Shown: positions 1-64,000 of the stretch, in pieces
Numbering within the stretch: position 1 is the stretch's first letter
Layout: the number at the start of each line of letters is the position of its first letter
Source: an uncultured Actinomycetes bacterium
GTDB lineage: Bacteria; Actinomycetota; Thermoleophilia; RBG-16-64-13
Direction: 5' to 3'
DNA length: 64,000 nucleotides
Assembly: GCA_963841735.1 (NCBI GenBank)
Contig: CAWJDT010000001.1
Span: 576,001-640,000, forward strand
Program-made: the position numbers and the translations under genes
Notes under the pieces: generated by a model
Told to the model about the DNA's origin: nothing
The model's database searches: none
What the model saw: only the letters and a program-made list of their open reading frames with translations

Positions 1-297
1 GCCCGGTCCGAGAACGATCCCGGTGCTGCCCAGGCAGTCGAGCCGGCAGTAGTCGCCTATGCTCACACCTCTACTCAAACGGAGATACCGAGCGTTTGTG
101 ACTACCACGCGACGACCCACGAACACCGGACACACCAAACGGCGCGTACGCAGCGCCAAAACGAGTCCTCGGAGAGCCATACCCAGACGACGCATCAAGA
201 ATCCAAGCAGCACGAGACCCGAGATCGACGGGTCGATGCCAAAAGACGCGTCACCCTTTGTGCGCCGCCCAAGTACTTCGAGAATCCTTCGCAGCAT
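1..297 (-). CDS. acyltransferase, hexapeptide-repeat family (partial, runs off the window start)
   Basis: Not in the ORF track. Open frame from ATG at 297: MLRRILEVLG...PVFVGRRVVVTNARYLRLSRGVSIGDYCRLDCLGSTGIVLGPG, resembling left-handed beta-helix repeats. Confidence 0.6.
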   Translation of the reverse strand, partial: MLRRILEVLGRRTKGDASFGIDPSISGLVLLGFLMRRLGMALRGLVLALRTRRLVCPVFVGRRVVVTNARYLRLSRGVSIGDYCRLDCLGSTGIVLGPG

Positions 298-387
298 GTC
301 TAGATGCCTTTCGTGGTCGTCGCTCTGTGCTGACTATAACAGGCCGATTGGCCCGTGATCGCTGCACATCGCGGTATCATGCCCGGT

Positions 388-1541
388 ATGAAAAACAGAT
401 CGACCACCAACAGAGATCGCCGCGTTCGGCTTCAGATCCATCCCCTCCCAGCCGGGTTGCGCCGGGGGCGACAAGTGCGCCGAGGAGCTGTTCCCGCGAC
501 TGGTCGCCCGCGGCTTCCCCGTGACCGCCTACAACCGCGTCTACAACGACACCGATCAGCTCCCCGACACCTACAAGGGCGTCAAGCTGGTCAACCTGAA
601 GACGATCAAGACCAAGGGCTTCGACACCCTGCTGCACTCTCTCAAGGCCACCTGGCACATCCTGCGCCACAACACCGCCGACATCGTGCACATCCGCAAC
701 GGTGGCAACAGCATGTGGGCCATCCCGCTGCGCCTGTTCGGCAAGAAGGTCTACGTCAGCGAGGACGGCGTCGACTGGCAGCGCGACAAGTGGCCCTGGT
801 ACGGCAAGGTCTATCTGTACTTGTCCAGCTTCATCACCGCCCGGGTGCCGACCACGGTGATCTTCGACAACATCTTCGCCAAGGAGGCGTTCGAGAAACG
901 CTTCGGGCGAGAGTACGTCTTCATCTCCACCGGCAGTGAGAGCCCCGACGAAACGTTGGACCCCGGTGTTCTCGGCGAGTTCGGGTTGGAGCCAGGTGGC
1001 TACTTCCTCTTTGTCGGCAGGTTCATCCCCGAGAAAGGTCTGCGGTACTTGGTGTCGGCGTTCGAGCGCACCCAGACCGACAAGAAACTGGTTCTGGTGG
1101 GAGGCTCGCCCAATCCCGCGGGCTTCGAGGCCGAGATCCGGGCCACGCAGGACCCGCGGGTGGTCTTTCCGGGCTTCGTCTACGGCACCACGGTGCACGC
1201 CCTCATGAAGTACGCCTACGCGTACGTTCAGCCCTCGGACATCGAAGGTCTGTCGCCGGTGATTCTGGAGAACATGGGGCTGGGTGTTCCGGTTATCTGC
1301 AGTGATATCCCCGAGAACCTCTATGCGGTCGCCGACACGGCTCTGACGTTCAAGAAGAGCGACACCGACGATCTGGCCCGAGTGCTGCGCTATGCTCTGG
1401 ACAATCCCGATGTGCTGAGAGACAACGCCGCCCGGGCCGAGCAAAGGGCCGCGCAACAGTTCAGCTTGGGATGCCGTCGCCGATCAACATGCCCAGCTGT
1501 TCACCGCAGGGCGACCTCCCGCAACGACACCGGCGAAATGA
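388..1541 (+). CDS. glycosyltransferase family 4 (apparent frameshifts at ~391-395 and ~1467)
   Basis: IAAFGFRSIP N-terminus, LFVGRFIPEKG and PSDIEGLSPVILE GT-B motifs. ATG 388 is one base out of frame across an A5 run. The C-terminus WDAVADQHAQLF...K* lies in another frame, stop at 1539-1541. Confidence 0.85.
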
Positions 1542-2396
1542 CCGAGAACGGTCTCTGGCAAGACGCTGATCCTCGGCTGCCGGGGCATGCTCGGCTCGGC
1601 CTGCATGCGCGTCTTCGGTGCCGACACGGTGGGGTGCGACCTCGCCGAATTCGACATCGCCGACCGGCAGAGCACCCTGGCGAACATCGCCCGCCTTCGG
1701 CCCGAGCTGATCGTCAACTGCGCCGCCGCCACCGACGTCGACCGGTGCGAGACCGACCACGACTACGCCGACCCCGCCAACACGGTCGGCCCGGGCAACG
1801 TGGCCGCGGCAGCCGCGGCCGTGGGGGCCCGGATGGTCCACATATCAACCGACTTCGTTTTTGACGGGGCGAAGGGCGAGAGCTACGTGGAGACCGACGC
1901 CCCCGCGCCCCTCAGCCACTACGGACTGTCGAAGCTCCGGGGCGAAGAGGCCGTGTTGTCCGCCCTGCCCGGCGCCCTCATCGTGCGCACCTCCTGGCTC
2001 TATGGGGCGGGGGGCGCGCACTTCCCTGCCAAGGTGCTCAGCTGGGCCGCCTCGGCCACAGAGATCAGGGTGGTCGACGACCAGTTCGGCAGCCCCACCT
2101 ATGCCGAAGACCTCGCCGACGCCCTGCGCGCTCTTGCGGAGACGGGGGCGCACGGGATCTACCATCTGGGAGGCGCCGGCTGCGTCAGCCGCGCCGGATG
2201 GGCCCGGGAGATCCTGGCCCTGGCGGGCAAGCAGGTGGAGGTGCTGCCCGCGGCTACCTCGGACTTCCCGCTCCCGGCGGCCCGGCCCCCCCACAGCTGT
2301 CTGGACTGCTCCAAGGCGGCCGGACTCGGGGTCGAGCTGCCGCCCTGGCAAGACGGCCTCGCCCGCTACATCCGCTCCTGCCAAGACCCTTGCTAG
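1538..2396 (+). CDS. rmlD: dTDP-4-dehydrorhamnose reductase (probable 1-nt indel near the start)
   Basis: LILGCRGMLG Rossmann motif, HISTDFVFDG, YGLSK, VVDDQFGSPT, ARPPHSCLD. Confidence 0.9.
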
Positions 2397-2437
2397 AATG
2401 AAAGCCTGAGCTCGACACGAGGGGAGGGACAAGACTG

Positions 2438-3310
2438 ATGAAGGGCATCGTTCTGGCGGGAGGATCGGGCACCAGGCTCTATCCGGCCACCCGCGTGGTG
2501 AGCAAGCAGCTCATGCCGGTCTACGACAAGCCCATGATCTACTACCCCCTGTCGACACTGCTCCTGGCGGGCATCCGGGACATCCTCATCATCTCCACCC
2601 CCACGGACCTGCCTCGCTTTCGAGGAGCTGCTGGGCGACGGCTCGTGGCTGGGGGTCTCGTTCTCCTACAAAGCCCAGCCTCGGCCCGAGGGACTGGCCC
2701 AGGCCTTCATTCTTGGCCGAGAGTTCCTCGAGGGAGGCCCGGCCTGCCTCATCCTGGGCGACAACATCTTCTACGGCCACGGTTTCAAGGAGCGCCTGCG
2801 GACGGCCACCGAACTCATGGAGGGCGCCCTCATCTTCGGGTACCGGGTGCACGAACCCGAGCACTACGGCGTGGTCGAGGTGGACGAGCAGGGACTCGCT
2901 CTCAGCATCGAGGAGAAGCCCAAAGAGCCGCGCTCCAACTACGCCGTGCCCGGTCTGTATTTCTACGACCGGGACGTCTGCGACATCGCCGCGGCGCTCA
3001 CCCCTTCCGCCCGCGGAGAGCTGGAGATCACCGACGTCAACCGCACCTACATGCAGCGGGGTCAGTTGCGAGTGGAGAAGCTGGGCAGGGGTATCGCCTG
3101 GCTCGACACCGGCACTCACGAGGCGCTGCTGAAAGCCTCCCATTTCATCCAGGTCATCGAAGAGCGGCAGGGCCTCAAGGTCGCCTGCCTGGAGGAGATC
3201 GCCTACCGCCAGGGCTACATCGACGAAGCGCAGCTGGAGGCTCTGGCCGCCGGCATGAAGGGCAACGCCTACGGCCGCTATCTCGAGCAAGTGCTGGAAG
3301 AGGAGTCTAG
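2438..3310 (+). CDS. rmlA: glucose-1-phosphate thymidylyltransferase (frameshifts at ~2619 and ~3303)
   Basis: [16 protein letters not shown]...[15 protein letters not shown], continuing in a second frame with [25 protein letters not shown] and WLDTGT. Confidence 0.93.
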
Positions 3311-3324
3311 GAGACAGGAGCATC

Positions 3325-3781
3325 ATGATCGACGGAGTGATGGTCAAGACGCTCAAGGTCATTCCCGACGACCGCGGGCGCCTCATGGAGATCATGCGGT
3401 GCGACGACGAGCACTTCGAGCGCTTTGGCCAGGTCTACATGACCACCACCTACCCGGGAGTGGTCAAGGCTTGGCACATGCACCGATCTTCAGACCGACC
3501 ACATGACGGCCGTGCACGGCATGTTCAGGCTTGCTTTGTACGACGCCCGCGAGGGTTCGCCCACCAAGGGAGAGCTCCAAGAGGTGTACATGGGCGTCCA
3601 CAACCCGGTCATGGTCCGCATTCCCCCGGGCGTCTATCACGGCTGGATCTGCGTCTCGGAGGAGGAGGGCATCGTCGTGAACGTGCCCGATCTTCCCTAC
3701 GACCGCGACCAACCCCGACGAGTACCGCTTGCCGCCCGATACCGCTGAGATCCCCTACGACTGGTCCCGGCGGCAGGCTAG
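3325..3781 (+). CDS. rmlC: dTDP-4-dehydrorhamnose 3,5-epimerase family (split by frameshifts)
   Basis: [27 protein letters not shown] and DEYRLPP...IPYDW spread over three frames; lies between rmlA and rmlB. Confidence 0.85.
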
Positions 3782-3800
3782 CCGGCTCCCTGGAGAACAC

Positions 3801-4825
3801 ATGACTGCACCGACTTCGACAGCGAGCCCTGCGCCTGCGTACCGACCGGAACGAGTCCTCGTCACCGGCGGCTGCGGCTTCATCGGCTCCAACTTCATCC
3901 GCCATCTTCTCGGCACCGATCCGCGGGTGAGCGTGGTGAACCTGGACGCCCTCACCTACGCCGGCAATCCCGAGAACCTCGCCGACGTCGAGGCCGGCTA
4001 CGCCGAGCGCTACCGCTTCGTCCACGGCGACATCCGCCGGCATGAGGACGTCGCAGAGGCCATGCGCGGCTGCGACACGGTGGTGCACTTCGCCGCCGAG
4101 AGCCATGTGGACCGCTCCATCGCCAAGGCGCACGACTTCATCACCACCAACGTCGAGGGCACCTACGTCCTGCTGGAAGAGGCGCGGCGCGCCGGCATCG
4201 GCCGCTTTCTGCACATCTCCACCGACGAGGTCTATGGCTCCACCGAGTCACGGGTCGTTCAGCGAGACCGACCGGCTGGAGCCCTCGAGCCCCTACTCGG
4301 CCTCCAAGACGGCCTCCGATCTCCTGGTGCTCTCCTATCACACCACCTTCGGCCTGCCGGTGGTGATCACCCGCAGCACCAACAACTTCGGGCCCTATCA
4401 GTTCCCGGAGAAGCTCATCCCGCTCTTCGTGACCAATCTTCTCGAGAGCAGGCCGGTGCCCCTGTACGGTGACGGTCTCAACGTGCGCGACTGGATCTAC
4501 GTGCTCGACAACTGCCGCGCGCTCGAGACGCGTGCTCCGCCATGGCGCCATCGGCGAGATCTACAACGTGGGAGCGGCCAACGAGGTCACCAACCGGTTC
4601 ATCACCTCCTCGGTGCTCGAATCGCTCGGCGTCGGCGAAGAGATGGTGGAGTACGTCACCGACCGTCTGGGCCACGACCGGCGCTACTCGGTGACCACCG
4701 ACAAGGTGCGGGCTCTGGGCTGGGCGCCCGAGCGCGATTTCGCACAGGCTCTCGCGGAGACCGTGGCCTGGTACCGCGACAACCCCGGGTGGTGGAAGAG
4801 CCTCAAGGCGCGGGCGGCATTCTAG
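3801..4825 (+). CDS. rmlB: dTDP-glucose 4,6-dehydratase (frameshifts at ~4250 and ~4530)
   Basis: VLVTGGCGFIGSN, HFAAESHVDRSI, HISTDEVYG, PYSASK, NNFGPYQFPEKLIP, DRLGHDRRY. Confidence 0.93.
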
Positions 4826-4863
4826 GTCGTGACGGCTCCCGCCCGCGCGGCGCGCGTGGGCCC

Positions 4864-5079
4864 TCAGGCGGCGACCACCTGCACGACCCTGCCGGTCGAC
4901 GAGGGCGTGGGGACCGGTTGTCCGCTGCTCCTGAGATCTCCTACGTGGAGCTCGATGGCCTCTTGGATCAGCGCCAGGACCTCTTCCTCCGTGTCGCCGA
5001 CGGCCACGCAACCGGGAAGATCCGGCACATATGCTCCATACGAAGCCAGACCTTTCTCGACCACCACGAGATACCGCAT
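4864..5079 (-). CDS. hicB: HicB-family antitoxin
   Basis: MRYLVVVEKG..SYGAYVPDLPGCVAVGDTEEEVLALIQEAIELH, 71 aa, directly downstream of hicA. Confidence 0.9.
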   Translation of the reverse strand: MRYLVVVEKGLASYGAYVPDLPGCVAVGDTEEEVLALIQEAIELHVGDLRSSGQPVPTPSSTGRVVQVVAA

Positions 5080-5081
5080 TG

Positions 5082-5276
5082 TCACTCCCGCCCCTTCAGG
5101 CCGGCCTGCTCGAGTACGCTGTTCAACGTCCCTGGAGGCACGTCCCCGCCTGGCTTCCCCGCGATGGTCACTGTTCCCCGATGGATCGGGTGATGGAACT
5201 GACGATGGCTGCCTTTCATTCGGACCTGAAACCATCCGTTTGCCTCGATGAGTGCGATGAGTTCGCGAACCTTCAT
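5082..5276 (-). CDS. hicA: HicA-family mRNA interferase toxin
   Basis: MKVRELIALIEANGWFQVRMKGSHRQFHHP...GTLNSVLEQAGL, with the GSH motif, 64 aa. Confidence 0.92.
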   Translation of the reverse strand: MKVRELIALIEANGWFQVRMKGSHRQFHHPIHRGTVTIAGKPGGDVPPGTLNSVLEQAGLKGRE

Positions 5277-5408
5277 CCACCGTTCCGTTTCAGTGTACCT
5301 CGCGCGGGTCGGGTTTGGGCTCAGATGAGAGAGCCAGTGGTCCCCTTCCATCCACGTCCATGATGCACTGTTCGGTCATGCAGACCATCAGACTTTGGGT
5401 CTAGGCCG

Positions 5409-5507
5409 GTCCTCGATTATGATGCAGACGGCAATGTGGTGGGCATTGAGGCACTGAATGCCTCGATGAGAGTGGACAATCCACTCGAATACGCGGCACG
5501 AATCTGA
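5409..5507 (+). pseudogene. C-terminal remnant of a DUF2283-like antitoxin
   Basis: Translates as VLDYDADGNVVGIEALNASMRVDNPLEYAARI*; the N-terminal half and a start codon are missing. Confidence 0.6.
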
Positions 5508-5577
5508 GGCTCTTCCCTCGGCTCAACCGCCTCTTGCCCCGGTCGGTCCCTGCCATCGTCCTGTATTCTTGGCTGAC

Positions 5578-7023
5578 ATGATCATCCAACCCATAATCCT
5601 AGCGGGCGGCTCAGGCACCAGACTATGGCCGGCCTCGCGCCAGAGTCATCCGAAGCAGTTGCTGGCGCTCGCCGGCCCCTACTCGTTTCTGCAGGAGACC
5701 GCCCGGAGGCTGCAGAGTTTCGCGGCGGCGGCGATCGCGAACCCCATCGTTGTCACCAACGAAGACTACCGCTTCATGGTGGCCGATCAGCTGCGCGAGA
5801 TCGGCGTCACGGCTCCCCGCATCGTTCTGGAGCCGGTGGGACGCAACACCGCACCTGCCATGACCCTGGCCGCTCTTCTGCTCGCCGACGACGGAGACGA
5901 CCCGGTGCTGCTTGTCGCGGCTTCCGACCACCTCATCCAGAACGTCCCCGCGTTTCTCGCCGCGGTGACCGAGGGCGCGCAGCAGGCCGAGGCGGGTATG
6001 TTGGTCACCTTCGGCATCGTCCCCAACCAAGCCGAGACCGGCTATGGCTACATCCGCGTGGGCCGGCCGGTTGCCGAGGCGCCCACCGCTCGTCTGTTGT
6101 CCGGCTTCACCGAGAAGCCCGACGCGGCCACCGCCGCGCACTATCTGGCCGAGGGCGACTATCTTTGGAACAGCGGCATCATCATGGCCAAGCGCTCGGT
6201 CTGGCTTGCGGCCCTGGAATGGTGCCGGCCCGACATCCTGGCCGCCTGCCGGGCGGCTGTGGCCGGACAGTCCACCGACGGGCTCTTCGTGCGCGTGGAC
6301 AAGGCCGCCTTCGCCGCCTGCCCGGCCGAATCCATGGACTACGCCGTCCTGGAGAAGCTCGGTCCAGGCCAGGCTGTAGTGGTGCCGCTCGACGCGGGTT
6401 GGTCGGACATCGGCGCCTGGGAGGCCCTCTGGGGCGTGCTCCAAAAGGACGAAACAGGCAACGCTGTCCGAGGAGATGTCATCCTCGAAGACACACGTGG
6501 GTCCCTGGTATACGCCGATTCCCGCTTGGTGACGGTGCTCGGTGCCGACGACCTGGTGGTCATCGAGACCGCCGACGCGGTGCTGGTGGCTCCAAAGAAC
6601 AAGACCGCCGACCTCAAGAAGCTCGTGACCCGGGTGCAACAGGAGCACCCCGAGCTCACCGCCCACCACCGCCAGGTGCACCGCCCCTGGGGCCGCTTCG
6701 ATTCTATAGACAGAGGCGAGCGCTTTCAGGTGAAGCACATCGTGGTATCCCCTGGAGCAAGTCTGAGCCTGCAACTGCACAAGCGCCGGGCCGAGCACTG
6801 GGTGGTGGTGAGCGGCGTCGCGGACATCACCTGCGGCGACAAGGTCTTCCGCTTGGGCGAGGACGAATCCACCTACGTGCCCATCGACACCCCTCACCGC
6901 CTGCACAACCCCGGCACCGAGCCGCTGGAGATCATCGAAGTACAGTCGGGTGACTACCTGGGCGAGGACGATATCGTCCGCCTGGAGGACAGCTACGGGC
7001 GCATGGGTGACGCGGGCGCCTGA
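5578..7023 (+). CDS. manC: mannose-1-phosphate guanylyltransferase / mannose-6-phosphate isomerase
   Basis: [34 protein letters not shown]-terminal cupin RPWG...SLQLH..RAEHW. Confidence 0.95.
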   Translation: MIIQPIILAGGSGTRLWPASRQSHPKQLLALAGPYSFLQETARRLQSFAAAAIANPIVVTNEDYRFMVADQLREIGVTAPRIVLEPVGRNTAPAMTLAALLLADDGDDPVLLVAASDHLIQNVPAFLAAVTEGAQQAEAGMLVTFGIVPNQAETGYGYIRVGRPVAEAPTARLLSGFTEKPDAATAAHYLAEGDYLWNSGIIMAKRSVWLAALEWCRPDILAACRAAVAGQSTDGLFVRVDKAAFAACPAESMDYAVLEKLGPGQAVVVPLDAGWSDIGAWEALWGVLQKDETGNAVRGDVILEDTRGSLVYADSRLVTVLGADDLVVIETADAVLVAPKNKTADLKKLVTRVQQEHPELTAHHRQVHRPWGRFDSIDRGERFQVKHIVVSPGASLSLQLHKRRAEHWVVVSGVADITCGDKVFRLGEDESTYVPIDTPHRLHNPGTEPLEIIEVQSGDYLGEDDIVRLEDSYGRMGDAGA

Positions 7024-7036
7024 GGCCGCACGTGCC

Positions 7037-7456
7037 TCAGGCTGTGAACGGATCGATCAGCGTCAGACCTTCGATGCCCGCGAAGTCGGCGGTGTTGCGC
7101 GTGGCAAGGGTGAATCCGCCCGCTAGGGCCACAGCAGCGATCTGCGCGTCCTCGACACTGATGGGACGCCCGGTGCGCACCCGGTGCGACACCAGCCCTG
7201 CATAACACGAAGCGGCGCGTTCGTCGAAAGCGAGACAGCGACCGTGGAACTCAGCCAACGCGCGTGCCGCGGCCACCTGTAGGCCCTGCTTGCGCCGACC
7301 CTCGGGCAGCAGGGCGACACCCAGTTCGATCTCAGCGCGTGTCACCGCCGAGATGTATAGGTCGTGCTGGGGCTGAGCATCGATCCAGGCCAGCGCCGAC
7401 GGGGAAGGCTCTCGCCGCATTAGTTCGGACAGCACGTTCGTATCGAGTAGGATCAT
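7037..7456 (-). CDS. vapC: PIN-domain VapC/FitB toxin
   Basis: MILLDTNVLSE, DAQIAA, LATRNTADF. Confidence 0.93.
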   Translation of the reverse strand: MILLDTNVLSELMRREPSPSALAWIDAQPQHDLYISAVTRAEIELGVALLPEGRRKQGLQVAAARALAEFHGRCLAFDERAASCYAGLVSHRVRTGRPISVEDAQIAAVALAGGFTLATRNTADFAGIEGLTLIDPFTA

Positions 7457-7467
7457 GCCCAGCAGCG

Positions 7468-7710
7468 CTAGAAGTCCGGGGCCGGACGGCCGGCGGCACG
7501 AGGCGGTATCTCGAGGTCAAAGGAGCCACTCTCCGCGAAGTACTCGTGCACGCGGCTGCCCAGGCCACCGACGTCGTCGGCCGGCGTCATGAGGGCACGG
7601 CGAAGGATCTGCCGGGCGGCTTCTTCCATGGAATAGCCTCGCCGGGCGGCTTCCAGCCGCAACCGGCTCTTGAGAGTCTCATCGAGGCCGCGGATGGTCA
7701 GGCTGGCCAC
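7468..7710 (-). CDS. FitA-like ribbon-helix-helix antitoxin
   Basis: GTG start after a GGGAGGG RBS; ASLTIRGLDETLKSRLRLEAARRGYSMEEAARQIL. Confidence 0.85.
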   Translation of the reverse strand: MASLTIRGLDETLKSRLRLEAARRGYSMEEAARQILRRALMTPADDVGGLGSRVHEYFAESGSFDLEIPPRAAGRPAPDF

Positions 7711-7734
7711 GGTCCCTCCCCGCACGGTGCCGAT

Positions 7735-7765
7735 TGCATTCACTGCTATCAATGCAGTCATTCTA
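7735..7765 (-). promoter_or_regulatory. -10 box and probable antitoxin operator of the fitA/vapC operon
   Basis: Minus strand reads TAGAAT overlapping TGACTGCA-t-TGATAGCA-g-TGAATGCA (three 8-mers with 9-bp period). Confidence 0.55.
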
Positions 7766-7907
7766 GCACCACCGATCTTCCGACGTCGTCGCGCACGAAA
7801 GCGAGGTTACAACTTCTGAGTCTACCGAGATCTGCAACGGAAGTTGGAGCATGGCCCGGCTGTTCCAGCGGTGATCGGAATGCTCGAAGTGTAGCCTGGG
7901 TGGTATG

Positions 7908-7950
7908 ATGTGGGCATTATGGGCTATCCGCTGATACATAGTGCACACAT
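7908..7950 (+). promoter_or_regulatory. imperfect inverted repeat, probable AbiEi operator
   Basis: ATGTGGGCATTATG-N15-CATAGTGCACACAT (12/14 complementary), abutting an extended -10 TGGTATGAT. Confidence 0.5.
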
Positions 7951-8545
7951 GCGTACAGCAGGCAGCGCGCCTGATCTCGACGCTCTCTACGCCATCGCGG
8001 AGCCCAAGGAGGGCTATTTCACCGCGTCCGCGGCCGAGGCAGCCCGGTACTCACGGTCTCTGCTCGCCCATCATGTCAAAACCGGCATGCTCGAACGGGT
8101 CGAGCACGGCATCTACAGGCTCAGACGGTACCCAGAATCTCCGCGGGCGGACCTCATCGTTGCCGAACTCCGCGCGGGACCCTTTGCGGCTATATCCCAC
8201 GAGAGTGCCCTGGAGGTTTATGGCCTTTCGGATGTGCTCCCGTCAGAAGTCCACGTGACTGTGCCCCGCACGGCTTCCAGGCGCCGCGGCGGGGTCAGAC
8301 TCCATACAGGCCGCATGGAAGCAGAGGACGCGACCACCCGCGACGGCATCACTGTTACCACAGTCGAGAGAACCATAGCCGACGTAGCTCGTTCGGGCCT
8401 TCCTGAACAACTCGTTCTGCAGGCTATCCACCAGGCAGTCGAACTGGGTCTCACGACGCCCGCTCAGCTTACGCGATTCGCCGACCGACGCGGCGGTCGA
8501 GCTAAGAAGCTCGTCCACGCGGCCCTTGATAGGGTAGCGGCATGA
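7949..8545 (+). CDS. type IV TA AbiEi-family antitoxin
   Basis: N-terminal winged HTH (GYFT..A...LERVEHGIYRL), ISHESAL and VTTVERTIAD; ATGA overlap with the toxin. Confidence 0.85.
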   Translation: MRTAGSAPDLDALYAIAEPKEGYFTASAAEAARYSRSLLAHHVKTGMLERVEHGIYRLRRYPESPRADLIVAELRAGPFAAISHESALEVYGLSDVLPSEVHVTVPRTASRRRGGVRLHTGRMEAEDATTRDGITVTTVERTIADVARSGLPEQLVLQAIHQAVELGLTTPAQLTRFADRRGGRAKKLVHAALDRVAA

Positions 8546-9274
8546 TATACACAAGCGCCGCGGCCTTTCGCATGGCCCTTGAACAGCGCTTGAGACAGCA
8601 TTCTCTTGCGACGGCCGCCCCACTGGTCCGCCTCCGCAAGACCGTGGCATTTGACCGCCTGCTGGCGCGCTTGTCCGTCGATGGCGACCAAGGGTGGGTG
8701 CTGAAGGGCGGTTTTGCGCTGCAACTGCTGTTCTCAGGGCGGGCACGAACGACCAAGGACATCGACCTCCACATAGGCGAGACGGCGGACCAGGCCGGCG
8801 CACTCCTGCGGCAGGCCGCTCTCATAGACCTTGGCGACTTCTTCTCGTTCACGGTCTCGGCGGCGCCGGCCGCCGATGAAAGGGCGCCCCGCTTTGGAGT
8901 GCAGACCCGCGTCGACGGGCGGGTCTGGGAGGAGTTCCACGTGGACCTCGGCGCGGGAGAACCCATGGTCGGCACCCCCGTCCGGAGGACTGTCACGGAC
9001 TTGCTCGCCTTCGCGGACGTACCCCCGGTCGCCTTCGCCTGTTACCCATTGGCGCAGCAGCTGGCTGAGAAGGTTCACGCTCTCACGCGCCCTCGAGGCA
9101 GCTGCTCCCAGTAGTTGGGCACCTGAATACCGCCGGATGGCACGTGAGCTGTCGCTTCGCGGGACTTCGCTGCAAGAGGGACAGCGTTTGGCCTCGGATT
9201 TTGTAGATCCCGTTCTCGAGGGTCGAAAGCACGGCCACTGGTCGCCTGAGGCAGGCAGTTGGGTCGACCAGTAG
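8542..9274 (+). pseudogene. AbiEii/AbiGii nucleotidyltransferase toxin, apparently internally deleted and frameshifted
   Basis: WVLKGG, ARTTKDIDL and LAEKVHA, then a stop at 9114. The C-terminal piece APSSWAPEYRRMA...FVDPVL...WSP lies in another frame. Confidence 0.7.
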
Positions 9275-9321
9275 ACCAAGATGCTACTGTTGTCCGAGCC
9301 ATTCCCAGGAAAGGAGCGAAC

Positions 9322-10887
9322 ATAGCCATTTCCACTGTCGAGGACACCGCCGGTTCGGTTCCCCGCCTCCGCCGCGGCGCCCTGGGAGGCCTGATCTTCT
9401 TCGCCGGCATCGGCACCATGGCCACCGAGATGTGCGCTTCCCGCCTACTCGCCCCCTACTTCGGTTCGTCCACCATGATCTGGGCCAATATCATCGGCTT
9501 GATCCTGGTCGCTCTTTCCGTAGGCTACGTACTGGGCGGCAGACTGGCCGACAAGCACCCTCGCCCCCGCGTACTGGGCTACATCGTGTTGGCGGGAGCG
9601 GTCGTCACGGCCGCCGTGCCGTTTGCAGCCCGGCCATTCCTGGACGTCACCATCCACGGCATCGACTCGGTGTCGGTGGGAGCCGTCTTTGGTTCGTTCT
9701 TCGCCTGCGTCGTGCTCTTCGTGCCTTCGGTGCTGCTCTTGGGCATGGTGACGCCTTTCGCTATTCGCATAGGCATCCGCGACGTGGACAAGGCCGGCCG
9801 CACGGCAGGCCACATCTTCGCGCTCTCCACGGCCGGCAGCCTGCTGGGCACCTTCCTGCCCCCGCTGGTGACCATCCCCCTCATAGGCACCCAGCGCACC
9901 CTGTTGGTGGTAGCGGCGATCATCGCCGCGGCGGCGGCCCTGCTCTTGGGAGCCCGCTGGCTGCTGGTAGCCGCCGCCATCGCCGCCCTCATCGCCATCC
10001 CCCCGGGAGCGGTCAAAGCGGTCGACGGCCTGGTTTACGAGAAGGAGTCGCGCTACCAGTTCATCCAAGTGGTCCAAAACACCGAGAGCAGGCGGTCGCT
10101 CTACCTCAACGAGGGCTACGCGGTGCACTCCGTGTGGCGGCCCGACACCGTGCTCACGGGCGGCGAATGGGACATGTTCCTGGCCGTGCCGCCGCTCCTT
10201 GACCGCCCGGTGGAGAAGGTGGCCATCTTGGGCAACGCCGGCGGCACCACCGCCCGCTCATTCGGCGTGTACTACCCCGACGCCTCAATAGACGGCGTAG
10301 AGATCGACTCCGAAGTGAGCAAGGCGGCGACCCGCTACCTTGGCCTAAACGACAATCCCCGGCTCGAGGTGATCACCGCCGACGCCCGCCCCTTCCTGCT
10401 CGAAGCCGATGGAGAACTCTACGATCTCATCTTCATCGACGCCTACCGTCAGCCCTATGTGCCCTTCTACTTGGCCACGGCCGAGTTTTTCGCGCTCTGC
10501 CGGGAGCGCCTGGCACCCGATGGCATCATCGCCCTGAACGTCTCCACTGTGCCGGGTGACGACCGCCTCTCGCGCTCCATCTCGGGAACCCTGGCCACCC
10601 AGTTCCCCCTGGTGATGACGTGGCCGGCCCTGAACTTCAACCAACTGGTGCTCGGCTTCGCCGGCAACGATGACCCGAGCGAACTCGCCCGCCGCGCCAC
10701 CCAAGCGCCGGCAGACCTCCTACCGCTCACCGACCTCATGACCAAGGACTGGACGGCGGTGGAGCCCATGAAAGACTACTGGACCGACGACAAAGCGCCG
10801 GTGGAATGGATCACCGACCGTATGATCATCACCTACGGCGTGGGCGGCGGAAGCCTGGCCGAGGAGTTGCTCCCCACAAAGCCCTAG
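9322..10887 (+). CDS. fused membrane (MFS-like) / spermidine-synthase-like methyltransferase
   Basis: RLLAPYFGSS..IW, STAGSLLGTF, SAM-binding ILGNAGG, VEIDSEV and YDLIFIDAY; start uncertain (ATA after AAGGAG). Confidence 0.85.
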   Translation: MAISTVEDTAGSVPRLRRGALGGLIFFAGIGTMATEMCASRLLAPYFGSSTMIWANIIGLILVALSVGYVLGGRLADKHPRPRVLGYIVLAGAVVTAAVPFAARPFLDVTIHGIDSVSVGAVFGSFFACVVLFVPSVLLLGMVTPFAIRIGIRDVDKAGRTAGHIFALSTAGSLLGTFLPPLVTIPLIGTQRTLLVVAAIIAAAAALLLGARWLLVAAAIAALIAIPPGAVKAVDGLVYEKESRYQFIQVVQNTESRRSLYLNEGYAVHSVWRPDTVLTGGEWDMFLAVPPLLDRPVEKVAILGNAGGTTARSFGVYYPDASIDGVEIDSEVSKAATRYLGLNDNPRLEVITADARPFLLEADGELYDLIFIDAYRQPYVPFYLATAEFFALCRERLAPDGIIALNVSTVPGDDRLSRSISGTLATQFPLVMTWPALNFNQLVLGFAGNDDPSELARRATQAPADLLPLTDLMTKDWTAVEPMKDYWTDDKAPVEWITDRMIITYGVGGGSLAEELLPTKP

Positions 10888-11008
10888 GGGCACCGGCGAT
10901 CTCCCTCCAAAGTCGTATGGCCTCAAGCGCTTTTCCGTCGCACTCTTGACGCGTTAATAGCCGCCGAGAGACACGAGGCTGTCATATCCCTAAACTGGTA
11001 TATTGGTG

Positions 11009-11397
11009 ATGGACAAGAGGCCCAGGCAAAGGATGTCGTCTGGATCGGTTCCTCTCTGAAGGATCTGCGTAGGTTCCCGGTCGGTGTCCGTCAAACAATG
11101 GGCTATGCGCTCTTCTTGGCTCAGTACGGAGACAAATACGTCGCAGCCAGACCGCTCAGGGGATATGGAGGAGCCGGGGTCTTGGAAGTCGTGGACGACC
11201 ACGAAGGGAATGCGTACCGTTTGGTCTACACCGTCCGATACTCGGATGCTGTCTACGTCCTGCACGCGTTTCAGAAGAAATCGACCCACGGGATCGCGAC
11301 CGGTAGACGCGACGTCGATTTGATCAGCGCACGTCTGGAACTGGCGCGGGGTCTTCACGAGCAGCGCACCTCTACGACAAAGGGAGCAACAAGATGA
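11009..11397 (+). CDS. RelE/ParE-superfamily (DUF891/HigB-like) toxin, probable indel near the start
   Basis: KDVVWIGSSLKDLRRFP..VRQTMGYAL, YRLVY, VYVLHAFQKKS; ATG 11009 is out of frame with the body. Confidence 0.85.
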
Positions 11398-11750
11398 ACA
11401 GCCCCGCCATCGATCACACTGTCAGCAGCGGCAACGTCTTCAGGGACCTCGGGCTTCCGGCCCCAGACGAACTCCTGGCGAAGGCCGAACTTGCCCGCCA
11501 GATCGCCCGCGTCGCGACTCACACACGCCTGACGCAGGCAGCGACCGCACGCATCCTTGGCACCACGCAGCCGAAGGTCTCCGACCTGCTTGCCGGAAAG
11601 CTCGCTGGTTTCTCCATGGAGCGCCTCATTCGCTTCCTCAATGCGCTCGACCGCGATGTACAGATCGTCGTTTCTGCCAAGCCGAGCAAGAAGGAACGAG
11701 CCACTACCAGAGTCATAACTACCTCGGCGGTGTCGGGCACGAGCGACTGA
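11394..11750 (+). CDS. XRE-family HTH antitoxin (HigA-like)
   Basis: SSGNVFRDLGLP, LTQAATARILGTTQPKVSDLLAGKLAGFSMERL; ATGA-coupled to the toxin. Confidence 0.88.
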   Translation: MNSPAIDHTVSSGNVFRDLGLPAPDELLAKAELARQIARVATHTRLTQAATARILGTTQPKVSDLLAGKLAGFSMERLIRFLNALDRDVQIVVSAKPSKKERATTRVITTSAVSGTSD

Positions 11751-11762
11751 AGTCATGGTAGG

Positions 11763-11785
11763 CTATACGTATACTACACGTATAG
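11763..11785 (+). promoter_or_regulatory. palindromic operator overlapping the -10 box of the mazEF-like operon
   Basis: CTATACGT-N7-ACGTATAG perfect inverted repeat containing TATACT. Confidence 0.65.
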
Positions 11786-11796
11786 AGGACGCAGAC

Positions 11797-12045
11797 ATGC
11801 GCAAGAAGCTCACGATTACTATCGCCGAGGACGTCTACTACGGTCTGCATCGCGTGATCGGCCCACGCAACATCAGCGGCTTTCTGGAAACGCTGGCGCG
11901 TCCACATGTTGTCCTTGCCGATCTGGATGCTTCGTACGCCGCCATGGCCGCCGATGAGGCTCGAGAGAGCGAAGCCCTGGAGTGGGCCGAGTCCGCCGTG
12001 GCCGACGCCGCCAACTTCCTTGGAGACGATGATGAAGCGTGGTGA
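11797..12045 (+). CDS. antitoxin partner of the PemK/MazF toxin
   Basis: MRKKLTITIAEDVY...ISGFLE...YAAMAADEARESEALEWAE; overlaps the toxin start. Confidence 0.8.
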   Translation: MRKKLTITIAEDVYYGLHRVIGPRNISGFLETLARPHVVLADLDASYAAMAADEARESEALEWAESAVADAANFLGDDDEAW

Positions 12046-12379
12046 GGTATGGTGGGTCAAGTTCGACCCAGCCCAGGGAGGCGCGGTCCGCAAAACGCGC
12101 CCGGCCATCATCGTCAGCAATGACGCCTCAAACCGCAACCTCAACCGGGTGCAGGTTGTTCCCGTCACAAGCAACATCAACAAGTTCTTCCCAAGTGAGA
12201 CCCCGGTCACTGTCGCCGGCAGGCAGGCCAAGGCTATGGCCGATCAGCTGACTACAGTCTCCAAGGCCCGGCTGGTCGGCCGGGTAGGCCGTCTTTCGCC
12301 CGCCGAACTCCAACAGGTAGAGCGGGTCATGATGCTACAACTAGGCCTCCCAGCACAGGAAACCGGCCTCCCCCGGTGA
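12029..12379 (+). CDS. mazF: PemK/MazF endoribonuclease toxin
   Basis: MKRGEVWWVKFDP..G..VRKTRPAIIVSND, VVPVTS, ADQLTTVSK.RL. Confidence 0.92.
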   Translation: MMKRGEVWWVKFDPAQGGAVRKTRPAIIVSNDASNRNLNRVQVVPVTSNINKFFPSETPVTVAGRQAKAMADQLTTVSKARLVGRVGRLSPAELQQVERVMMLQLGLPAQETGLPR

Positions 12380-12444
12380 AAGATGTTTGTCGAAGGATGC
12401 TGGGGGGCGGCTGTGGTGTTGCCTGAGTGTGGAGGTCGTCTCAA

Positions 12445-13584
12445 GTGAACGTCCCCTTTGTTGACCTGAAGACCCAGGGACACGAGCTGCTCCCTGAGTA
12501 TCAAACGGCCCTGGCTTCCATCGTCGACCGGGCGGCCTACGTCATGGGTCCCGAGTTGCGCGAATTCGAGGCCGCTTTTGCCGAGTTCTGCGCCTGCCCG
12601 CACGGAGTAGGTGTGAGCTCCGGCACCGACGCGCTCGTCCTGGCCTACAAGGCTGCCGGCGTGGGTTCCGGCGATGAGGTCATCCTGCCCGCCAACACCT
12701 TCATGGCCACCGCCGAAGCTGTCACACACGTAGGCGGCACCCCTGTGGTGGTGGACGTGCTGCCCGACACCGCCAACATCGACCCGGCGGCAATCGAAGC
12801 CGCCGTGACATCGCGCACCAAAGCGATTGTGCCCGTACACCTCTTCGGCCAGCCCGCCCACATGGACGCCATCAATGCCATCGCTAAAGACCACGGGCTC
12901 ACAGTAATAGAGGATGCGTGCCAGGCCCACGGAGCCACTTACAAAGGCCGGGTCGCTGGGTCGCTGGGCGACATCGCGGCGTTCAGCTTCTATCCGGGTA
13001 AGAATCTCGGTGCTCTGGGAGACGGTGGCGCCGTCACCACCGCCGATGCCCAGATGGCCGAGACCGTGCGCGTGCTGCGCAATCATGGGGAAAAGACCAA
13101 GTCCAACCACACCGTGGTTGGCTACTGCTTCCGCCTGGACAACCTCCAAGCCGCCTTCCTGCAGATCAAGCTGAAGCACCTGGCCAACTGGAACCAAGCC
13201 CGCCGGGCTGCCGCCAAACGCTACGACGGCCTGCTGGCCGAGCTCGCCGGCGCCACGGTCGCGACCGACGCGACCGGCGCCGCCATCTCCCCCATCACTG
13301 AGCGCCCCGACACCGAAGCCGTCTACCACCTGTATGTGGTGCAGGTGGACAATCGCGATGCGGTACGGGCCAAGCTGGACGAAGTGGGCATAGGCACAGG
13401 CATCCACTATCCGGTGCCCATCCACATGCATGCCGCGTACGCGCACCTGGGCTACAAGCCGGGTGCCTTCCCGGTGGCCGAACGCATGGCCGAGAGGATC
13501 CTCTCCCTGCCTATTTTCCCCGAGATCACCCCCCAACAGGTAGACTACGTGGTTGAGCAGTTGGCTAAGGCGGTGGCGCCCTAG
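12445..13584 (+). CDS. DegT/DnrJ/EryC1/StrS sugar aminotransferase
   Basis: VPFVDL, SGTDAL, IEDACQAHGA, FSFYPGKNLGALGDGG; GGAGG RBS. Confidence 0.93.
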   Translation: MNVPFVDLKTQGHELLPEYQTALASIVDRAAYVMGPELREFEAAFAEFCACPHGVGVSSGTDALVLAYKAAGVGSGDEVILPANTFMATAEAVTHVGGTPVVVDVLPDTANIDPAAIEAAVTSRTKAIVPVHLFGQPAHMDAINAIAKDHGLTVIEDACQAHGATYKGRVAGSLGDIAAFSFYPGKNLGALGDGGAVTTADAQMAETVRVLRNHGEKTKSNHTVVGYCFRLDNLQAAFLQIKLKHLANWNQARRAAAKRYDGLLAELAGATVATDATGAAISPITERPDTEAVYHLYVVQVDNRDAVRAKLDEVGIGTGIHYPVPIHMHAAYAHLGYKPGAFPVAERMAERILSLPIFPEITPQQVDYVVEQLAKAVAP

Positions 13585-13614
13585 GGGCGTCGGCATCATG
13601 AAGGCGGTGACGTT

Positions 13615-14640
13615 GTGAAGACCGTGGCGCTGATAGGGTACGGCTACTGGGGTCCCAACCTTCTCCGCAACTACATGGAACTCCCCAACGCCTGCGTAAG
13701 GTGGGTGTGTGACACCCGAGTCGATGCCCTGGCCAAAGCGGCCTCGCGGTATCCGACGGTAGCGGGCACCACCGACTACCAGAAGGTGCTCGACGATGCC
13801 AAAGTGGACGCGGTGGTCATCGCCACGCCCATCTCTACCCATTTCCCGCTGGCCAAGGCTGCCCTTTTGGCGGGCAAACATGTGTTTGTCGAGAAACCCA
13901 TGACAGGCGATACAGCCGAGGCCCTCGAGCTGGCCGAACTGGCGGCCGCCAAGCAGCTGACGCTCATGGTGGGCCACACCTTCGTGTTTTCACCACCGGT
14001 TCGCAAGGTCAAAGACATCATCGCGTCGGGTGAGTTGGGCGACATCTTTTTCGTCACCTCCACCCGAGTCAACTTGGGGCTGCATCAAAAGGATGTCAGC
14101 GTTGTCTGGGATCTTGCCCCCCACGATCTCTCCATTTTGCACTACTGGCTGGACGAGACCCCCAGCAGCGTCTCGGTGGCCGGACGCGCCTGTATCAACC
14201 CGGGCATCCCCGATGTGGCCTTTATCAACCTGCGTTTCCCCTCGGGCGTCGTGGCCGAGTTGCAGGTGGCCTGGCTCTCCCCTGTGAAATTGCGCCGCAC
14301 CATAGTGGTGGGCAGCAAGAAGATGCTCCTCTATGACGACACCGAGAGCGTGGAGAAGGTCAAAGTGTTCGACCACGGCGTGGATTTCCGCGATCCGGAG
14401 ACTTTTGGCGAGTATCAGCTCTCCTATCGCACCGGCGACATCGTGTCTCCCAAGATCGGCGGCAGCGAGCCGCTTCTGGTCGAGGCTTCGCACTTCATCG
14501 AGTGCCTGGAAACCGGGAAGCGGCCCCTCACCGATGGTGCGGCCGGCCTGGCTGTGGTGGCTTCGCTGGAAGCAGCCGACCACTCCCTGCGTAACGACGG
14601 CGCCCTGCAGACCATCAAGACCGCGAAAGCGACTGAATGA
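13615..14640 (+). CDS. Gfo/Idh/MocA oxidoreductase
   Basis: IGYGYWGPN, HVFVEKP, VWDLAPHD. Confidence 0.9.
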   Translation: MKTVALIGYGYWGPNLLRNYMELPNACVRWVCDTRVDALAKAASRYPTVAGTTDYQKVLDDAKVDAVVIATPISTHFPLAKAALLAGKHVFVEKPMTGDTAEALELAELAAAKQLTLMVGHTFVFSPPVRKVKDIIASGELGDIFFVTSTRVNLGLHQKDVSVVWDLAPHDLSILHYWLDETPSSVSVAGRACINPGIPDVAFINLRFPSGVVAELQVAWLSPVKLRRTIVVGSKKMLLYDDTESVEKVKVFDHGVDFRDPETFGEYQLSYRTGDIVSPKIGGSEPLLVEASHFIECLETGKRPLTDGAAGLAVVASLEAADHSLRNDGALQTIKTAKATE

Positions 14641-15332
14641 GCGGCAGCGACGCGTCGCTTGTGTCGCCTGGCGGCCCCTGGCTACCCGGGGTGCACGTGG
14701 CCCCCAACGTCGAAATCGGCCCCGAGCCCGATCTGCAGTCTCCCTGCATCTTGGGCAAGGCTCCGCGCGGCGCCACCGAAGGCGAGCTGCCCCTGCGTAT
14801 CGGCGCCCGACCGACAGTACGGCCTTTCACCACCATCTACGCCGGCAGCGTTATCGGCGAACGGCTACAGACCGGCCAGGGCGCGTCCATCCGCGAAGAC
14901 AACGTGCTCGGCGACGACGTCTCGGTGGGCACCAACGCGGTCCTTGAGTTCGGCAATCGCATCGGCAACCGGGTGCGCATCCATTCCGGCTGCTTCCTGG
15001 AGATGGTCACTATCGAAGACGACGTGTTCGTGGGCCCTAACGTGGTCTTTACCGACGATCCGCACCCCATGAACTGCCCCCGCTACAAAGAGTGCAAGGG
15101 CGGTCCTGTGGTAAGGCGGCTGGCCCGTATCGGCGCGAACAGCACCATTTTGCCTGGGGTGGAGATCGGCCAGAACGCCTTGGTGGGGGCCGGCTCGGTG
15201 GTGGTGAACGACGTGCCTCCGGACACGGTGGTGGCCGGCAATCCCGCGCGGGTGATCAAGAGAGTGGCCGACCTGACCTGTCACCCCGGCTTTTACGACC
15301 GTCCCTACGACTGGGAGCCCTACCGATCATGA
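14637..15332 (+). CDS. hexapeptide-repeat N-acetyltransferase
   Basis: IEDDVFVGPNVVFTDD, IGANSTILPGV, VVAGNPAR. Confidence 0.88.
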   Translation: MSGSDASLVSPGGPWLPGVHVAPNVEIGPEPDLQSPCILGKAPRGATEGELPLRIGARPTVRPFTTIYAGSVIGERLQTGQGASIREDNVLGDDVSVGTNAVLEFGNRIGNRVRIHSGCFLEMVTIEDDVFVGPNVVFTDDPHPMNCPRYKECKGGPVVRRLARIGANSTILPGVEIGQNALVGAGSVVVNDVPPDTVVAGNPARVIKRVADLTCHPGFYDRPYDWEPYRS

Positions 15333-17536
15333 ATCCCCCGCGCGACAAGGACGACATCTGGAGCAGTGTCGCTCCGGACGAGCCGAGCCCCGAGTCAATC
15401 GCCCCCACCCCCACCCAAGTCCGCCGATCCCCGGGCCTGCAGGCCCGGGCGACAGAGGCCCGCGGCCGTGTCGTTGCCGGCATTGTTGTTCTTTCGCTGC
15501 TGTGCGGCGTCTGTCTGGGCATGACCTACGCAGGCACCTCGTATGCCCCTAGGTACTGGCTGCCGTTCCTCATAGCTGTGGCCGCACTGGCCATAGTGAT
15601 GTCCGCGGCCGGTCCGGCTGTGCCCTCCGGCCGCTTCCAGAAGATCCTGCTTGCGCTGTTTGCGCTCCAAGCAGTCTGGACTGCCGCCAGTATCCTCTGG
15701 GCCGGCAGCCAGGCAAACGCCTGGGAGGAAATCAACCGCACCCTCTTCTATGTGGTGACCGTAGCCCTAGTCTTTACCGCCGTTCGCTGGGCCGGCCGGA
15801 CGGGCCTCAAGGCCCTGGCCCTACTCGTCCTCGGCGTCACCGCCCTCATAGCCTTTGAGACCGCCATGGGTCTGGCCGTGGCCAATGAACCCCTGGACTT
15901 CTTCGCCAGCGGACGGTTGAACCACCCCATAGCCTACTTCAACGGCCTGGCCTGCCTGTGGATGATTGGCTTCTGGCTGGCCCTCGGGATGGCCAATGGA
16001 GCGCAGCACGGCGAGGACCACCCCCCAAGCGGGCGCATCACCATTCTCCGCTCGGGCACCGGCGACCTCTCACGCTGGACCCAGCCGGTTCTGCTGGCGC
16101 TCGCCGTGTTTCTGGCCGAGATGGCTCTGCTTCCCCAGTCTCGCGGCGCCCTTTGGGCCTTCTTCTTGACCATCCCGTTCTTCGTCATACTTTCTCCCAA
16201 CCGCTTCCGCGCTTTGGTCAACCTCGTCATCGTGGTGGTGCCGGTGGTCCTCTTTTGGGACAGGCTCACCAGGGTCTTTGTGGTAGCCAATACGCCCGGC
16301 GAGCCCCTCCGCCCTGCACTGAACGGCGCGCTCGCGGCCATTGGCTATTCGATCTGCGTCGTGGTGGGAGCCTGGGCGATCACGTACGTCATGGAGCGCC
16401 TCCTCGCGCCCCTGTCCCGGCGGGTCGTCAAGTGGACCGGCATCGCTCTAATCGCCCTGCTCCTCTGTGGAACAGTGGGCGGTCTGGTCTACGCCGATCG
16501 CCGCACCGGCGACCTGGGGGGCTACCTCGACGACCGCTGGGAGGAATTCATCAGCGACTCGGGCACGGGAGACACCGACAGCCGCTTCGGGGCCATGGGA
16601 CTCAACGGCCGCTTCACTCAATGGAAGGTGGCCGCGCAGGCCTTCCGCGACCACCCGCTCCTGGGCATAGGCGCGCAAAACTTCGAGATCTACCATTACC
16701 AGCACCGCACGGTCGCGCTTGCGGTCAAGCAGCCGCACAGCCAGCCCATGCAGTTGCTGGCCGAGTTGGGTCTTCCGGGCCTCCTGCTCTGGTTAGCCTT
16801 CATCCTGGGAACCCTGGTCTATGCCGGCAGAGTACGCTTTAAGCGCGTCGGCCGCGCTCATCAGGCGGTCATCGCAGCGGTAATGACGGCCGCCATCTCC
16901 TGGTTCATCCACTCCTCGGCCGACTGGATATGGCAGCTTGCCGCGACCTCGCTCCCCGCGATGATGTTACTGGGGGGCTTGGTCGGGATGGGCCAACCCG
17001 CCACCCCACTCCCGGCCAAGGCCGGGTCCCCGGCCCCCTCTCCGCGCCTGCGCCGCGTGGCGGGTCTCACCCGGCCCCTCGCCGTCGTCCTAGCACTGGC
17101 GATAATCGTTTCGGCGGCATTGCCGTACTTCTCTCTGAAATACTGCGATTGGGCCGAATCGGCCAAAACTCTCGAAATTGCCACGGCCCGCACCGAGACC
17201 GCCGCGAAGATCGACCCCACGTCGGTCACGCCCTTCGTCGTCCGGGCCTACTCTCACTACTTTGCCGCTCTCGCCGCCCCAGAAGACTCTCTGGAACGGC
17301 TGTCCCAGTTCGAAGAGGAGGCCGCAGCGTGGGTACAGGCTATCGGACGCGAGACCCAGGGGTGGCTCTACTACTACAAGGCAGCCAGGGCCTTCTTGGC
17401 CGCCCGTGACACCGCGCTAAAGCTCTCCGCCGATTCTGCCGACACGCTTGACCAAGAGGCCCGCGCCTACCTCGCTGAAGCCCGGCGCCTGAATCCCCTG
17501 TCCCGGCAAGTGACAGCCTTGGAGAAGGATTTATAG
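15329..17536 (+). CDS. O-antigen ligase family membrane protein with helical C-terminal extension
   Basis: Many TM segments, QSRGA, R..W..A...F..HPLLGIG and PHSQPMQLLAELG (Wzy_C signature). Confidence 0.82.
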   Translation: MNPPRDKDDIWSSVAPDEPSPESIAPTPTQVRRSPGLQARATEARGRVVAGIVVLSLLCGVCLGMTYAGTSYAPRYWLPFLIAVAALAIVMSAAGPAVPSGRFQKILLALFALQAVWTAASILWAGSQANAWEEINRTLFYVVTVALVFTAVRWAGRTGLKALALLVLGVTALIAFETAMGLAVANEPLDFFASGRLNHPIAYFNGLACLWMIGFWLALGMANGAQHGEDHPPSGRITILRSGTGDLSRWTQPVLLALAVFLAEMALLPQSRGALWAFFLTIPFFVILSPNRFRALVNLVIVVVPVVLFWDRLTRVFVVANTPGEPLRPALNGALAAIGYSICVVVGAWAITYVMERLLAPLSRRVVKWTGIALIALLLCGTVGGLVYADRRTGDLGGYLDDRWEEFISDSGTGDTDSRFGAMGLNGRFTQWKVAAQAFRDHPLLGIGAQNFEIYHYQHRTVALAVKQPHSQPMQLLAELGLPGLLLWLAFILGTLVYAGRVRFKRVGRAHQAVIAAVMTAAISWFIHSSADWIWQLAATSLPAMMLLGGLVGMGQPATPLPAKAGSPAPSPRLRRVAGLTRPLAVVLALAIIVSAALPYFSLKYCDWAESAKTLEIATARTETAAKIDPTSVTPFVVRAYSHYFAALAAPEDSLERLSQFEEEAAAWVQAIGRETQGWLYYYKAARAFLAARDTALKLSADSADTLDQEARAYLAEARRLNPLSRQVTALEKDL

Positions 17537-17565
17537 CAGGTGACAAGAAATATGCGAAAGTGTAG

Positions 17566-17595
17566 TTGACATGACGGAGGGTCTTCGGCTATGCT
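17566..17595 (+). promoter_or_regulatory. sigma70-type promoter
   Basis: TTGACA-N18-TATGCT upstream of the small FPMTG protein gene. Confidence 0.65.
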
Positions 17596-17710
17596 CAAGC
17601 GTGGTTGACTCGTGTTGGGGATTTCTTGCCTCTGCAGCACCGCGAGCACTGGCTCTGGATAGGATACACAGGGGTCAACGAGTGAACAAACTGGGTGAAG
17701 GGAGTTGGGT

Positions 17711-18061
17711 ATGGGAAAAGTTGTATTGATTGCTATTACTACTCTGGTGCTGGTTCTGGGGCTTAGCGGGGTGGCGTTGGCCGCTACTCCAGACGATATC
17801 TACGCCGATTTTGCGGCCGATGGTGTTCTTGACGGAACGTACACCACAGCGGAACTCGAGGCTTATCTGTCGAGTGAGCTGCAGGATCAGTACGCCGACC
17901 CGGACAAGGTGGCCGATCTGGATGCGCTGGTCACGGCACTGCTTGAGGGCGAGGACGAATTCCCAATGACAGGCGCGCAGTTGGCCATCATTGGCTTTGG
18001 TGCCCTGGCTCTAGTGGGTGTCGGCTTTGGACTTCGCCGCGTGGCACGGTCGCGGGCGTAG
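17711..18061 (+). CDS. small secreted protein with LPXTG-like (FPMTG) sorting signal
   Basis: Signal peptide ending ALA, acidic ~60-aa body, then FPMTG, a hydrophobic helix and a basic tail RRVARSRA. Confidence 0.8.
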   Translation: MGKVVLIAITTLVLVLGLSGVALAATPDDIYADFAADGVLDGTYTTAELEAYLSSELQDQYADPDKVADLDALVTALLEGEDEFPMTGAQLAIIGFGALALVGVGFGLRRVARSRA

Positions 18062-18115
18062 TAACAGGTTCTAAAGGAGCGGGTTTCCAACCCACGCACC
18101 CTTAGTAGTGATTGA

Positions 18116-18150
18116 AAAACCCCGCTTGCGAAAGTAAGCGGGGTTTTCTT
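18116..18150 (+). terminator. intrinsic terminator
   Basis: AAAACCCCGCTTGC-GAAA-GTAAGCGGGGTTTTCTT. Confidence 0.85.
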
Positions 18151-18194
18151 ATGCCATAGGCCGGTCCGCATCGTAGGGGGAGAAACGAGAGCAC

Positions 18195-19721
18195 GTGAAG
18201 ACTATCGTGGAGAGAGAAGCTTGGGCACCGGACAGGGCGGCGGAACGCGCCTACTTGTATCCCCGCAGGTTATTGGTGGTGGGCGACCTGGTGGCCGCCT
18301 GCATCTCTCTGTCGGTGATGTTCCTCATCCTGCAGAAGAACAGCACCGGGAACACCCGAACCGGAGTCACTCTGCTGTTGGGCGGGTTGAGCGTGATTGT
18401 CACCCTGGGCCTGCAGTTGAGCTCAGGGCAGTACACTCGCCGCAGCCGGCTGTCGGCGCTGTCCAGCGTGGGCACCCTGCTGCGCGATCTTGTCATAGGC
18501 ACCGCGGCGGCCGCTCTACTCAGCTATATCACCAAGGGCTTCTTCACCGGCATCACCACTCCCTCCCGGCTGGCTGTGGGAATGCTGCTGGAGTCGTTCT
18601 TTCTGCTTGGCGTGGTGGTGCGCATGGGCGCCAGCGTATACCAGCGCTGGCAATTTGTACGGGGCAAGACGGTGCGCCGCCTCCTTGTGCTGGGAACCGG
18701 CCACGCGGCCGCGGATTTTGTCGGTTTCATCCACAACCGCCCCTGGCTGGGAGTGGTGGTCACCGGGCGGCTGACCTGCTGCTCCGAGGGCGGTGCCGTT
18801 CAGGACTCTGCGCTCAGCGCCGCTACCCCAGCCGGCTCCACCGATGCGCTCCTACCGCTTACCGCTCTCCCCGCTGGTCTTGAGGGGCTGGAGACTCTGC
18901 ATGAGGCCCTGCGCCTCTCCGGAGCTTCCGAGGTTGTGGTGGCGCTCGACACCCCCGACCACGACAAACTCCCCATGGTCACCCGGCTGCTGGACCTTGG
19001 CCACGTTCCCTTCAAGGTGATCCCCTCCCTCTTCGCGCAGACCTACCGGGCCACCGAACTCCTGGGCTACGCCGAGATTCCGGTGATTGACGTCAACGTT
19101 GACGCCATTGATTCTGTCCACCGTTTTTGGAAACGAGCCATCGACTTGGTTGTCGCCACGGGTGCCCTTACGCTGCTGCTGCCCCTGGAGTTGATGATCG
19201 GGATCGCCATCGCCGCCGAGAGCGGCTTTCCTGTGACCTACAAGCAGCAGCGCGTGGGCAAGAACGGCCGCCACTTTACCATGTACAAGTTCCGCACCAT
19301 GAGCAAAGACGCCGAAGCCCGTTTGGAGACTTTGCAGGCGCAGAACGAAGCCGACACAGCGGGCCGCATGTTCAAAATACGCGCCGACCCACGGATCACC
19401 CGAGTGGGAGCCTTGCTACGCAAGTTCAGCCTGGATGAGCTGCCGCAACTGGTCAACGTGCTCCGCAACGACATGAGCATGGTGGGGCCCCGGCCACCCC
19501 TGCCGGGAGAGGTCCAGAACTACGAGGAGCAGCACCTCTACCGGCTGAAGGCCATCCCCGGCGTCACGGGCCTGTGGCAGATCTCTGGTCGTAGCGACCT
19601 GGACTTCGAAGACATGGTGCGCCTCGACCGCTACTACATGGACAATTGGTCCCTGGGCCTGGACCTCAGCATCCTGCTGCGCACGGTGTGGGTGGTGTTG
19701 AACCGCAAGGGCGCCTGCTAG
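18195..19721 (+). CDS. priming sugar transferase (polyprenyl glycosylphosphotransferase)
   Basis: N-terminal TM helices, KRAIDL, YKFRTM, DPRITRVG..LRKFSLDELPQL, MVGPRP. Confidence 0.93.
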   Translation: MKTIVEREAWAPDRAAERAYLYPRRLLVVGDLVAACISLSVMFLILQKNSTGNTRTGVTLLLGGLSVIVTLGLQLSSGQYTRRSRLSALSSVGTLLRDLVIGTAAAALLSYITKGFFTGITTPSRLAVGMLLESFFLLGVVVRMGASVYQRWQFVRGKTVRRLLVLGTGHAAADFVGFIHNRPWLGVVVTGRLTCCSEGGAVQDSALSAATPAGSTDALLPLTALPAGLEGLETLHEALRLSGASEVVVALDTPDHDKLPMVTRLLDLGHVPFKVIPSLFAQTYRATELLGYAEIPVIDVNVDAIDSVHRFWKRAIDLVVATGALTLLLPLELMIGIAIAAESGFPVTYKQQRVGKNGRHFTMYKFRTMSKDAEARLETLQAQNEADTAGRMFKIRADPRITRVGALLRKFSLDELPQLVNVLRNDMSMVGPRPPLPGEVQNYEEQHLYRLKAIPGVTGLWQISGRSDLDFEDMVRLDRYYMDNWSLGLDLSILLRTVWVVLNRKGAC

Positions 19722-21325
19722 GCGCCGGCCTCCTCCGAACCGTAACCGTAGCCATAACCCCGCTTGCGGTAGTAGCCCTCGCTCTTCTCGGTGCCTGTAG
19801 CCACAGCGCCTATGACCCTGGTTCCCGACCGTTCAAAGAGGTCGCGCATCTCCCTTACCAGGTCCTTGGTGACGGTGCCCAGACGAGCCACCACAATCAC
19901 CCCGTCGGCGTGGCGGGCGATGGACAGTGCGTCCGACACGGCGAGCACTGGGGCGGTATCTATCAGCAGACAATCGGTCATGCCGGCGAGGTCTTTGATC
20001 AGCTTGGCCATGCGGTCGGAGGCCAGCAGTTCGGCCGGGTTGGGCGGCAGCGGGCCCGCTGCTATGGCATAGATGTTGCGCTGCAGCAGACCGGGCTGCT
20101 CCTCGCCTTCGCGGCGCCGGCTGCCCGAGGGCATGAACTCGTCGGCTTTGACGAACTGCAGAACGTCGCCCATACGCTTGGTGCCCGCCAACAGGTTCGA
20201 CAGCCCCGGGTTCTGGTTGACGCCCAGGTACTCATGCACCATGGGCCGGCGCAGGTCGGCCTCCAGCACCACCACACGCTTGCCCGAGAGAGCCAGAGAG
20301 AGGCCCAGGTTGACCGTGGTGCTGGTCTTACCCTCATGCGGGGAGGCACTGGTGATAAGCCAGATGCTCTGGCGGTTGTCCAGACTGAAGTACTGCAGAT
20401 TGGAGCGCAGTGTACGAAACGCCTCCAGAAGCGCGCCGCTGTGCTTGAAACCCACCCATTCCCTGGTGCCATCGGCGCTCGCGTTCGGGCGCCGCCGCTT
20501 GCCCACCATGGGCACGTTTGCCAGCACCGGCACTCCCAGCTCGAGCTCAAGCGTCTTCTCGTCCTTGATCCTGCGATCCATGTAGTCCAGCAAGAAGGCG
20601 AGGGCCACGCCCAACACCAGCCCCAGCACCAGCGCGATGATGGCGTTGCGGGTAGTCTGGGGTGCGAAGGGGAAGGAGGGGGCGACGGCCGGCTGAACGA
20701 CGGTGTAGCCGCCGTTCTGCATGGCCTCCATGATGCGCAGATTCTCGTACTTCTCGGTGAGCATCACTCCCCGGCTTGAAGCCTTCTCTTGGGCCGACAT
20801 CGTGTCGAGTTCCGTCTTTACCTGCTCCCGCGCTGCGGCCACCGTGGCCCTGTCTGTGGTCTGGCGCGAAAGCATGAATAGCTCAGCGAACGTGTTGGCT
20901 ACGGCCGCGGCCTCCGCCGGGTCTGAACTCACCGCCTCGAAGTCGAGGATATAGGTGTTGGTGCGCGGGCTGACACTCACCATGCCTAGCAGCGCCTCGG
21001 CGCTGCGGGGCGACGCCAACTTGTCTTTGACGTCCTGGGCAAGCGACAACCCCACCAGCAGGGCGGCGGTCTGCACTTCACGGTCTTGGTTGGGCGTGGT
21101 GAAGGCCTGTGACCCAAAGAGAGACTGTTCCAGGTTGTTCTTCTTGAATTCCAGGCGCGCCGAGGCCCTATACTGAGAAGTCGAGGTAAGAGATACGGCC
21201 AAAGTGGCCACCAGCACTATCACCACAGCGGCGGCGATGATCCAAAAGCGCTCTCTTATGACCCGGAAATAGTCGGTCAGCCCGAGTGGCTCTTTGCTTT
21301 CGACGTCATCTCCGTTCATGCTCAT
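19718..21325 (-). CDS. polysaccharide co-polymerase / tyrosine autokinase (Wzc-like fusion)
   Basis: Two TM helices, EAFRTLRSNL, Walker A SPHEGKTS, ADLRRP, PPNPAELL, C-terminal Tyr cluster GYYRKRGYGYGYG. Confidence 0.92.
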   Translation of the reverse strand: MSMNGDDVESKEPLGLTDYFRVIRERFWIIAAAVVIVLVATLAVSLTSTSQYRASARLEFKKNNLEQSLFGSQAFTTPNQDREVQTAALLVGLSLAQDVKDKLASPRSAEALLGMVSVSPRTNTYILDFEAVSSDPAEAAAVANTFAELFMLSRQTTDRATVAAAREQVKTELDTMSAQEKASSRGVMLTEKYENLRIMEAMQNGGYTVVQPAVAPSFPFAPQTTRNAIIALVLGLVLGVALAFLLDYMDRRIKDEKTLELELGVPVLANVPMVGKRRRPNASADGTREWVGFKHSGALLEAFRTLRSNLQYFSLDNRQSIWLITSASPHEGKTSTTVNLGLSLALSGKRVVVLEADLRRPMVHEYLGVNQNPGLSNLLAGTKRMGDVLQFVKADEFMPSGSRRREGEEQPGLLQRNIYAIAAGPLPPNPAELLASDRMAKLIKDLAGMTDCLLIDTAPVLAVSDALSIARHADGVIVVARLGTVTKDLVREMRDLFERSGTRVIGAVATGTEKSEGYYRKRGYGYGYGSEEAGA

Positions 21326-22122
21326 ACACTATCACGCTCCTTCCGGCGCCGCAGTCCCCACGACCGCGTTTTGCCATTCCCCAACACCGATATCGCCCGC
21401 AGGCTTTCCCCGGCCAGCAGCCGGGCCGGATTGACTCGGGTAAGCAGAGCAAGGCCCTCCTCGTCCACAAAGCCGGCAAGCCCTGCCATCATGGTCTCCA
21501 TGGTCCAGCCGTCCGTCCGATAGGCATGGGCATCGGACGCAAGCAGCCTCACGTGCCCCTCCGAGAGCAGCCTGCGGAGGGTCTGTGCCGGACTCCGCCC
21601 AAACTCACCGGTAAGGCTGGCCGCCGTGCCTTGGGCGACCGCCCCTGCCTTCAGACAGCCTACCAGAAGGTCCGACGACCTCTGAAGACGATCGTTGCGC
21701 TCGGGGTGAGCGAGCACCGGCCTGAAGCCGTTAGTAGCCAGCCTGAACACCAAGTCTTCCATGAACACAGGCCACCCGGAATAGGGCATCTCCAAGAGGA
21801 GCGCCCCGTTCGAGCCTTCGATGGTCAGAACCTCCAGCTCCTCCGCGCCCACCGCCGAGGCGACGCTGAGATCCACCTCGAACCCCAGCACAAGGGTTAG
21901 CTCGATGCCCGCCGCCGCAACCGCGCCCCGCATCTCCTCCATAGCCGCCTGGGTCCGACGGATGTGCGCCTCGTCCCAATCGGGCAGATGGGGAGTGCAG
22001 ACCACCGTGCCGATACCCGACGCCGCGGCGGCGCTTGCCATCTGCAGGCTGGTCTCCATATCGGGGCTGCCGTGATCCACCCCCGGCAGAAGATGCGAGT
22101 GCGTATCGATCAAATCAAACAA
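21322..22122 (-). CDS. CpsB/CapC PHP-family tyrosine phosphatase
   Basis: IDTHSHLLPGVDHG, CTPH, LAHPER, ASDAH; TTG start after GGAGG. Confidence 0.9.
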   Translation of the reverse strand: MFDLIDTHSHLLPGVDHGSPDMETSLQMASAAAASGIGTVVCTPHLPDWDEAHIRRTQAAMEEMRGAVAAAGIELTLVLGFEVDLSVASAVGAEELEVLTIEGSNGALLLEMPYSGWPVFMEDLVFRLATNGFRPVLAHPERNDRLQRSSDLLVGCLKAGAVAQGTAASLTGEFGRSPAQTLRRLLSEGHVRLLASDAHAYRTDGWTMETMMAGLAGFVDEEGLALLTRVNPARLLAGESLRAISVLGNGKTRSWGLRRRKERDSV

Positions 22123-22241
22123 CGATCCTCCATACACTACGATGCAAACAGGGTACCGGCGACCAAAAGCGAACATACTATATATCCTGGGCATGGGTCC
22201 CGATACTAGGCGTGCACAAAAGGGGCAGAGGAGTGTTCAAA

Positions 22242-24047
22242 ATGCCTGAGCTATTTGGAAGTCCCTACATCGTGCCGGCCATCGCCGTGGTGGTCGTGCT
22301 GATGCTTGTGTTGGTGCTACTGCGGGTGCGCGCGAAGCGAAAACTAGACGTCAAGGCCCGCAACGGCAAAGCCACCGGTGCGGCCCAAGTGACCACCAAC
22401 TCCCAGACGACTCGGGGCCCCGCTCCTGTACCGGGCCTTGAGCCTGCCGGCAAGCCGGACAAACGTGCCCTACGAGCCGCGGCCCAGGCCCAAAAGGCCG
22501 AGGCGCAGGCCCAAAGAGCGGAGGCGCAGGCCCAGGCGCAGGCCGCCCGCTCAGCGGACAAGGCTGCCCGCTCGGGCAAAGGCCGTAGCCGCCGGGGTGA
22601 AACAGGCGGTACGCCGGCCGACCTCGATACAGAAATGGACTACTTAACGGATGAACTGCCCGAGGCGGAAGCTGCCGCCTTCACCCCGGGCGGGGGCAAT
22701 CTTGGCGCGGGCACCGCGGCCGGGCTGGGCGCGGCGGCCACGATCGAGACCGCCAACGCGGGCACAATACCGCTGCCCCCGCTGTGGCCCGACGCAGCCA
22801 CCCCTGAGGCTGCCGCTCCCCTTCCCGAAGAAGATCTTTACGCCCCCCCCGCGGCCATCGCCGAGCACCGCCCTCGCTCTGGGCGCGGCGGGCAACCTGC
22901 ACCAAAGAAGGACGTGCTGGCGGCCTCCGATCCCGTGCGCATGGTCGTTGCCGACATCCTGGCAGGTTGGGGTGACCTAGCTGCCGAAGACACCAACCGC
23001 CTGGAAGTGTTCCGGCCCGAACGGGTTATGGCCGCCATATCCGCGGCCGAACTGCCCAAGGACCTGAAGAACAGTGAGTATGCCCGTACGCGTCTGACTC
23101 AGCTCCGACGGTACGCCGCCTATCTCGAGCACGGAGACGAAAGACCCATCGTTGCCACCTCGGAGCATGAGTTCAGCGGACTTGCCGGCGAACGACTCAG
23201 CGCGACTGCTCCGAAGGCCGCTGCGAACGCAGGCGCTGTCGCTGTCGCGCCGGCGGTTGGAGCCGCGCCGGTGGTTGGAGCCGAACCGGTGGCCTTCGCC
23301 GTCGATGGCTCTTCAGCGCCGGACGGCCTCACCCCAGCCGCCCCAGCCGTCCCCGCCGTCCCCGCCTCTGACGTCGCCTCGCCAACCACTTCGGCCGCGA
23401 CATCTGACACCGGCTCCGTCGCCCCCGCCGCCCGCGAGTCCGATATCGCACATGCCAACAAATCCACCGAGGCAGCTATCGCCGCCGCGGCCGCCGCATT
23501 CTGGGCGCGTTCGGACGCCCCCGCCCGGCCGCCGGCGCAATCCGAGCTCGCTACTCCCGCGGATCCCGTCCAAACGGAACCCGTCCCCGGCGTCAAGGCC
23601 TCCCCTCTCAATGTCTGGGCCACCGACGAAGTTCTGCCTCATCCACCGGTTGCCGAGAAGCCCATCCTGCAATGGGAGCCGCTGGTGCCCCCTGCCGACA
23701 TACCTGCCGCCCCGCCCACCAAGGCCGGTCCCGGCCCCGCGGAGACGGCTCGCTCGCACGACGACTTCCTGAAGAGTATGGGTGGCAAGATCAGCACGGC
23801 CGCCGGTCTAATGGCTCTTCCCCTCGCGGATCGCGAGGAGATGCTCGTGTTACTAGGGCCAGACGAACTGGCCAAGGCGTTCGCGGCCGCGGAGAATTCG
23901 GAGTTCAAGAAGAACGTGATAGACGCTCTGGAGGACATCGGTACCTCCTCGGCCTTGGATGTCATACACAGCTGCCTGGAAGATCCCGATCCCGAAGTGC
24001 AGATCCACGCCCTGGATGCCGCCGACCGGCTGCTCGCGGCCGACTAG
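22242..24047 (+). CDS. membrane-anchored Ala/Pro-rich protein with C-terminal HEAT-like repeat
   Basis: Single N-terminal TM, long low-complexity linkers, LEDPDPEVQIHALDA. Confidence 0.7.
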   Translation: MPELFGSPYIVPAIAVVVVLMLVLVLLRVRAKRKLDVKARNGKATGAAQVTTNSQTTRGPAPVPGLEPAGKPDKRALRAAAQAQKAEAQAQRAEAQAQAQAARSADKAARSGKGRSRRGETGGTPADLDTEMDYLTDELPEAEAAAFTPGGGNLGAGTAAGLGAAATIETANAGTIPLPPLWPDAATPEAAAPLPEEDLYAPPAAIAEHRPRSGRGGQPAPKKDVLAASDPVRMVVADILAGWGDLAAEDTNRLEVFRPERVMAAISAAELPKDLKNSEYARTRLTQLRRYAAYLEHGDERPIVATSEHEFSGLAGERLSATAPKAAANAGAVAVAPAVGAAPVVGAEPVAFAVDGSSAPDGLTPAAPAVPAVPASDVASPTTSAATSDTGSVAPAARESDIAHANKSTEAAIAAAAAAFWARSDAPARPPAQSELATPADPVQTEPVPGVKASPLNVWATDEVLPHPPVAEKPILQWEPLVPPADIPAAPPTKAGPGPAETARSHDDFLKSMGGKISTAAGLMALPLADREEMLVLLGPDELAKAFAAAENSEFKKNVIDALEDIGTSSALDVIHSCLEDPDPEVQIHALDAADRLLAAD

Positions 24048-24060
24048 GGGCCGACCCGAC

Positions 24061-25008
24061 TTACGGGCTGACCAGGAGCTTCCGTCCGATCTGCCTAGCC
24101 CGGGCTTTGACCTCGTCCCCGTCGAGGCCGGGCCTCCACGCCACAAACGTGCAACGCTTCTCGAGGTCGAGAGGTTGAGCCCACAGGTCCACCCCGCTAA
24201 AGGTGGCGGCATCCCCGCCCGCCTCGCGCAAGATCAGCAGCCCGGCGGCCAGGTCCACCGACCGGGATCTCACCGCCGCCACCAGGATGTCGGCCACTCC
24301 CACCGCCACATAGCAGAGCGAGAGGGCCAGCGACCCTATCTGCCTAATGCGCATCTCTGGACTCCGGCCACACGCCCCCATGGCACTAAGCTCCCGATAC
24401 TCGAACTGATGCCTGTCCGGCCTGCCCGCCTCCAGCAGCACGATCTCAACGGTGTCGGCCGCGGCGCCGACCAAGCCTGACCCGGCAGGCACCACGTGCG
24501 CACCCTGCACGCCCTGCACCGCTTGCGCCCCCTGCACCGCCTGCGCCGGCGGGCTCACCGACAGCAACCCTGCTCCCTTCACCGCCGCGAAAGCCCGCGG
24601 CCGTGTGTAATCTTCGATGTAGCCCACGGTGACGTCGGCAAACGTGCCTCCGTTTGCCACCGCGACCGAAGCTCCGAACGGCTCGAGTCCACGCTTGGCG
24701 TTCAGGCTGCCGTCAAGAGGATCCACGATCACCCACCAATCGGCATCTTCCGGACCGGTGGCACCCGACTCCTCCGACACCAACCGGTAGGCATACGGCG
24801 CTTCATCTGCCAGAACCCGGTGTATGGATGTCTCACACGCCCGGTCTATCTCCATGGTGCGGTCTCCCCCCGCGCCCCGGCCCAGCATAGTCCGGCCGAG
24901 AGCAGTGCCGTAGAGAGGAAGCGCGGCTTTCTTTCCGGCGGCGCCCATCCGCGTGACGCAGGCCAGCCACCTCTCTTCGTCGCTGGTAAGAGGTCGACGT
25001 CCGCTCAT
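24061..25008 (-). CDS. inositol monophosphatase / FBPase family protein
   Basis: GAGGD.T..ID, VSEE, IVDPLDGS.N, GSLALSLCYVA, DLAAG. Confidence 0.85.
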   Translation of the reverse strand: MSGRRPLTSDEERWLACVTRMGAAGKKAALPLYGTALGRTMLGRGAGGDRTMEIDRACETSIHRVLADEAPYAYRLVSEESGATGPEDADWWVIVDPLDGSLNAKRGLEPFGASVAVANGGTFADVTVGYIEDYTRPRAFAAVKGAGLLSVSPPAQAVQGAQAVQGVQGAHVVPAGSGLVGAAADTVEIVLLEAGRPDRHQFEYRELSAMGACGRSPEMRIRQIGSLALSLCYVAVGVADILVAAVRSRSVDLAAGLLILREAGGDAATFSGVDLWAQPLDLEKRCTFVAWRPGLDGDEVKARARQIGRKLLVSP

Positions 25009-25091
25009 GGACATTGGCAAGATAGGCATAGGGTGGTCATGTCGGCGTTCAACATAGCACTCTGAGGCGGCTGCCGGGTTACCATGGTGCT

Positions 25092-26195
25092 GTGGTGAGC
25101 CGCAAACCAAGTCGCAGAGAAGCACAGGGAGGCGCTCCGGCCCGCGCAGGCACGCGGCCGGCGCGGGCTGCGGCCTCCCGCCAAACGTCTGGCCGCAAAA
25201 CTCCCGGCCGCCGGGCTCTGAAACGGGTGGTGGCCGCCGGCGCAGCCGCGGCCGCGTACATGGCCTTCGAGGCGCAGTGGACCCTCTGCCGGGAGGCTGA
25301 ACTGGCGGTGCCCGGTCTGCCCGCCCCCTGGTCGGGCCTGACCGTGCTGCACCTCTCCGACGTTCACGCCGGCTCCTTCTACACCAACGAACGCAGCCTG
25401 CGCAAAGCGGTGCGCTGGGCGGTGCCGCTCACTCCAGACCTGGTGTTGCTCACCGGCGACATCCTGGGCGATTCGGAGGCCGGCCAGGCCTGTCTGGCCC
25501 TTCTGGCGGAGCTAAAGCCGCCGCTGGGCATGTTCGCCGTGACCGGCAATCACGAATATGGGTTGAGCAAGAGCCCCCTTGCCCGCGCCCGCGACACCAG
25601 CGGCCTCTGGGCGAAGGCGGGCATCACCCTACTCACCGATTCGTGCGTGACGCTCCCTGCTCGCGACGGCACCGCGCTCGTCCTATGCGGCGCCGACCAC
25701 CTTACCGGCGGATACGGACTCACCCCGCCCGGCGACCCGGAGCCTGAGGCTTCGCGTTTCTCCACCTCAGCCGCGACTGCCGCGGCCACCTCGGCCACAG
25801 CTGCGCCTTTGACCCCCTTCGGACCGCGCCCCACGCCTTCTGACGTGCGTCCGGCCCCACTCCCGGCCAACCAGCGACTCGAAACGTTCCCTATTCTGCT
25901 GGTTCACACCCCGCCCCCGTCCCACTCACCCCTGGCCGCGCACTTCCCCCTGGCCTTCGCCGGCCACACCCATGGCGGCCAGCTGCGTGTCCCCACCAGG
26001 TCGGGTCTCCAACCCCTACATCGCGACAGCGAGGAGCGTCTCACGGGGATCCACCCCTGGGGCTCCGGTCAACTGGTGATCTCGCCCGGAATCGGCACCA
26101 GCTTTCTTCCCTTCCGCCTTCTCACAAGGCCGGAGGCTACCTTGTGGAGATTGGTATACACTTCTTGTGGAGAGACAAGTCCGGCGGATCATTGA
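25092..26195 (+). CDS. metallophosphoesterase (calcineurin-like)
   Basis: SDVH, TGD, GNHE, AGHTHGGQ. Confidence 0.88.
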   Translation: MVSRKPSRREAQGGAPARAGTRPARAAASRQTSGRKTPGRRALKRVVAAGAAAAAYMAFEAQWTLCREAELAVPGLPAPWSGLTVLHLSDVHAGSFYTNERSLRKAVRWAVPLTPDLVLLTGDILGDSEAGQACLALLAELKPPLGMFAVTGNHEYGLSKSPLARARDTSGLWAKAGITLLTDSCVTLPARDGTALVLCGADHLTGGYGLTPPGDPEPEASRFSTSAATAAATSATAAPLTPFGPRPTPSDVRPAPLPANQRLETFPILLVHTPPPSHSPLAAHFPLAFAGHTHGGQLRVPTRSGLQPLHRDSEERLTGIHPWGSGQLVISPGIGTSFLPFRLLTRPEATLWRLVYTSCGETSPADH

Positions 26196-26215
26196 ACCCG
26201 CATCAGGGGGAATCC

Positions 26216-26635
26216 ATGATTGATACACAAGACGAACGATTCTCGGGAGACTCACCTCTCGCTCCCAGTCCCTTACCCGAATACGAGGGACCATCGGTCT
26301 CACACGACGTGATTGCCAGCTACGTCGCCGACGCGGCCCGCTCGGTACCGGGGATCACCGAACTGCACACCTCTCACTGGAGAAGCCTGCCGTCGCGCAT
26401 ACGCGAGACGAGATCGGGCGGAGTGGTTGTCAGGGACACGGAGACCGGCGGAGTAGACGTCGAGATTCACGCCCAAGTGTCTTGGGGAGCTGTTATCCCT
26501 GAGTTGGCTGCCAACGTCGAGGCGGCTGTGCGTGAACGCATGGTGGGTCTTCTGAATCTTGACCTCGACTCTGTCACGCTCTTTGTAGACGAGATCGCCG
26601 GACCGGTGGAGAACGGGGTCACCGAGGAGGGCTAG
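26216..26635 (+). CDS. Asp23/Gls24 envelope stress family protein
   Basis: VSHDVIASYVADAARSVPGI, GVVV, IPELA..V...V. Confidence 0.8.
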   Translation: MIDTQDERFSGDSPLAPSPLPEYEGPSVSHDVIASYVADAARSVPGITELHTSHWRSLPSRIRETRSGGVVVRDTETGGVDVEIHAQVSWGAVIPELAANVEAAVRERMVGLLNLDLDSVTLFVDEIAGPVENGVTEEG

Positions 26636-26638
26636 AGC

Positions 26639-27337
26639 TTGTCCGGCTACCTCCCCCTCTGCGCCTTCCGGCAGGGACTCTTGTTCGAGACCTGTCGCAC
26701 ATGCGCTTGGTGGCAGACCTCAGGTGGACGGGCGCTAGGCGGGACCGCACTGGGGAAACGCCTCTCCCATGAGCAGGCAGTTGACAGTCGCCGCCGATGG
26801 ATGAGCTCGCTTGAAGACACATGGGGAACAGCGGGCCTTCTTCTGGAGAGTCGAGACCCCCTCAGCGACGGAGTTCCCGCCGCTCGTGGCTTGACAGATG
26901 GCGCCGCTGTACCGGCTATCTTTAGCTCCATCCATTTTGCCCCAACCGTTTCGGTGCCCCGCCTGCGCGACCTGCCGTTCGGCCCGTTCTCTGAGGAATC
27001 AGCGCTGGTATTCTGTCTGGCCTGCGCCGAAGGCCAGACCCGATATCAAGCCGGACGAGTACTCCACAAGGCCTTAGGCAGACTCAAAGAACGCGGCGTA
27101 GAGGAAGTGTACGCGGTCGCCGCGGTCGGTGCGGTCTACCAGCCGCTCGACGGAGACCTCTGCAGGTTCTTCCCTCCCGACTTCCTCGGGGTGAACGGCT
27201 TTGAGCCGGTGGGCGAAAATGCCGGGCTCATACTGATGCGTGTCGATCTCGGCGGGCTGCTGTCCGTACTCGGTCGAGCGAGGACGGCGCTCAAGGAGAT
27301 GCTCGGCAGCGATCCGGCCCCCAGCCCGGCCGCCTAG
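26639..27337 (+). CDS. hypothetical protein, possible GNAT-like fold
   Basis: CRTCAWW, WGTAG and RGVEEVYA resemble actinobacterial GNAT-like proteins. Confidence 0.5.
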   Translation: MSGYLPLCAFRQGLLFETCRTCAWWQTSGGRALGGTALGKRLSHEQAVDSRRRWMSSLEDTWGTAGLLLESRDPLSDGVPAARGLTDGAAVPAIFSSIHFAPTVSVPRLRDLPFGPFSEESALVFCLACAEGQTRYQAGRVLHKALGRLKERGVEEVYAVAAVGAVYQPLDGDLCRFFPPDFLGVNGFEPVGENAGLILMRVDLGGLLSVLGRARTALKEMLGSDPAPSPAA

Positions 27338-27375
27338 ACCAGCATATGCTATAAATACCCGGTTGTTCGTAGACT

Positions 27376-27448
27376 GGGGGTATAGCTCAGTTGGGAGAGC
27401 GTCGCGTTCGCATCGCGAAGGCCAGGGGTTCGAGTCCCCTTACCTCCA
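27376..27448 (+). tRNA. tRNA-Ala(CGC)
   Basis: GGGGGTA/TACCTCC acceptor stem with G3-U70, anticodon arm TCGCG-TTCGCAT-CGCGA, TTCGA T-loop; complete CCA not encoded. Confidence 0.96.
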
Positions 27449-27469
27449 CCTCAATCCGGGGCGTCGTCG

Positions 27470-27696
27470 CACACGCCGCCGGGCTCGCGCGGCTTGTCCC
27501 CCGCGACGCCGGATACCACCACGCCGAGGGCAACTCCGATGCCCTCATCAAGACCAGCCTCGTCGGCAGCCACGTGACCGTGCCCGTGGAACAGGGCCGG
27601 CTGCGCCTTGGCACGTGGCAGAGCATCTATCTGGCCGAGTTCGACGGTCCCCGCACCCGCAAAGTGTGGATCGTGCCCATCCCGGCAGGAGAGTGA
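27470..27696 (+). pseudogene. yjbQ: 5'-truncated YjbQ (UPF0047) gene
   Basis: Y.H.EGNSDALIK.SL.G...RLGTWQSIYLAEFDGPR.R; no room for the N-terminal half after the tRNA. Confidence 0.75.
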
Positions 27697-28577
27697 CCAC
27701 TATGCTGGGCGCCTTCATCGCGGAATTCGTCGACGGCTTCCTTGCCGTGCCCGAGAACAACAACATGGGCCCCGGCACCACGTCGAAAGCCTGGGATGGT
27801 TCACTTCTGGGGTTCTCCAGCGGAGCCGATGAGCTGTACCCCTTCTGGAAGGACCACATCGGAGACTTCCACTGGACGCCTGCCGAGGCCTTCACACTCG
27901 GGACAGCCGCGGATGTGAGCGCGATGCCGGCGGCGACTGTGCGTCCGGAGGAGCTGACAGTCGTCAGTTTCGCTCTCTGCCAGACCGAAGAGGCCAAGGC
28001 CGCCAACCGGGCTCAGATCAAGTTCCCGTCGGAGCAGTGGGCGCGCACCCGCATCTACGGTCAGCGACACAACGTGGCGCTACAGAAAGCCCTGGTCTCC
28101 GCCTTGATCGCCCGCGGATTCCAGGCGATCGTTCCGGCGCTGCTCCCCGAGTACGACCAACGTGAATCGCCCTCGTTCGGACAGGCTTCCACTTGGTCGG
28201 AGCGCCATGTCGCCTACACCAGCGGCCTCGGCACTTTTGGGCTCTGCGGCGGACTCATCACGCAGAGAGGCATGGCGGTACGCTTGGGCTCGGTGATAGT
28301 GTGTGCGCGCGTCCCGGCCACCCCGCGGCCGTACGCCGATCCCTTCGCCTATTGTCTTCACTACCACGGCCAGACCGGGTGCGCCGCCTGCGCGGACCGC
28401 TGCCCGGTGGGCTCGGTAGACGAAACCGGCCGCGACAAGCCCGCCTGCGCCAGGCACCTCGACCCGGCCACCCGGGAATACGTGCGGCGTGAATACGGCT
28501 TCAACGGCCACGGCTGTGGCATGTGCCAGACCGGCGTGCCCTGCGAGTCGGGTATACCCGCGGGCCTGGACTCCTGA
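27693..28577 (+). CDS. epoxyqueuosine-reductase-like 4Fe-4S protein
   Basis: WSERHVAY..GLGTFGL, C..C..RCP and GCGMCQTGVPCE. Confidence 0.75.
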   Translation: MTTMLGAFIAEFVDGFLAVPENNNMGPGTTSKAWDGSLLGFSSGADELYPFWKDHIGDFHWTPAEAFTLGTAADVSAMPAATVRPEELTVVSFALCQTEEAKAANRAQIKFPSEQWARTRIYGQRHNVALQKALVSALIARGFQAIVPALLPEYDQRESPSFGQASTWSERHVAYTSGLGTFGLCGGLITQRGMAVRLGSVIVCARVPATPRPYADPFAYCLHYHGQTGCAACADRCPVGSVDETGRDKPACARHLDPATREYVRREYGFNGHGCGMCQTGVPCESGIPAGLDS

Positions 28578-28608
28578 CCGCCCTCGAGGGCGCCGGCCCC
28601 ACGCCCAG

Positions 28609-31038
28609 TTAGACTCCCGGGCGCTCGTCCCTGTCTATGGAAGCGTCGCCGCCTGGCTCCGTGCCGTCCACTGCGTCGCGGTAGTCGCTACCGGCATCGA
28701 CGTAGTAGCCCGAGTCAGCGCCCTCCAGGCCCATGTCCCGCCCTTGCTCGGCCGTGCCGGCGCCCATGCCGGCCCCCAGACCCCCGCTCGTTGGCGGCTC
28801 GCCGCCGAAGATGGGCGGTGATTCCAGCACCGCTTCGGCCAAGCGCCTGCGCCGCAGCCAGCGCACGAACCGCCAGGCCGTCAAGCCCAGCAGCAACGCC
28901 CAAGCCAGCACTTCGAGCACCTGCCCCACGGTGTTGGCCGCGGTGCGTCCGTAGGTGAGAACCACGTGGCTCTGCCTGGGTATGACCATCATGAACGAGG
29001 GCGAGACCAAGTAAGGCCCGTCCGCGCCCTCCACGTGCCAGTTGGGGAAGTAGGAGATCTTGATCCAATGCGGCTTTCCGATGGCCGTGGTGTCGAACTC
29101 CAGGCTTTCATTGCTGAGGAGCTCGTTGGTGACGTAACCCTCGGTCTCTATTGGCACCTCGGGTGGGCTCTCGGACTGCTCGGGGGTTATCGACGCAAAC
29201 TCCTGGAGAGCCTCCTCGCCGTTATCCCACACAAGCGCGGTGTCAAGCGCATCTTCGTTCTTGTACCACTCCACGGCCAAATCGCGCCATTCTTTCTGCT
29301 TGACGTCCAATCTAACCGGTTGGTTTTCCATCACCTGCACATACCCACTGCAGCCCGAGATGCGGAAGATGTTGTAGTCGCCAAACGTGGCCAGCAAATC
29401 CGCCCGTGGGTCAGCCAGAAGGCCCGGCATTACCTTCTCATCCGCGTCGTCATTGTAGGAGGCGAGGAAGTAGGGGATGTTCATGAACTGCAGATGGGTG
29501 ATGCCCCGGTGTATGTCCAGCCCTGGATATTTCACCCCGATGATGGCGTTGCTCGGCTGTTCAGATAGTTCCGCCTGGTTGATGAAGTGGAAGGCAGCCG
29601 TGTAGGAGGCCTCCATCAGGGTGCCTTCCATGGTGTCTTGTCTGGTCCAGTAAGGAATCAGCTCGAAGGCGCGAGAAGTGCCAAGCCTATCTATCAGTGA
29701 GGAGTCGTGCTCCGCCAGCACCCGCCCGGGAGGACTGAGCGTGTCGATGTAGTCGATGATCTCCTGATACTGGGTCCATCCCTCCCTGCTCTCATAGCCC
29801 GAGTAGTTCCAGTTGATCCAACCGGCCGCCGTGGTACTCAGCAGGCCCGCCGCGGCCACCACCACCAAAACAGTCACCGGTATGTGGATGCGCCGGCCGA
29901 TCCTGCTGGGGGCTCTAAAGAGATCCCACATCATCACCGTGAACGGGCGGACCAGCCAGGCAGCGCCGAAAGCGGCCCACAGGTGCCAAGAGATGTACCA
30001 GAAGGGCAGCAACCGCGCGTTCCATAGACGGCCGGTGGGAAGCAACTTGAAGAGAGCCAAGCTGACAACCGTCATCCAGAGGAGCGGCAACATCCTCCGC
30101 TCTCTGCGGGCCACTGCGTACGCCATGCCGATGAAGCCGAGCACGGCCACCGGCCAAAGAGCACTTGGCGCGAGATAGCTCCACCCCAGCTGACCCCAAG
30201 CCATGTGAGCCGTCCACTCCAGGTTGGAGACGAACGGCAGCCACCAGAACGCCGTCAGGCACAAGCCTCCAAGCCCCACAGCTACCAAATAGCCCAGTGA
30301 GCGCCAGCGCCAGTGCACCAGAAGAAGCCCCGGGACGATGCAAACCAGCACTATCGTGGTCACGATGTGCGAAAGCACCAGCGCCATCAGAATCAAACAG
30401 TTGAGAACAAATAACATGTTGAAACGCGGCTTCTCCATGCCCCGGTATACGGTGCCTAAGAACAAGAACACCAGCGCGAAGCTGAGCATGTACCCAAACT
30501 CTCCCGCCAGCGTGCTGAGGATGTTGCCGCCATAGATGGAATACAGCTGACCGCCGGCTGTGTGCTCCATGAGCAAGAAGACCAGCGCAAACGCGGCCGC
30601 CATGATGGCGAAAGGCTTCCGCACCCGCCACAGTCTGCCCATCGCGTACGCGGTCAACGGCAGGGCGAACACCCCGAGAACCGTAATGAGCTTGAAGGCT
30701 ATCTGATAGGGGATAAACCAGTCGAGAATGGCGATCAAGAGGAACGGGAAGGGGAAGTAGAACGTGAGCATGGGCATACCGGCATACCAGCCCGGCGCCC
30801 AGCCGGTCAGACGGAAGTTGGGCAGCAGTTCCTGGATAAGATACTGCGCGGGATAGTGGTGAGCCCCCATGTCACCACCAGCCGTGGTGGTTAGGCTAAA
30901 GAGGAGATTGTCCCCAAACGGCCACCGCCCAAAGAAGAGCCAGAGGACCGCGTAGATGAAGAAGAAGGCAAGCGCCGTGGGCAACCAGTCCCAGAGGCTC
31001 CTTCCGCCCTTGTCTAGCGGTTCTTCTTGCTCTTCCAA
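28609..31038 (-). CDS. GT-C-type membrane glycosyltransferase (PTPS-related family)
   Basis: GGDMGAH, W.PGWYAG.P...FY.P, many TM helices, SYFPNW. Confidence 0.75.
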   Translation of the reverse strand: MEEQEEPLDKGGRSLWDWLPTALAFFFIYAVLWLFFGRWPFGDNLLFSLTTTAGGDMGAHHYPAQYLIQELLPNFRLTGWAPGWYAGMPMLTFYFPFPFLLIAILDWFIPYQIAFKLITVLGVFALPLTAYAMGRLWRVRKPFAIMAAAFALVFLLMEHTAGGQLYSIYGGNILSTLAGEFGYMLSFALVFLFLGTVYRGMEKPRFNMLFVLNCLILMALVLSHIVTTIVLVCIVPGLLLVHWRWRSLGYLVAVGLGGLCLTAFWWLPFVSNLEWTAHMAWGQLGWSYLAPSALWPVAVLGFIGMAYAVARRERRMLPLLWMTVVSLALFKLLPTGRLWNARLLPFWYISWHLWAAFGAAWLVRPFTVMMWDLFRAPSRIGRRIHIPVTVLVVVAAAGLLSTTAAGWINWNYSGYESREGWTQYQEIIDYIDTLSPPGRVLAEHDSSLIDRLGTSRAFELIPYWTRQDTMEGTLMEASYTAAFHFINQAELSEQPSNAIIGVKYPGLDIHRGITHLQFMNIPYFLASYNDDADEKVMPGLLADPRADLLATFGDYNIFRISGCSGYVQVMENQPVRLDVKQKEWRDLAVEWYKNEDALDTALVWDNGEEALQEFASITPEQSESPPEVPIETEGYVTNELLSNESLEFDTTAIGKPHWIKISYFPNWHVEGADGPYLVSPSFMMVIPRQSHVVLTYGRTAANTVGQVLEVLAWALLLGLTAWRFVRWLRRRRLAEAVLESPPIFGGEPPTSGGLGAGMGAGTAEQGRDMGLEGADSGYYVDAGSDYRDAVDGTEPGGDASIDRDERPGV

Positions 31039-31045
31039 GTCCCGA

Positions 31046-31906
31046 TCAGGATCCAGGGCTCCCCTCCCTCCACAGTGCCATCCGCAGCCGCAACAGTCCT
31101 CGTATTGTACGCGGTATGCGACGCACTATGGAAGAACGCGCCTTCCTCTTTTCCTCCACCATCACAGGCAGAGCCTTGACCCGCACCCCTCCGCGCCGGG
31201 CGCGGATGATGAGTTCGGTGTCAAACAGATCGGTGGTCATAATGGTTTGGGGAGCGAAGCGGGCCACCACCTCCCGCTTGAGCACTTTCATGCCGTGGGT
31301 GTCGTCCATGCGCCGGTCGAACAGCACGCGCAGGATGGTGGTAAAACCCTGCGAGATGAGGTGCCGCACTGGAGAGCGCCGGTCGTCGGCACCTTCGACC
31401 AGCTTGCTGCCAACCACGATGCCGGGCGCGTCGGAAACCGCCGGGGCGTTGGCAGCCGGGACGCCGGCGGCCGGCACTGCGCCGGGTCCGCCGGCCGCGG
31501 GGCCGGCGCTGTCGGCGAGGCACTCGCCGGCCTTCACCAGAAAGTCCACGTCGTAGTAGTCGATGTCGAAGTTGACAATCAGATCGCCCCGTCCGGCCAG
31601 CATGCCCGCCTTCATGGCCGCGCCGTAGTCGGGTGCCGGTAGGCGCAGGGCCTGCACGCGCGCGTTTTCCGCCGACAGTCTCTCTGCGATGGCGCCGGTT
31701 TCGTCGCGACTGCCGTTCTCGGCCAGTATCAACTCGTAGTCGACCCCTTGAGCTTCCAACCCGCCCACCAGAGTGGAGACCTCGGCGGCCAGGCACTCAG
31801 CTTCGTTGTGGATGGGGATGACTATCGAGAAGCGCGGGGGCGCCTCCGCAGGCGGAACGCCCGGAGGCGCCCCGGCAGTGTCGTTTCTTCCCAATGGGTC
31901 AGGCAT
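31046..31906 (-). CDS. GT2 polyprenol-phosphate glycosyltransferase
   Basis: SIVIPIHNE, ENGSRDET, DID, DTHGMK. Confidence 0.88.
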   Translation of the reverse strand: MPDPLGRNDTAGAPPGVPPAEAPPRFSIVIPIHNEAECLAAEVSTLVGGLEAQGVDYELILAENGSRDETGAIAERLSAENARVQALRLPAPDYGAAMKAGMLAGRGDLIVNFDIDYYDVDFLVKAGECLADSAGPAAGGPGAVPAAGVPAANAPAVSDAPGIVVGSKLVEGADDRRSPVRHLISQGFTTILRVLFDRRMDDTHGMKVLKREVVARFAPQTIMTTDLFDTELIIRARRGGVRVKALPVMVEEKRKARSSIVRRIPRTIRGLLRLRMALWREGSPGS

Positions 31907-32405
31907 CGTTACCATCCTTGACCGGCTCTCCGCCGGCCGCGATCGGGGCCCCGGCGTCGGCGGCCTTGCCCTTCACAGCGGTGTGCCTAAAGGCGAAATA
32001 CCGGCTCCCAAAGAAGTTCCACGCTACCGACACGACGGCTGCAGCCAAGGCCTTGAACATGCGTTCAGCGGTCGATCCGGAGTCGAGCCAGATGCCCAGC
32101 ACCTTGAACACCACTACATTGACCACCAAAGGTGGCAGATTGACGGCGAAGAAGATCGCGAATTCGCGCGCACCACGCGCAGACTTGGCGGCTCCGAACG
32201 TCCAATACTTGTTCCAGAAGAAACTGTTGCAGATGCCCAGAACATACGAAATGCCCTTGGCCGCCGTGTGCGGCATGCCAGGTATCAAACCGAACAGATA
32301 GAAGGCGCCCATATCGACCAGGGTGTTGATCAACCCTACGACTATGAAGCGGGCGGCTTGTCCCGTTATGCGATCACGATGCCAAAGTCTGCGTATGAGC
32401 TCCAC
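31899..32405 (-). CDS. GtrA-family flippase
   Basis: RFIVVGLINTLVD, SFFWNKYWTF, WNFFGSRYFAF. Confidence 0.9.
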   Translation of the reverse strand: MELIRRLWHRDRITGQAARFIVVGLINTLVDMGAFYLFGLIPGMPHTAAKGISYVLGICNSFFWNKYWTFGAAKSARGAREFAIFFAVNLPPLVVNVVVFKVLGIWLDSGSTAERMFKALAAAVVSVAWNFFGSRYFAFRHTAVKGKAADAGAPIAAGGEPVKDGNDA

Positions 32406-32504
32406 GGTGCCCCAAGGTCCGCTATTTCAGCGCTGGCCGAAGGCAAGCGGGCTATATCGTAACATCCCGCCACCAGTTGCAGGGCCTTCTGCTAACATCG
32501 GCCC

Positions 32505-33872
32505 GTGCTCCAGGCAGCTAAGAACAGGGTAGCGTTCCGCACCGTAGGGTGCCGGCTGAACCAGTGCGAGACAGCCCAGATGCAGGAGGCGTTACTCACT
32601 GCGGGTTTCCGGCTTGTGGGTTGGGAGGGGCCGGCCGACATCCGCGTCATCAACACCTGCACGGTGACGGCCAAGAGTGACCGCACCTGCCGCCATGAGA
32701 TCCACCTGGCCAAGCGCCTTGATCCCGATTGTGTGGTCGTCGTCACAGGCTGCTATGCGCAGGTACATCCCGCCGTGGTGGCCGCCATTCCCGAAGTCGA
32801 CCTGGTTCTGGGTAACATCGACAAGCTCCGGCTGGCCGAGCAGTTGACCAGCCACTTCGCCGGACGTGGCCCGGCAGGCGCTCGGGGCGTCGCACCGACG
32901 CCCAGCCCCACCGTCGCCGTTTCTCCCTATCCGGAGCACCCCACTTTCGAAGGTGAGTTCTTCTCCCAATTCCACGGCTACACCCGAGCCTTTCTTAAGA
33001 TCCAGACCGGCTGCGATTCGGGCTGCGCCTACTGCGTGGTCCCCCTGGCGCGCGGACCGGCACGCAGCATGCCTCAGGCCGCGGTGTTGCAGCAGGTGCG
33101 CCTTCTGACCGCTCGGGGCTACCGGGAGGTAGTGCTCACGGGCATAAACCTGGGGAGTTGGGGCAGCGACACAAGCGAAGGACCGCTGGCAAACCTGCTG
33201 GCTCTCCTGCTGGACGACCGGCCACCCGAAGACGACTCCGTCGGGCGACTACGTCTCAGCTCCATCGAGCCGCTGGAGGTTGACGCTCCCCTGCTCGATG
33301 TCATAGAAGGCGCGGGTGAACGCGTGGCACACCACTTCCACCTTCCCCTGCAAAGCGGCTCCCCCTCGGTTCTCTCCCGCATGGGCCGCCCCTACACCGC
33401 CGCGCAATACCTCGAGGTCGCGCAAACCATCGCCCACCGCTTCCCCGACGCCGCCCTCGGAGCCGATGTCATAGTCGGCTTTCCCGGCGAGACCGAGGCC
33501 GAGTTCGAAGAGACCCTCGCCCTGGTCGAGCGCTCGCCGCTCACCTATCTGCATGTGTTCGCCTACAGCGACAGAACCGGTACCCGGGCCTCTAGCATGA
33601 ACCCCAAGATCGCCCCTCAGACCATCCACGAACGCAGTCGGCTCCTGCGCGCTTTAGGGATGCAGAAGAATGATTCATTTCGCGGTAGGCTGAGTGCGAC
33701 CGAACAACGAGTCTTGGTCCTCAACGAGCGGGTGGCCGACGGTAGGCTGGTCGGGCTCACCGGCAATTACATGGAGGTCCTGGTGAGCGATGACGAGAGC
33801 TTGGTGAACCGCTTCGTCCGAGTGCGACTGGAGCGATGCCTTCCCGACGGCCGCTGGGAAGCGAGCATCTGA
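32505..33872 (+). CDS. mtaB: tRNA methylthiotransferase (MtaB type)
   Basis: [20 protein letters not shown], radical [24 protein letters not shown]-terminal TRAM-like region. Confidence 0.9.
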
Positions 33873-34375
33873 TGCGGCTTGTACTCCAGCGGGTTAGACA
33901 CGCCTCAGTGGAAGTCGACGGACAGACCGTTGGAGTCATCGGCTCGGGTCTGGTGGTATTCGTTGGGGTGGGCCGGGAGGACCTCTCCGGTCCTGACGGT
34001 GCCGCGTATCTGGATGGCGCCGCGTATCCGGATGGTGCCGCTGGCTCCGAAGAACGGGTGGCGGCACTAGCCTATAACGTCGCCACTCTGCGCATCTTTC
34101 CCGATGCCGAGGGCAAGACCAACCTGTCGCTGCTTGACACCGGGGGAGCCGCACTCGTGATCAGCCAGTTCACCCTGTACGCAGACTGCAGTCGCGGTCG
34201 CCGGCCGTCGTTCACCGACGCCGCCGATCCCGGCCCTGCCGAAGCGTTGGTGCTACAGTTTCGCCAAGCCCTCGATCGTCTGGGAGTCCCTACCGCCGCC
34301 GGGCGTTTCGGAGCCCACATGATTGTTTCCGTGGTCAACGATGGTCCTTTCACCGTCATCCTCGAAGGAGTCTGA
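33872..34375 (+). CDS. dtd: D-aminoacyl-tRNA deacylase
   Basis: [24 protein letters not shown]. Confidence 0.93.
33992..34045 (+). repeat. 18-bp in-frame tandem repeat (x3) inside dtd
   Basis: cctgacggtgccgcgtat / ctggatggcgccgcgtat / ccggatggtgccgctggc, encoding [18 protein letters not shown]. Confidence 0.8.
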
Positions 34376-34377
34376 CC

Positions 34378-35238
34378 GTGCGCCTGCCCGACTATCACAC
34401 CCACACGGTCCGCTGCGGTCACGCCATCGGAGAGCCCGGGGAGTATGTCCTTGCGGCCCAGAAGATGGGCTTGATTGGCATCGGCATCGCCGATCACATC
34501 CCGCTTCTGCCCGAGCCCGACCCTGAGATTTCCATGAGCACCGGAGATCTGCGGCACTACGTAGACGACGTGCAGGCTCTCAAGGCCGAATTCCCCGGTT
34601 ACGTGCTGCTGGGCGTGGAGGCGGACTACCGGCCCCAGACCTTGCCGGACGTGCGCTCCCTACTGCAAGAGTTCCCGTTCGACTACGTCATCGGCTCCGT
34701 GCACCACCTGGGCAATTGGAACTTCGACGACCCCCGACACATAGACGAATACGACGACCGCGACATCGACGAGGTCTGGATAGAGTATCTGGAGCTGGTG
34801 GGCGATGCCGCCGAATCGGGGCTCTTCACTATCTTGGGTCATCTGGATCTGGTGAAGAAGTTCGGCTACCGCCCCACGCGTGTGCTGGCGCTTGAGCTCG
34901 ACCACATGGTGGGCCGCATTGCCCGCTCCGGCACCCTTGTGGAGATCAATACCGCGGGCCTGCACAAACCGATCGCTGAAGCCTATCCCACGCTGGACAT
35001 CCTCCGCCGTCTCTGTGTCGCGGGCGTGCCCATCACCTTCGGTTCCGACGCGCACCGGCCTGAGCAAGTGGGCAGGGATTTCGCCCACGCCGTGGAGTTG
35101 GCCCAGGCGGCGGGCTACGAGGGCTTCGCCTCTCTGGAGGCCGAAGCCAGGAACAGCCGGGCTCGGGTGCGCACCAACCCCTTCGAACCACCGGCCGCTG
35201 CCCAGAAGCGGCGCCCCCCGCGACAAGCCGGCTCGTGA
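34378..35238 (+). CDS. histidinol-phosphatase, PHP (HisJ) family
   Basis: DYHTHT..CGHA, DYVIGSVH, GHLDLVKKF, EINTAG, GSDAH. Confidence 0.85.
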   Translation: MRLPDYHTHTVRCGHAIGEPGEYVLAAQKMGLIGIGIADHIPLLPEPDPEISMSTGDLRHYVDDVQALKAEFPGYVLLGVEADYRPQTLPDVRSLLQEFPFDYVIGSVHHLGNWNFDDPRHIDEYDDRDIDEVWIEYLELVGDAAESGLFTILGHLDLVKKFGYRPTRVLALELDHMVGRIARSGTLVEINTAGLHKPIAEAYPTLDILRRLCVAGVPITFGSDAHRPEQVGRDFAHAVELAQAAGYEGFASLEAEARNSRARVRTNPFEPPAAAQKRRPPRQAGS

Positions 35239-35251
35239 GGCCGGCGACCCT

Positions 35252-36148
35252 GTGAAGGCCGCGGTCATCTTCAACCCCTCCTCCGGCAGAAGACGGGGCC
35301 CGCTGATTGCCTCCGCCGTGGAGCAGGGCTTGGTCCAGCGCGGTCTTGAGGTCACGTTGCACCCCACCCAGGGCCCCAGGGATGCCACGGACATCGCCCG
35401 GAGTTCGGCACTGGAGGCCGACATGGTAGTCGCGGTGGGGGGCGACGGCACCGTGAACGAGGTCATCAACGGCCTCGCCGCCGCCCGAGAAACCCCCGGC
35501 GGAGCGCGGGCAGTGCTCGGCATAGTGCCGGCGGGGACGGTCAACGTGCTGGCTCTCGAACAGCGGCTGCCGTTTCGGGTAGACCAAGCCTGCGCGGTCA
35601 TAGCCGCCGGCAAGACCACCCGGCTCGATCTCGGCCGAGCCAACGACCGCCGGTTCGTCCTCATGATGGGCGCGGGCATTGACGCCCTCACGGTGCGGAA
35701 CATCGACCCTCAAACCAAGAAACGCCTCAAGGAGCTGGCGTTCGTGGGCACTGGACTCAAGCAGGGGCTCGCGAAAGAGGCCCCGTTCTTCTTGGTGCGC
35801 GCGAATGGACGCGAGTACCCGGCCACCTTCTGCGTGATGAGCAACTGTCACTACTACGCTGCCCACGTGAGCATCACCCCTGCTGCGTGCCCCACCGACG
35901 GGCTCCTCGATCTGATGATCTTCACCGGCACCACCCGCTCAAGTCTGGCGGCCTTCTGGCTGGGAGTCCCCAGTGGGCTTCACAACCGCAATCCTCACGT
36001 CATCCACGTCCGGGCGGAGAAGGCCCAGATGATGCCGTTCGAAGGCAGCGATGAGACCATCTGGCTCCAGACCGACGGAGAGTTGGCGGGCGAACTTCCC
36101 GTCACGGTGGAGATCGAGCCGCAGGCGCTGGAGCTACTCGTTCCGTGA
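35252..36148 (+). CDS. diacylglycerol-kinase-family lipid kinase
   Basis: NPSSG, GGDGTVNEV, PAGTVN, QTDGE. Confidence 0.9.
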   Translation: MKAAVIFNPSSGRRRGPLIASAVEQGLVQRGLEVTLHPTQGPRDATDIARSSALEADMVVAVGGDGTVNEVINGLAAARETPGGARAVLGIVPAGTVNVLALEQRLPFRVDQACAVIAAGKTTRLDLGRANDRRFVLMMGAGIDALTVRNIDPQTKKRLKELAFVGTGLKQGLAKEAPFFLVRANGREYPATFCVMSNCHYYAAHVSITPAACPTDGLLDLMIFTGTTRSSLAAFWLGVPSGLHNRNPHVIHVRAEKAQMMPFEGSDETIWLQTDGELAGELPVTVEIEPQALELLVP

Positions 36149-36870
36149 CCACGACACCCAAACGAGCAACGCCCATGCCGCAGCCCGAAGGCCCCCACCG
36201 TTCGGCGCTGACCAGCCGCAAGCCCGGGCTGAAGCGGCTCCGAACCGTGCTCACCATAGTGGCGGCGACGGTTCTGGTGGTGATGATCGCTCTGATAGCC
36301 AGAGCCTGCACGACCGACCCTGGCGACGACACGGGCGAACTCCAAGGGCCGCTGGCCTCCATCGTCACCGGTACCACCGACCAGTTGACCCCCGGCGAGG
36401 TCTCCACGGGCATCTCGGTGCTGCCCGCCCAGGGCCGACTGCAGCCTTCCGAAACGGAGTGGGCCCAGCTCCTGCCTGAACTCCAGAGAGTCGCCGCAGC
36501 TGCTCCCGACGATGCCGACGCCCAGCGCGCCTTGGCCCTGGCCTACTACAACCTGGGACAGCTCGAGGAGGCCCGGGCCATCTACGAGCGCCTGTTGACC
36601 GCCGCCGAAGACGCCGTGCTGCGCAACCGCTTGGGCAACACCCTGCGCGACATGGGAGACCAGGCGGCAGCCGAATCCGCCTACCGCAAGGCCATCACCG
36701 ACGACTCCACCTTGGCCGCGCCCTACCTCAACCTGGCCGAGCTGATATGGCGCCAAGGCGACGCCGCCAAGGCACTGGACGTCATCGAGCAAGGGCTCAC
36801 GTCCGTCCCAGAAGAAAGCCGCGCCGCTCTTGAAGCCGGGCGTGAGGCACTGGAGTCAGCCGCGAACTAG
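36145..36870 (+). CDS. membrane-anchored TPR protein
   Basis: TM helix, then TPR consensus segments (LALAYYNLG, LGNTLRDMG, YLNLA). Confidence 0.8.
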   Translation: MTTTPKRATPMPQPEGPHRSALTSRKPGLKRLRTVLTIVAATVLVVMIALIARACTTDPGDDTGELQGPLASIVTGTTDQLTPGEVSTGISVLPAQGRLQPSETEWAQLLPELQRVAAAAPDDADAQRALALAYYNLGQLEEARAIYERLLTAAEDAVLRNRLGNTLRDMGDQAAAESAYRKAITDDSTLAAPYLNLAELIWRQGDAAKALDVIEQGLTSVPEESRAALEAGREALESAAN

Positions 36871-37009
36871 GGGCGCGTGGTGGCGCTGTGCGTAGCGGCA
36901 CCCGGTGGCGCCGTGCAGCTCCCCGGCCGACCATGTAAAGCTGAGGCCTCCTTATCGACGTAGTTAGGGCGCAACCGCAAAATACCGAAACAACGTTGCG
37001 CCAAAGGGG

Positions 37010-37582
37010 GTGGGCAAGACGACAACCGAGACTCTGATCAGTGAGATGCAGATACCCGCGCGAAGACAGGCCGTTCTTGACTCTGTGCAGACGGCTCGCT
37101 ACGAGGCGATCGTGCATCGCCAGAGCAAGCGTCTTATCCAGATGCTCGACATGATCTTCCTCGACCGGGAGCTTGCAGCCGACGCGGCCCAAGACGCCTT
37201 CGTGCAGCTCTATCTGCACTGGGACGAAGTGGGTGACGCAGCCGAGCCGGAGGCGTGGGTGTACCGGGTGGCTGTGAACCGCTGCAAGGACTACCGGCGG
37301 CGACTGGCCAGAGGGACACAGCTTCTGCGCCGTCTGGCCGCGGCGTCGCCTGCTCAAGTGGACGCGGAAGTGGCAGGCCCTGGTTGGGAGCCGGCGCAGG
37401 ACTTCGTCGCCGTTCTCCGGAGCCTACCGACTCGCCAGCGTACCGCGGCGGCCCTCTTCTATGAGGCCGACATGTCGATCGCTGAGATCTCACGCACCAT
37501 GGGGATCTCCGAAGGCGCGGTGAACAGCCATCTCAACCGAGCACGACGCACTCTCAAGCAGATGCTGGAGGCAAGACGATGA
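37010..37582 (+). CDS. ECF sigma factor
   Basis: AADAAQDAF, AWVYRVAVN.C.D, LP.RQR, EISRTMGISEGAVNSHL.RAR; start uncertain. Confidence 0.9.
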   Translation: MGKTTTETLISEMQIPARRQAVLDSVQTARYEAIVHRQSKRLIQMLDMIFLDRELAADAAQDAFVQLYLHWDEVGDAAEPEAWVYRVAVNRCKDYRRRLARGTQLLRRLAAASPAQVDAEVAGPGWEPAQDFVAVLRSLPTRQRTAAALFYEADMSIAEISRTMGISEGAVNSHLNRARRTLKQMLEARR

Positions 37583-39522
37583 ACATGAGAGAGACCCCAA
37601 CCACACAAGAATCCGCACAACATACCGACGCTGACATCCACGCGCTCTATCGGGACAACACCGAAGAGGTGGACGTGCAGCGCTTCACGGCGGGGCTGGG
37701 TGCCCGGCTCGCCTCCACCAAAACGCGGGCGAGGCGCCGCCCCGTGGTTTGCCGCGTCGCGGTCGCGGCAATCGCGCTGGTGCTCATGGCCGGCGTGGGG
37801 GTCGGCGCCTGGCAGGCATGGCAGCACCTGGGGAGAGATCGCCAAGACTTCCTCGTGATCGGCGACCCCATCGAGCCCACCACGGGGCCCGAGCAGGTGA
37901 CGCCTCCGTTCACGTACGAAGGCTCCCGGTCGATCTCCGAACTCAAGCTGAGCGAGATCTGGGCTCAAGCGGCCGCCACCTTCAACATCGACCCGAGCCA
38001 AGCTCGGCTTCAGACGCTGTACCTGTGTTGGGATCGCGACGGTCTGCTTTCTCAGTTCATGCTCGACGTGATCACGCCCGACGGGACCATGGTGATGTTG
38101 ACGGCGGGTGGGCTCCTCTGGGAGGGCCACGGCTTCAGCATCGAGGGCTGGACCCAGCACGAATTCAACACCTTCCGCATTAGTCCCTTTGAGCAGACCC
38201 TGCCTGCCCTACCGGCCGACCAAGTCCTCGCCAGTATCGATAGCGTCGGGCTCGCGGCGATCGCGGGGCAGACAGGGGTCAACCTCGAGGTCACCGCCGA
38301 GCGCGAAGACGCCTTCGACCCCGGAATGCGGGGCGTGGAGATCGCCGAGAAGCGCCTCGTGTGGTCATTCACAGCCGGTATTGCGCAAGACCCCCTCGCC
38401 CTAGCGGCCGGAGGTAGCGACATTGTGGGCGTCTCAGGCGGAAACATGGCTGCTCTCGAAGGCAACGACCTGACTTCCGCTTTGGAGCGTGCGAGCCAAT
38501 GGTGCACCCTCCAATTGGCCTGGGCATGGAAAGCCGCCTATGCGCCTGAACCAGAAGGGCCTCACGAAACGACGACCGGTGGCGTCAACGAGTTCGGCAC
38601 TCCGGCCGCCTATGTAGCAGTCGGCCCGCTCTCGACCGGGCAGGCCGGCGAAGGCGAGATAGTCGAGGCCGAACCCATCGACGCTCGACTCGATGGTCTG
38701 GCGTTCGTGAACGCCGACGGCCGCATCGCGCGCATCACCGGCGGCTCGGTGGATGAGATCGAAGGGACGACGTCGTGCGGCACAGGCGTGTCGTATTCTC
38801 TGGGCCATGACTGGCTGGTCTACAGCCCCGTGGAGCCATATGGCCCCGTGGGCATCGACGCGGTTCCCGCCGGAGACTCCGGAGAGACTCGGAGATTGCT
38901 CACCCACGAATCATCCAACACCGTCGTGAACGTCCGCTATGACGAGCGCGTGAGCCGAGTCTGGTTCGCCCTCTATGAGGACGGGGACACGTACTCACTC
39001 TGGACGACCAAGCCTCAGACGTCCGACCCGGTAGACAATCTTCTGATGCAGGGCGCCACGACCGACGACCCCGAAATGGCGCCGGTCTCTGTCCCACTGA
39101 ACCACGACTGCAGGGGCGACTTCGCCGTAGCCCCCGACGGGTCGACCGTCGTCTACCTGGGCCTCTGGGAGTCTCCGGTCAAGGCATTCCTCCGCACACA
39201 AGAGGGTGAGACTCAGCTTCCTCTGGGGTTGGCGACCGCCTACAGCCCGGTCTTTTCACCCGATGGCAGCAAGATCTGTTTCGTCGGCTCCAAAGAGGCC
39301 GCCGGTGAGACCAGCCTGTGGATCTACGACCTTCAGACCGATGAGTGCACAAAGCTAGAGGCCACAGAAGGCCTGGCGCCGACCTACCCGGTCTTCTCGC
39401 CCGACGGACAGCAGATAGCTTTCCGCAACTGGGAACTGAGAGACCTGTGGACTGTCGATGTGGATAGCGAGAGCCTCACGCGCTACGCGCTGCAGGTAGG
39501 CCAGACGCCCATCGCCTGGTAG
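37579..39522 (+). CDS. putative anti-sigma membrane protein with TolB/PD40-like repeats
   Basis: ATGA-coupled to the ECF sigma; one TM; C-terminal PVFSPDG repeats. Confidence 0.65.
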   Translation: MNMRETPTTQESAQHTDADIHALYRDNTEEVDVQRFTAGLGARLASTKTRARRRPVVCRVAVAAIALVLMAGVGVGAWQAWQHLGRDRQDFLVIGDPIEPTTGPEQVTPPFTYEGSRSISELKLSEIWAQAAATFNIDPSQARLQTLYLCWDRDGLLSQFMLDVITPDGTMVMLTAGGLLWEGHGFSIEGWTQHEFNTFRISPFEQTLPALPADQVLASIDSVGLAAIAGQTGVNLEVTAEREDAFDPGMRGVEIAEKRLVWSFTAGIAQDPLALAAGGSDIVGVSGGNMAALEGNDLTSALERASQWCTLQLAWAWKAAYAPEPEGPHETTTGGVNEFGTPAAYVAVGPLSTGQAGEGEIVEAEPIDARLDGLAFVNADGRIARITGGSVDEIEGTTSCGTGVSYSLGHDWLVYSPVEPYGPVGIDAVPAGDSGETRRLLTHESSNTVVNVRYDERVSRVWFALYEDGDTYSLWTTKPQTSDPVDNLLMQGATTDDPEMAPVSVPLNHDCRGDFAVAPDGSTVVYLGLWESPVKAFLRTQEGETQLPLGLATAYSPVFSPDGSKICFVGSKEAAGETSLWIYDLQTDECTKLEATEGLAPTYPVFSPDGQQIAFRNWELRDLWTVDVDSESLTRYALQVGQTPIAW

Positions 39523-39537
39523 ACCACCGGGGGGAGC

Positions 39538-39569
39538 GTGGCGGCCACCGCAAACGCGGTGGCCGCCAC
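39538..39569. terminator. perfect 14-bp hairpin between convergent genes
   Basis: GTGGCGGCCACCGC-AAAC-GCGGTGGCCGCCAC. Confidence 0.6.
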
Positions 39570-39641
39570 CGTTGCGTATACCGGCCGAGACGTCACCAGA
39601 CGTCGCCACGCCTAGCATCATCAACCCACCCGACTCGCCCT

Positions 39642-41699
39642 CTACCGGTAGTTGCGCCCCTTGAGAATGCGCCCCAGGATGGGGCCTCCGTCCGCCAAAG
39701 CGAGAGCGTTGATGCGGTCGCCGGCCTGGAGCCTTGTCTCCCCGCGTGCAACCATGGTCGTATCGCCCCTGATGATCGACACAATGACCGATGTAGCCGG
39801 CGGGTTGAGATCGCGCAAGGTTCGGCCCACCGCGGGATCGCCTTCCTCTAGAACGACCTCGAACGGACGCAGGCCGAACACGTGCTCCGCCCGACGCCGT
39901 TCGAAACTCACCCTGTGCCGGTCGCGCTTAGAGATGGCCGTGCCGTAGGCTCGGATGATGTCCTCACGCCGCAGGAGCCCTACGGGGATTTTGGGCTGTT
40001 CGCGCGCGACCACTGGTATGTAGCCCACCTCGAGCATCCCCGCCTGTTTGACCACCTCGTCGATGGTCTCGTCCGAGTATGCGGTCACCACCTCCCGCGA
40101 GCAGATGTCCTTGGCGGTGCCCGAGTCGATGCCCACGACGAGCGCCCGCTCCAGATCGCCCTGCGTGACCACCCCTTTTAGCAGACCGTCGGCAGCCAGC
40201 ACCATTGCGCCGCGGTGCCCGGTCTCCTGGAAGTATCGTTGCAGAGCCACGAGCGACATGCTCGGCTCGACGACCCCAGCCTTGTCCATGGGGGTCATCG
40301 CCTCGCCCACCCCGATGGCATGGAGCCGGCCGGCGCGATGCCCCAAGAAATCTATGCCCCGCTTGACCAGCTTGAGGGTGTAGATGCTCTCCGGCTCCAT
40401 TCGGGCCGCCAGGAGAGTGGAGATGACCGTGGCGAACATGAGGGGCAGCATTATCTTGTAGTCCAAAGTCAACTCGAACAGGATGACAATAGCCGTGACG
40501 GGAGCCCGAGCCGCACCGGCGAACACGGCGGCCATCCCCACGGTGGCATAGGCGCCACTGGTGGCCGTGACGCTGGGGAACAACGAGTGCATGATCCTTC
40601 CGTAGGCACTGCCCATCATCGATCCGATGAAGAGAGCAGGAGCGAACACTCCTCCGGAGAAACCCGACCCCAGAGTCAGAGAGGTGGCGACGATCCGCGC
40701 AAAGATGAGAAGCACCACCAGCCCGAAGCTGAACTGACCGATGAGGACGCTATCCATGGCCGCGAAGCCGGTCCCCAGGACCTGGGGCAGGAAGTAACCC
40801 AGCAGCCCGATCGCCAGGCCGGCGATGGGCGGTTTCATCCAGTTGGGTATGGTCCACTTGTCGAACATCGCCTCTGAGAAGTAGAGCGTGCGCACGAAGA
40901 GCAGCGCTACGAAAGCAGCCACTATCCCGAGGCCGAGGTACATGAACAGCTCCCAATTACTCACGAGATCGTAAGCGGGCACATGGAATGACGGATAGTC
41001 ACCCAGGAACAGCCGGCTCACCACACTGGCCGAGACCGAGGCGAACACCATGCTGCTCACCGCCCCGACGCTGAACTCGCCCACAAGCACCTCGAGCGTG
41101 AACATCACCCCGGCGATGGGCGCGTTGAAAGTAGCAGCGATACCTCCCGCGGCGCCGGCGCCGACTAGGGCGAGAATCCGCGGCCTACTGATCTTGAGCC
41201 ATTGCCCGAGAGTGGAACCGACGGCCGCCCCGATCTGGACAATCGGGCCTTCTCGTCCCGCCGAGCCCCCCGACCCGATGGTAATGGCCGAAGCTACGGT
41301 CTTCACGAGGATCACCATGGGTCGTATGCGGCCTCCCCGGGTCTCCATGGCGATCATGACCTCAGGGACGCCGTGGCCCCGGGCCTCGGGAGCCAAGAAA
41401 TGCACAAGAGGTCCCACGATCAACCCGCCGAGCACCGGAAGCACCAACACGTACCATCCGCCCAGGCCCGAGAAGGCCTTCGCACCTTCATCGAAGAACA
41501 GGCGCTGGCAGAGGGAGATGATCTCGATGAAGGCGACCGCGCCCAAGCCTGTGACAGCACCGACCACAGCGGCAAGCACCGCTGTACCGGGCACGTCTGA
41601 AGACCAGAAGCTCTTGACGAGACGACGCTGCCTGTCTAGGGTCGCCCGTCGGCCGACGGCGAGCCTTAGCTTCTCTTGTTCTGTTTGGTCGCTTGTCAT
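39642..41699 (-). CDS. ClC chloride channel with CBS pair and TrkA-C domain
   Basis: GHGVP, GREGP, GGVFAP, then CBS domains and a C-terminal RCK-C. Confidence 0.92.
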   Translation of the reverse strand: MTSDQTEQEKLRLAVGRRATLDRQRRLVKSFWSSDVPGTAVLAAVVGAVTGLGAVAFIEIISLCQRLFFDEGAKAFSGLGGWYVLVLPVLGGLIVGPLVHFLAPEARGHGVPEVMIAMETRGGRIRPMVILVKTVASAITIGSGGSAGREGPIVQIGAAVGSTLGQWLKISRPRILALVGAGAAGGIAATFNAPIAGVMFTLEVLVGEFSVGAVSSMVFASVSASVVSRLFLGDYPSFHVPAYDLVSNWELFMYLGLGIVAAFVALLFVRTLYFSEAMFDKWTIPNWMKPPIAGLAIGLLGYFLPQVLGTGFAAMDSVLIGQFSFGLVVLLIFARIVATSLTLGSGFSGGVFAPALFIGSMMGSAYGRIMHSLFPSVTATSGAYATVGMAAVFAGAARAPVTAIVILFELTLDYKIMLPLMFATVISTLLAARMEPESIYTLKLVKRGIDFLGHRAGRLHAIGVGEAMTPMDKAGVVEPSMSLVALQRYFQETGHRGAMVLAADGLLKGVVTQGDLERALVVGIDSGTAKDICSREVVTAYSDETIDEVVKQAGMLEVGYIPVVAREQPKIPVGLLRREDIIRAYGTAISKRDRHRVSFERRRAEHVFGLRPFEVVLEEGDPAVGRTLRDLNPPATSVIVSIIRGDTTMVARGETRLQAGDRINALALADGGPILGRILKGRNYR

Positions 41700-41885
41700 G
41701 CGAAACGCTCGGTGTCTGTGCTCCCGGACGCGGTTGCCAGTGGGCAACCGCAAAAAGGGCATGGGGTAGAAACAACGTTAGAGACTAGCCCACTCCGGTG
41801 CCCGCGACAACCGCTTCCACGGACCGGCGGCGATACCCCCGCCGGCGGCGCCCTTCGCGTCGGCCACGACGCGGCTGGTGACCCC

Positions 41886-44800
41886 CTAAGCCCTGGCCAC
41901 CTCGATCATCACCGACAGCCCGTTCACCTTCAGCGACTCACGGTAGGTGCCGGACGGCGCGTCGCCCGGCGCCGCCGGGTCACCGTCGTCGTCGCCCGAT
42001 GCCGCCGGGCCGTCGCCGGTCTCACTCATTTCCAAGCTCAGCGCCAGCGTCTCCTTCTGCACCCACTCTCCGTGAACGGTCAGCATCTCAGCGACCTCGG
42101 GCGGTCCGATCAAGCGCACGTTGATACGGTCGTCAATCTGAAACTCGGCAGCTTTGCGAGTGTTTTGGATGTGATGCACCAGCTCCCGGGCCAGACCTTC
42201 GCGCACCAACTCCGGCGACAGCACAGTCGAGAGGGCAACTGCCACTCCACCTTCGCGCTCCACCTTGTACCCCTCGCGCTCGTGGGTCTCGACGGCGAAG
42301 TCCTCGGGAGTGAACTCGTACTCATGGCCGTCCACCACCACCGGCACCGAGCGACCGCCGGCCAGGAGGTCGCCGGTCTCGTCGGCGGGTAGAGCCTCCA
42401 CCGCCTGAGCCACCGCCGGCATGTTCTTGCCGAACTTGGGTCCCAGAGTCCGGTAGTTGGGCTTGACGACGTAGCTCACCAACTCGCTCGCCGACTCCAC
42501 GTACTCGACACCCTTGACGTTGAGCTCCTCGGACACTACGGCGGAGAGACTCTCCACGGCGGCGCGTTCCCTCTCAGTGCAGGCCACCACGACCTTCTCC
42601 ACCGGCTGGCGCGTCTTGATCTGCGCCGCGTTACGGGCGGCGCGCCCAAGGTTGACCACTCTGCGGGCGACAGCCATGCGGAACGAAAGATCCTCGTCCA
42701 TGAGGGCTTCGTCGGCGATGGGCCAATCGCACAGATGCACCGATACCGGCGCATATTTAGGCTGCTGAAAAACGGAGTCCCGGCCACCAGAACACCCTGT
42801 GCGGCGCGATACGTCGTCCTCAGTCGCGGCAATAGCGCTGCTATTGCCGCTCCCTGCGTCCTTGTCTTGCGCGTGCCCATCGTGCCCTGGCGGCGAAACG
42901 CCGTCTTCCAGCAGCCTCCCAGGGGAACGTTCAGCCACCAGATTTTGATAAAGCTCTTCAGCCAGAAACGGCGTAAAAGGTGCGAGCAACTTGCTGAGGG
43001 TCGCCAGGCACTCGTTCAGGGTGAGGTAGGCGGCGATCTTGTCGGCGTCGGCCTCACTTTTCCAGAAGCGCCGGCGGCTGCGGCGCACATACCAGTTGGA
43101 CAGCTCGTCCACGAAGTCGGCGATGGCCCGGCCGGCCGAGAACGCGTCGTACTGGTCGAGCTCGTCGGTGACCTTCTGCACCAGCAGATGAAGGTCGCCC
43201 AGTATCCAGCGGTCCATGAGCGTGCGGTCGTCCACCGGCACCTGGTGCTGAGCCGGGTCGAAGCCGTCGATATTGGCGTAGAGCGTGTAAAAGGAATAGG
43301 TGTTCCAGAGGGTGAGGATGAACTTGCGGATCACCTCGTCGACGTTCTCCGGCCCGAACCGGCGCGCGAACCAGGGAGAACTCACCGTGAACAGGTACCA
43401 GCGCAACGCGTCGGCGCCCTGCTTGTCCAAGATGCTCCAAGGATCGACCACGTTACCCAGGCGCTTGGACATCTTACGACCGTCATTGTCCAAGATGTGC
43501 CCCAAGCAGAGCACGTTGCGGTAGCAGGTCTGGCCGGTCAGCAAAGCGCTGATGGCCAGCAGGCTGTAGAACCATCCCCGGGTCTGGTCGATAGCCTCGC
43601 AGATGAAGTCGGCAGGGAAGCGCCGCTCCCACAGTTCACGGTTCTCGAAGGGGTAGTGCCACTGCGCCACCGGCATTGCTCCTGAGTCGAACCAGGCGTC
43701 TATGACCGAGGCCAGCCGAGTCGCGGTCGCGCCGCACTCCGGGCAGGCGAAGGTGACCTCGTCAACATAGGGCCGGTGCAGCTCCAGGGCGGAGAGATCG
43801 CGGCCGGCCTTCTCGCTAAGCTCCGCCCGCGAGCCGATCACCGTGTCGTGCCCGTTCTCGCACCGCCACACCGGCAGCGGCGTGCCCCAATAGCGGTCGC
43901 GCGACAGCGACCAGTCGATGTTGTTTTCCAGCCACTTGCCAAAGCGACCGTGCTTGAGGTGTTCGGGATACCAGGTCACCTCTTCGTTGGCGGCCAGCAC
44001 CTCGTCCTTGCGGGCGGTGGTGCGCACATACCACGAAGACTTGGCGTAGTAGATAAGAGGCGTGTCGCAGCGCCAGCAATGCGGATAGTTGTGCTCGTAG
44101 GGCCGGCGGGCAAACAGCAGCCCCCGCGACTCCAGTTCGTCCATGATGCCGGCGTCGGCGTCTTTGACGAACACCCCGGCCCAGGGCGTGATCTCCGCCG
44201 TGAACCGACCTTCCAAGTCCACCGGCATTATCACCGGGAGGTCGTTGGCCTGCCCAACCAGCATGTCGTCGGCACCGAATGCGGGCGCGATGTGAACGAT
44301 GCCGGTGCCCTCGTCGGTGGCCACATACTCGGCGGCGACAACGCGCCAGGCAGGCTTGTCAGGAGTGACGAAGTCGTAAGGCGCCTTGTATTCGCGGCCC
44401 ACCAGGTGCGAACCCGAGAAGGTCTCTTCGACCACGGCTTCCGGCCCCAGGACGGCGGCCACCAAGTCGGCGGCCAGTATCAGATGCTCGTCGCCCAGCC
44501 GCGCCTTCGCGTACTCGATGTCGGCGCCCACGGCCGCGGCCACGTTGGAGATCAGGGTCCAAGGCGTAGTGGTCCATACCAGCAGGCTGAGGGACTCTCC
44601 GGCCGTGACCAGGGGGAAGCGTACGAACACCGAGGGGTCGGTGACCATCACGTACCCTGCGGCCACCTCGTGCGACGACAGCGCCGTACCGCAACGCGGG
44701 CAATAGGGCACCACTTTGTAGCCCTCGTAGAGCAGCCCCTGCTTTGAGAACTCGGAGAGGATCCACCAGACGGACTCGATGTACTCGTTGGTCATGGTCA

Positions 44801-45254
44801 TGTAGGGGTCGGATAGATCAAGCCACATGCCGATGCGCTCGGTCATGCGGTTCCAGTCGTCCACGTAGGCGGTCACCGATTCCCGGCACTGGCGGTTGAA
44901 CTCCGCCACACCGTATTCCTCGATCTGCTCCTTGTGGTCGAAACCCAGACGCTTCTCGATCTCCAGCTCTACGGGCAGCCCGTGACAGTCCCAGCCTGCC
45001 TTGCGCCCCACGTGGTACCCCTGCATGGTCTTGTAGCGTGGGTAGACGTCTTTGAACACCCGGGCCAGCACGTGGTGAACCCCAGGCTTGCCGTTGGCCG
45101 TGGGCGGGCCTTCGTAGAACACCCATTCCGGCCTGCCGGAGCGCTTCTCCATGCTCTGTTCAAAAATGCGCCGCTCTTTCCACCAACCAAGGATCCGCTC
45201 CTCCAGAGCGGGGAAGCTTTGTCCCGTATCCACTGCTCGATACCGGCCTGCCAT
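41886..45254 (-). CDS. ileS: isoleucine--tRNA ligase, type 2
   Basis: FYEGPPTANG, GVHH, WDCHGLP, WTTTPWT, SRDRYWGTPLP, KMSKR; upstream Ile T-box; GGAGG RBS. Confidence 0.96.
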   Translation of the reverse strand: MAGRYRAVDTGQSFPALEERILGWWKERRIFEQSMEKRSGRPEWVFYEGPPTANGKPGVHHVLARVFKDVYPRYKTMQGYHVGRKAGWDCHGLPVELEIEKRLGFDHKEQIEEYGVAEFNRQCRESVTAYVDDWNRMTERIGMWLDLSDPYMTMTNEYIESVWWILSEFSKQGLLYEGYKVVPYCPRCGTALSSHEVAAGYVMVTDPSVFVRFPLVTAGESLSLLVWTTTPWTLISNVAAAVGADIEYAKARLGDEHLILAADLVAAVLGPEAVVEETFSGSHLVGREYKAPYDFVTPDKPAWRVVAAEYVATDEGTGIVHIAPAFGADDMLVGQANDLPVIMPVDLEGRFTAEITPWAGVFVKDADAGIMDELESRGLLFARRPYEHNYPHCWRCDTPLIYYAKSSWYVRTTARKDEVLAANEEVTWYPEHLKHGRFGKWLENNIDWSLSRDRYWGTPLPVWRCENGHDTVIGSRAELSEKAGRDLSALELHRPYVDEVTFACPECGATATRLASVIDAWFDSGAMPVAQWHYPFENRELWERRFPADFICEAIDQTRGWFYSLLAISALLTGQTCYRNVLCLGHILDNDGRKMSKRLGNVVDPWSILDKQGADALRWYLFTVSSPWFARRFGPENVDEVIRKFILTLWNTYSFYTLYANIDGFDPAQHQVPVDDRTLMDRWILGDLHLLVQKVTDELDQYDAFSAGRAIADFVDELSNWYVRRSRRRFWKSEADADKIAAYLTLNECLATLSKLLAPFTPFLAEELYQNLVAERSPGRLLEDGVSPPGHDGHAQDKDAGSGNSSAIAATEDDVSRRTGCSGGRDSVFQQPKYAPVSVHLCDWPIADEALMDEDLSFRMAVARRVVNLGRAARNAAQIKTRQPVEKVVVACTERERAAVESLSAVVSEELNVKGVEYVESASELVSYVVKPNYRTLGPKFGKNMPAVAQAVEALPADETGDLLAGGRSVPVVVDGHEYEFTPEDFAVETHEREGYKVEREGGVAVALSTVLSPELVREGLARELVHHIQNTRKAAEFQIDDRINVRLIGPPEVAEMLTVHGEWVQKETLALSLEMSETGDGPAASGDDDGDPAAPGDAPSGTYRESLKVNGLSVMIEVARA
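42759..42917 (-). repeat. 159-bp palindromic (MITE-like) element, copy 1, in frame within ileS
   Basis: Terminal inverted repeats AGGCTGCTGAAAAACGG / CCGTCTTCCAGCAGCCT; length equals 53 codons; homologous to 45375-45533. Confidence 0.8.
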
Positions 45255-45345
45255 TGATCCTCCTAGTCGGTGAGGCCCACACACGGCGTCGCGCCCATCT
45301 CGGCGCCTACGCCGGCGCCGTCCTTCATGCGCCGCTTCTGCCCTA

Positions 45346-45932
45346 CAAAAACAAATACGCCCCGCCCCGCGCTACGCCTGCCAAAGGACGAGGCCTCGCC
45401 GCCAGGGCACGATGGCCGAGTGCGAGAGAAGGACGCAGGAAGCAAGCGTAGCAGAGCTACGGTCGCGACCGAGGACGCCCTATCGCGCCGACCAGTGCGT
45501 TCTGGTGGCCGAGGTTTCGTTCTTTGGCGGGTGCTCAACCTGCTGGTGTCACTCACCCGCGAGGTCGCCTGCTCCGCGACTGTTCTTCGCGGAACCGGAG
45601 CGCATAGGGACGGGACGTTGCCCGCGGTACCACCCTACTTGGCCGCGCGCCGCCGCGCCGAAGGCGCTGCTGCGCTGCTGCCGGTGCCACCGCTCTTCCG
45701 CGGCGCCGCCCGGCGCGACCCACTCAGTGGACGCTCCAGCCCTTGCGGCTGCTACGTCCCCCTTCTGTGACGGGAAGGACCCGGCCGGATCTACTGAGAA
45801 GGGCCGCATAGGAACCCGTCCGTTCGACCGGCGGCTCGGGGATGATCTTCGGACACCGATTCCCGCCGGGCTCACACCATCCCCGGCTCGCTTGGGAGAA
45901 GAGCGACGCCTACTCGTTCCCGTCATCGCCTT
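45346..45932 (-). promoter_or_regulatory. Ile T-box riboswitch, transcription-attenuation type
   Basis: Stem I with AG bulge and GGTGTGAG distal loop, specifier ATC at 45846-45844, T-box AAGTAGGGTGGTACCGCG at 45640-45623, terminator arms 45618-45599 and 45373-45357 followed by a U-rich tract. Confidence 0.9.
45375..45533 (+). repeat. 159-bp palindromic element, copy 2, inside the T-box terminator loop
   Basis: Shares TCGCCGCCAGGGCACGATGG, AAGGACGCAGG, GAGGACG, TATCGCGCCG and GTTCTGGTGGCCG with copy 1; ends are self-complementary with G-U pairs. Confidence 0.8.
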
Positions 45933-46410
45933 TGTGCTGAAGCAGTCTAGATGCCCCCCTGGGAAACTTCAAGCGGACCCGATTGAGCCGGTTCACCGCC
46001 CCGATGCGCACGGTCAGGGCCACGAGGGCTCCCCAGCGGCCGACTCCAAACCATGCTCTCCGTCCATTTCGCTCCACCGAGTCGACTATCCCCAAGATCT
46101 GGCCCGCCGGATGCTCGCCGTTCGCCACGGTAGTGTTGTCGCCTCGGAGCAGAAACAACTCGCCCCGCCTGCGCACCACCCGGTGCACAAGCAGACCGCC
46201 TCCCGGCATACCCCGGATGGCCACAACATCACCCAGATTAGGCTCCGACCCGACCAGCGGCCGCAACTGCACCACGTCTCCCGGCCGGATGAAGGGCAGC
46301 ATGCTGCGCCCATCTACCGGGAAGCGGACCTCCGCGCCCGATTCGAGGGTCGACTCTACCAGCGCGGCCAGAACCTGGCCCGAAGGCACCGCATCGCCGG
46401 GCGCGTTCAT
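45910..46410 (-). CDS. S24/S26-family peptidase
   Basis: GRSMLP.I..GD, GDVV, VHRV, RGDN; ATGA-coupled to the upstream gene. Confidence 0.85.
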   Translation of the reverse strand: MNAPGDAVPSGQVLAALVESTLESGAEVRFPVDGRSMLPFIRPGDVVQLRPLVGSEPNLGDVVAIRGMPGGGLLVHRVVRRRGELFLLRGDNTTVANGEHPAGQILGIVDSVERNGRRAWFGVGRWGALVALTVRIGAVNRLNRVRLKFPRGASRLLQHKGDDGNE

Positions 46411-47390
46411 GCGGACGCGCCCGCCTCCGCCCAGGACCGGCCCATGAGCAGGTCCACCACCTCCGAATCAGCCCGGAAGCGCAGGTCGTAGCAAGGGAAG
46501 GTCTCCACCGCCCGGGCGCACGTCTCCAGCACGAGGTTGCCCCGCACCCGGTCGTACCAGGGGCAAGACACCACCGGCATAAGCCGGCGCATGGCCGTGC
46601 CGACAGGAAGCGACACCAGTTCAGTCTGGTCGGCCTTGACGAGGAAGAGCAGCGCCCCCAGCGGGGCGCAAACGTTCTGAGCCACGCCGGCGTCGCCGGG
46701 CCAGGGAGTTCCCCATATCTCGGCCTGCTTTCGTGCGCCCTCAGACTCTGAGATGCCGCCCGCCCCCTCCCCCCACATGATCACCCGATCGTCGCTCAGC
46801 AGATACTCGGTGTGCCCGGCCGCCATGAACAGCCGACAGAGCGTGGACTTGCCCGCTCCGGAGACGCCCGGAAACACTAGGGCCTTTCCTTGGATCACGG
46901 CAGCCGCCGCGTGCACGATCACCCCTCCTCGCAAGGCTAGGTGGTTCATCATCAGCAGCTGGTCGAGCGGATAGCGCACCGGGTCGGCAAGCTGCCCGGC
47001 CGGCGGCGGCGAAGAAGTCTCCTCCAGAGGAGCGTGAACCACCACCCGAGTTGTCTCGGAGTTAGACCTAGCAACCATGCTGAAGTTGCCCTCGCCGTCT
47101 CCAAAGAGATTGAGCCGGTAGCCTTCATCTTCGATCTGCGCCATCCACTCCCCGCCGGTGTCGAAATACTCGGGAGAGGGGTTGGCAGGAGCGGGATAAT
47201 CCAGCACCTCGATATCTATGGTCGAGGAATCGGGAGCGCGAGAGTCGGACGCGACCTGGAAGGGGAGATAGCAGGGGTCGCCCAGGTCGACCAGCTCAAG
47301 ATCAGAGCGGGCGCGCAGCTTGACGCCGGCGACGCTGAGCGTTCGGACGGCTAGGAACCCCACGACGAGCACGGAGAGATACCGCAGCAA
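46407..47390 (-). CDS. HprK-related P-loop protein (ScmC-like)
   Basis: VIVHAAA, Walker A GVSGAGKST, LSDDR, WGTPW; the start may be GTG at 47363. Confidence 0.75.
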   Translation of the reverse strand: MLRYLSVLVVGFLAVRTLSVAGVKLRARSDLELVDLGDPCYLPFQVASDSRAPDSSTIDIEVLDYPAPANPSPEYFDTGGEWMAQIEDEGYRLNLFGDGEGNFSMVARSNSETTRVVVHAPLEETSSPPPAGQLADPVRYPLDQLLMMNHLALRGGVIVHAAAAVIQGKALVFPGVSGAGKSTLCRLFMAAGHTEYLLSDDRVIMWGEGAGGISESEGARKQAEIWGTPWPGDAGVAQNVCAPLGALLFLVKADQTELVSLPVGTAMRRLMPVVSCPWYDRVRGNLVLETCARAVETFPCYDLRFRADSEVVDLLMGRSWAEAGASA

Positions 47391-47563
47391 CCGCCCAGAG
47401 GGGCGACACCGGTACGGTTGATGCTGACCTGGCTCTTGCAGCCCACGCCGAGCACCTGGTCGGCCTCAAGCCCGATGCGACCCAACAGAGGCGGGCTGTA
47501 AGGCCTCCTGCCGGACTCTCGTCCGGGCGAATCCTGCTGGCGAGATGAACCATCAGCGTGCAT
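47351..47563 (-). CDS. putative RiPP precursor peptide, 70 aa, Cys-rich C-terminus
   Basis: GGAGG RBS then ATG; MHADGSSRQQDSPGRESGRRPYSPPLLGRIGLEADQVLGVGCKSQVSINRTGVAPLGGCCGISPCSSWGS; overlaps the rSAM stop. Confidence 0.8.
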   Translation of the reverse strand: MHADGSSRQQDSPGRESGRRPYSPPLLGRIGLEADQVLGVGCKSQVSINRTGVAPLGGCCGISPCSSWGS

Positions 47564-48671
47564 ACTCGACCTCCGGTCTCTTCCGCACGACCGTCCGATA
47601 CCTGGTCTCTCCCAACTTGCACACATACCTTGCCGGTTCGCTTGGAGAGCCCTGCTCAAGCGCGAACAACGCAGGACAGTAGCCGCATACCCGAAGGTGG
47701 GGACAATCGGCGCATTCGTCCACCTTATCCGATGTCACCTGGTCGGTCGCGGTCACCACCGAACCCCAAGCCTCGGCGAAACCTAGGCTGCCCACATTGT
47801 ACCCCAGGTCCCGACTCATCAGACATGGACGCATGATCCCCTGCGGATCAAGGTGGAATCCCACCGCCCCGGCCCCACAGCGGTACAGGCGGCCGTTGGA
47901 CGTGTCCTTCGACATACAGGGACCGCCGTGGCCCTCTAGAAATTCCGCGGTTTTTGCCCGGCGCCCGGGACTCCTCAACTCCGCCGCCACCGCCTGATCG
48001 GGCTCGACCCGCTGAGTTAGAGGGGCACGGTTACCGTCCAAGCGCGGTGTGACCAGAGGATCCAGCCTGAAGCGCAGACCTAACTGCTCGGCGAAGGCCT
48101 CCATGGCGGGAACATCCTCGACGTTCTCCTTGAGGATCATCGTCTTCAGACCCACCCTGACCCCGCGCTCCAGCATCTTCTCGATCCTCCGCTGCACCCG
48201 CAGATACGCGTTGGCGACCCGGGTGACCCTTTGATAGGTCACCTCGCTCGCTCCGTAGAGGCTCACTTCCACAAGGTGAGGCGGGTACTCGGCGAAAACC
48301 TCGAGGTGGGCCGGCCCAACCAGACTCCCATTGGTGTAGACCGTGATGACGAATCCCATCTGGGCCGCCGCTGCGTATATGTCGACGAAGTCATCACGCA
48401 AAAGAGGCTCGCCGCCGGAGAGCAGCAGAAATAGGCAGCCCTTCTCGGCGGCCGCGGCCAGCATGGTGAGAATCTCGCCCTTGCTCAGTTCGCCCGCCTG
48501 CGAGCAGGGTTGAGCGACTAAATGGGCCGCATAGCAGTGACGGCACCGGAAATTGCATCGATAGGTGAGATCGACCGCCCCGCTCACGGGCACGCGGTCC
48601 CGGTACGCCTTCCGGGCGATCAGATCCACGTATTCAGACGAACCCAGGTCTAGTTGAACACCGCAGTCCAC
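47553..48671 (-). CDS. radical SAM / SPASM peptide maturase
   Basis: CNFRCRHC, SGGEPLL, TNG, SPASM Cys pattern CGAG...RPC...CADC....CGYC...C. Confidence 0.92.
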   Translation of the reverse strand: MDCGVQLDLGSSEYVDLIARKAYRDRVPVSGAVDLTYRCNFRCRHCYAAHLVAQPCSQAGELSKGEILTMLAAAAEKGCLFLLLSGGEPLLRDDFVDIYAAAAQMGFVITVYTNGSLVGPAHLEVFAEYPPHLVEVSLYGASEVTYQRVTRVANAYLRVQRRIEKMLERGVRVGLKTMILKENVEDVPAMEAFAEQLGLRFRLDPLVTPRLDGNRAPLTQRVEPDQAVAAELRSPGRRAKTAEFLEGHGGPCMSKDTSNGRLYRCGAGAVGFHLDPQGIMRPCLMSRDLGYNVGSLGFAEAWGSVVTATDQVTSDKVDECADCPHLRVCGYCPALFALEQGSPSEPARYVCKLGETRYRTVVRKRPEVEYAR

Positions 48672-48673
48672 GT

Positions 48674-48985
48674 TCAGGCCTCCGCCGGTTGAGTAGCTTC
48701 TTCGACTAGACCCGCCTCTTGGAGTTGCTCGACGAAGGCCAGGGCATCGCTTCGAGCCTGTTCCTCTTCTACCTCAAACTCAGACACCAGACCGACCGCC
48801 AAATCGTCGAAGGAATGCCGGCCGTCCAGACGCTCCCAGATGAAACGCCCAGTCTCACTCAGCACGAACAACTCCTGCAGATCGGCAAGGCGGCCTCGGA
48901 TAGGCACCAGGAACACTTCCCCGGCCACCTGACGTTGCACCACGTCACCCACTCGACGAAGTAACGACTCTCCCACGAGACTCAC
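48674..48985 (-). CDS. PqqD-family protein (RiPP recognition element)
   Basis: RQVAGE.FLVP, LSETGRFIWERLDG, EFEV....ARSD...FVEQL...GL. Confidence 0.9.
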   Translation of the reverse strand: MSLVGESLLRRVGDVVQRQVAGEVFLVPIRGRLADLQELFVLSETGRFIWERLDGRHSFDDLAVGLVSEFEVEEEQARSDALAFVEQLQEAGLVEEATQPAEA

Positions 48986-48998
48986 CAGCTCCGGCGCT

Positions 48999-51900
48999 TC
49001 ACCAGGATACCCGCAACGCGGGATCACCAAGAAGATTGTATGTCAGCAACAGCGGAGCCGGCACAGCCTCAGCGGCGGCCTGGCCCATAGCCGCCCGGAT
49101 GACGTCGCCCAGCACCACTTCGTTCTCGGGCCCAAACATCAGTTCGGCAAAGATCGCGCCCAACCTCGCCGAAGCGATGCTGTCTTCCATGGCCGCGGGC
49201 GCCCATACCCCTATGGCGCCGGCGCCCTGCTGTTTAACCAGGGTCTCGCCAAGACCATCGTAGCCGGGAAGCCCATACTGCCCCACTTTGCAGGTGAACG
49301 CGGTCACCAGTGAAAGCTTCACTCCGGACGGCAGACCGGCGACGTCGGCGCTCGTAAGGAGTGCCTCGTCGGCCATCTGATCCTCGCCGCCGTGGCCCAT
49401 GAAGTTGACCAACAGCGTACCATTGCCCAGAGCATCCAAGAGCGCCGGACGAACCTGCTCCGCGGGGAGAAGATCAAGGTAGGCTTTGGAGACCTGCAGC
49501 GAAGAAGGCAGTCCTACGGCGATTGTCTCGCTGTCGGCCGAGAAGTTGCCCCCCCCGTCCTGGTCATCGGCGGCGAGCAGCACTTTCGAGTCACCGCCGG
49601 CTCCGCCGGCAGCCTCATAGGCTTCGATCTCCGCCCGAGCGGCGTCAAGATCGCCCGGCACAAGCGCGGGGATCCTACCGATGGCCACATCGGGCACGCC
49701 ATCGCCGCCCACTACGTCGGCAAGCCGAACGTCAGAGGGAACCAAGCCGAACTCAGTGTCAACCAGAAGCGGCGGCACTATGGAGTCGCCCGCGCCCACG
49801 TTGTTCTTATAGTCATAGCTGCCTTCGCCGGCCAAGACAACGTACCGGGGAGCAGGGGCCCAGGACGCCAGTGCGTACTTGATGAAGCTCCTGATGGCGT
49901 ACGGACTCTTTACTCCGCTGTTGAACTCATCGTAGATCTGGGTGGTAGTCACCACAGCCGTCCTGAGTCCCTGGCCCGACCGGTAGGCCGCAAGGCGACC
50001 GGCAGCTTCAGCGAACTCCGGAGCGGTTATCAAGATGTATTCGGCCCCGCGTCCCGAGTCCCGCAGGCTCGAGCCCTGAGTCGCCGTAATGGCATCAGGG
50101 CGCATAGCTCCAGCGGCGGTCACAACCAGATACTGGCGGCTCTTGGCGGCAGCGAACTTGACCCAAGCGGCCCCGGCCTCGCCACCCGAACCCGCGAGCG
50201 AAACGAGTGCGGGAGTGAGCGGCTTGGCCAGATCGAGCACCCAGGCCTCCGCGGCGCTGAGCCCTGTTACTTCGACCAGACCCGTGGACGGCGCCTTGAA
50301 GAGCAAGCGATCGTCCACAGCGCTGGTGGAGCGCAGATAACTGATGTCAAAGGAGTCGACCCCGAACATGCTATGGCCGATTCCGCCATCTAACACTGCC
50401 GTCACCACGATCTCGTTCGCTCCGGCCAGCAGCACCCCGGCCGGTATGTCAAGGGTCGCTCTATGAACCGTTGTGCCCATCCATCGCTCGTCGCCCAGAC
50501 CGGTGCCGTTCAGCGCGATAGCGGCGTGATGCTCGCCCGTCTGACCAGTCGTTGTAAGCCCTCTAAGCACCACGTCAAGCTGCAACCCAGCCTGCGCGCC
50601 TTCAGCTGCTTCGAAGACGAAGGTCTTCGTCGCCATGGGAGCGAAGCCGGCGACCATGTAGCTCCACAGCCAGAAGTCGCCATCGACCTGATGGAACTGC
50701 TCGGTGATAGGCAGGGCGTCATCCTCCGCATGGACCAGCTCGACGTATTGCGTCTGGCCGATGGCACTTGTGACCACCGTCTTGGCTGCCGACATCAACG
50801 TTCCCCTGCCCACCGCCAGCCAATAGACGTTTTGGGAGGCATACACGCTATCCAGGGCTTGGCCATAGAAGAACAGAGCCGAGCCGTCACTGGCTGGAAG
50901 ATAGGCCACAGTGCGGCCTCGATTGGTGATATTGACACCTTTTGTGCGGAGGAGTTGACGTGCCCGCTGTTCGGTCACGCCAAGACCGCCCACGAGGTCC
51001 GCGGCCTCTACTCGGTAGAGGCCCGAAGCCGTCACTTCGATCCGCAGTCTGTCCCCGGCCACGGCTTCCACCAGCACCGACTCGCTCACCACATCTCGCG
51101 AAACAGCTTCGTGTGACTGCGCCTGCTTGGGTGCCCGCGCCACCTCATTGCCGCGGGCCAATTCGTCAGCGGCCTCTCCGGCAGGCAGAGGTCCCGTCGC
51201 CGTCACTTCGTATGGTCCGTAGATGCGCTCGGCACCCGACATCTCCACTTCCACCAGACGGTAGGTCAGAGCCTGCCCGGCTGCGCCTCCGCGGTCCAGC
51301 AGGCTGTAGGAGCCGCCCGCGGACGATTCCAGAAGTGCCGGGACGAGTGCTCTGTTCACTCTCGACCACCGGCCGGTCTTAATGTCCAGCCGCTCCACGA
51401 AGAAACCGGCCGTGTTGGCCTCGCTCGCGGTCCCCCAGGTCACAACCACCCCTCCCTTGGCGGTGTGGGCTTCAAATTCACTCACAACCACCACTGTCGG
51501 GGAAGTCCTGTATAGACCGGCATCCATGTCGCGAAGTCGTTCCCCCCCGTGTAAGGTCACAACGTCGGTTCGGCCGGTGCTTGGATCGGGATCACTGTCC
51601 TTGGCGTCGTCGCCCCCTTGATCTTTCGGCGAAAACACGGTGCCGTCGGGAAGCGTGAACTGGACTCTGTAGTCTCCGGGAGGCAAGCCAGTGAACTCGT
51701 AGAAACCGTGTTCGTCGGTCCACATGAGCATCGGATCGCCGTTGACGTAGTACAGGTTGTCTCCCGCGCCGTTGAGAAGCCGCACGGGGACGCCCTCAAT
51801 GACGGGTTCGTAGGCATCTTGGATGCCGTCCATGTCGTCGTCGTGCCACACGTAGTCGCCGATACGGCCTTTGAGGAACACCTTGTCCTCAACCGGGTCA

Positions 51901-54671
51901 GTCCATCCTAGTGCCCGCGCCGTCCCATTGTTGTATATGGCCAGGGTGCCCGGAGTCAATTGGGCGTAATCATCGATGATCACCCGGAAGGTCACGGTGA
52001 CGTCGTGGCCCGGCATGAGAGTGCCTACGTTATAGCCGCCTTCGTCCAGGGGATAGGGCGTTCCAGACGTGTTGTCAGGAATGTGGGTCGTCCCTATGTA
52101 GGTGCTCTGAGGCACATAAGTGGTATCGGCCGGGATAGTGTCCGAAACGACGACATCGGGCACCGGGATGCGGCTGACGTTATACACCGCGATGGGCCAG
52201 ACTATTTCGTCCCCCGGACTGATGTACCCGTCGCCGTCGAGGTCACCCGAATACCCGTTGGCAGGGTTGTCGTCGTCGTCGTAGAGCAGGCCGTCTTTAC
52301 CGGCCGTGAATTCCGGCATGGGCGGCACGCTCGTGCCCACATCCAGACCGGGCGCTCCGGCTTCAGAGGTCTGCGGGTCCTGCCCCCATGCCACCGCCAA
52401 CTTGACAGAAGAGTCCAGGGTGTAGAGGAGCAGCCCCGTCTGATCGTTCTTGGCGACGATCGGGTTGATGGGAACAGCCCCGATGGCCCAGGGATAGCTC
52501 GTATCCGAGGTCCAACTCATCGTGGTCGTGCTCCCGGTCGCGGTCTCGATGCTGCCCGCCCCTACTAGGCGGCGGTCGGAGTTGTTCTGTTCGGTGCGGG
52601 AGAACTGCTGCCACAACTCCGCCTGACCGAGACCGACGGTTAACGCACTCGGGCTGTTTCGGCCAACGCTCATAGCAGCCACGGCATCGTACACGACCTG
52701 CCCCGCGGTGGTGGCCGCGACCACACTCTGGGTGGTGAGGGTATCGGTGCTCCTAGACTCGGAGACGTAGGTGCCCAGAGCCGAGACCAGGCCGCCGGAC
52801 ACGTTGACCCCGCTGAAGGTCGTCACGCCCACCGAGAAAGTGCGAGTGCCACCCAGGGTCACTACCACGTTCGCCGTGCCCGGTGTCGGATTGGCCAGAG
52901 CCCAGATTTCTGTCTGAGGCCGGGCGTTGGGTCTTCCGGCTCCACCTTCGGGGGCCATGACCCTTCCGACGAGACTCAGGCCTGTGCCTCCGTACGTCAC
53001 CGCTGCGTTGTATTGGTTGTCCGCATCGTTGCCTATGGCAACCGAAACCAGCATGAGTCGGTTGGGGAGAGAGCCGGTCGTGTGCGAGACCGACAGTGAC
53101 GTCGCCGTAGCACCATCGGCGCCGGTGCTGCGCGAACTGGTGGCGTCAACGGCCATCCCCCGGACGTACACCCTTGCCTGCTCCAATTCCTTCAGACTGT
53201 AGGCGGCGTCGTATCCATTGCCGCTCGGGTCGGTCAACGCGCCGGTCGTCGGATCGGCGTCATAGTCCACGTACACGGTGGTCGCGGTGTCACCGTTGCC
53301 GACCGGCGTGACCCAGATGGGGTTGCCGTTTTCGGTCGGGTTGGTGGGAGAGTTCGGATCGCGACCGATGCCCAGGCCCACCAGAGCCTCAGTGGTCAGC
53401 ATGGTGCTGGGAATCATGGTGTAGCTCCAGTCCCAGGCCTGGTTGTAGTCGACGGATGTGCCCGCCGCATCGGTGGTCGAAAAGGCATAGAAGGGGGCGC
53501 CAGAGCTATAGAAGCTCGAACCGGTGCCGTCGGTCGCGTTCTCCAGGATCTGTTTGTACACTCCGCCGGCCGGGACCGTGACGGCACTGGTGATCCTCAC
53601 TCCCGATGTGTTCCGGCGCTGATACGTCACGCTGATGGAGCTGGTCCCGGGGTTGTAGAGCCAGACCACCGTCCGCTCGTCTCCGGCGTTGGTGGTGACG
53701 TTGGGGGTGGAGACCGGAGTGTAGTAGCGACTCGCCCACATGTCCGTCGGGATCAGGGCCGAGTCACGGCTCTCGTAGTTGGAGGCGACATCGCCCGTCA
53801 GGATGTCCACCTGCACCGGCTTGTCTGAGGTCACATGACCGCCCACTGAGATGTTGGCTACATACGTGCTGTCGCCCTCGTCGAGAGTCAGGGTGGTCTC
53901 AAAGGTCCCGTCGCCGCCGGCGTCGATGCGCACCGTGGTCGCGTCCTGACCGGCCATGATCGAGAGAGCTGTGTACTCGAACATCTGGTAGTCGACGTTG
54001 TCGGCCAGGTTCACGCCCACCGGAGCGCGATAGTCGGTGCCCCAGTTGTTGGTGTCGAACACCTCCACACACCCGGCGAAGAGGGTACCGGTCGCCCCAG
54101 CCCAGCTTGTGCGGGTCATGGCGATGGTCTTGGTGGCCGCCACCTTGTCGCCGCCGTCGAAGTCGATCACCGTCTGCCGCGTGGTGGTGGTGACGTCGTT
54201 GTGCAGGTCGATCAGATCCCCGGCGTTAATGACGTCGCTGGGGATGCCGGGGGGAGCACCGTTGGCCGGGTTACCGTCGCCCCAGATCTGCGTGCCGTCT
54301 AGGTTACCGGTGCTATAGGTGTCCAGCGTGTTGGCTATATCGACGTCGTAGCCGTTCTCCCACTGGTCATAGTAGATGATCGTGCCGTCGGCTACCGCCG
54401 TGATGGTGACGTAACCCGTGATGGGTTCGGTCGGCGCGTCGCTCGGCCCCCCGTTCTCCACCGCCCTAAAGAAGGTCAGCAACTCGTTCTCGGGCAAAGG
54501 AACATAGAAGAACTGCACCGGCATGGCCTGCACGCTCGAGGCCAGCCCCAGTGCCAACGCAATCGCCAGGATCAGGCCGCAGACAAGAGCGACACCCTTC
54601 CGGGCGGCCGCCCTAGACGGGGGAAAGCGACGTATTCCGCTGTCACTCCGTGATTCTGCCCAACCTCGCAT
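48999..54671 (-). CDS. large secreted multidomain protein with C-terminal C25 (gingipain-like) cysteine peptidase
   Basis: GGGAGGG RBS, signal peptide, IgGFc-binding-like region, DUF11-like, SdrD-B-like (IGDYVWHD), then C25 motifs YILIT, IYDEF, VVLAG, IGRIP, GHG, FTC and YNLLGDP. Confidence 0.85.
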   Translation of the reverse strand: MRGWAESRSDSGIRRFPPSRAAARKGVALVCGLILAIALALGLASSVQAMPVQFFYVPLPENELLTFFRAVENGGPSDAPTEPITGYVTITAVADGTIIYYDQWENGYDVDIANTLDTYSTGNLDGTQIWGDGNPANGAPPGIPSDVINAGDLIDLHNDVTTTTRQTVIDFDGGDKVAATKTIAMTRTSWAGATGTLFAGCVEVFDTNNWGTDYRAPVGVNLADNVDYQMFEYTALSIMAGQDATTVRIDAGGDGTFETTLTLDEGDSTYVANISVGGHVTSDKPVQVDILTGDVASNYESRDSALIPTDMWASRYYTPVSTPNVTTNAGDERTVVWLYNPGTSSISVTYQRRNTSGVRITSAVTVPAGGVYKQILENATDGTGSSFYSSGAPFYAFSTTDAAGTSVDYNQAWDWSYTMIPSTMLTTEALVGLGIGRDPNSPTNPTENGNPIWVTPVGNGDTATTVYVDYDADPTTGALTDPSGNGYDAAYSLKELEQARVYVRGMAVDATSSRSTGADGATATSLSVSHTTGSLPNRLMLVSVAIGNDADNQYNAAVTYGGTGLSLVGRVMAPEGGAGRPNARPQTEIWALANPTPGTANVVVTLGGTRTFSVGVTTFSGVNVSGGLVSALGTYVSESRSTDTLTTQSVVAATTAGQVVYDAVAAMSVGRNSPSALTVGLGQAELWQQFSRTEQNNSDRRLVGAGSIETATGSTTTMSWTSDTSYPWAIGAVPINPIVAKNDQTGLLLYTLDSSVKLAVAWGQDPQTSEAGAPGLDVGTSVPPMPEFTAGKDGLLYDDDDNPANGYSGDLDGDGYISPGDEIVWPIAVYNVSRIPVPDVVVSDTIPADTTYVPQSTYIGTTHIPDNTSGTPYPLDEGGYNVGTLMPGHDVTVTFRVIIDDYAQLTPGTLAIYNNGTARALGWTDPVEDKVFLKGRIGDYVWHDDDMDGIQDAYEPVIEGVPVRLLNGAGDNLYYVNGDPMLMWTDEHGFYEFTGLPPGDYRVQFTLPDGTVFSPKDQGGDDAKDSDPDPSTGRTDVVTLHGGERLRDMDAGLYRTSPTVVVVSEFEAHTAKGGVVVTWGTASEANTAGFFVERLDIKTGRWSRVNRALVPALLESSAGGSYSLLDRGGAAGQALTYRLVEVEMSGAERIYGPYEVTATGPLPAGEAADELARGNEVARAPKQAQSHEAVSRDVVSESVLVEAVAGDRLRIEVTASGLYRVEAADLVGGLGVTEQRARQLLRTKGVNITNRGRTVAYLPASDGSALFFYGQALDSVYASQNVYWLAVGRGTLMSAAKTVVTSAIGQTQYVELVHAEDDALPITEQFHQVDGDFWLWSYMVAGFAPMATKTFVFEAAEGAQAGLQLDVVLRGLTTTGQTGEHHAAIALNGTGLGDERWMGTTVHRATLDIPAGVLLAGANEIVVTAVLDGGIGHSMFGVDSFDISYLRSTSAVDDRLLFKAPSTGLVEVTGLSAAEAWVLDLAKPLTPALVSLAGSGGEAGAAWVKFAAAKSRQYLVVTAAGAMRPDAITATQGSSLRDSGRGAEYILITAPEFAEAAGRLAAYRSGQGLRTAVVTTTQIYDEFNSGVKSPYAIRSFIKYALASWAPAPRYVVLAGEGSYDYKNNVGAGDSIVPPLLVDTEFGLVPSDVRLADVVGGDGVPDVAIGRIPALVPGDLDAARAEIEAYEAAGGAGGDSKVLLAADDQDGGGNFSADSETIAVGLPSSLQVSKAYLDLLPAEQVRPALLDALGNGTLLVNFMGHGGEDQMADEALLTSADVAGLPSGVKLSLVTAFTCKVGQYGLPGYDGLGETLVKQQGAGAIGVWAPAAMEDSIASARLGAIFAELMFGPENEVVLGDVIRAAMGQAAAEAVPAPLLLTYNLLGDPALRVSW

Positions 54672-54967
54672 GGTCCCTCCCTTGTCCAAGGCTCCCCCAA
54701 GCCTGACGATCCGTGCACAGATACTTCTATTTGGAGCGTTATCGGCCAACACTTCGTTTACTTAAGCATTTCCGCGCAACCGGCCCACCGGAAGTCACGA
54801 ATACCTACCTATTCAAGGACAGATACGCCCCCCATCCAGGTAACCCTGCCCGGCACCGGCTTCGGCCTCTCGCAGCCGCGGCCACAGTCTGGCGCTCCGC
54901 TCCCCGTCGCGGTACCCTTACGGGCAGCACGGTTACGCCGTCGCAGCATCGATTGCAAGGAGTGGCC

Positions 54968-55555
54968 GTGTCAGAACCATCCGCGAACAAAGGGGCCTTC
55001 TTCAAGCGCAGAGTGCCACTGAAGGGTGTCTTGGCACTGGTCGCCGCGATGTTGGTCATTATGGTCGCTATCGTGGTCGTCCTGGTTCTGGTGGATCACG
55101 ATAGGGATGAGGCACGCCGGTTGGCTGCCGCCGCCGCGACCACCAGCACGGTCATGACGTCGCCTTACGACTTCTCCGAACTGCCTGACAATACCAACCT
55201 GGAAGCGCTGGAGAACGCCACGATGGTCAGTATCTGGATCGCCGACGGCCATGACGCTCCTACCGGTTATGGCCTCAGTTCCGATCTTCCCGCCGCGCAG
55301 GCCCTGAGCGCGGCTATCCGCCATGCTGACGAGTTGGGCTCCGACGAGGCCGCGCCGCTCACGGCAGCTTTTGCCGATGCGGCAGCCGCGGGCGAGGCGG
55401 CCACCTCCACCATCACGTTTCTCTTTGCCGATCGCGGCACTCTCACTTTCTTCCTCGACCTCGACCAGGGAGTCGTGGCCCGGGGAGAGCGTGTTTGGCG
55501 CGCGGTCGGAGACCTCCGAGCTTTGCTGGACGTCGCCCTGGCGGGAAACCAGTAG
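54968..55555 (+). CDS. hypothetical membrane-anchored protein
   Basis: AAGGAG RBS, GTG start, one TM helix. Confidence 0.6.
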   Translation: MSEPSANKGAFFKRRVPLKGVLALVAAMLVIMVAIVVVLVLVDHDRDEARRLAAAAATTSTVMTSPYDFSELPDNTNLEALENATMVSIWIADGHDAPTGYGLSSDLPAAQALSAAIRHADELGSDEAAPLTAAFADAAAAGEAATSTITFLFADRGTLTFFLDLDQGVVARGERVWRAVGDLRALLDVALAGNQ

Positions 55556-55722
55556 CTTGGCGCCGCCGTCCAAGCTCTGTCGAGGCAACACCTACTCCGG
55601 GACCCTACGCGACCGCCGGAAGGGTACAATCTCCATGGACATCTTCGCGGCTCAGTGTCGCGGCCTCGAAGTGATTGCGCTCAAGACCGCCGGGTATCGG
55701 CTCACGGGATTGGAGGGGCATC

Positions 55723-56823
55723 ATGCCCGACAGGCTCTACGGCCCGCTCGATCAGATCGCCGGGTCGACTAGGACAGTGGAAGGCGCCCCAGCGACTAGA
55801 GCCGGCCACGCCGCAGAGGCGGCGGGCAGAGCGCATGCCACAACCGACACAGCGCTCGACGTGCTCCAAGACGACGAGATGCGCTATGTGGCTCACCAGG
55901 CCAACCGGATTGCCACCAGCATCACCTCAGTCATCCTTGGCAAGGAGGAGGTCGTCCGGGCCTGCGTGGTGGCACTCATGGCTGGGGGTCACGTAATAGT
56001 GGAGGACTTCCCCGGGGTGGGCAAGACCCTCCTGGCGAAGTCTCTAGCCCGCTCCATAGACTGTCGCTTCGCCCGCGTCCAGTTCACCCCCGACCTGCTC
56101 CCCAGCGACGTCACCGGCGTCAGTGTGTTCAACCAGAAGACCGGGGAGTTCGAGTTCCGAGCCGGCCCGATCTTCGCAAACATCGTGCTTGCCGACGAGA
56201 TCAACCGCGCCTCCCCCAAGACGCAGTCCAGCCTGCTGGAGTGCATGGAAGAGCGCCAGGCCACCATCGACAACGTCACGCATCCCATCGCCGCGCCCTT
56301 CATGGTCGTCGCCACACAAAACCCCATCGAATACGAAGGCACCTACCCTCTGCCCGAGGCCCAGTTGGATCGCTTCATGATGCGGCTCAGCATGGGCTAT
56401 CCCACGCCAGAGGCAGAAGAAGACATAATCAGCGAGCAGACCTCCCGCGACCCCCTGTCCGCACTCAAGCCGGTAGTGGACGGATCCGACGTGCTGGCTA
56501 TGACCCAAGCGGTCACACGCGTAAGGGTGGCTCCGGCTCTGCGCCGCTACGTCGTGGATATCCTGACGGCCACCCGCGGGCAACGCGATGTGTACTTGGG
56601 CGCAAGCCCCAGGGCCGGCGTCGCGCTGACCAGAGCGGCCAAAGCCTTGGCCCTCTTGCGCGGACGCGACTTCGTGGTACCAAAGGACATCAAAGACCTG
56701 GCCGTGCGCTGCCTGGCCCACCGCATAATGATGGCCCCCGACGCCAAAGTCCACGGGGTGAGCGCCGAGTCTCTGGTCGCGAAGCTGCTTGAGACAGTAC
56801 CTGTGCCTCAAGGCGGCGGGTAG
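55723..56823 (+). CDS. MoxR AAA+ ATPase
   Basis: PGVGKT, RVQFTPDLLPSDVTG, LADEINRA, ATQNPIEYEGTYPLPEAQLDRF. Confidence 0.95.
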   Translation: MPDRLYGPLDQIAGSTRTVEGAPATRAGHAAEAAGRAHATTDTALDVLQDDEMRYVAHQANRIATSITSVILGKEEVVRACVVALMAGGHVIVEDFPGVGKTLLAKSLARSIDCRFARVQFTPDLLPSDVTGVSVFNQKTGEFEFRAGPIFANIVLADEINRASPKTQSSLLECMEERQATIDNVTHPIAAPFMVVATQNPIEYEGTYPLPEAQLDRFMMRLSMGYPTPEAEEDIISEQTSRDPLSALKPVVDGSDVLAMTQAVTRVRVAPALRRYVVDILTATRGQRDVYLGASPRAGVALTRAAKALALLRGRDFVVPKDIKDLAVRCLAHRIMMAPDAKVHGVSAESLVAKLLETVPVPQGGG

Positions 56824-56826
56824 ACG

Positions 56827-58211
56827 ATGCCTCACCCGACCGGCCGGGGCTACACCCTTCTTGCCCTAGCCGCCGTGACCTACCTGGCCGCACGGCTGGT
56901 CGGCACCTGGGAGCTCTTCATGCTCGCCTTCACGCTTCTCGCGGTCGTCTTGCTCTGCTGGCTGCTGGTGACCCTGACCGGCCGGCGAACGAGCGTAGTT
57001 CGCACACTCGCCCCCGATCAACCTGTCGCGGGAGACGAGCCCGAGATCGTCTCGACGATCAAGAATGAATCCTTCTTGCCGGGACCGCAGCTGACGCTGC
57101 GTAGTCGCTTGGAGGGGCTGAGCGGCGCGAATCTCGAGGCAGAGGTGGAGAGTCTGCGTCCGCGCGGTGAGAAGGTGATCAAAGCCCGCATCGAGGTGGT
57201 CAACCGAGGCGTGCACTATCTGCCCCCCCTGAGGCCATCGCTGAGGACCCCTTGGGAGTGGCGCGGGCCGTCCACCGGACAGGTGACCCGCTGACGGTGA
57301 CCGTCCTTCCCAAGGTGGCGCTGCTCGAATCGTGTGCGCTACACCCGGATATCGGCCTGCGGCACGACTGGGCCGGCCGGCAGGGGCTTAGCACTTTTGG
57401 GGCGTCGGAATTCCGGGGGATCCGGCCGCACCAGCCCGGAGAGCCACTCAGCCACATCGATTGGAAGAGCACGGCCAAAACCGGCATCCTGATGCTCCGC
57501 GAGATGGACGAACCCGCCGGCGCCGACATCACCTTGTTGCTCGACGGCACCAAGGCCCAGGTGTCGGGAGAACCGCCAAACAACAATTTTGAGTTGGCCG
57601 TGAGAGCGGCGGGCAGCATAGGAGACTTCCTTCTCCGCGCAGGTCACGGGCTCAGACTACTCTGCCACGAGCACGCGTGGAGACGTGAGCGCCTCACAGC
57701 CGACGAAGGCGGTCGCCGCGCCCTGTTACAGGCACTGGCCGAGACGCAGCCTACCGCTGCCGCGCCGCTGGCCGTCGGCCTGCAGCGCCTCCGTACTGGT
57801 GACTCTCGTCTGCTCCGCGCACAGAGCATCACGGTCGTCAGCATGTCGCTGAGCCTCCAGCTGGTACGCACCCTGCTTGAGTTGCGCGACGAGAGCGCCC
57901 GGCCGGCCTTCGTGTATGTGGCCGGCGAATCGTTCGCCAAGGCGGACAACCCCTCCTCTTTGTTACCCTTCCTAGCGCCAAAGCGTTTCGGCGGCGCCGC
58001 GCACCACAACACAGCCGCCGCTAGCCCGATCGTACCGGCCGAACCTGCCGCGGGGGAGGAGGGCTCCGCCCTCTCCGCTGAGGCCGGCGCCCTCCTGCTC
58101 TCTCTGTCTTCCGCCGGTATCCCCTGCCTGACTCTCAACCGCGGCGATGACCTCACCGACCGGCTTTCCCTATGGCGCCCAGACCGCCGGGGCCAGGCCG
58201 CGGTGCTGTAG
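56827..58211 (+). CDS. DUF58 protein (frameshift at the C7 run 57223-57229)
   Basis: N-terminal TMs, RG...L, DPLG, EFRGIR.HQPG..L.HIDWKSTAK; lies between MoxR and a transglutaminase. Confidence 0.85.
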
Positions 58212-58227
58212 GCAGGGCCGGAATATC

Positions 58228-60528
58228 GTGAAAGTCCTTCCCCGTTTCATATACCTTAGCTGCTTCATCGGCTTGGGAGCGGTCTCCGCTCTGGCCCTCG
58301 ACCAAGCGGTGGAACCCTCCATGTCTGCCGTCCTTCTCCGGGCCGTGTTCATAGCAGCCGCCTGCGCGGCTCCAGGATTGATCTGGCGCAGGCTCTGGCC
58401 GCTGGCTATCGTGCTCCTCCCCTTGGGCTGCTACTTCCTGCTGCGAACCACGGTCCCGCTGCCCACCACGGTGCATGGTCTCGGCAATCACCTCGACTTC
58501 TACCTGAGCCAACTGCGGCAAGGGGCAACCGCCTACGAAACTACTCTCTTCCCTCTGCCCGTAGGAGAGTTCCCGGCATTGCGAGCGTTGCTGGCGTTCT
58601 CAGCCTACTGGCTGTTGGCGGCAGCGGCTTTTCTGGCCCTCAGCCTCCGCAGAGCGATCCCGGCGGTGGTGCTCGTTCTAGCCTTGCTGGGCTACGGTCT
58701 GACAGTGGATGACAAGCCGCGGGTGCTATGGCCCGCGCTTCTGTTCGGTGTCCTGTCGGTGTGTCTGATAGTGATCTGCCGCGGACTCGCCCGCGGTAGC
58801 TGGCGGCCGCGAGACGTGGCCACCGGCGGTCTTATCGGGGTAGCCGCATCGGTTCTCGCGCTTGGGCTGATGTTGGGCGCACCCTCCGTGGCGGCCACCC
58901 CTTGGCAGGACTGGCGCTCCTGGGACCCGTTCCGGCAAGGTGCGCCCGCGTACACGTTCAATTGGCTACAAAACTTTCCCGGCTTACTCGATCCAAGCAA
59001 CAACTTCGTGGTAATGCAGGTGCGATCCCCCTTACCGGCCTACTGGCGGGCCAACGCCCTCGACACCTTCACTGGGACCGCCTGGGTCACATCGCAGGCC
59101 TTCCTTTCTCGGGTCGAGGGAACCACCGGCGCGAACGGCTACATATACACGCTGCCCGCGACCGAACTCATGCCCGCCGGGGAGACTGTGACCGAGACTT
59201 TCCAGATCCGCGACGTATACACCAACTACTTTTTTGCGGGCGGCGACCCCCAGACCCTCGACCTCGATCAGAATGTCGCTCTGCGCATGAACAGCATGCG
59301 CTCGCTGCGGGTAAGCAACGCCCTGGGACCAACACTCGACTACAGGATCACCGCGGTCATCCCCCGCCTCAAGCCGGCCGATCTGGTAGGGCTCGGCACC
59401 GACTATCCGGCCGAGTTGGATCGCTACCGCACTCTGCCCTGGGGCACCATCGCCGATCTCAGGGGCCCCGACAAGGATGCGGAGTGGCGCAGCAAGGTGG
59501 AGTCTGGTGCGCCAGACGGCTGGGAATGGACCGAGCTCTACTCCTTCAACCGCCGCGTCGTCGGTGAAGCGACCGACCCTTACCAGATCGCCCTTCTCAT
59601 CGAGCGGTATCTGCGCCGCAACTACACATACTCGCTCGAGCCCCCGACAGGCGAGTACTTCTCCCCGTACGCAGCCTTCTTGTTCAACTACCGCACCGGC
59701 TACTGCCAGCACTTCGCCGGTGTCATGACCTTGCTGCTGCGCTACAACGGCATCCCGGCGCGGGTCGCGGTGGGCTTCACCACTGGATCTCCCGATACGA
59801 CGGGGACATATGTGGTCAGCAGGAACAACGCTCACGCCTGGGTGGAGTCCTACTTCCCCGGTGTTGGCTGGGTGAATTTCGATCCCACTCCGGGACGGAG
59901 CATACCCACTGCGGGCGGCTCCTCCACCAGCCCAGGGTTCATCGATCCCTTCAGCAATGCAGCGGCACCAGAGTCGGGGACCGTTGACACCGTCCCGACT
60001 CCCACCACCCTCCCCGCGCAAAGCCAGGCGGGGGGAAACCCCGCAACGCCCGACGAGAAACAAGCCCTCGGCCAAGCCACCTGGTTGCCCTGGGTGGCCG
60101 CTGTGGTGGCCATGGGAGCGATCTGGCCCCTCCTCCTCGGGCTGTGGCGACGGCGGCGGCTTCACAGGGGAGCCCCGGACCGGCGCTTGGAGGCGTCGCT
60201 AGCACTTCTCAGGACCGACCTACGTGACCACGGGGTACCCATCACTCCGGCCCACACTCTCGCTGAAGCTCTGCAAGTACTCCAGCACCAGGTTGGCGTG
60301 GCTCCCGACCTGGTGCTTGTCGAGCGGGCCGATTGTGTACTGTTCGGGGGCAGGAGTGCCTCTAATGAAGACCTGACGCGGGCCAAGAGTTTCCGCTCCC
60401 AGGTTGGGAGAGTCCTGCGAAGCCATCGAGGCTGGTTCAGAACCGTCTGTGCGTGGTACGGAATACCACGCCGGCGGACGCCCACCCCTCAGGCGAAGGG
60501 TCATCCCGGACGGTTTGGCGCCGCCTAA
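58228..60528 (+). CDS. transglutaminase-domain membrane protein (TgpA-like)
   Basis: TM region, YWR...LD.F, GYCQHFA, GIPARVAVGF, HAWVE, FDPTP. Confidence 0.9.
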   Translation: MKVLPRFIYLSCFIGLGAVSALALDQAVEPSMSAVLLRAVFIAAACAAPGLIWRRLWPLAIVLLPLGCYFLLRTTVPLPTTVHGLGNHLDFYLSQLRQGATAYETTLFPLPVGEFPALRALLAFSAYWLLAAAAFLALSLRRAIPAVVLVLALLGYGLTVDDKPRVLWPALLFGVLSVCLIVICRGLARGSWRPRDVATGGLIGVAASVLALGLMLGAPSVAATPWQDWRSWDPFRQGAPAYTFNWLQNFPGLLDPSNNFVVMQVRSPLPAYWRANALDTFTGTAWVTSQAFLSRVEGTTGANGYIYTLPATELMPAGETVTETFQIRDVYTNYFFAGGDPQTLDLDQNVALRMNSMRSLRVSNALGPTLDYRITAVIPRLKPADLVGLGTDYPAELDRYRTLPWGTIADLRGPDKDAEWRSKVESGAPDGWEWTELYSFNRRVVGEATDPYQIALLIERYLRRNYTYSLEPPTGEYFSPYAAFLFNYRTGYCQHFAGVMTLLLRYNGIPARVAVGFTTGSPDTTGTYVVSRNNAHAWVESYFPGVGWVNFDPTPGRSIPTAGGSSTSPGFIDPFSNAAAPESGTVDTVPTPTTLPAQSQAGGNPATPDEKQALGQATWLPWVAAVVAMGAIWPLLLGLWRRRRLHRGAPDRRLEASLALLRTDLRDHGVPITPAHTLAEALQVLQHQVGVAPDLVLVERADCVLFGGRSASNEDLTRAKSFRSQVGRVLRSHRGWFRTVCAWYGIPRRRTPTPQAKGHPGRFGAA

Positions 60529-60542
60529 TATACAATTACGTC

Positions 60543-60785
60543 ATGACGACTGCGCAAATCACCAAGAAGAAGCTGCCGGTCTTCACGCTGAACCGCTGCA
60601 AACAGTGTGGCATCTGCAGCCATTTCTGCCCCACTGAGGCCATCGCCCTCCACAAGGACGGCACGCCGTTCCTCGCCCATCCCGAGGCCTGTACCTCGTG
60701 CGGGCTGTGTGAAGACATGTGCCCCGATTGGGCCGTGTGTTTGAGCCTAGTCGAGCTTGGGGAAGCCGACAAGGACACCGCCTGA
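60543..60785 (+). CDS. 2x[4Fe-4S] ferredoxin
   Basis: CKQCGICSHFCP and CTSCGLCEDMCP. Confidence 0.88.
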   Translation: MTTAQITKKKLPVFTLNRCKQCGICSHFCPTEAIALHKDGTPFLAHPEACTSCGLCEDMCPDWAVCLSLVELGEADKDTA

Positions 60786-60805
60786 TCTATCTGTAAGAGG
60801 GGCTC

Positions 60806-61993
60806 ATGGGCAAAGTGATCTACCTCGACCACGCTTCTACCACCCCGGTTGACCCCGAGGTCGTAGCGGCCATGCTCCCGTGGCATACACACGAATACGG
60901 TAACCCGTCGACCGTCTACAGCCTGGGCCTCACTGCCGCTCAGGCCGTGACCGAAGCCCGCGAGTCGATAGCTCACACCATCGGCGCGGAGCCCGAGGAG
61001 ATCTACTTCACCAGCGGCGGCACCGAGTCCGACAACTGGAGCATACTGGGCACTGCCGAAGCTCAGCAGAAGAAGGGGCATCACCTCGTCACCTCCGCCA
61101 TCGAGCATCACGCCGTGTTGGAGACGATGGACTACCTGGAGAAACGCGGCTACGAGATCACCAGAGTGCCGGTTGGCGCAAGTGGCCTAGTCGACCCCGA
61201 GGACGTACGCGACGCCATCCGCCCCGACACCATCCTCGTGTCCATCATGCATGCCAACAACGAAGTGGGCACCATCGAGCCCATCGCCGAGATCGGCAAG
61301 ATCACGCGCGAGGCAGGAGTTCTCTTCCACACCGACGCCGTGCAGACCGCCGGCAAGCTCCCGCTCGATGTCAACGAGCTGGGCGTGGACATGCTCTCCA
61401 TGAGCGCGCACAAGTTCTATGGTCCCAAGGGCGTCGGACTCACGTACTTGCGCAAGCGCACCCGGCTGACGCCTCTGCTCCACGGGGGCGGCCAGGAGAA
61501 GGGCCGCAGGGCAGGCACTCTCAACGTGCCGGGCATCGTGGGCATGGCCAAGGCCCTCGAGTTGGCGACCTCCCGCATGGCCGACGACGCCGTCCGCGAA
61601 GCCGAGTTGCGCGACCGCTTGTGGGCCGGTCTCAGCGCCCAGATCGAATCGATCCATCTGAACGGGGATCTGACCCACCGTCTTCCCGGCAATCTGAACG
61701 TCCGCCTCGACGGCATCGAGGGTGAGTCGATGATCCTCATGCTCGACATGGAGGGCATCTGCGTGTCCTCGGGCTCGGCCTGCACCACCGGCTCTTTGGA
61801 GCCCAGCCATGTGCTTCTTGCGCTCGGCATCCCGGCCGAACACGCGCACGGCTCCCTGCGGGTCACCCTCGGCCGCGGCACCACCGCCGAGGACATCGAC
61901 TTCTTCATCAGCGTCTTCCCTCCAATCGTGGCGAGGCTGCGGGAGATGTCGCCCATCTGGTGCTCCAACTGCGCGTGCAAACAAAGGAACTGA
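60806..61993 (+). CDS. nifS: cysteine desulfurase
   Basis: YLDHASTT, SAHKFYGPKG, SSGSACT. Confidence 0.95.
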   Translation: MGKVIYLDHASTTPVDPEVVAAMLPWHTHEYGNPSTVYSLGLTAAQAVTEARESIAHTIGAEPEEIYFTSGGTESDNWSILGTAEAQQKKGHHLVTSAIEHHAVLETMDYLEKRGYEITRVPVGASGLVDPEDVRDAIRPDTILVSIMHANNEVGTIEPIAEIGKITREAGVLFHTDAVQTAGKLPLDVNELGVDMLSMSAHKFYGPKGVGLTYLRKRTRLTPLLHGGGQEKGRRAGTLNVPGIVGMAKALELATSRMADDAVREAELRDRLWAGLSAQIESIHLNGDLTHRLPGNLNVRLDGIEGESMILMLDMEGICVSSGSACTTGSLEPSHVLLALGIPAEHAHGSLRVTLGRGTTAEDIDFFISVFPPIVARLREMSPIWCSNCACKQRN

Positions 61994-61994
61994 T

Positions 61995-62415
61995 ATGTAC
62001 TCAGAGCTTGTTATGGAACACTTCCGGAACCCTCGCAACATGGGCTCCATCGAGGATGCGGACGGCGTGGGCGAGGTCGGCAACCCGCAGTGCGGGGACA
62101 TGATGCGCATCACCATCAAGGTCAAGGATGACGTCCTTGAGGACGTGAAGTTTCAGACCTTGGGCTGCGGAGCCGCCGTCGCCACTTCGAGCATGGTCAC
62201 CGAGATGGCCAAAGGGCAAGAAACTGGATGAGGCCCTGGAAATCACCAACAAGGCAGTGGCCGAGGCCCTGGGCGGGCTTCCTCCGGCCAAGATGCACTG
62301 CTCCAACCTGGCCGCCGATGGGCTCCGGGCCGCCATCGACGACTACCGCGCGCGGCACGCCGCCATAGGGGCGCAATGCGCCCCACTGGTGCGCGCCGCG
62401 CACCGGCTTGTCTGA
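61995..62415 (+). CDS. nifU: Fe-S cluster scaffold NifU/IscU (frameshift at ~62214; end uncertain)
   Basis: MEHFRNPRN, GNPQCGD, GCGAA, then LPPAKMHCSNL in the next frame. Confidence 0.9.
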
Positions 62416-62915
62416 CCGTTACGCTTCTGCTCTTTGCCTTCGGCCTGCACTCAGCCCTCCGCTGGCCGCGCAGTCGGGCGATAGACTGGCAGCCGACACC
62501 ACCTACACCGCCGACCTGGACGGTGACGGCAGCAGCGAAACCATCCTCATCGACGGAGACACGGCTTCTCTTACCATCACCGACGGCGACACCGTCTATC
62601 ACAGCCGCGACAAGTGGCGACTGGTCGAAGCCGCGCTTGGTGACACCGACCGCAACGGGCTTCCTCGAGGTGGTGGCCCTCCTGGACGCGGACGACGGAC
62701 GCCACCTGGGCCTGTTCGCCTACTTCGGCGGAGAGTACCGGGAGCGCCTCGTGACGAGCGAACTCACCCCCCGACCCCTCTCGCTGCGCGTGCTCCCCGA
62801 TGACCTACTGGAGCTCACGCAGGAACTCCCCTCCGGCCAGGACGGCACTCGGACCGTCCTCTACCGCTGGAACGGTTTCGGCTTCACCGCCATGGATCCG
62901 GCCGATTTGCCGTAA
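62376..62915 (+). CDS. secreted protein with FG-GAP-like DLDGDG motifs (two apparent frameshifts)
   Basis: N-terminal hydrophobic segment; ADLDGDG and GDTDRNG in the alternate frame; C-terminal YRWNGFGF. Confidence 0.6.
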   Translation: MRPTGARRAPACLTVTLLLFAFGLHSALRWPRSRAIDWQPTPPTPPTWTVTAAAKPSSSTETRLLLPSPTATPSITAATSGDWSKPRLVTPTATGFLEVVALLDADDGRHLGLFAYFGGEYRERLVTSELTPRPLSLRVLPDDLLELTQELPSGQDGTRTVLYRWNGFGFTAMDPADLP

Positions 62916-63000
62916 CGGGCCAAGCAAGCGTCCTCCGACCGTAATAGAATCGTTACACGGTGGAATTATGGTGGGGCAAATACCAACGTAGGGGGTAGTC

Positions 63001-64000
63001 ATGGACCGACGCCCGGCAGTCATCTTCTTTCTAGTAGTCGCTCTGGCCGCGTTGACGGCCCTGGCGTCCCTCGGCTGCGGCGCGAGTGGAACCAGCGTGA
63101 CCAACAACGGCAATCAGAGTGCCGGCACCACCAACCCGTCCACCGGTCAGTCGAGCGCCACCGGGGACTCGAAGCCCCCCGCCGGCATGGTGGGACCCTT
63201 CACCGAGCCCGACTACCTCGACTCGCAGCCGGTCGATCTTGCGGCCATCACCAATCTCGAGGCGGCCGGCCTTGCCGACGCCGAGCAACAGGTACTCGCC
63301 CGGCAGAGCTTCGTCGCCGTCGGCCTGCCCCCCGACGAGACATCGTGGAAGTTCTGGCAGGTCTACGAGACGGCCCGCTACCAGGGCCTGCCGGTCTTCG
63401 TCACCACCGATTCCGTCCTCAACGCCTATCACGGCCTCTTCGACACCATTCTCCAACGCATGGAGGAAACGTCTCTCTTCGACCAGGCGGTCGTCATGAC
63501 CGAGGCTTTGTACTCGTCGGCTTCCGACCAATGGAACACTGCCACCGACCCGACCATCAAGGAGGAGGCGCGCCTCAACATGGCCTTCTTCGCGGTGGCC
63601 GACTCGCTGCTCAAGGGCGCAAGCGCGAGCCCGGACGTGGTGGCGGACGAGGTCCAGGCAGAGCTGGCCCTCATCGAAGCCGCCGCCGGCCCGAGTGGTT
63701 CTCCCGTCCTCGGATACACCGAGGACTACAGCCAGTACACCCCCCGCGGCCACTACACCCGCAGCGAGCAGCTGAAGCGCTACTTCAAGACCATGATGTG
63801 GTACGGCCACACCGCTTTCTACATCAACCCCGGCGAACCCGACATCACCCTAGAAGAGGCGCTCAGCCTCACCCGGCGGGCCATCCTGGTCGCGTCGTCG
63901 CTCGTGGGCCCGGCCAAGGAGGCGTGGATGGCCATCTACGAGCCCACCAGCTTCCTGGTCGGACGAGCCGACGACATCACCGTGGACGACATGGCGCAGG
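63001..64000 (+). CDS. DUF3160-family lipoprotein (partial, runs off the window end)
   Basis: Not in the ORF track. ATG 63001, lipobox SLGC, PVFVTTDS, EDYSQYTPRGHYTRSEQL..YFKTMMWYG. Confidence 0.85.
   Translation, partial: MDRRPAVIFFLVVALAALTALASLGCGASGTSVTNNGNQSAGTTNPSTGQSSATGDSKPPAGMVGPFTEPDYLDSQPVDLAAITNLEAAGLADAEQQVLARQSFVAVGLPPDETSWKFWQVYETARYQGLPVFVTTDSVLNAYHGLFDTILQRMEETSLFDQAVVMTEALYSSASDQWNTATDPTIKEEARLNMAFFAVADSLLKGASASPDVVADEVQAELALIEAAAGPSGSPVLGYTEDYSQYTPRGHYTRSEQLKRYFKTMMWYGHTAFYINPGEPDITLEEALSLTRRAILVASSLVGPAKEAWMAIYEPTSFLVGRADDITVDDMAQ

Follow-up and report, generated by a model that had tools for sequence, protein, structure and literature searches.

Introduction

Among the described systems closest to the operon reported here is the SynChlorMet cassette, a bioinformatically defined set in which a PqqD-like protein, radical SAM/SPASM (rSAM) enzymes (the ScmE/ScmF pair) and an HprK-like P-loop protein are encoded together (models TIGR04248 ScmD, TIGR04249 ScmC, TIGR04250 ScmE and TIGR04251 ScmF; Pfam PF27840 ScmC). 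To our knowledge no SynChlorMet product has been characterised, and literature searches for one found none. The mycofactocin (Mft) pathway offers a parallel, as it combines an RRE, an rSAM/SPASM enzyme, a peptidase and a decorating enzyme; its maturase acts on the C-terminal residues of the precursor, not on Cys. The sactipeptide and ranthipeptide maturases (SkfB, CteB, PapB and AlbA) are likewise radical SAM enzymes with a C-terminal Fe-S (SPASM/twitch) region, act on Cys-bearing, leader-dependent peptides, and carry their RRE as an N-terminal domain. PorU, the sortase of the T9SS, is a C25 transpeptidase that attaches cargo to a cell-surface glycolipid. The NiSOD maturation protease, SodX, exposes an N-terminal metal-binding His-Cys. 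Signal peptidases I of the S26B type (ER/archaeal, e.g. SipW) and SodX carry the motifs GxSMxP, HR and GD, with His at the position of the bacterial SPase I Lys.

The pathways to phosphorylated lasso peptides of the paeninodin and pseudomycoidin types include an RRE (B1), a homolog of HPr kinase and a nucleotidyltransferase. YxxPxL is described as the conserved leader motif of lasso peptides (PMC10368454), and HPr-kinase homologs are described as phosphorylating the C-terminal Ser of precursors that have little in common beyond this residue (PMC8498205).

Gene content of the operon and comparison with defined systems

The window, i.e. the whole stretch of DNA that was analysed, is 64,000 nucleotides long. 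Between positions 45910 and 54752 it contains six tightly packed genes, all on the minus strand, in the following order:

48999-54752, minus strand: giant secreted C25 protein (Peptidase_C25, E 3e-71; ORF of 1917 aa)
48674-49030, minus strand: PqqD-family RRE, 118 aa (PF05402, E 7.5e-18)
47553-48671, minus strand: radical SAM/SPASM peptide maturase, 372 aa (PF04055, 85 bits, E 8.4e-24)
47351-47563, minus strand: precursor peptide, 70 aa (from the ORF frame; ATG with GGAGG six bases upstream)
46407-47390, minus strand: HprK/PEPCK-fold P-loop protein of the ScmC family, 321-327 aa (PF27840)
45910-46410, minus strand: soluble S24/S26-type serine peptidase, 166 aa (motifs GRSMLP, VHRVV and RGDNT, Ser-His type)

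Each gene overlaps its neighbour or is separated from it by about 2 nt, with overlaps of 32 nt between the C25 and PqqD genes, 11 nt between the rSAM and peptide genes, 22-40 nt between the peptide and HprK-like genes and 4 nt between the HprK-like and S24 genes. The open reading frames and family calls confirmed the content and tight packing of the six co-oriented genes listed in the initial annotation, as well as its observation that none of them encodes a transporter; its description of the cassette as "fused" to the giant protein did not hold, as C25 is a separate gene. The operon forms a self-contained module of two linked halves, a presumed RiPP pathway and the giant protein. We consider it fairly probable that the product is a RiPP which is cross-linked on Cys by the rSAM enzyme and phosphorylated on its C-terminal Ser, which loses its leader to the S26-like peptidase, and which is functionally coupled to the C25 protein.

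The initial annotation had also pointed to a resemblance to SynChlorMet and proposed a check with the Scm HMMs of TIGRFAM. None of the operon's genes reached the curated NCBIfam equivalog cut-offs for SynChlorMet, lasso peptides or PorU, and literature searches on the cassette found no publication. The resemblance stood as far as the gene set, the ScmC family (PF27840) of the kinase-like protein and the best RRE match (ScmD) are concerned, whereas membership did not: the operon scored 20-64 bits against cut-offs of 100-400, has one rSAM gene in place of the ScmE/ScmF pair, and includes two further genes, for the S26-like peptidase and the giant C25 protein. Relatives with two rSAM genes (L008, L011, L014 and L018) were also below the Scm cut-offs.

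A second likeness is to the phosphorylated lasso peptides, with which the operon shares a YxxPxL leader, a small RRE of the PqqD type, a kinase resembling HprK and a precursor ending in Ser (PMC8498205 and PMC10368454); related cassettes (L006, L008, L010, L011, L014, L016 and L018) also have the nucleotidyltransferase (PF14907). The cassette differs in having a radical SAM/SPASM enzyme instead of the Asn-synthetase-like C cyclase and the B2 transglutaminase-like protease, in the position of YxxPxL relative to the presumed cleavage site (-20 to -15 here, -17 to -12 in lasso peptides), and in a precursor with no Thr at -2.

That the operon simply belongs to a defined system, namely to the SynChlorMet cassettes, the lasso-peptide clusters or the T9SS loci with a PorU sortase, is very improbable. 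The ScmC family assignment, the ScmD and lasso PqqD models as best matches of the RRE, the YxxPxL leader, and the top place of PorU among the NCBIfam and PDB matches to the C25 region are in its favour; however, all curated equivalog cut-offs were missed by a wide margin, there is one rSAM enzyme and not two, the lasso cyclase and B2 protease are absent from the operon, the PorU model was matched only in part, and the homologs come under the source names Actinobacteria and Thermoleophilia and not under Bacteroidota.

The precursor peptide and its family

The 70-aa peptide has four Cys and consists of a leader, RRPYSPPLL...ADQVLGVG, which includes the motif YSPPLL, and a presumed core, CKSQVSINRTGVAPLGGCCGISPCSSWGS, the final residue of which is Ser. 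It had no family match in the Pfam/NCBIfam searches, and its gene is present in a single copy in the genome. Both the frame and the leader motif are retained at all nine orthologous loci, where the identity of the flanking proteins is just 47-56%; this indicates that the ORF is more than a chance occurrence. Orthologous peptides were found at 20 other loci.

A search with a profile of 21 peptides (E<=1e-3) yielded 2207 cluster representatives, and motif statistics were drawn from the best 150 of these 2207 matches, 147 of which are at most 120 aa long. In these 147 short peptides the C-terminal residue is Ser (140) or Thr (7), CK is present in every one, [YW]xxPx[LIVM] in 145, and exactly three Cys in 132. 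The spacing from Tyr to Cys is 20 residues in 145/145 peptides; the position before CK (-1) is Gly in 122/145 and Ala in 9/145, and position -3 is mainly Ala or Gly. The core length (20-32 aa) is conserved too, as are the distances between the three Cys. These figures show a genuine precursor family of large size and stereotyped make-up. Judging by the sequences, the clues that say most about RRE binding and the kinase target would be its lasso-type YxxPxL leader and its C-terminal Ser.

The presumed maturation enzymes

The PqqD gene was found in 9/9 close loci. Its product gave ScmD as top NCBIfam match (36 bits, cut-off 100) and scored 33 and 29 bits against the lasso PqqD chaperone models (cut-offs 80 and 70). 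By analogy with its family, it would bind the YxxPxL leader of the precursor and hand the peptide to the rSAM/SPASM enzyme.

The rSAM enzyme carries the motif CNFRCRHC (C39, C43 and C46) and a C-terminal seven-Cys motif (C265, C283, C320, C323, C329, C332 and C351); across 34 homologs the Cys columns, including those of the SPASM region, are invariant or nearly so. The top PDB matches of its profile were the sactisynthase SkfB (1.5e-28), PqqE (1.9e-25), CteB (5wgg, 1.7e-14) and SuiB (5v1q), and no NCBIfam equivalog cut-off was reached. The enzyme would modify the core, most likely by thioether cross-links on the conserved Cys, although the type of link is a guess. The sactipeptide and ranthipeptide pathways differ from the one described here in that the RRE is here a separate protein, in the Cys pattern (C-x12-16-C-x4-5-C-x4-Ser here), and in family scores that lie far below the cut-offs. 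Classical sactipeptides do not have this layout of the Cys, one at the start of the core and two near its end, which counts against cross-linking on Cys.

The mycofactocin maturase model aligned with nearly the whole rSAM protein (positions 11-310 of 339, 82.9 bits; the MftC cut-off is 265), and the homolog at locus L002 scored 105 bits against the same model; this alignment also counts against cross-linking on Cys. One possible explanation is that the peptide, instead of being the end product, gives rise to a small cofactor or metal-binding group derived from it, as with mycofactocin, PQQ or the Ni-hook of NiSOD, and that its ends are what matters. The peptidase matches to the NiSOD maturation protease model (23-35 bits) and the invariant residues at both ends of the core (Cys-Lys after the cleavage site, Gly-Ser at the C-terminus) would fit such a scenario. 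We nevertheless judge it improbable, as all of these scores fall far short of the curated cut-offs, the module has no conserved redox partner enzymes next to it, and the conserved spacing of three Cys in a core of 20-32 aa suggests that the whole core is retained.

Under the reading that we favour, the cross-linked core would then be phosphorylated. In our Pfam/NCBIfam searches the HprK-like protein, whose start in the database version lies six codons further on, gave a Pfam match to its P-loop stretch alone, and scored 34.9 bits for HprK_rel_A, 31.3 for HprK_rel_B and 20.3 for ScmC, each below the cut-off; precomputed PF27840 (Atlas name ScmC) is assigned to it and to 115 of the 120 homologs listed. 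Its AF2 model (pLDDT 88.4) matched PEPCK (E 1e-6) and, with the same fold, HprK/P (1knx, 1jb1 and 1kkl; E 3e-4 to 2e-3). G175, S177, G180, K181, D200 and R202 do not vary among the homologs, and at least 90% of sequences have D201. By analogy with the lasso HPr-kinase homologs, it is presumed to be the kinase that would phosphorylate the side chain of the peptide's C-terminal Ser.

The last enzyme, the S24/S26 peptidase, matched Peptidase_S24 with E 2.6e-4 (21.1 bits, slightly below the cut-off of 23.3), archaeal-type signal peptidase I with 25.5 bits (cut-off 51.85), and the NiSOD protease model with 23.1 bits, also below the cut-off; its homologs in L008 and L018 exceed the sigpep_I_arch cut-off. 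The catalytic motifs are retained (SM and HR each in 25/26 sequences, GD in 26/26), and reading by eye revealed no clear membrane anchor. It resembles S26B and SodX in its GxSMxP, HR and GD motifs in the His that takes the place of Lys, and in the small residues at -3 and -1 of the presumed cleavage site; it differs in being encoded within a RiPP cassette. It is presumed to be the leader peptidase, and would cut at the small-x-small site (A-x-G) before Cys-Lys. Co-occurrence of the S26-like gene with the cassette, suggested in the initial annotation, was seen in 6/9 close loci; the gene is missing from the other three (L110, L111 and L116), a gap that counts against the reading as a whole.

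The giant C25 protein

The first codon of the C25 ORF is GTG, and an ATG at 54671 fits both the 1890-aa database version P0392 and the end coordinate given in the initial annotation; the true start is probably this ATG, giving a protein of 1890 aa. The parts are, in order, a Sec-type signal peptide, an N-terminal domain of about 450 aa, DUF11, an SdrD B-like region, a PorU-like region and Peptidase_C25 (aa 1572-1915 of the 1917-aa ORF), where the protein terminates. Pfam scores were 241 bits for C25 and 105 bits for SdrD_B, DUF11 was also matched, and no Pfam family was found for the conserved N-terminal domain. Read by eye, the signal peptides of the giant proteins have an AxA-like site ahead of a conserved PVQFFYVP and no conserved twin-arginine motif.

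When the C-terminal 567 aa were compared with PDB sequences, PorU (6za2) was the sole match (E 1.1e-12), its His and Cys motifs aligning with those of the giant protein. Among the NCBIfam models, too, the one for PorU matched the C25 region best (202.6 bits, cut-off 420; model positions 106-733 of 1095). Both catalytic residues are retained in 14/14 full domains. In contrast to PorU, the C25 domain is joined to an adhesin-like N-terminal part of about 1300 aa and ends the protein, with no CTD or further domains behind it, and the host, judged by the source names of the homologs, does not belong to the Bacteroidota. From its sequence, the giant protein is predicted to be Sec-secreted and adhesin-like, with a PorU-like C25 cysteine peptidase domain and an intact catalytic pair.

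Towards the C25 domain, the peptide may have the role of a substrate, a ligand, a regulator or an attachment partner. No exporter is conserved inside or next to the module in the neighbourhoods of related loci, and the signal peptide of the giant protein is of the Sec type; where the protein would meet a peptide made in the cytoplasm is therefore hard to see, which counts against the coupling.

Another scenario has the rSAM and RRE cross-link the giant protein itself, which would leave the small ORF as a decoy, regulator or additional substrate. Thioethers introduced by a SPASM rSAM enzyme into a full-size Cys-rich protein are reported in PMC13692751, and the giant protein and rSAM are co-inherited. 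However, the mature giant protein has, by eye, just two Cys, one of them catalytic; no YxxPxL-type leader motif was spotted in it; its Sec signal implies that it would leave the cytoplasm unfolded; and the leader and Cys pattern of the small peptide are conserved in about 2200 clusters, those of the many cassettes lacking C25 included. We give this scenario hardly any credence.

Linkage of C25 to the cassette

The initial annotation made its proposal depend on conservation of the C25 linkage among homologous cassettes. The outcome was in its favour for this branch and in part further away: C25 and the cassette occur in identical gene order in 9/9 close orthologous loci, whereas at distant cassette loci C25 is present in 7/24 (Nitrospirota, Verrucomicrobiota, Chloroflexota, Planctomycetota and "delta" MAGs), missing in 17/24, and lacking from all two-rSAM sister cassettes. 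The absences indicate that C25 is unnecessary for making this type of peptide. The linkage is real, yet limited to one branch of cassettes.

Within family f1, strong C25 matches and the type-1 rSAM occur in the same genomes, the only exception being G173, in which the C25 gene ends 137 bp from the contig end; 7/15 same-genus genomes lack both. This co-occurrence weighs less than recurrence across phyla, since adjacent genes are gained and lost together for trivial reasons. On a quick rSAM tree the C25 label required 5 changes, compared with a mean of 14.2 after shuffling (0/500 shuffles as low). Of 80 metagenome loci collected via the peptide motif alone (AEEVLAxGC, which was derived from C25-type peptides; the sample contains near-duplicates), 41 were informative. 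C25 was present at 30 of these, 22 times directly upstream and co-directional and 8 times elsewhere in the locus; in 3 of the 11 without C25, a giant-protein homolog is cut by the contig end.

These data bear on the possibility of an ordinary stand-alone RiPP pathway, in which the C25 gene would have no functional tie to the peptide and would accompany the cassette just by synteny or as a passenger in the operon. The many cassettes that lack C25 are compatible with it, as are strong C25 genes without a cassette in four genomes from other families of the class (G021, G023, G033 and G210), the S8 subtilase that occupies the C25 position at locus L007, and the fact that a block of adjacent genes may be gained or lost as one whatever its function. 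Even so, we think it rather unlikely: C25 lies directly upstream and co-directional in at least four phyla with proteins just 30-37% identical, it is found at most of the informative metagenome loci, and the association is kept whether C25 is upstream, downstream or divergent. Varying arrangement with a kept association is the pattern of selection for co-occurrence, not of inherited gene order. The peptide cassette and the C25 gene are inherited together across phyla, and the peptide and the C25 protein thus most likely act in one process. The recurrence of the pairing in several phyla suggests an unstudied system in which a peptide and a surface protein are jointly active.

Flanking genes

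The operon is flanked downstream by ileS, and upstream by a divergent gene followed by MoxR/DUF58/TgpA:

54713..55555, plus strand: small single-pass membrane protein with one hydrophobic stretch (real start probably downstream of 54713)

No Pfam family was matched by this protein. Its homolog (41-49% identity) adjoins the start of the C25 gene in 8/8 close loci, whereas MoxR/DUF58/TgpA come next in just 4/8; the gene is possibly, though uncertainly, a seventh member of the module.

Organisation and surroundings of the cassette

The window carries a six-gene cassette whose precursor peptide and catalytic motifs are conserved across related loci and whose RiPP genes are co-inherited with the C25 gene. 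The six gene families proposed in the initial annotation (a giant protein ending in a Peptidase_C25 domain, a PqqD-type RRE protein, a radical SAM (rSAM) enzyme, a 70-aa peptide, an HprK-like protein and an S24/S26 peptidase) were recovered with the same assignments by profile searches, and neither strand of 45910-54752 holds any other long ORF with a family. The cassette and the features around it are as follows.

45910-54752, minus strand: six-gene cassette with overlapping or abutting gene ends
54713-55555, plus strand: small-protein gene, its product having a single hydrophobic span and no Pfam match, divergent from the C25 gene
55675-60528, plus strand: MoxR AAA+ ATPase, 155-aa ORF, DUF58 and TgpA-like transglutaminase membrane protein, a common operon type
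58147-60528: the TgpA-like transglutaminase, part of the MoxR/DUF58 operon
27376-27448, plus strand: tRNA gene, the only Rfam match in the window

Downstream the cassette is flanked by ileS and a ClC channel gene, and upstream, in divergent orientation, by the small membrane-protein gene followed by MoxR, DUF58 and TgpA. The position directly upstream of ileS is kept in 8/8 close orthologous loci. Likewise, a homolog of the 54713-55555 product (41-49% identity) lies beside the C25 start in 8/8 close loci, making this gene a more constant neighbour than the MoxR/DUF58/TgpA genes beyond it, which adjoin the module in 4/8; it may belong to the system. A promoter and terminator scan yielded no sigma-70-like site and no other convincing signal, and the sole match of an Rfam scan of the window was the tRNA, far from the operon. 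The host genome comprises 2.8 Mb in 8 contigs and is 89.7% complete; close homologs carry the source names of Actinobacteria and Thermoleophilia MAGs. In the long metagenome loci the downstream neighbours of the module are mutually unrelated, and no conserved transporter was found among them.

The precursor peptide family

The 70-aa ORF matches no family. It is preceded by GGAGG six bases 5' of its ATG, and the window's genome holds a single copy of it. In 9/9 close loci the corresponding peptide reads RRPYxxPxLxx(V/I)xLxA(D/E)EVLxxGCK, followed by two further Cys residues and a C-terminal Ser, and the same peptide type adjoins the rSAM gene in Nitrospirota, Verrucomicrobiota, Chloroflexota, Planctomycetota, Thermodesulfobacteriota, Bdellovibrionota, Aminicenantota and others. 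A profile of 21 precursors was matched by 2207 cluster representatives (among 1.84 billion) at E<=1e-3 and by 48 at E<=1e-10.

Family statistics were drawn from the best 150 of the 2207 matches, 147 of them short. Cys-Lys is present in 147/147 of these peptides, exactly three Cys in 132/147, and the leader motif [YW]xxPx[LIVM], which in the window takes the form YSPPLL, in 145/147. The spacing from the Tyr to the Cys of Cys-Lys is exactly 20 residues in 145/145. The core, from Cys-Lys to the end, spans 20-32 residues with a mode of 26; five residues follow the last Cys in 118/145, and the chain ends with Ser in 140/147 and with Thr in the other 7/147, the end being Gly-Ser in 123/147. A fixed leader joined to a variable core that keeps only its Cys residues and its C-terminus is the signature of a RiPP precursor, and from these sequence patterns we take the 70-aa ORF to be a real precursor belonging to a large family. 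The residue at position -1 before the Cys is Gly in 122/145 and Ala in 9/145, and that at -3 is mostly Ala or Gly; since small residues at -3/-1 before Cys-Lys fit a signal-peptidase-like site, the core probably begins with this Cys.

The predicted modifying enzymes

The RRE protein matches the PqqD family at 65 bits, and the rSAM enzyme matches Radical_SAM (PF04055) at 85 bits (cut-off 29.5). In 9/9 close loci and in many distant ones the rSAM gene has the PqqD gene and the conserved precursor beside it; the close loci comprise 9 rSAM orthologs of 47-56% identity in 8 related genomes. In an alignment of 34 rSAM sequences the cluster motif C39-x3-C43-x2-C46 (CxxxCxxC) is invariant, and the seven-Cys SPASM motif of the C-terminal part is present: C265, C283, C320, C323, C329, C332 and C351, and G278, the Gly four residues ahead of C283, are each conserved in at least 90% of the 34. 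The window's rSAM has no Pfam SPASM match at E<=0.01; the SPASM model was matched in the homologs from L015, L016 and L020. The PDB entries closest to the rSAM profile are SkfB, a thioether-forming sactisynthase, and PqqE, CteB and SuiB. Family knowledge suggests that the PqqD-type RRE would bind the leader of the precursor and that the rSAM would modify its core.

For the HprK-like protein, local models (HprK-related) match only near the P-loop. The window's copy, P0122, carries a precomputed annotation with PF27840, a family named ScmC in the Atlas output, as do 115/120 listed homologs. Among HprK-like homologs the P-loop and the acidic motif after it are invariant. The AF2 model (pLDDT 88.4, pTM 0.88) retrieved ATP-dependent PEPCK at E 1.2e-6 and the HprK/P structures 1knx, 1jb1 and 1kkl at E 2.6e-4 to 1.9e-3 in Foldseek, and a search of the PDB with the sequence profile gave HprK 1jb1 at E 0.004; the protein is thus predicted to adopt a P-loop kinase fold of the HprK/PEPCK type. 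According to PMC8498205, the C-terminal Ser of the precursor is phosphorylated on its side chain by HPr-kinase homologs in lasso clusters, lasso precursors of different phyla have little in common beyond that Ser, and a PF14907-type nucleotidyltransferase can next attach hexoses to the phosphate. By analogy, the HprK-like protein would phosphorylate the C-terminal Ser of the cassette's precursor, a step with which the Ser or Thr end of 147/147 family peptides is a correlation.

The peptidase matches Peptidase_S24 at 21 bits, slightly below the cut-off, and carries the motifs GRSMLP, VHRVV and RGDNT. Among 26 aligned cassette peptidases, GxSMxP, HR and GD are kept in 25, 25 and 26, respectively. 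We take the Ser of GxSMxP and the His of HR to be the catalytic residues, a Ser-His arrangement like that of archaeal/ER-type signal peptidase I. The window copy misses the cut-off of the corresponding model (TIGR02228); its homologs in two sister cassettes pass (L008, 52.8 bits; L018, 57.9 bits) and that in a third (L014, 31.3 bits) fails. Inspection by eye revealed no clear membrane segment in the cassette peptidase. The gene is absent from 3/9 close loci (L110, L111 and L116), where ileS directly follows the kinase-like gene; in these, either another protease substitutes or leader removal is dispensable.

Comparison with described systems

The window's cassette fails every curated membership cut-off tested, as listed in the table.

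Scores of the window's proteins against curated models (model; protein; score; cut-off)
SynChlorMet ScmC, TIGR04249; HprK-like protein; 20.3 bits, E 2.8e-4, P-loop stretch only; 125
SynChlorMet ScmD, TIGR04248; PqqD protein; 36 bits, yet its best NCBIfam match; 100
SynChlorMet ScmE; rSAM; 64.2 bits; 400
SynChlorMet ScmF; rSAM; 62.6 bits; 400
Lasso PqqD, NF033536; PqqD protein; 33.3 bits; 80
Lasso PqqD, NF033530; PqqD protein; 29.1 bits; 70
Mycofactocin maturase; rSAM; 82.9 bits; 265
Archaeal/ER signal peptidase I, TIGR02228; S24/S26 peptidase; 25.5 bits; 51.85 bits
T9SS sortase PorU, NF033707; giant C25 protein; 202.6 bits, model positions 106-733 of 1095, best NCBIfam match; 420

The rSAM reaches no NCBIfam equivalog, and among its top models the mycofactocin maturase gave the only near full-length alignment. 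A resemblance to the SynChlorMet cassette had been suggested initially. This lead is supported at the family level, because the HprK-like homologs carry PF27840, so that the kinase-like proteins of the two systems fall in the same Pfam family; it does not extend to the curated Scm cut-offs, and the operon has a single rSAM, without the second one that ScmE and ScmF represent.

With lasso peptides the precursor family shares the YxxPxL leader motif, described in PMC10368454 as conserved in lasso leaders. None of the six cassette products matches the lasso cyclase (C) or the leader protease (B2), and the small PqqD protein, best matched by ScmD and lasso chaperones, misses both lasso PqqD models. 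Taking the leader motif, the small PqqD, the kinase-like protein and the C-terminal Ser/Thr together, the cassette resembles a set for lasso-type recognition and phosphorylation coupled to a radical SAM enzyme, which would replace the lasso cyclase. We rate it as a predicted RRE-dependent radical SAM RiPP system with an unusual conserved partner. No description of the cassette, the precursor family or the C25 link was found in the literature searched; subscription papers, supplements and the Pfam entry text lay outside this search, and a prior description may exist. The words kinase, HPr, S24, C25 and SPASM do not appear in the main text of the RRE-Finder paper (PMC7470986).

The giant C25 protein

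The Peptidase_C25 match lies at the extreme end of a 1917-aa ORF and covers the full model (1-374) at 241 bits against a cut-off of 23; the same ORF contains SdrD B-like and DUF11 domains. When the C-terminal 567 aa were compared with the PDB by sequence, PorU (6za2) was the only match (E 1.1e-12), in an alignment that pairs the His and Cys motifs. The catalytic His (GH) and Cys (TC), which align with those of PorU, are kept in 14/14 full C25 domains from related loci. A Sec-type signal peptide can be read by eye at the N-terminus. Twin-arginine export of the giant protein with the peptide bound was considered and set aside, as the orthologs share no conserved RR motif. We saw neither an LPXTG-type nor a CTD sorting signal in the protein.

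The signal peptide is followed by a further domain:

53163-54527, minus strand: N-terminal domain without a Pfam family, about 450 aa long, spanning aa 76-530 in the giant protein

Pfam searches with three sub-segments of this domain gave nothing at E<=0.1, and the ESM Atlas offered IgGFc_binding (0.75) as a weak lead. It shares 50-60% identity with the N-terminal parts of over 200 large surface proteins of the SdrD-B/DUF11 kind; these come from many phyla, and in one case from a methanogen, and C25 is absent from most of them. Such identity across phyla is striking for a surface protein. Judged by these relatives, the giant protein is an adhesin-like surface protein that ends, in the window's lineage, in a C25 domain.

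Distribution of the C25 linkage

Presence and absence were called by tblastn with a handful of queries, and kinship among the genomes inflates the counts that follow. The order C25, PqqD, rSAM, small ORF, HprK-like is found in 9/9 close loci, the C25 gene of L118 being cut by the contig start. Within f1, a family of the window's class, strong C25 matches (E<=1e-50) occur in the window's own genome (G000) and in G028, G058 (two copies), G142, G153, G163, G173, G218, G258 and G273, and all of these genomes also have a type-1 rSAM apart from G173, where the C25 gene stops 137 bp short of a contig end. Neither gene is present in 7/15 genomes of the same genus.

A distant set was defined as the 24 loci having both an rSAM and an HprK-like match. 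Seven of these (L002, L005, L006, L009, L015, L016 and L050) contain C25, directly adjacent and co-directional in five, and in L002, from Nitrospirota, the gene order is identical to that of the window. The other 17/24 have no C25, and many of them contain two or three rSAMs and also carry PF14907, ABC transporters and polysaccharide genes. The C25 linkage proposed for homologous cassettes thus holds for all nine close loci and in several phyla but fails in most of the distant set. The type-2 cassettes of the window's class have no C25 within about 9 kb. In one locus from a Myxococcota/'delta' MAG, a different protease occupies the C25 position, and here one large secreted protease may have been exchanged for another:

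L007:7040-9574: 844-aa Peptidase_S8 subtilase directly upstream of PqqD-rSAM

On a tree built from 56 cassette rSAMs by a quick maximum-likelihood search, the 16 C25-linked rows require 5 changes, against a mean of 14.2 when shuffled, and 0/500 shuffles gave so small a number. Two-rSAM cassettes fall into two distinct paralog clades, neither of which has C25.

A metagenome sample was also collected through the peptide alone, with the pattern AEEVLAxGC; it yielded 424 stretches and 112 relatives, and the analysis used the best 80 of the latter. This sample contains near-duplicates and, because of the pattern used, leans to C25-type peptides. In the 41 of these 80 loci with sufficient flank for judging C25, the gene lies directly upstream and co-directional in 22 (gaps of 10-431 bp), elsewhere in the locus in 8, and is missing from 11. 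Three of the 11 have a homolog of the giant protein's N-terminal part directly downstream, running off the contig. The large upstream ORFs of the C25-less L140, L155 and L166 have no family and were discarded as apparently spurious, Arg-rich frames. Overall, the giant C25 protein accompanies one branch of the RiPP family repeatedly and across phyla, without being a universal component.

One f1 genome (G058) has two whole copies of the module, L114 and L115, on two contigs. Their rSAMs are near-identical on the tree (end branches of 0.025 and 0.067), and the open frames of their giant proteins are 2455 and 809 aa long; the pair could stem from recent duplication, from a gene that has been split or from a fault in the assembly.

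Possible role, envelope neighbours and sister cassettes

In four loci from Gram-negative MAGs (L003, L005, L009 and L016) the cassette lies directly beside polysaccharide-export genes, encoding Poly_export/SLBB Wza-like, Wzz/GNVR tyrosine-kinase-like and BBP2_2 beta-barrel proteins, which may point to a connection with the assembly of exopolysaccharide or of the envelope. No such link was seen in the long C25-type metagenome loci.

RiPPs are normally regarded as diffusible products. A recurrent pairing with a giant PorU-like C25 protein would be unusual for them and points to a peptide working with a specific cell-surface enzyme; it also offers a direct experimental handle on the function of C25/PorU-like domains outside the type IX secretion system. 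A far-reaching proposal, which we consider quite improbable, is a sortase-like surface-attachment system outside Bacteroidota, in which the C25 domain would use the cross-linked, C-terminally phosphorylated peptide as the transpeptidation partner of the adhesin. The peptide would serve as an acceptor or anchor that covalently ties the adhesin, or as a tag ligated onto envelope or exopolysaccharide components. This proposal fits the lack of a visible LPXTG-type or CTD signal, the Wza/Wzc/beta-barrel neighbours in the four Gram-negative loci and the fact that the cassette conserves no transporter of its own. Independently of this proposal, if the reading of the cassette as a RiPP pathway holds, the roughly 2200 clusters of the unnamed precursor family would represent one uncharacterised RiPP class spread over many, mostly uncultured, phyla, and this class would join lasso-type leader recognition, C-terminal Ser phosphorylation and radical SAM chemistry, a combination not found in the literature searched.

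Under the same attachment proposal, relatives with a PF14907 nucleotidyltransferase would make a phospho-glycosylated peptide. A nucleotidyltransferase or transporter encoded near the window's cassette was rejected: the only PF14907 gene of the genome lies at a distance of about 165 kb and has no homologs of cassette genes in a 10-kb radius.

G000:C1:788011-788763: PF14907 nucleotidyltransferase, 133 bits, the genome's only one, about 165 kb outside the window

PF14907 nucleotidyltransferases are often found, together with an ABC transporter, in the sister cassettes (L008, L010, L011, L014 and L018, and L119-L127 from the window's own class), in which two or three rSAM/SPASM genes are combined with genes for PqqD, a ScmC-like protein and an S24 peptidase. 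None of the four checked (L008, L011, L014 and L018) reaches the SynChlorMet cut-offs. Sister precursors were located in L008, L010 and L018; they carry WxxPxL and the same CK...C...C...S layout, and L008 has two copies.
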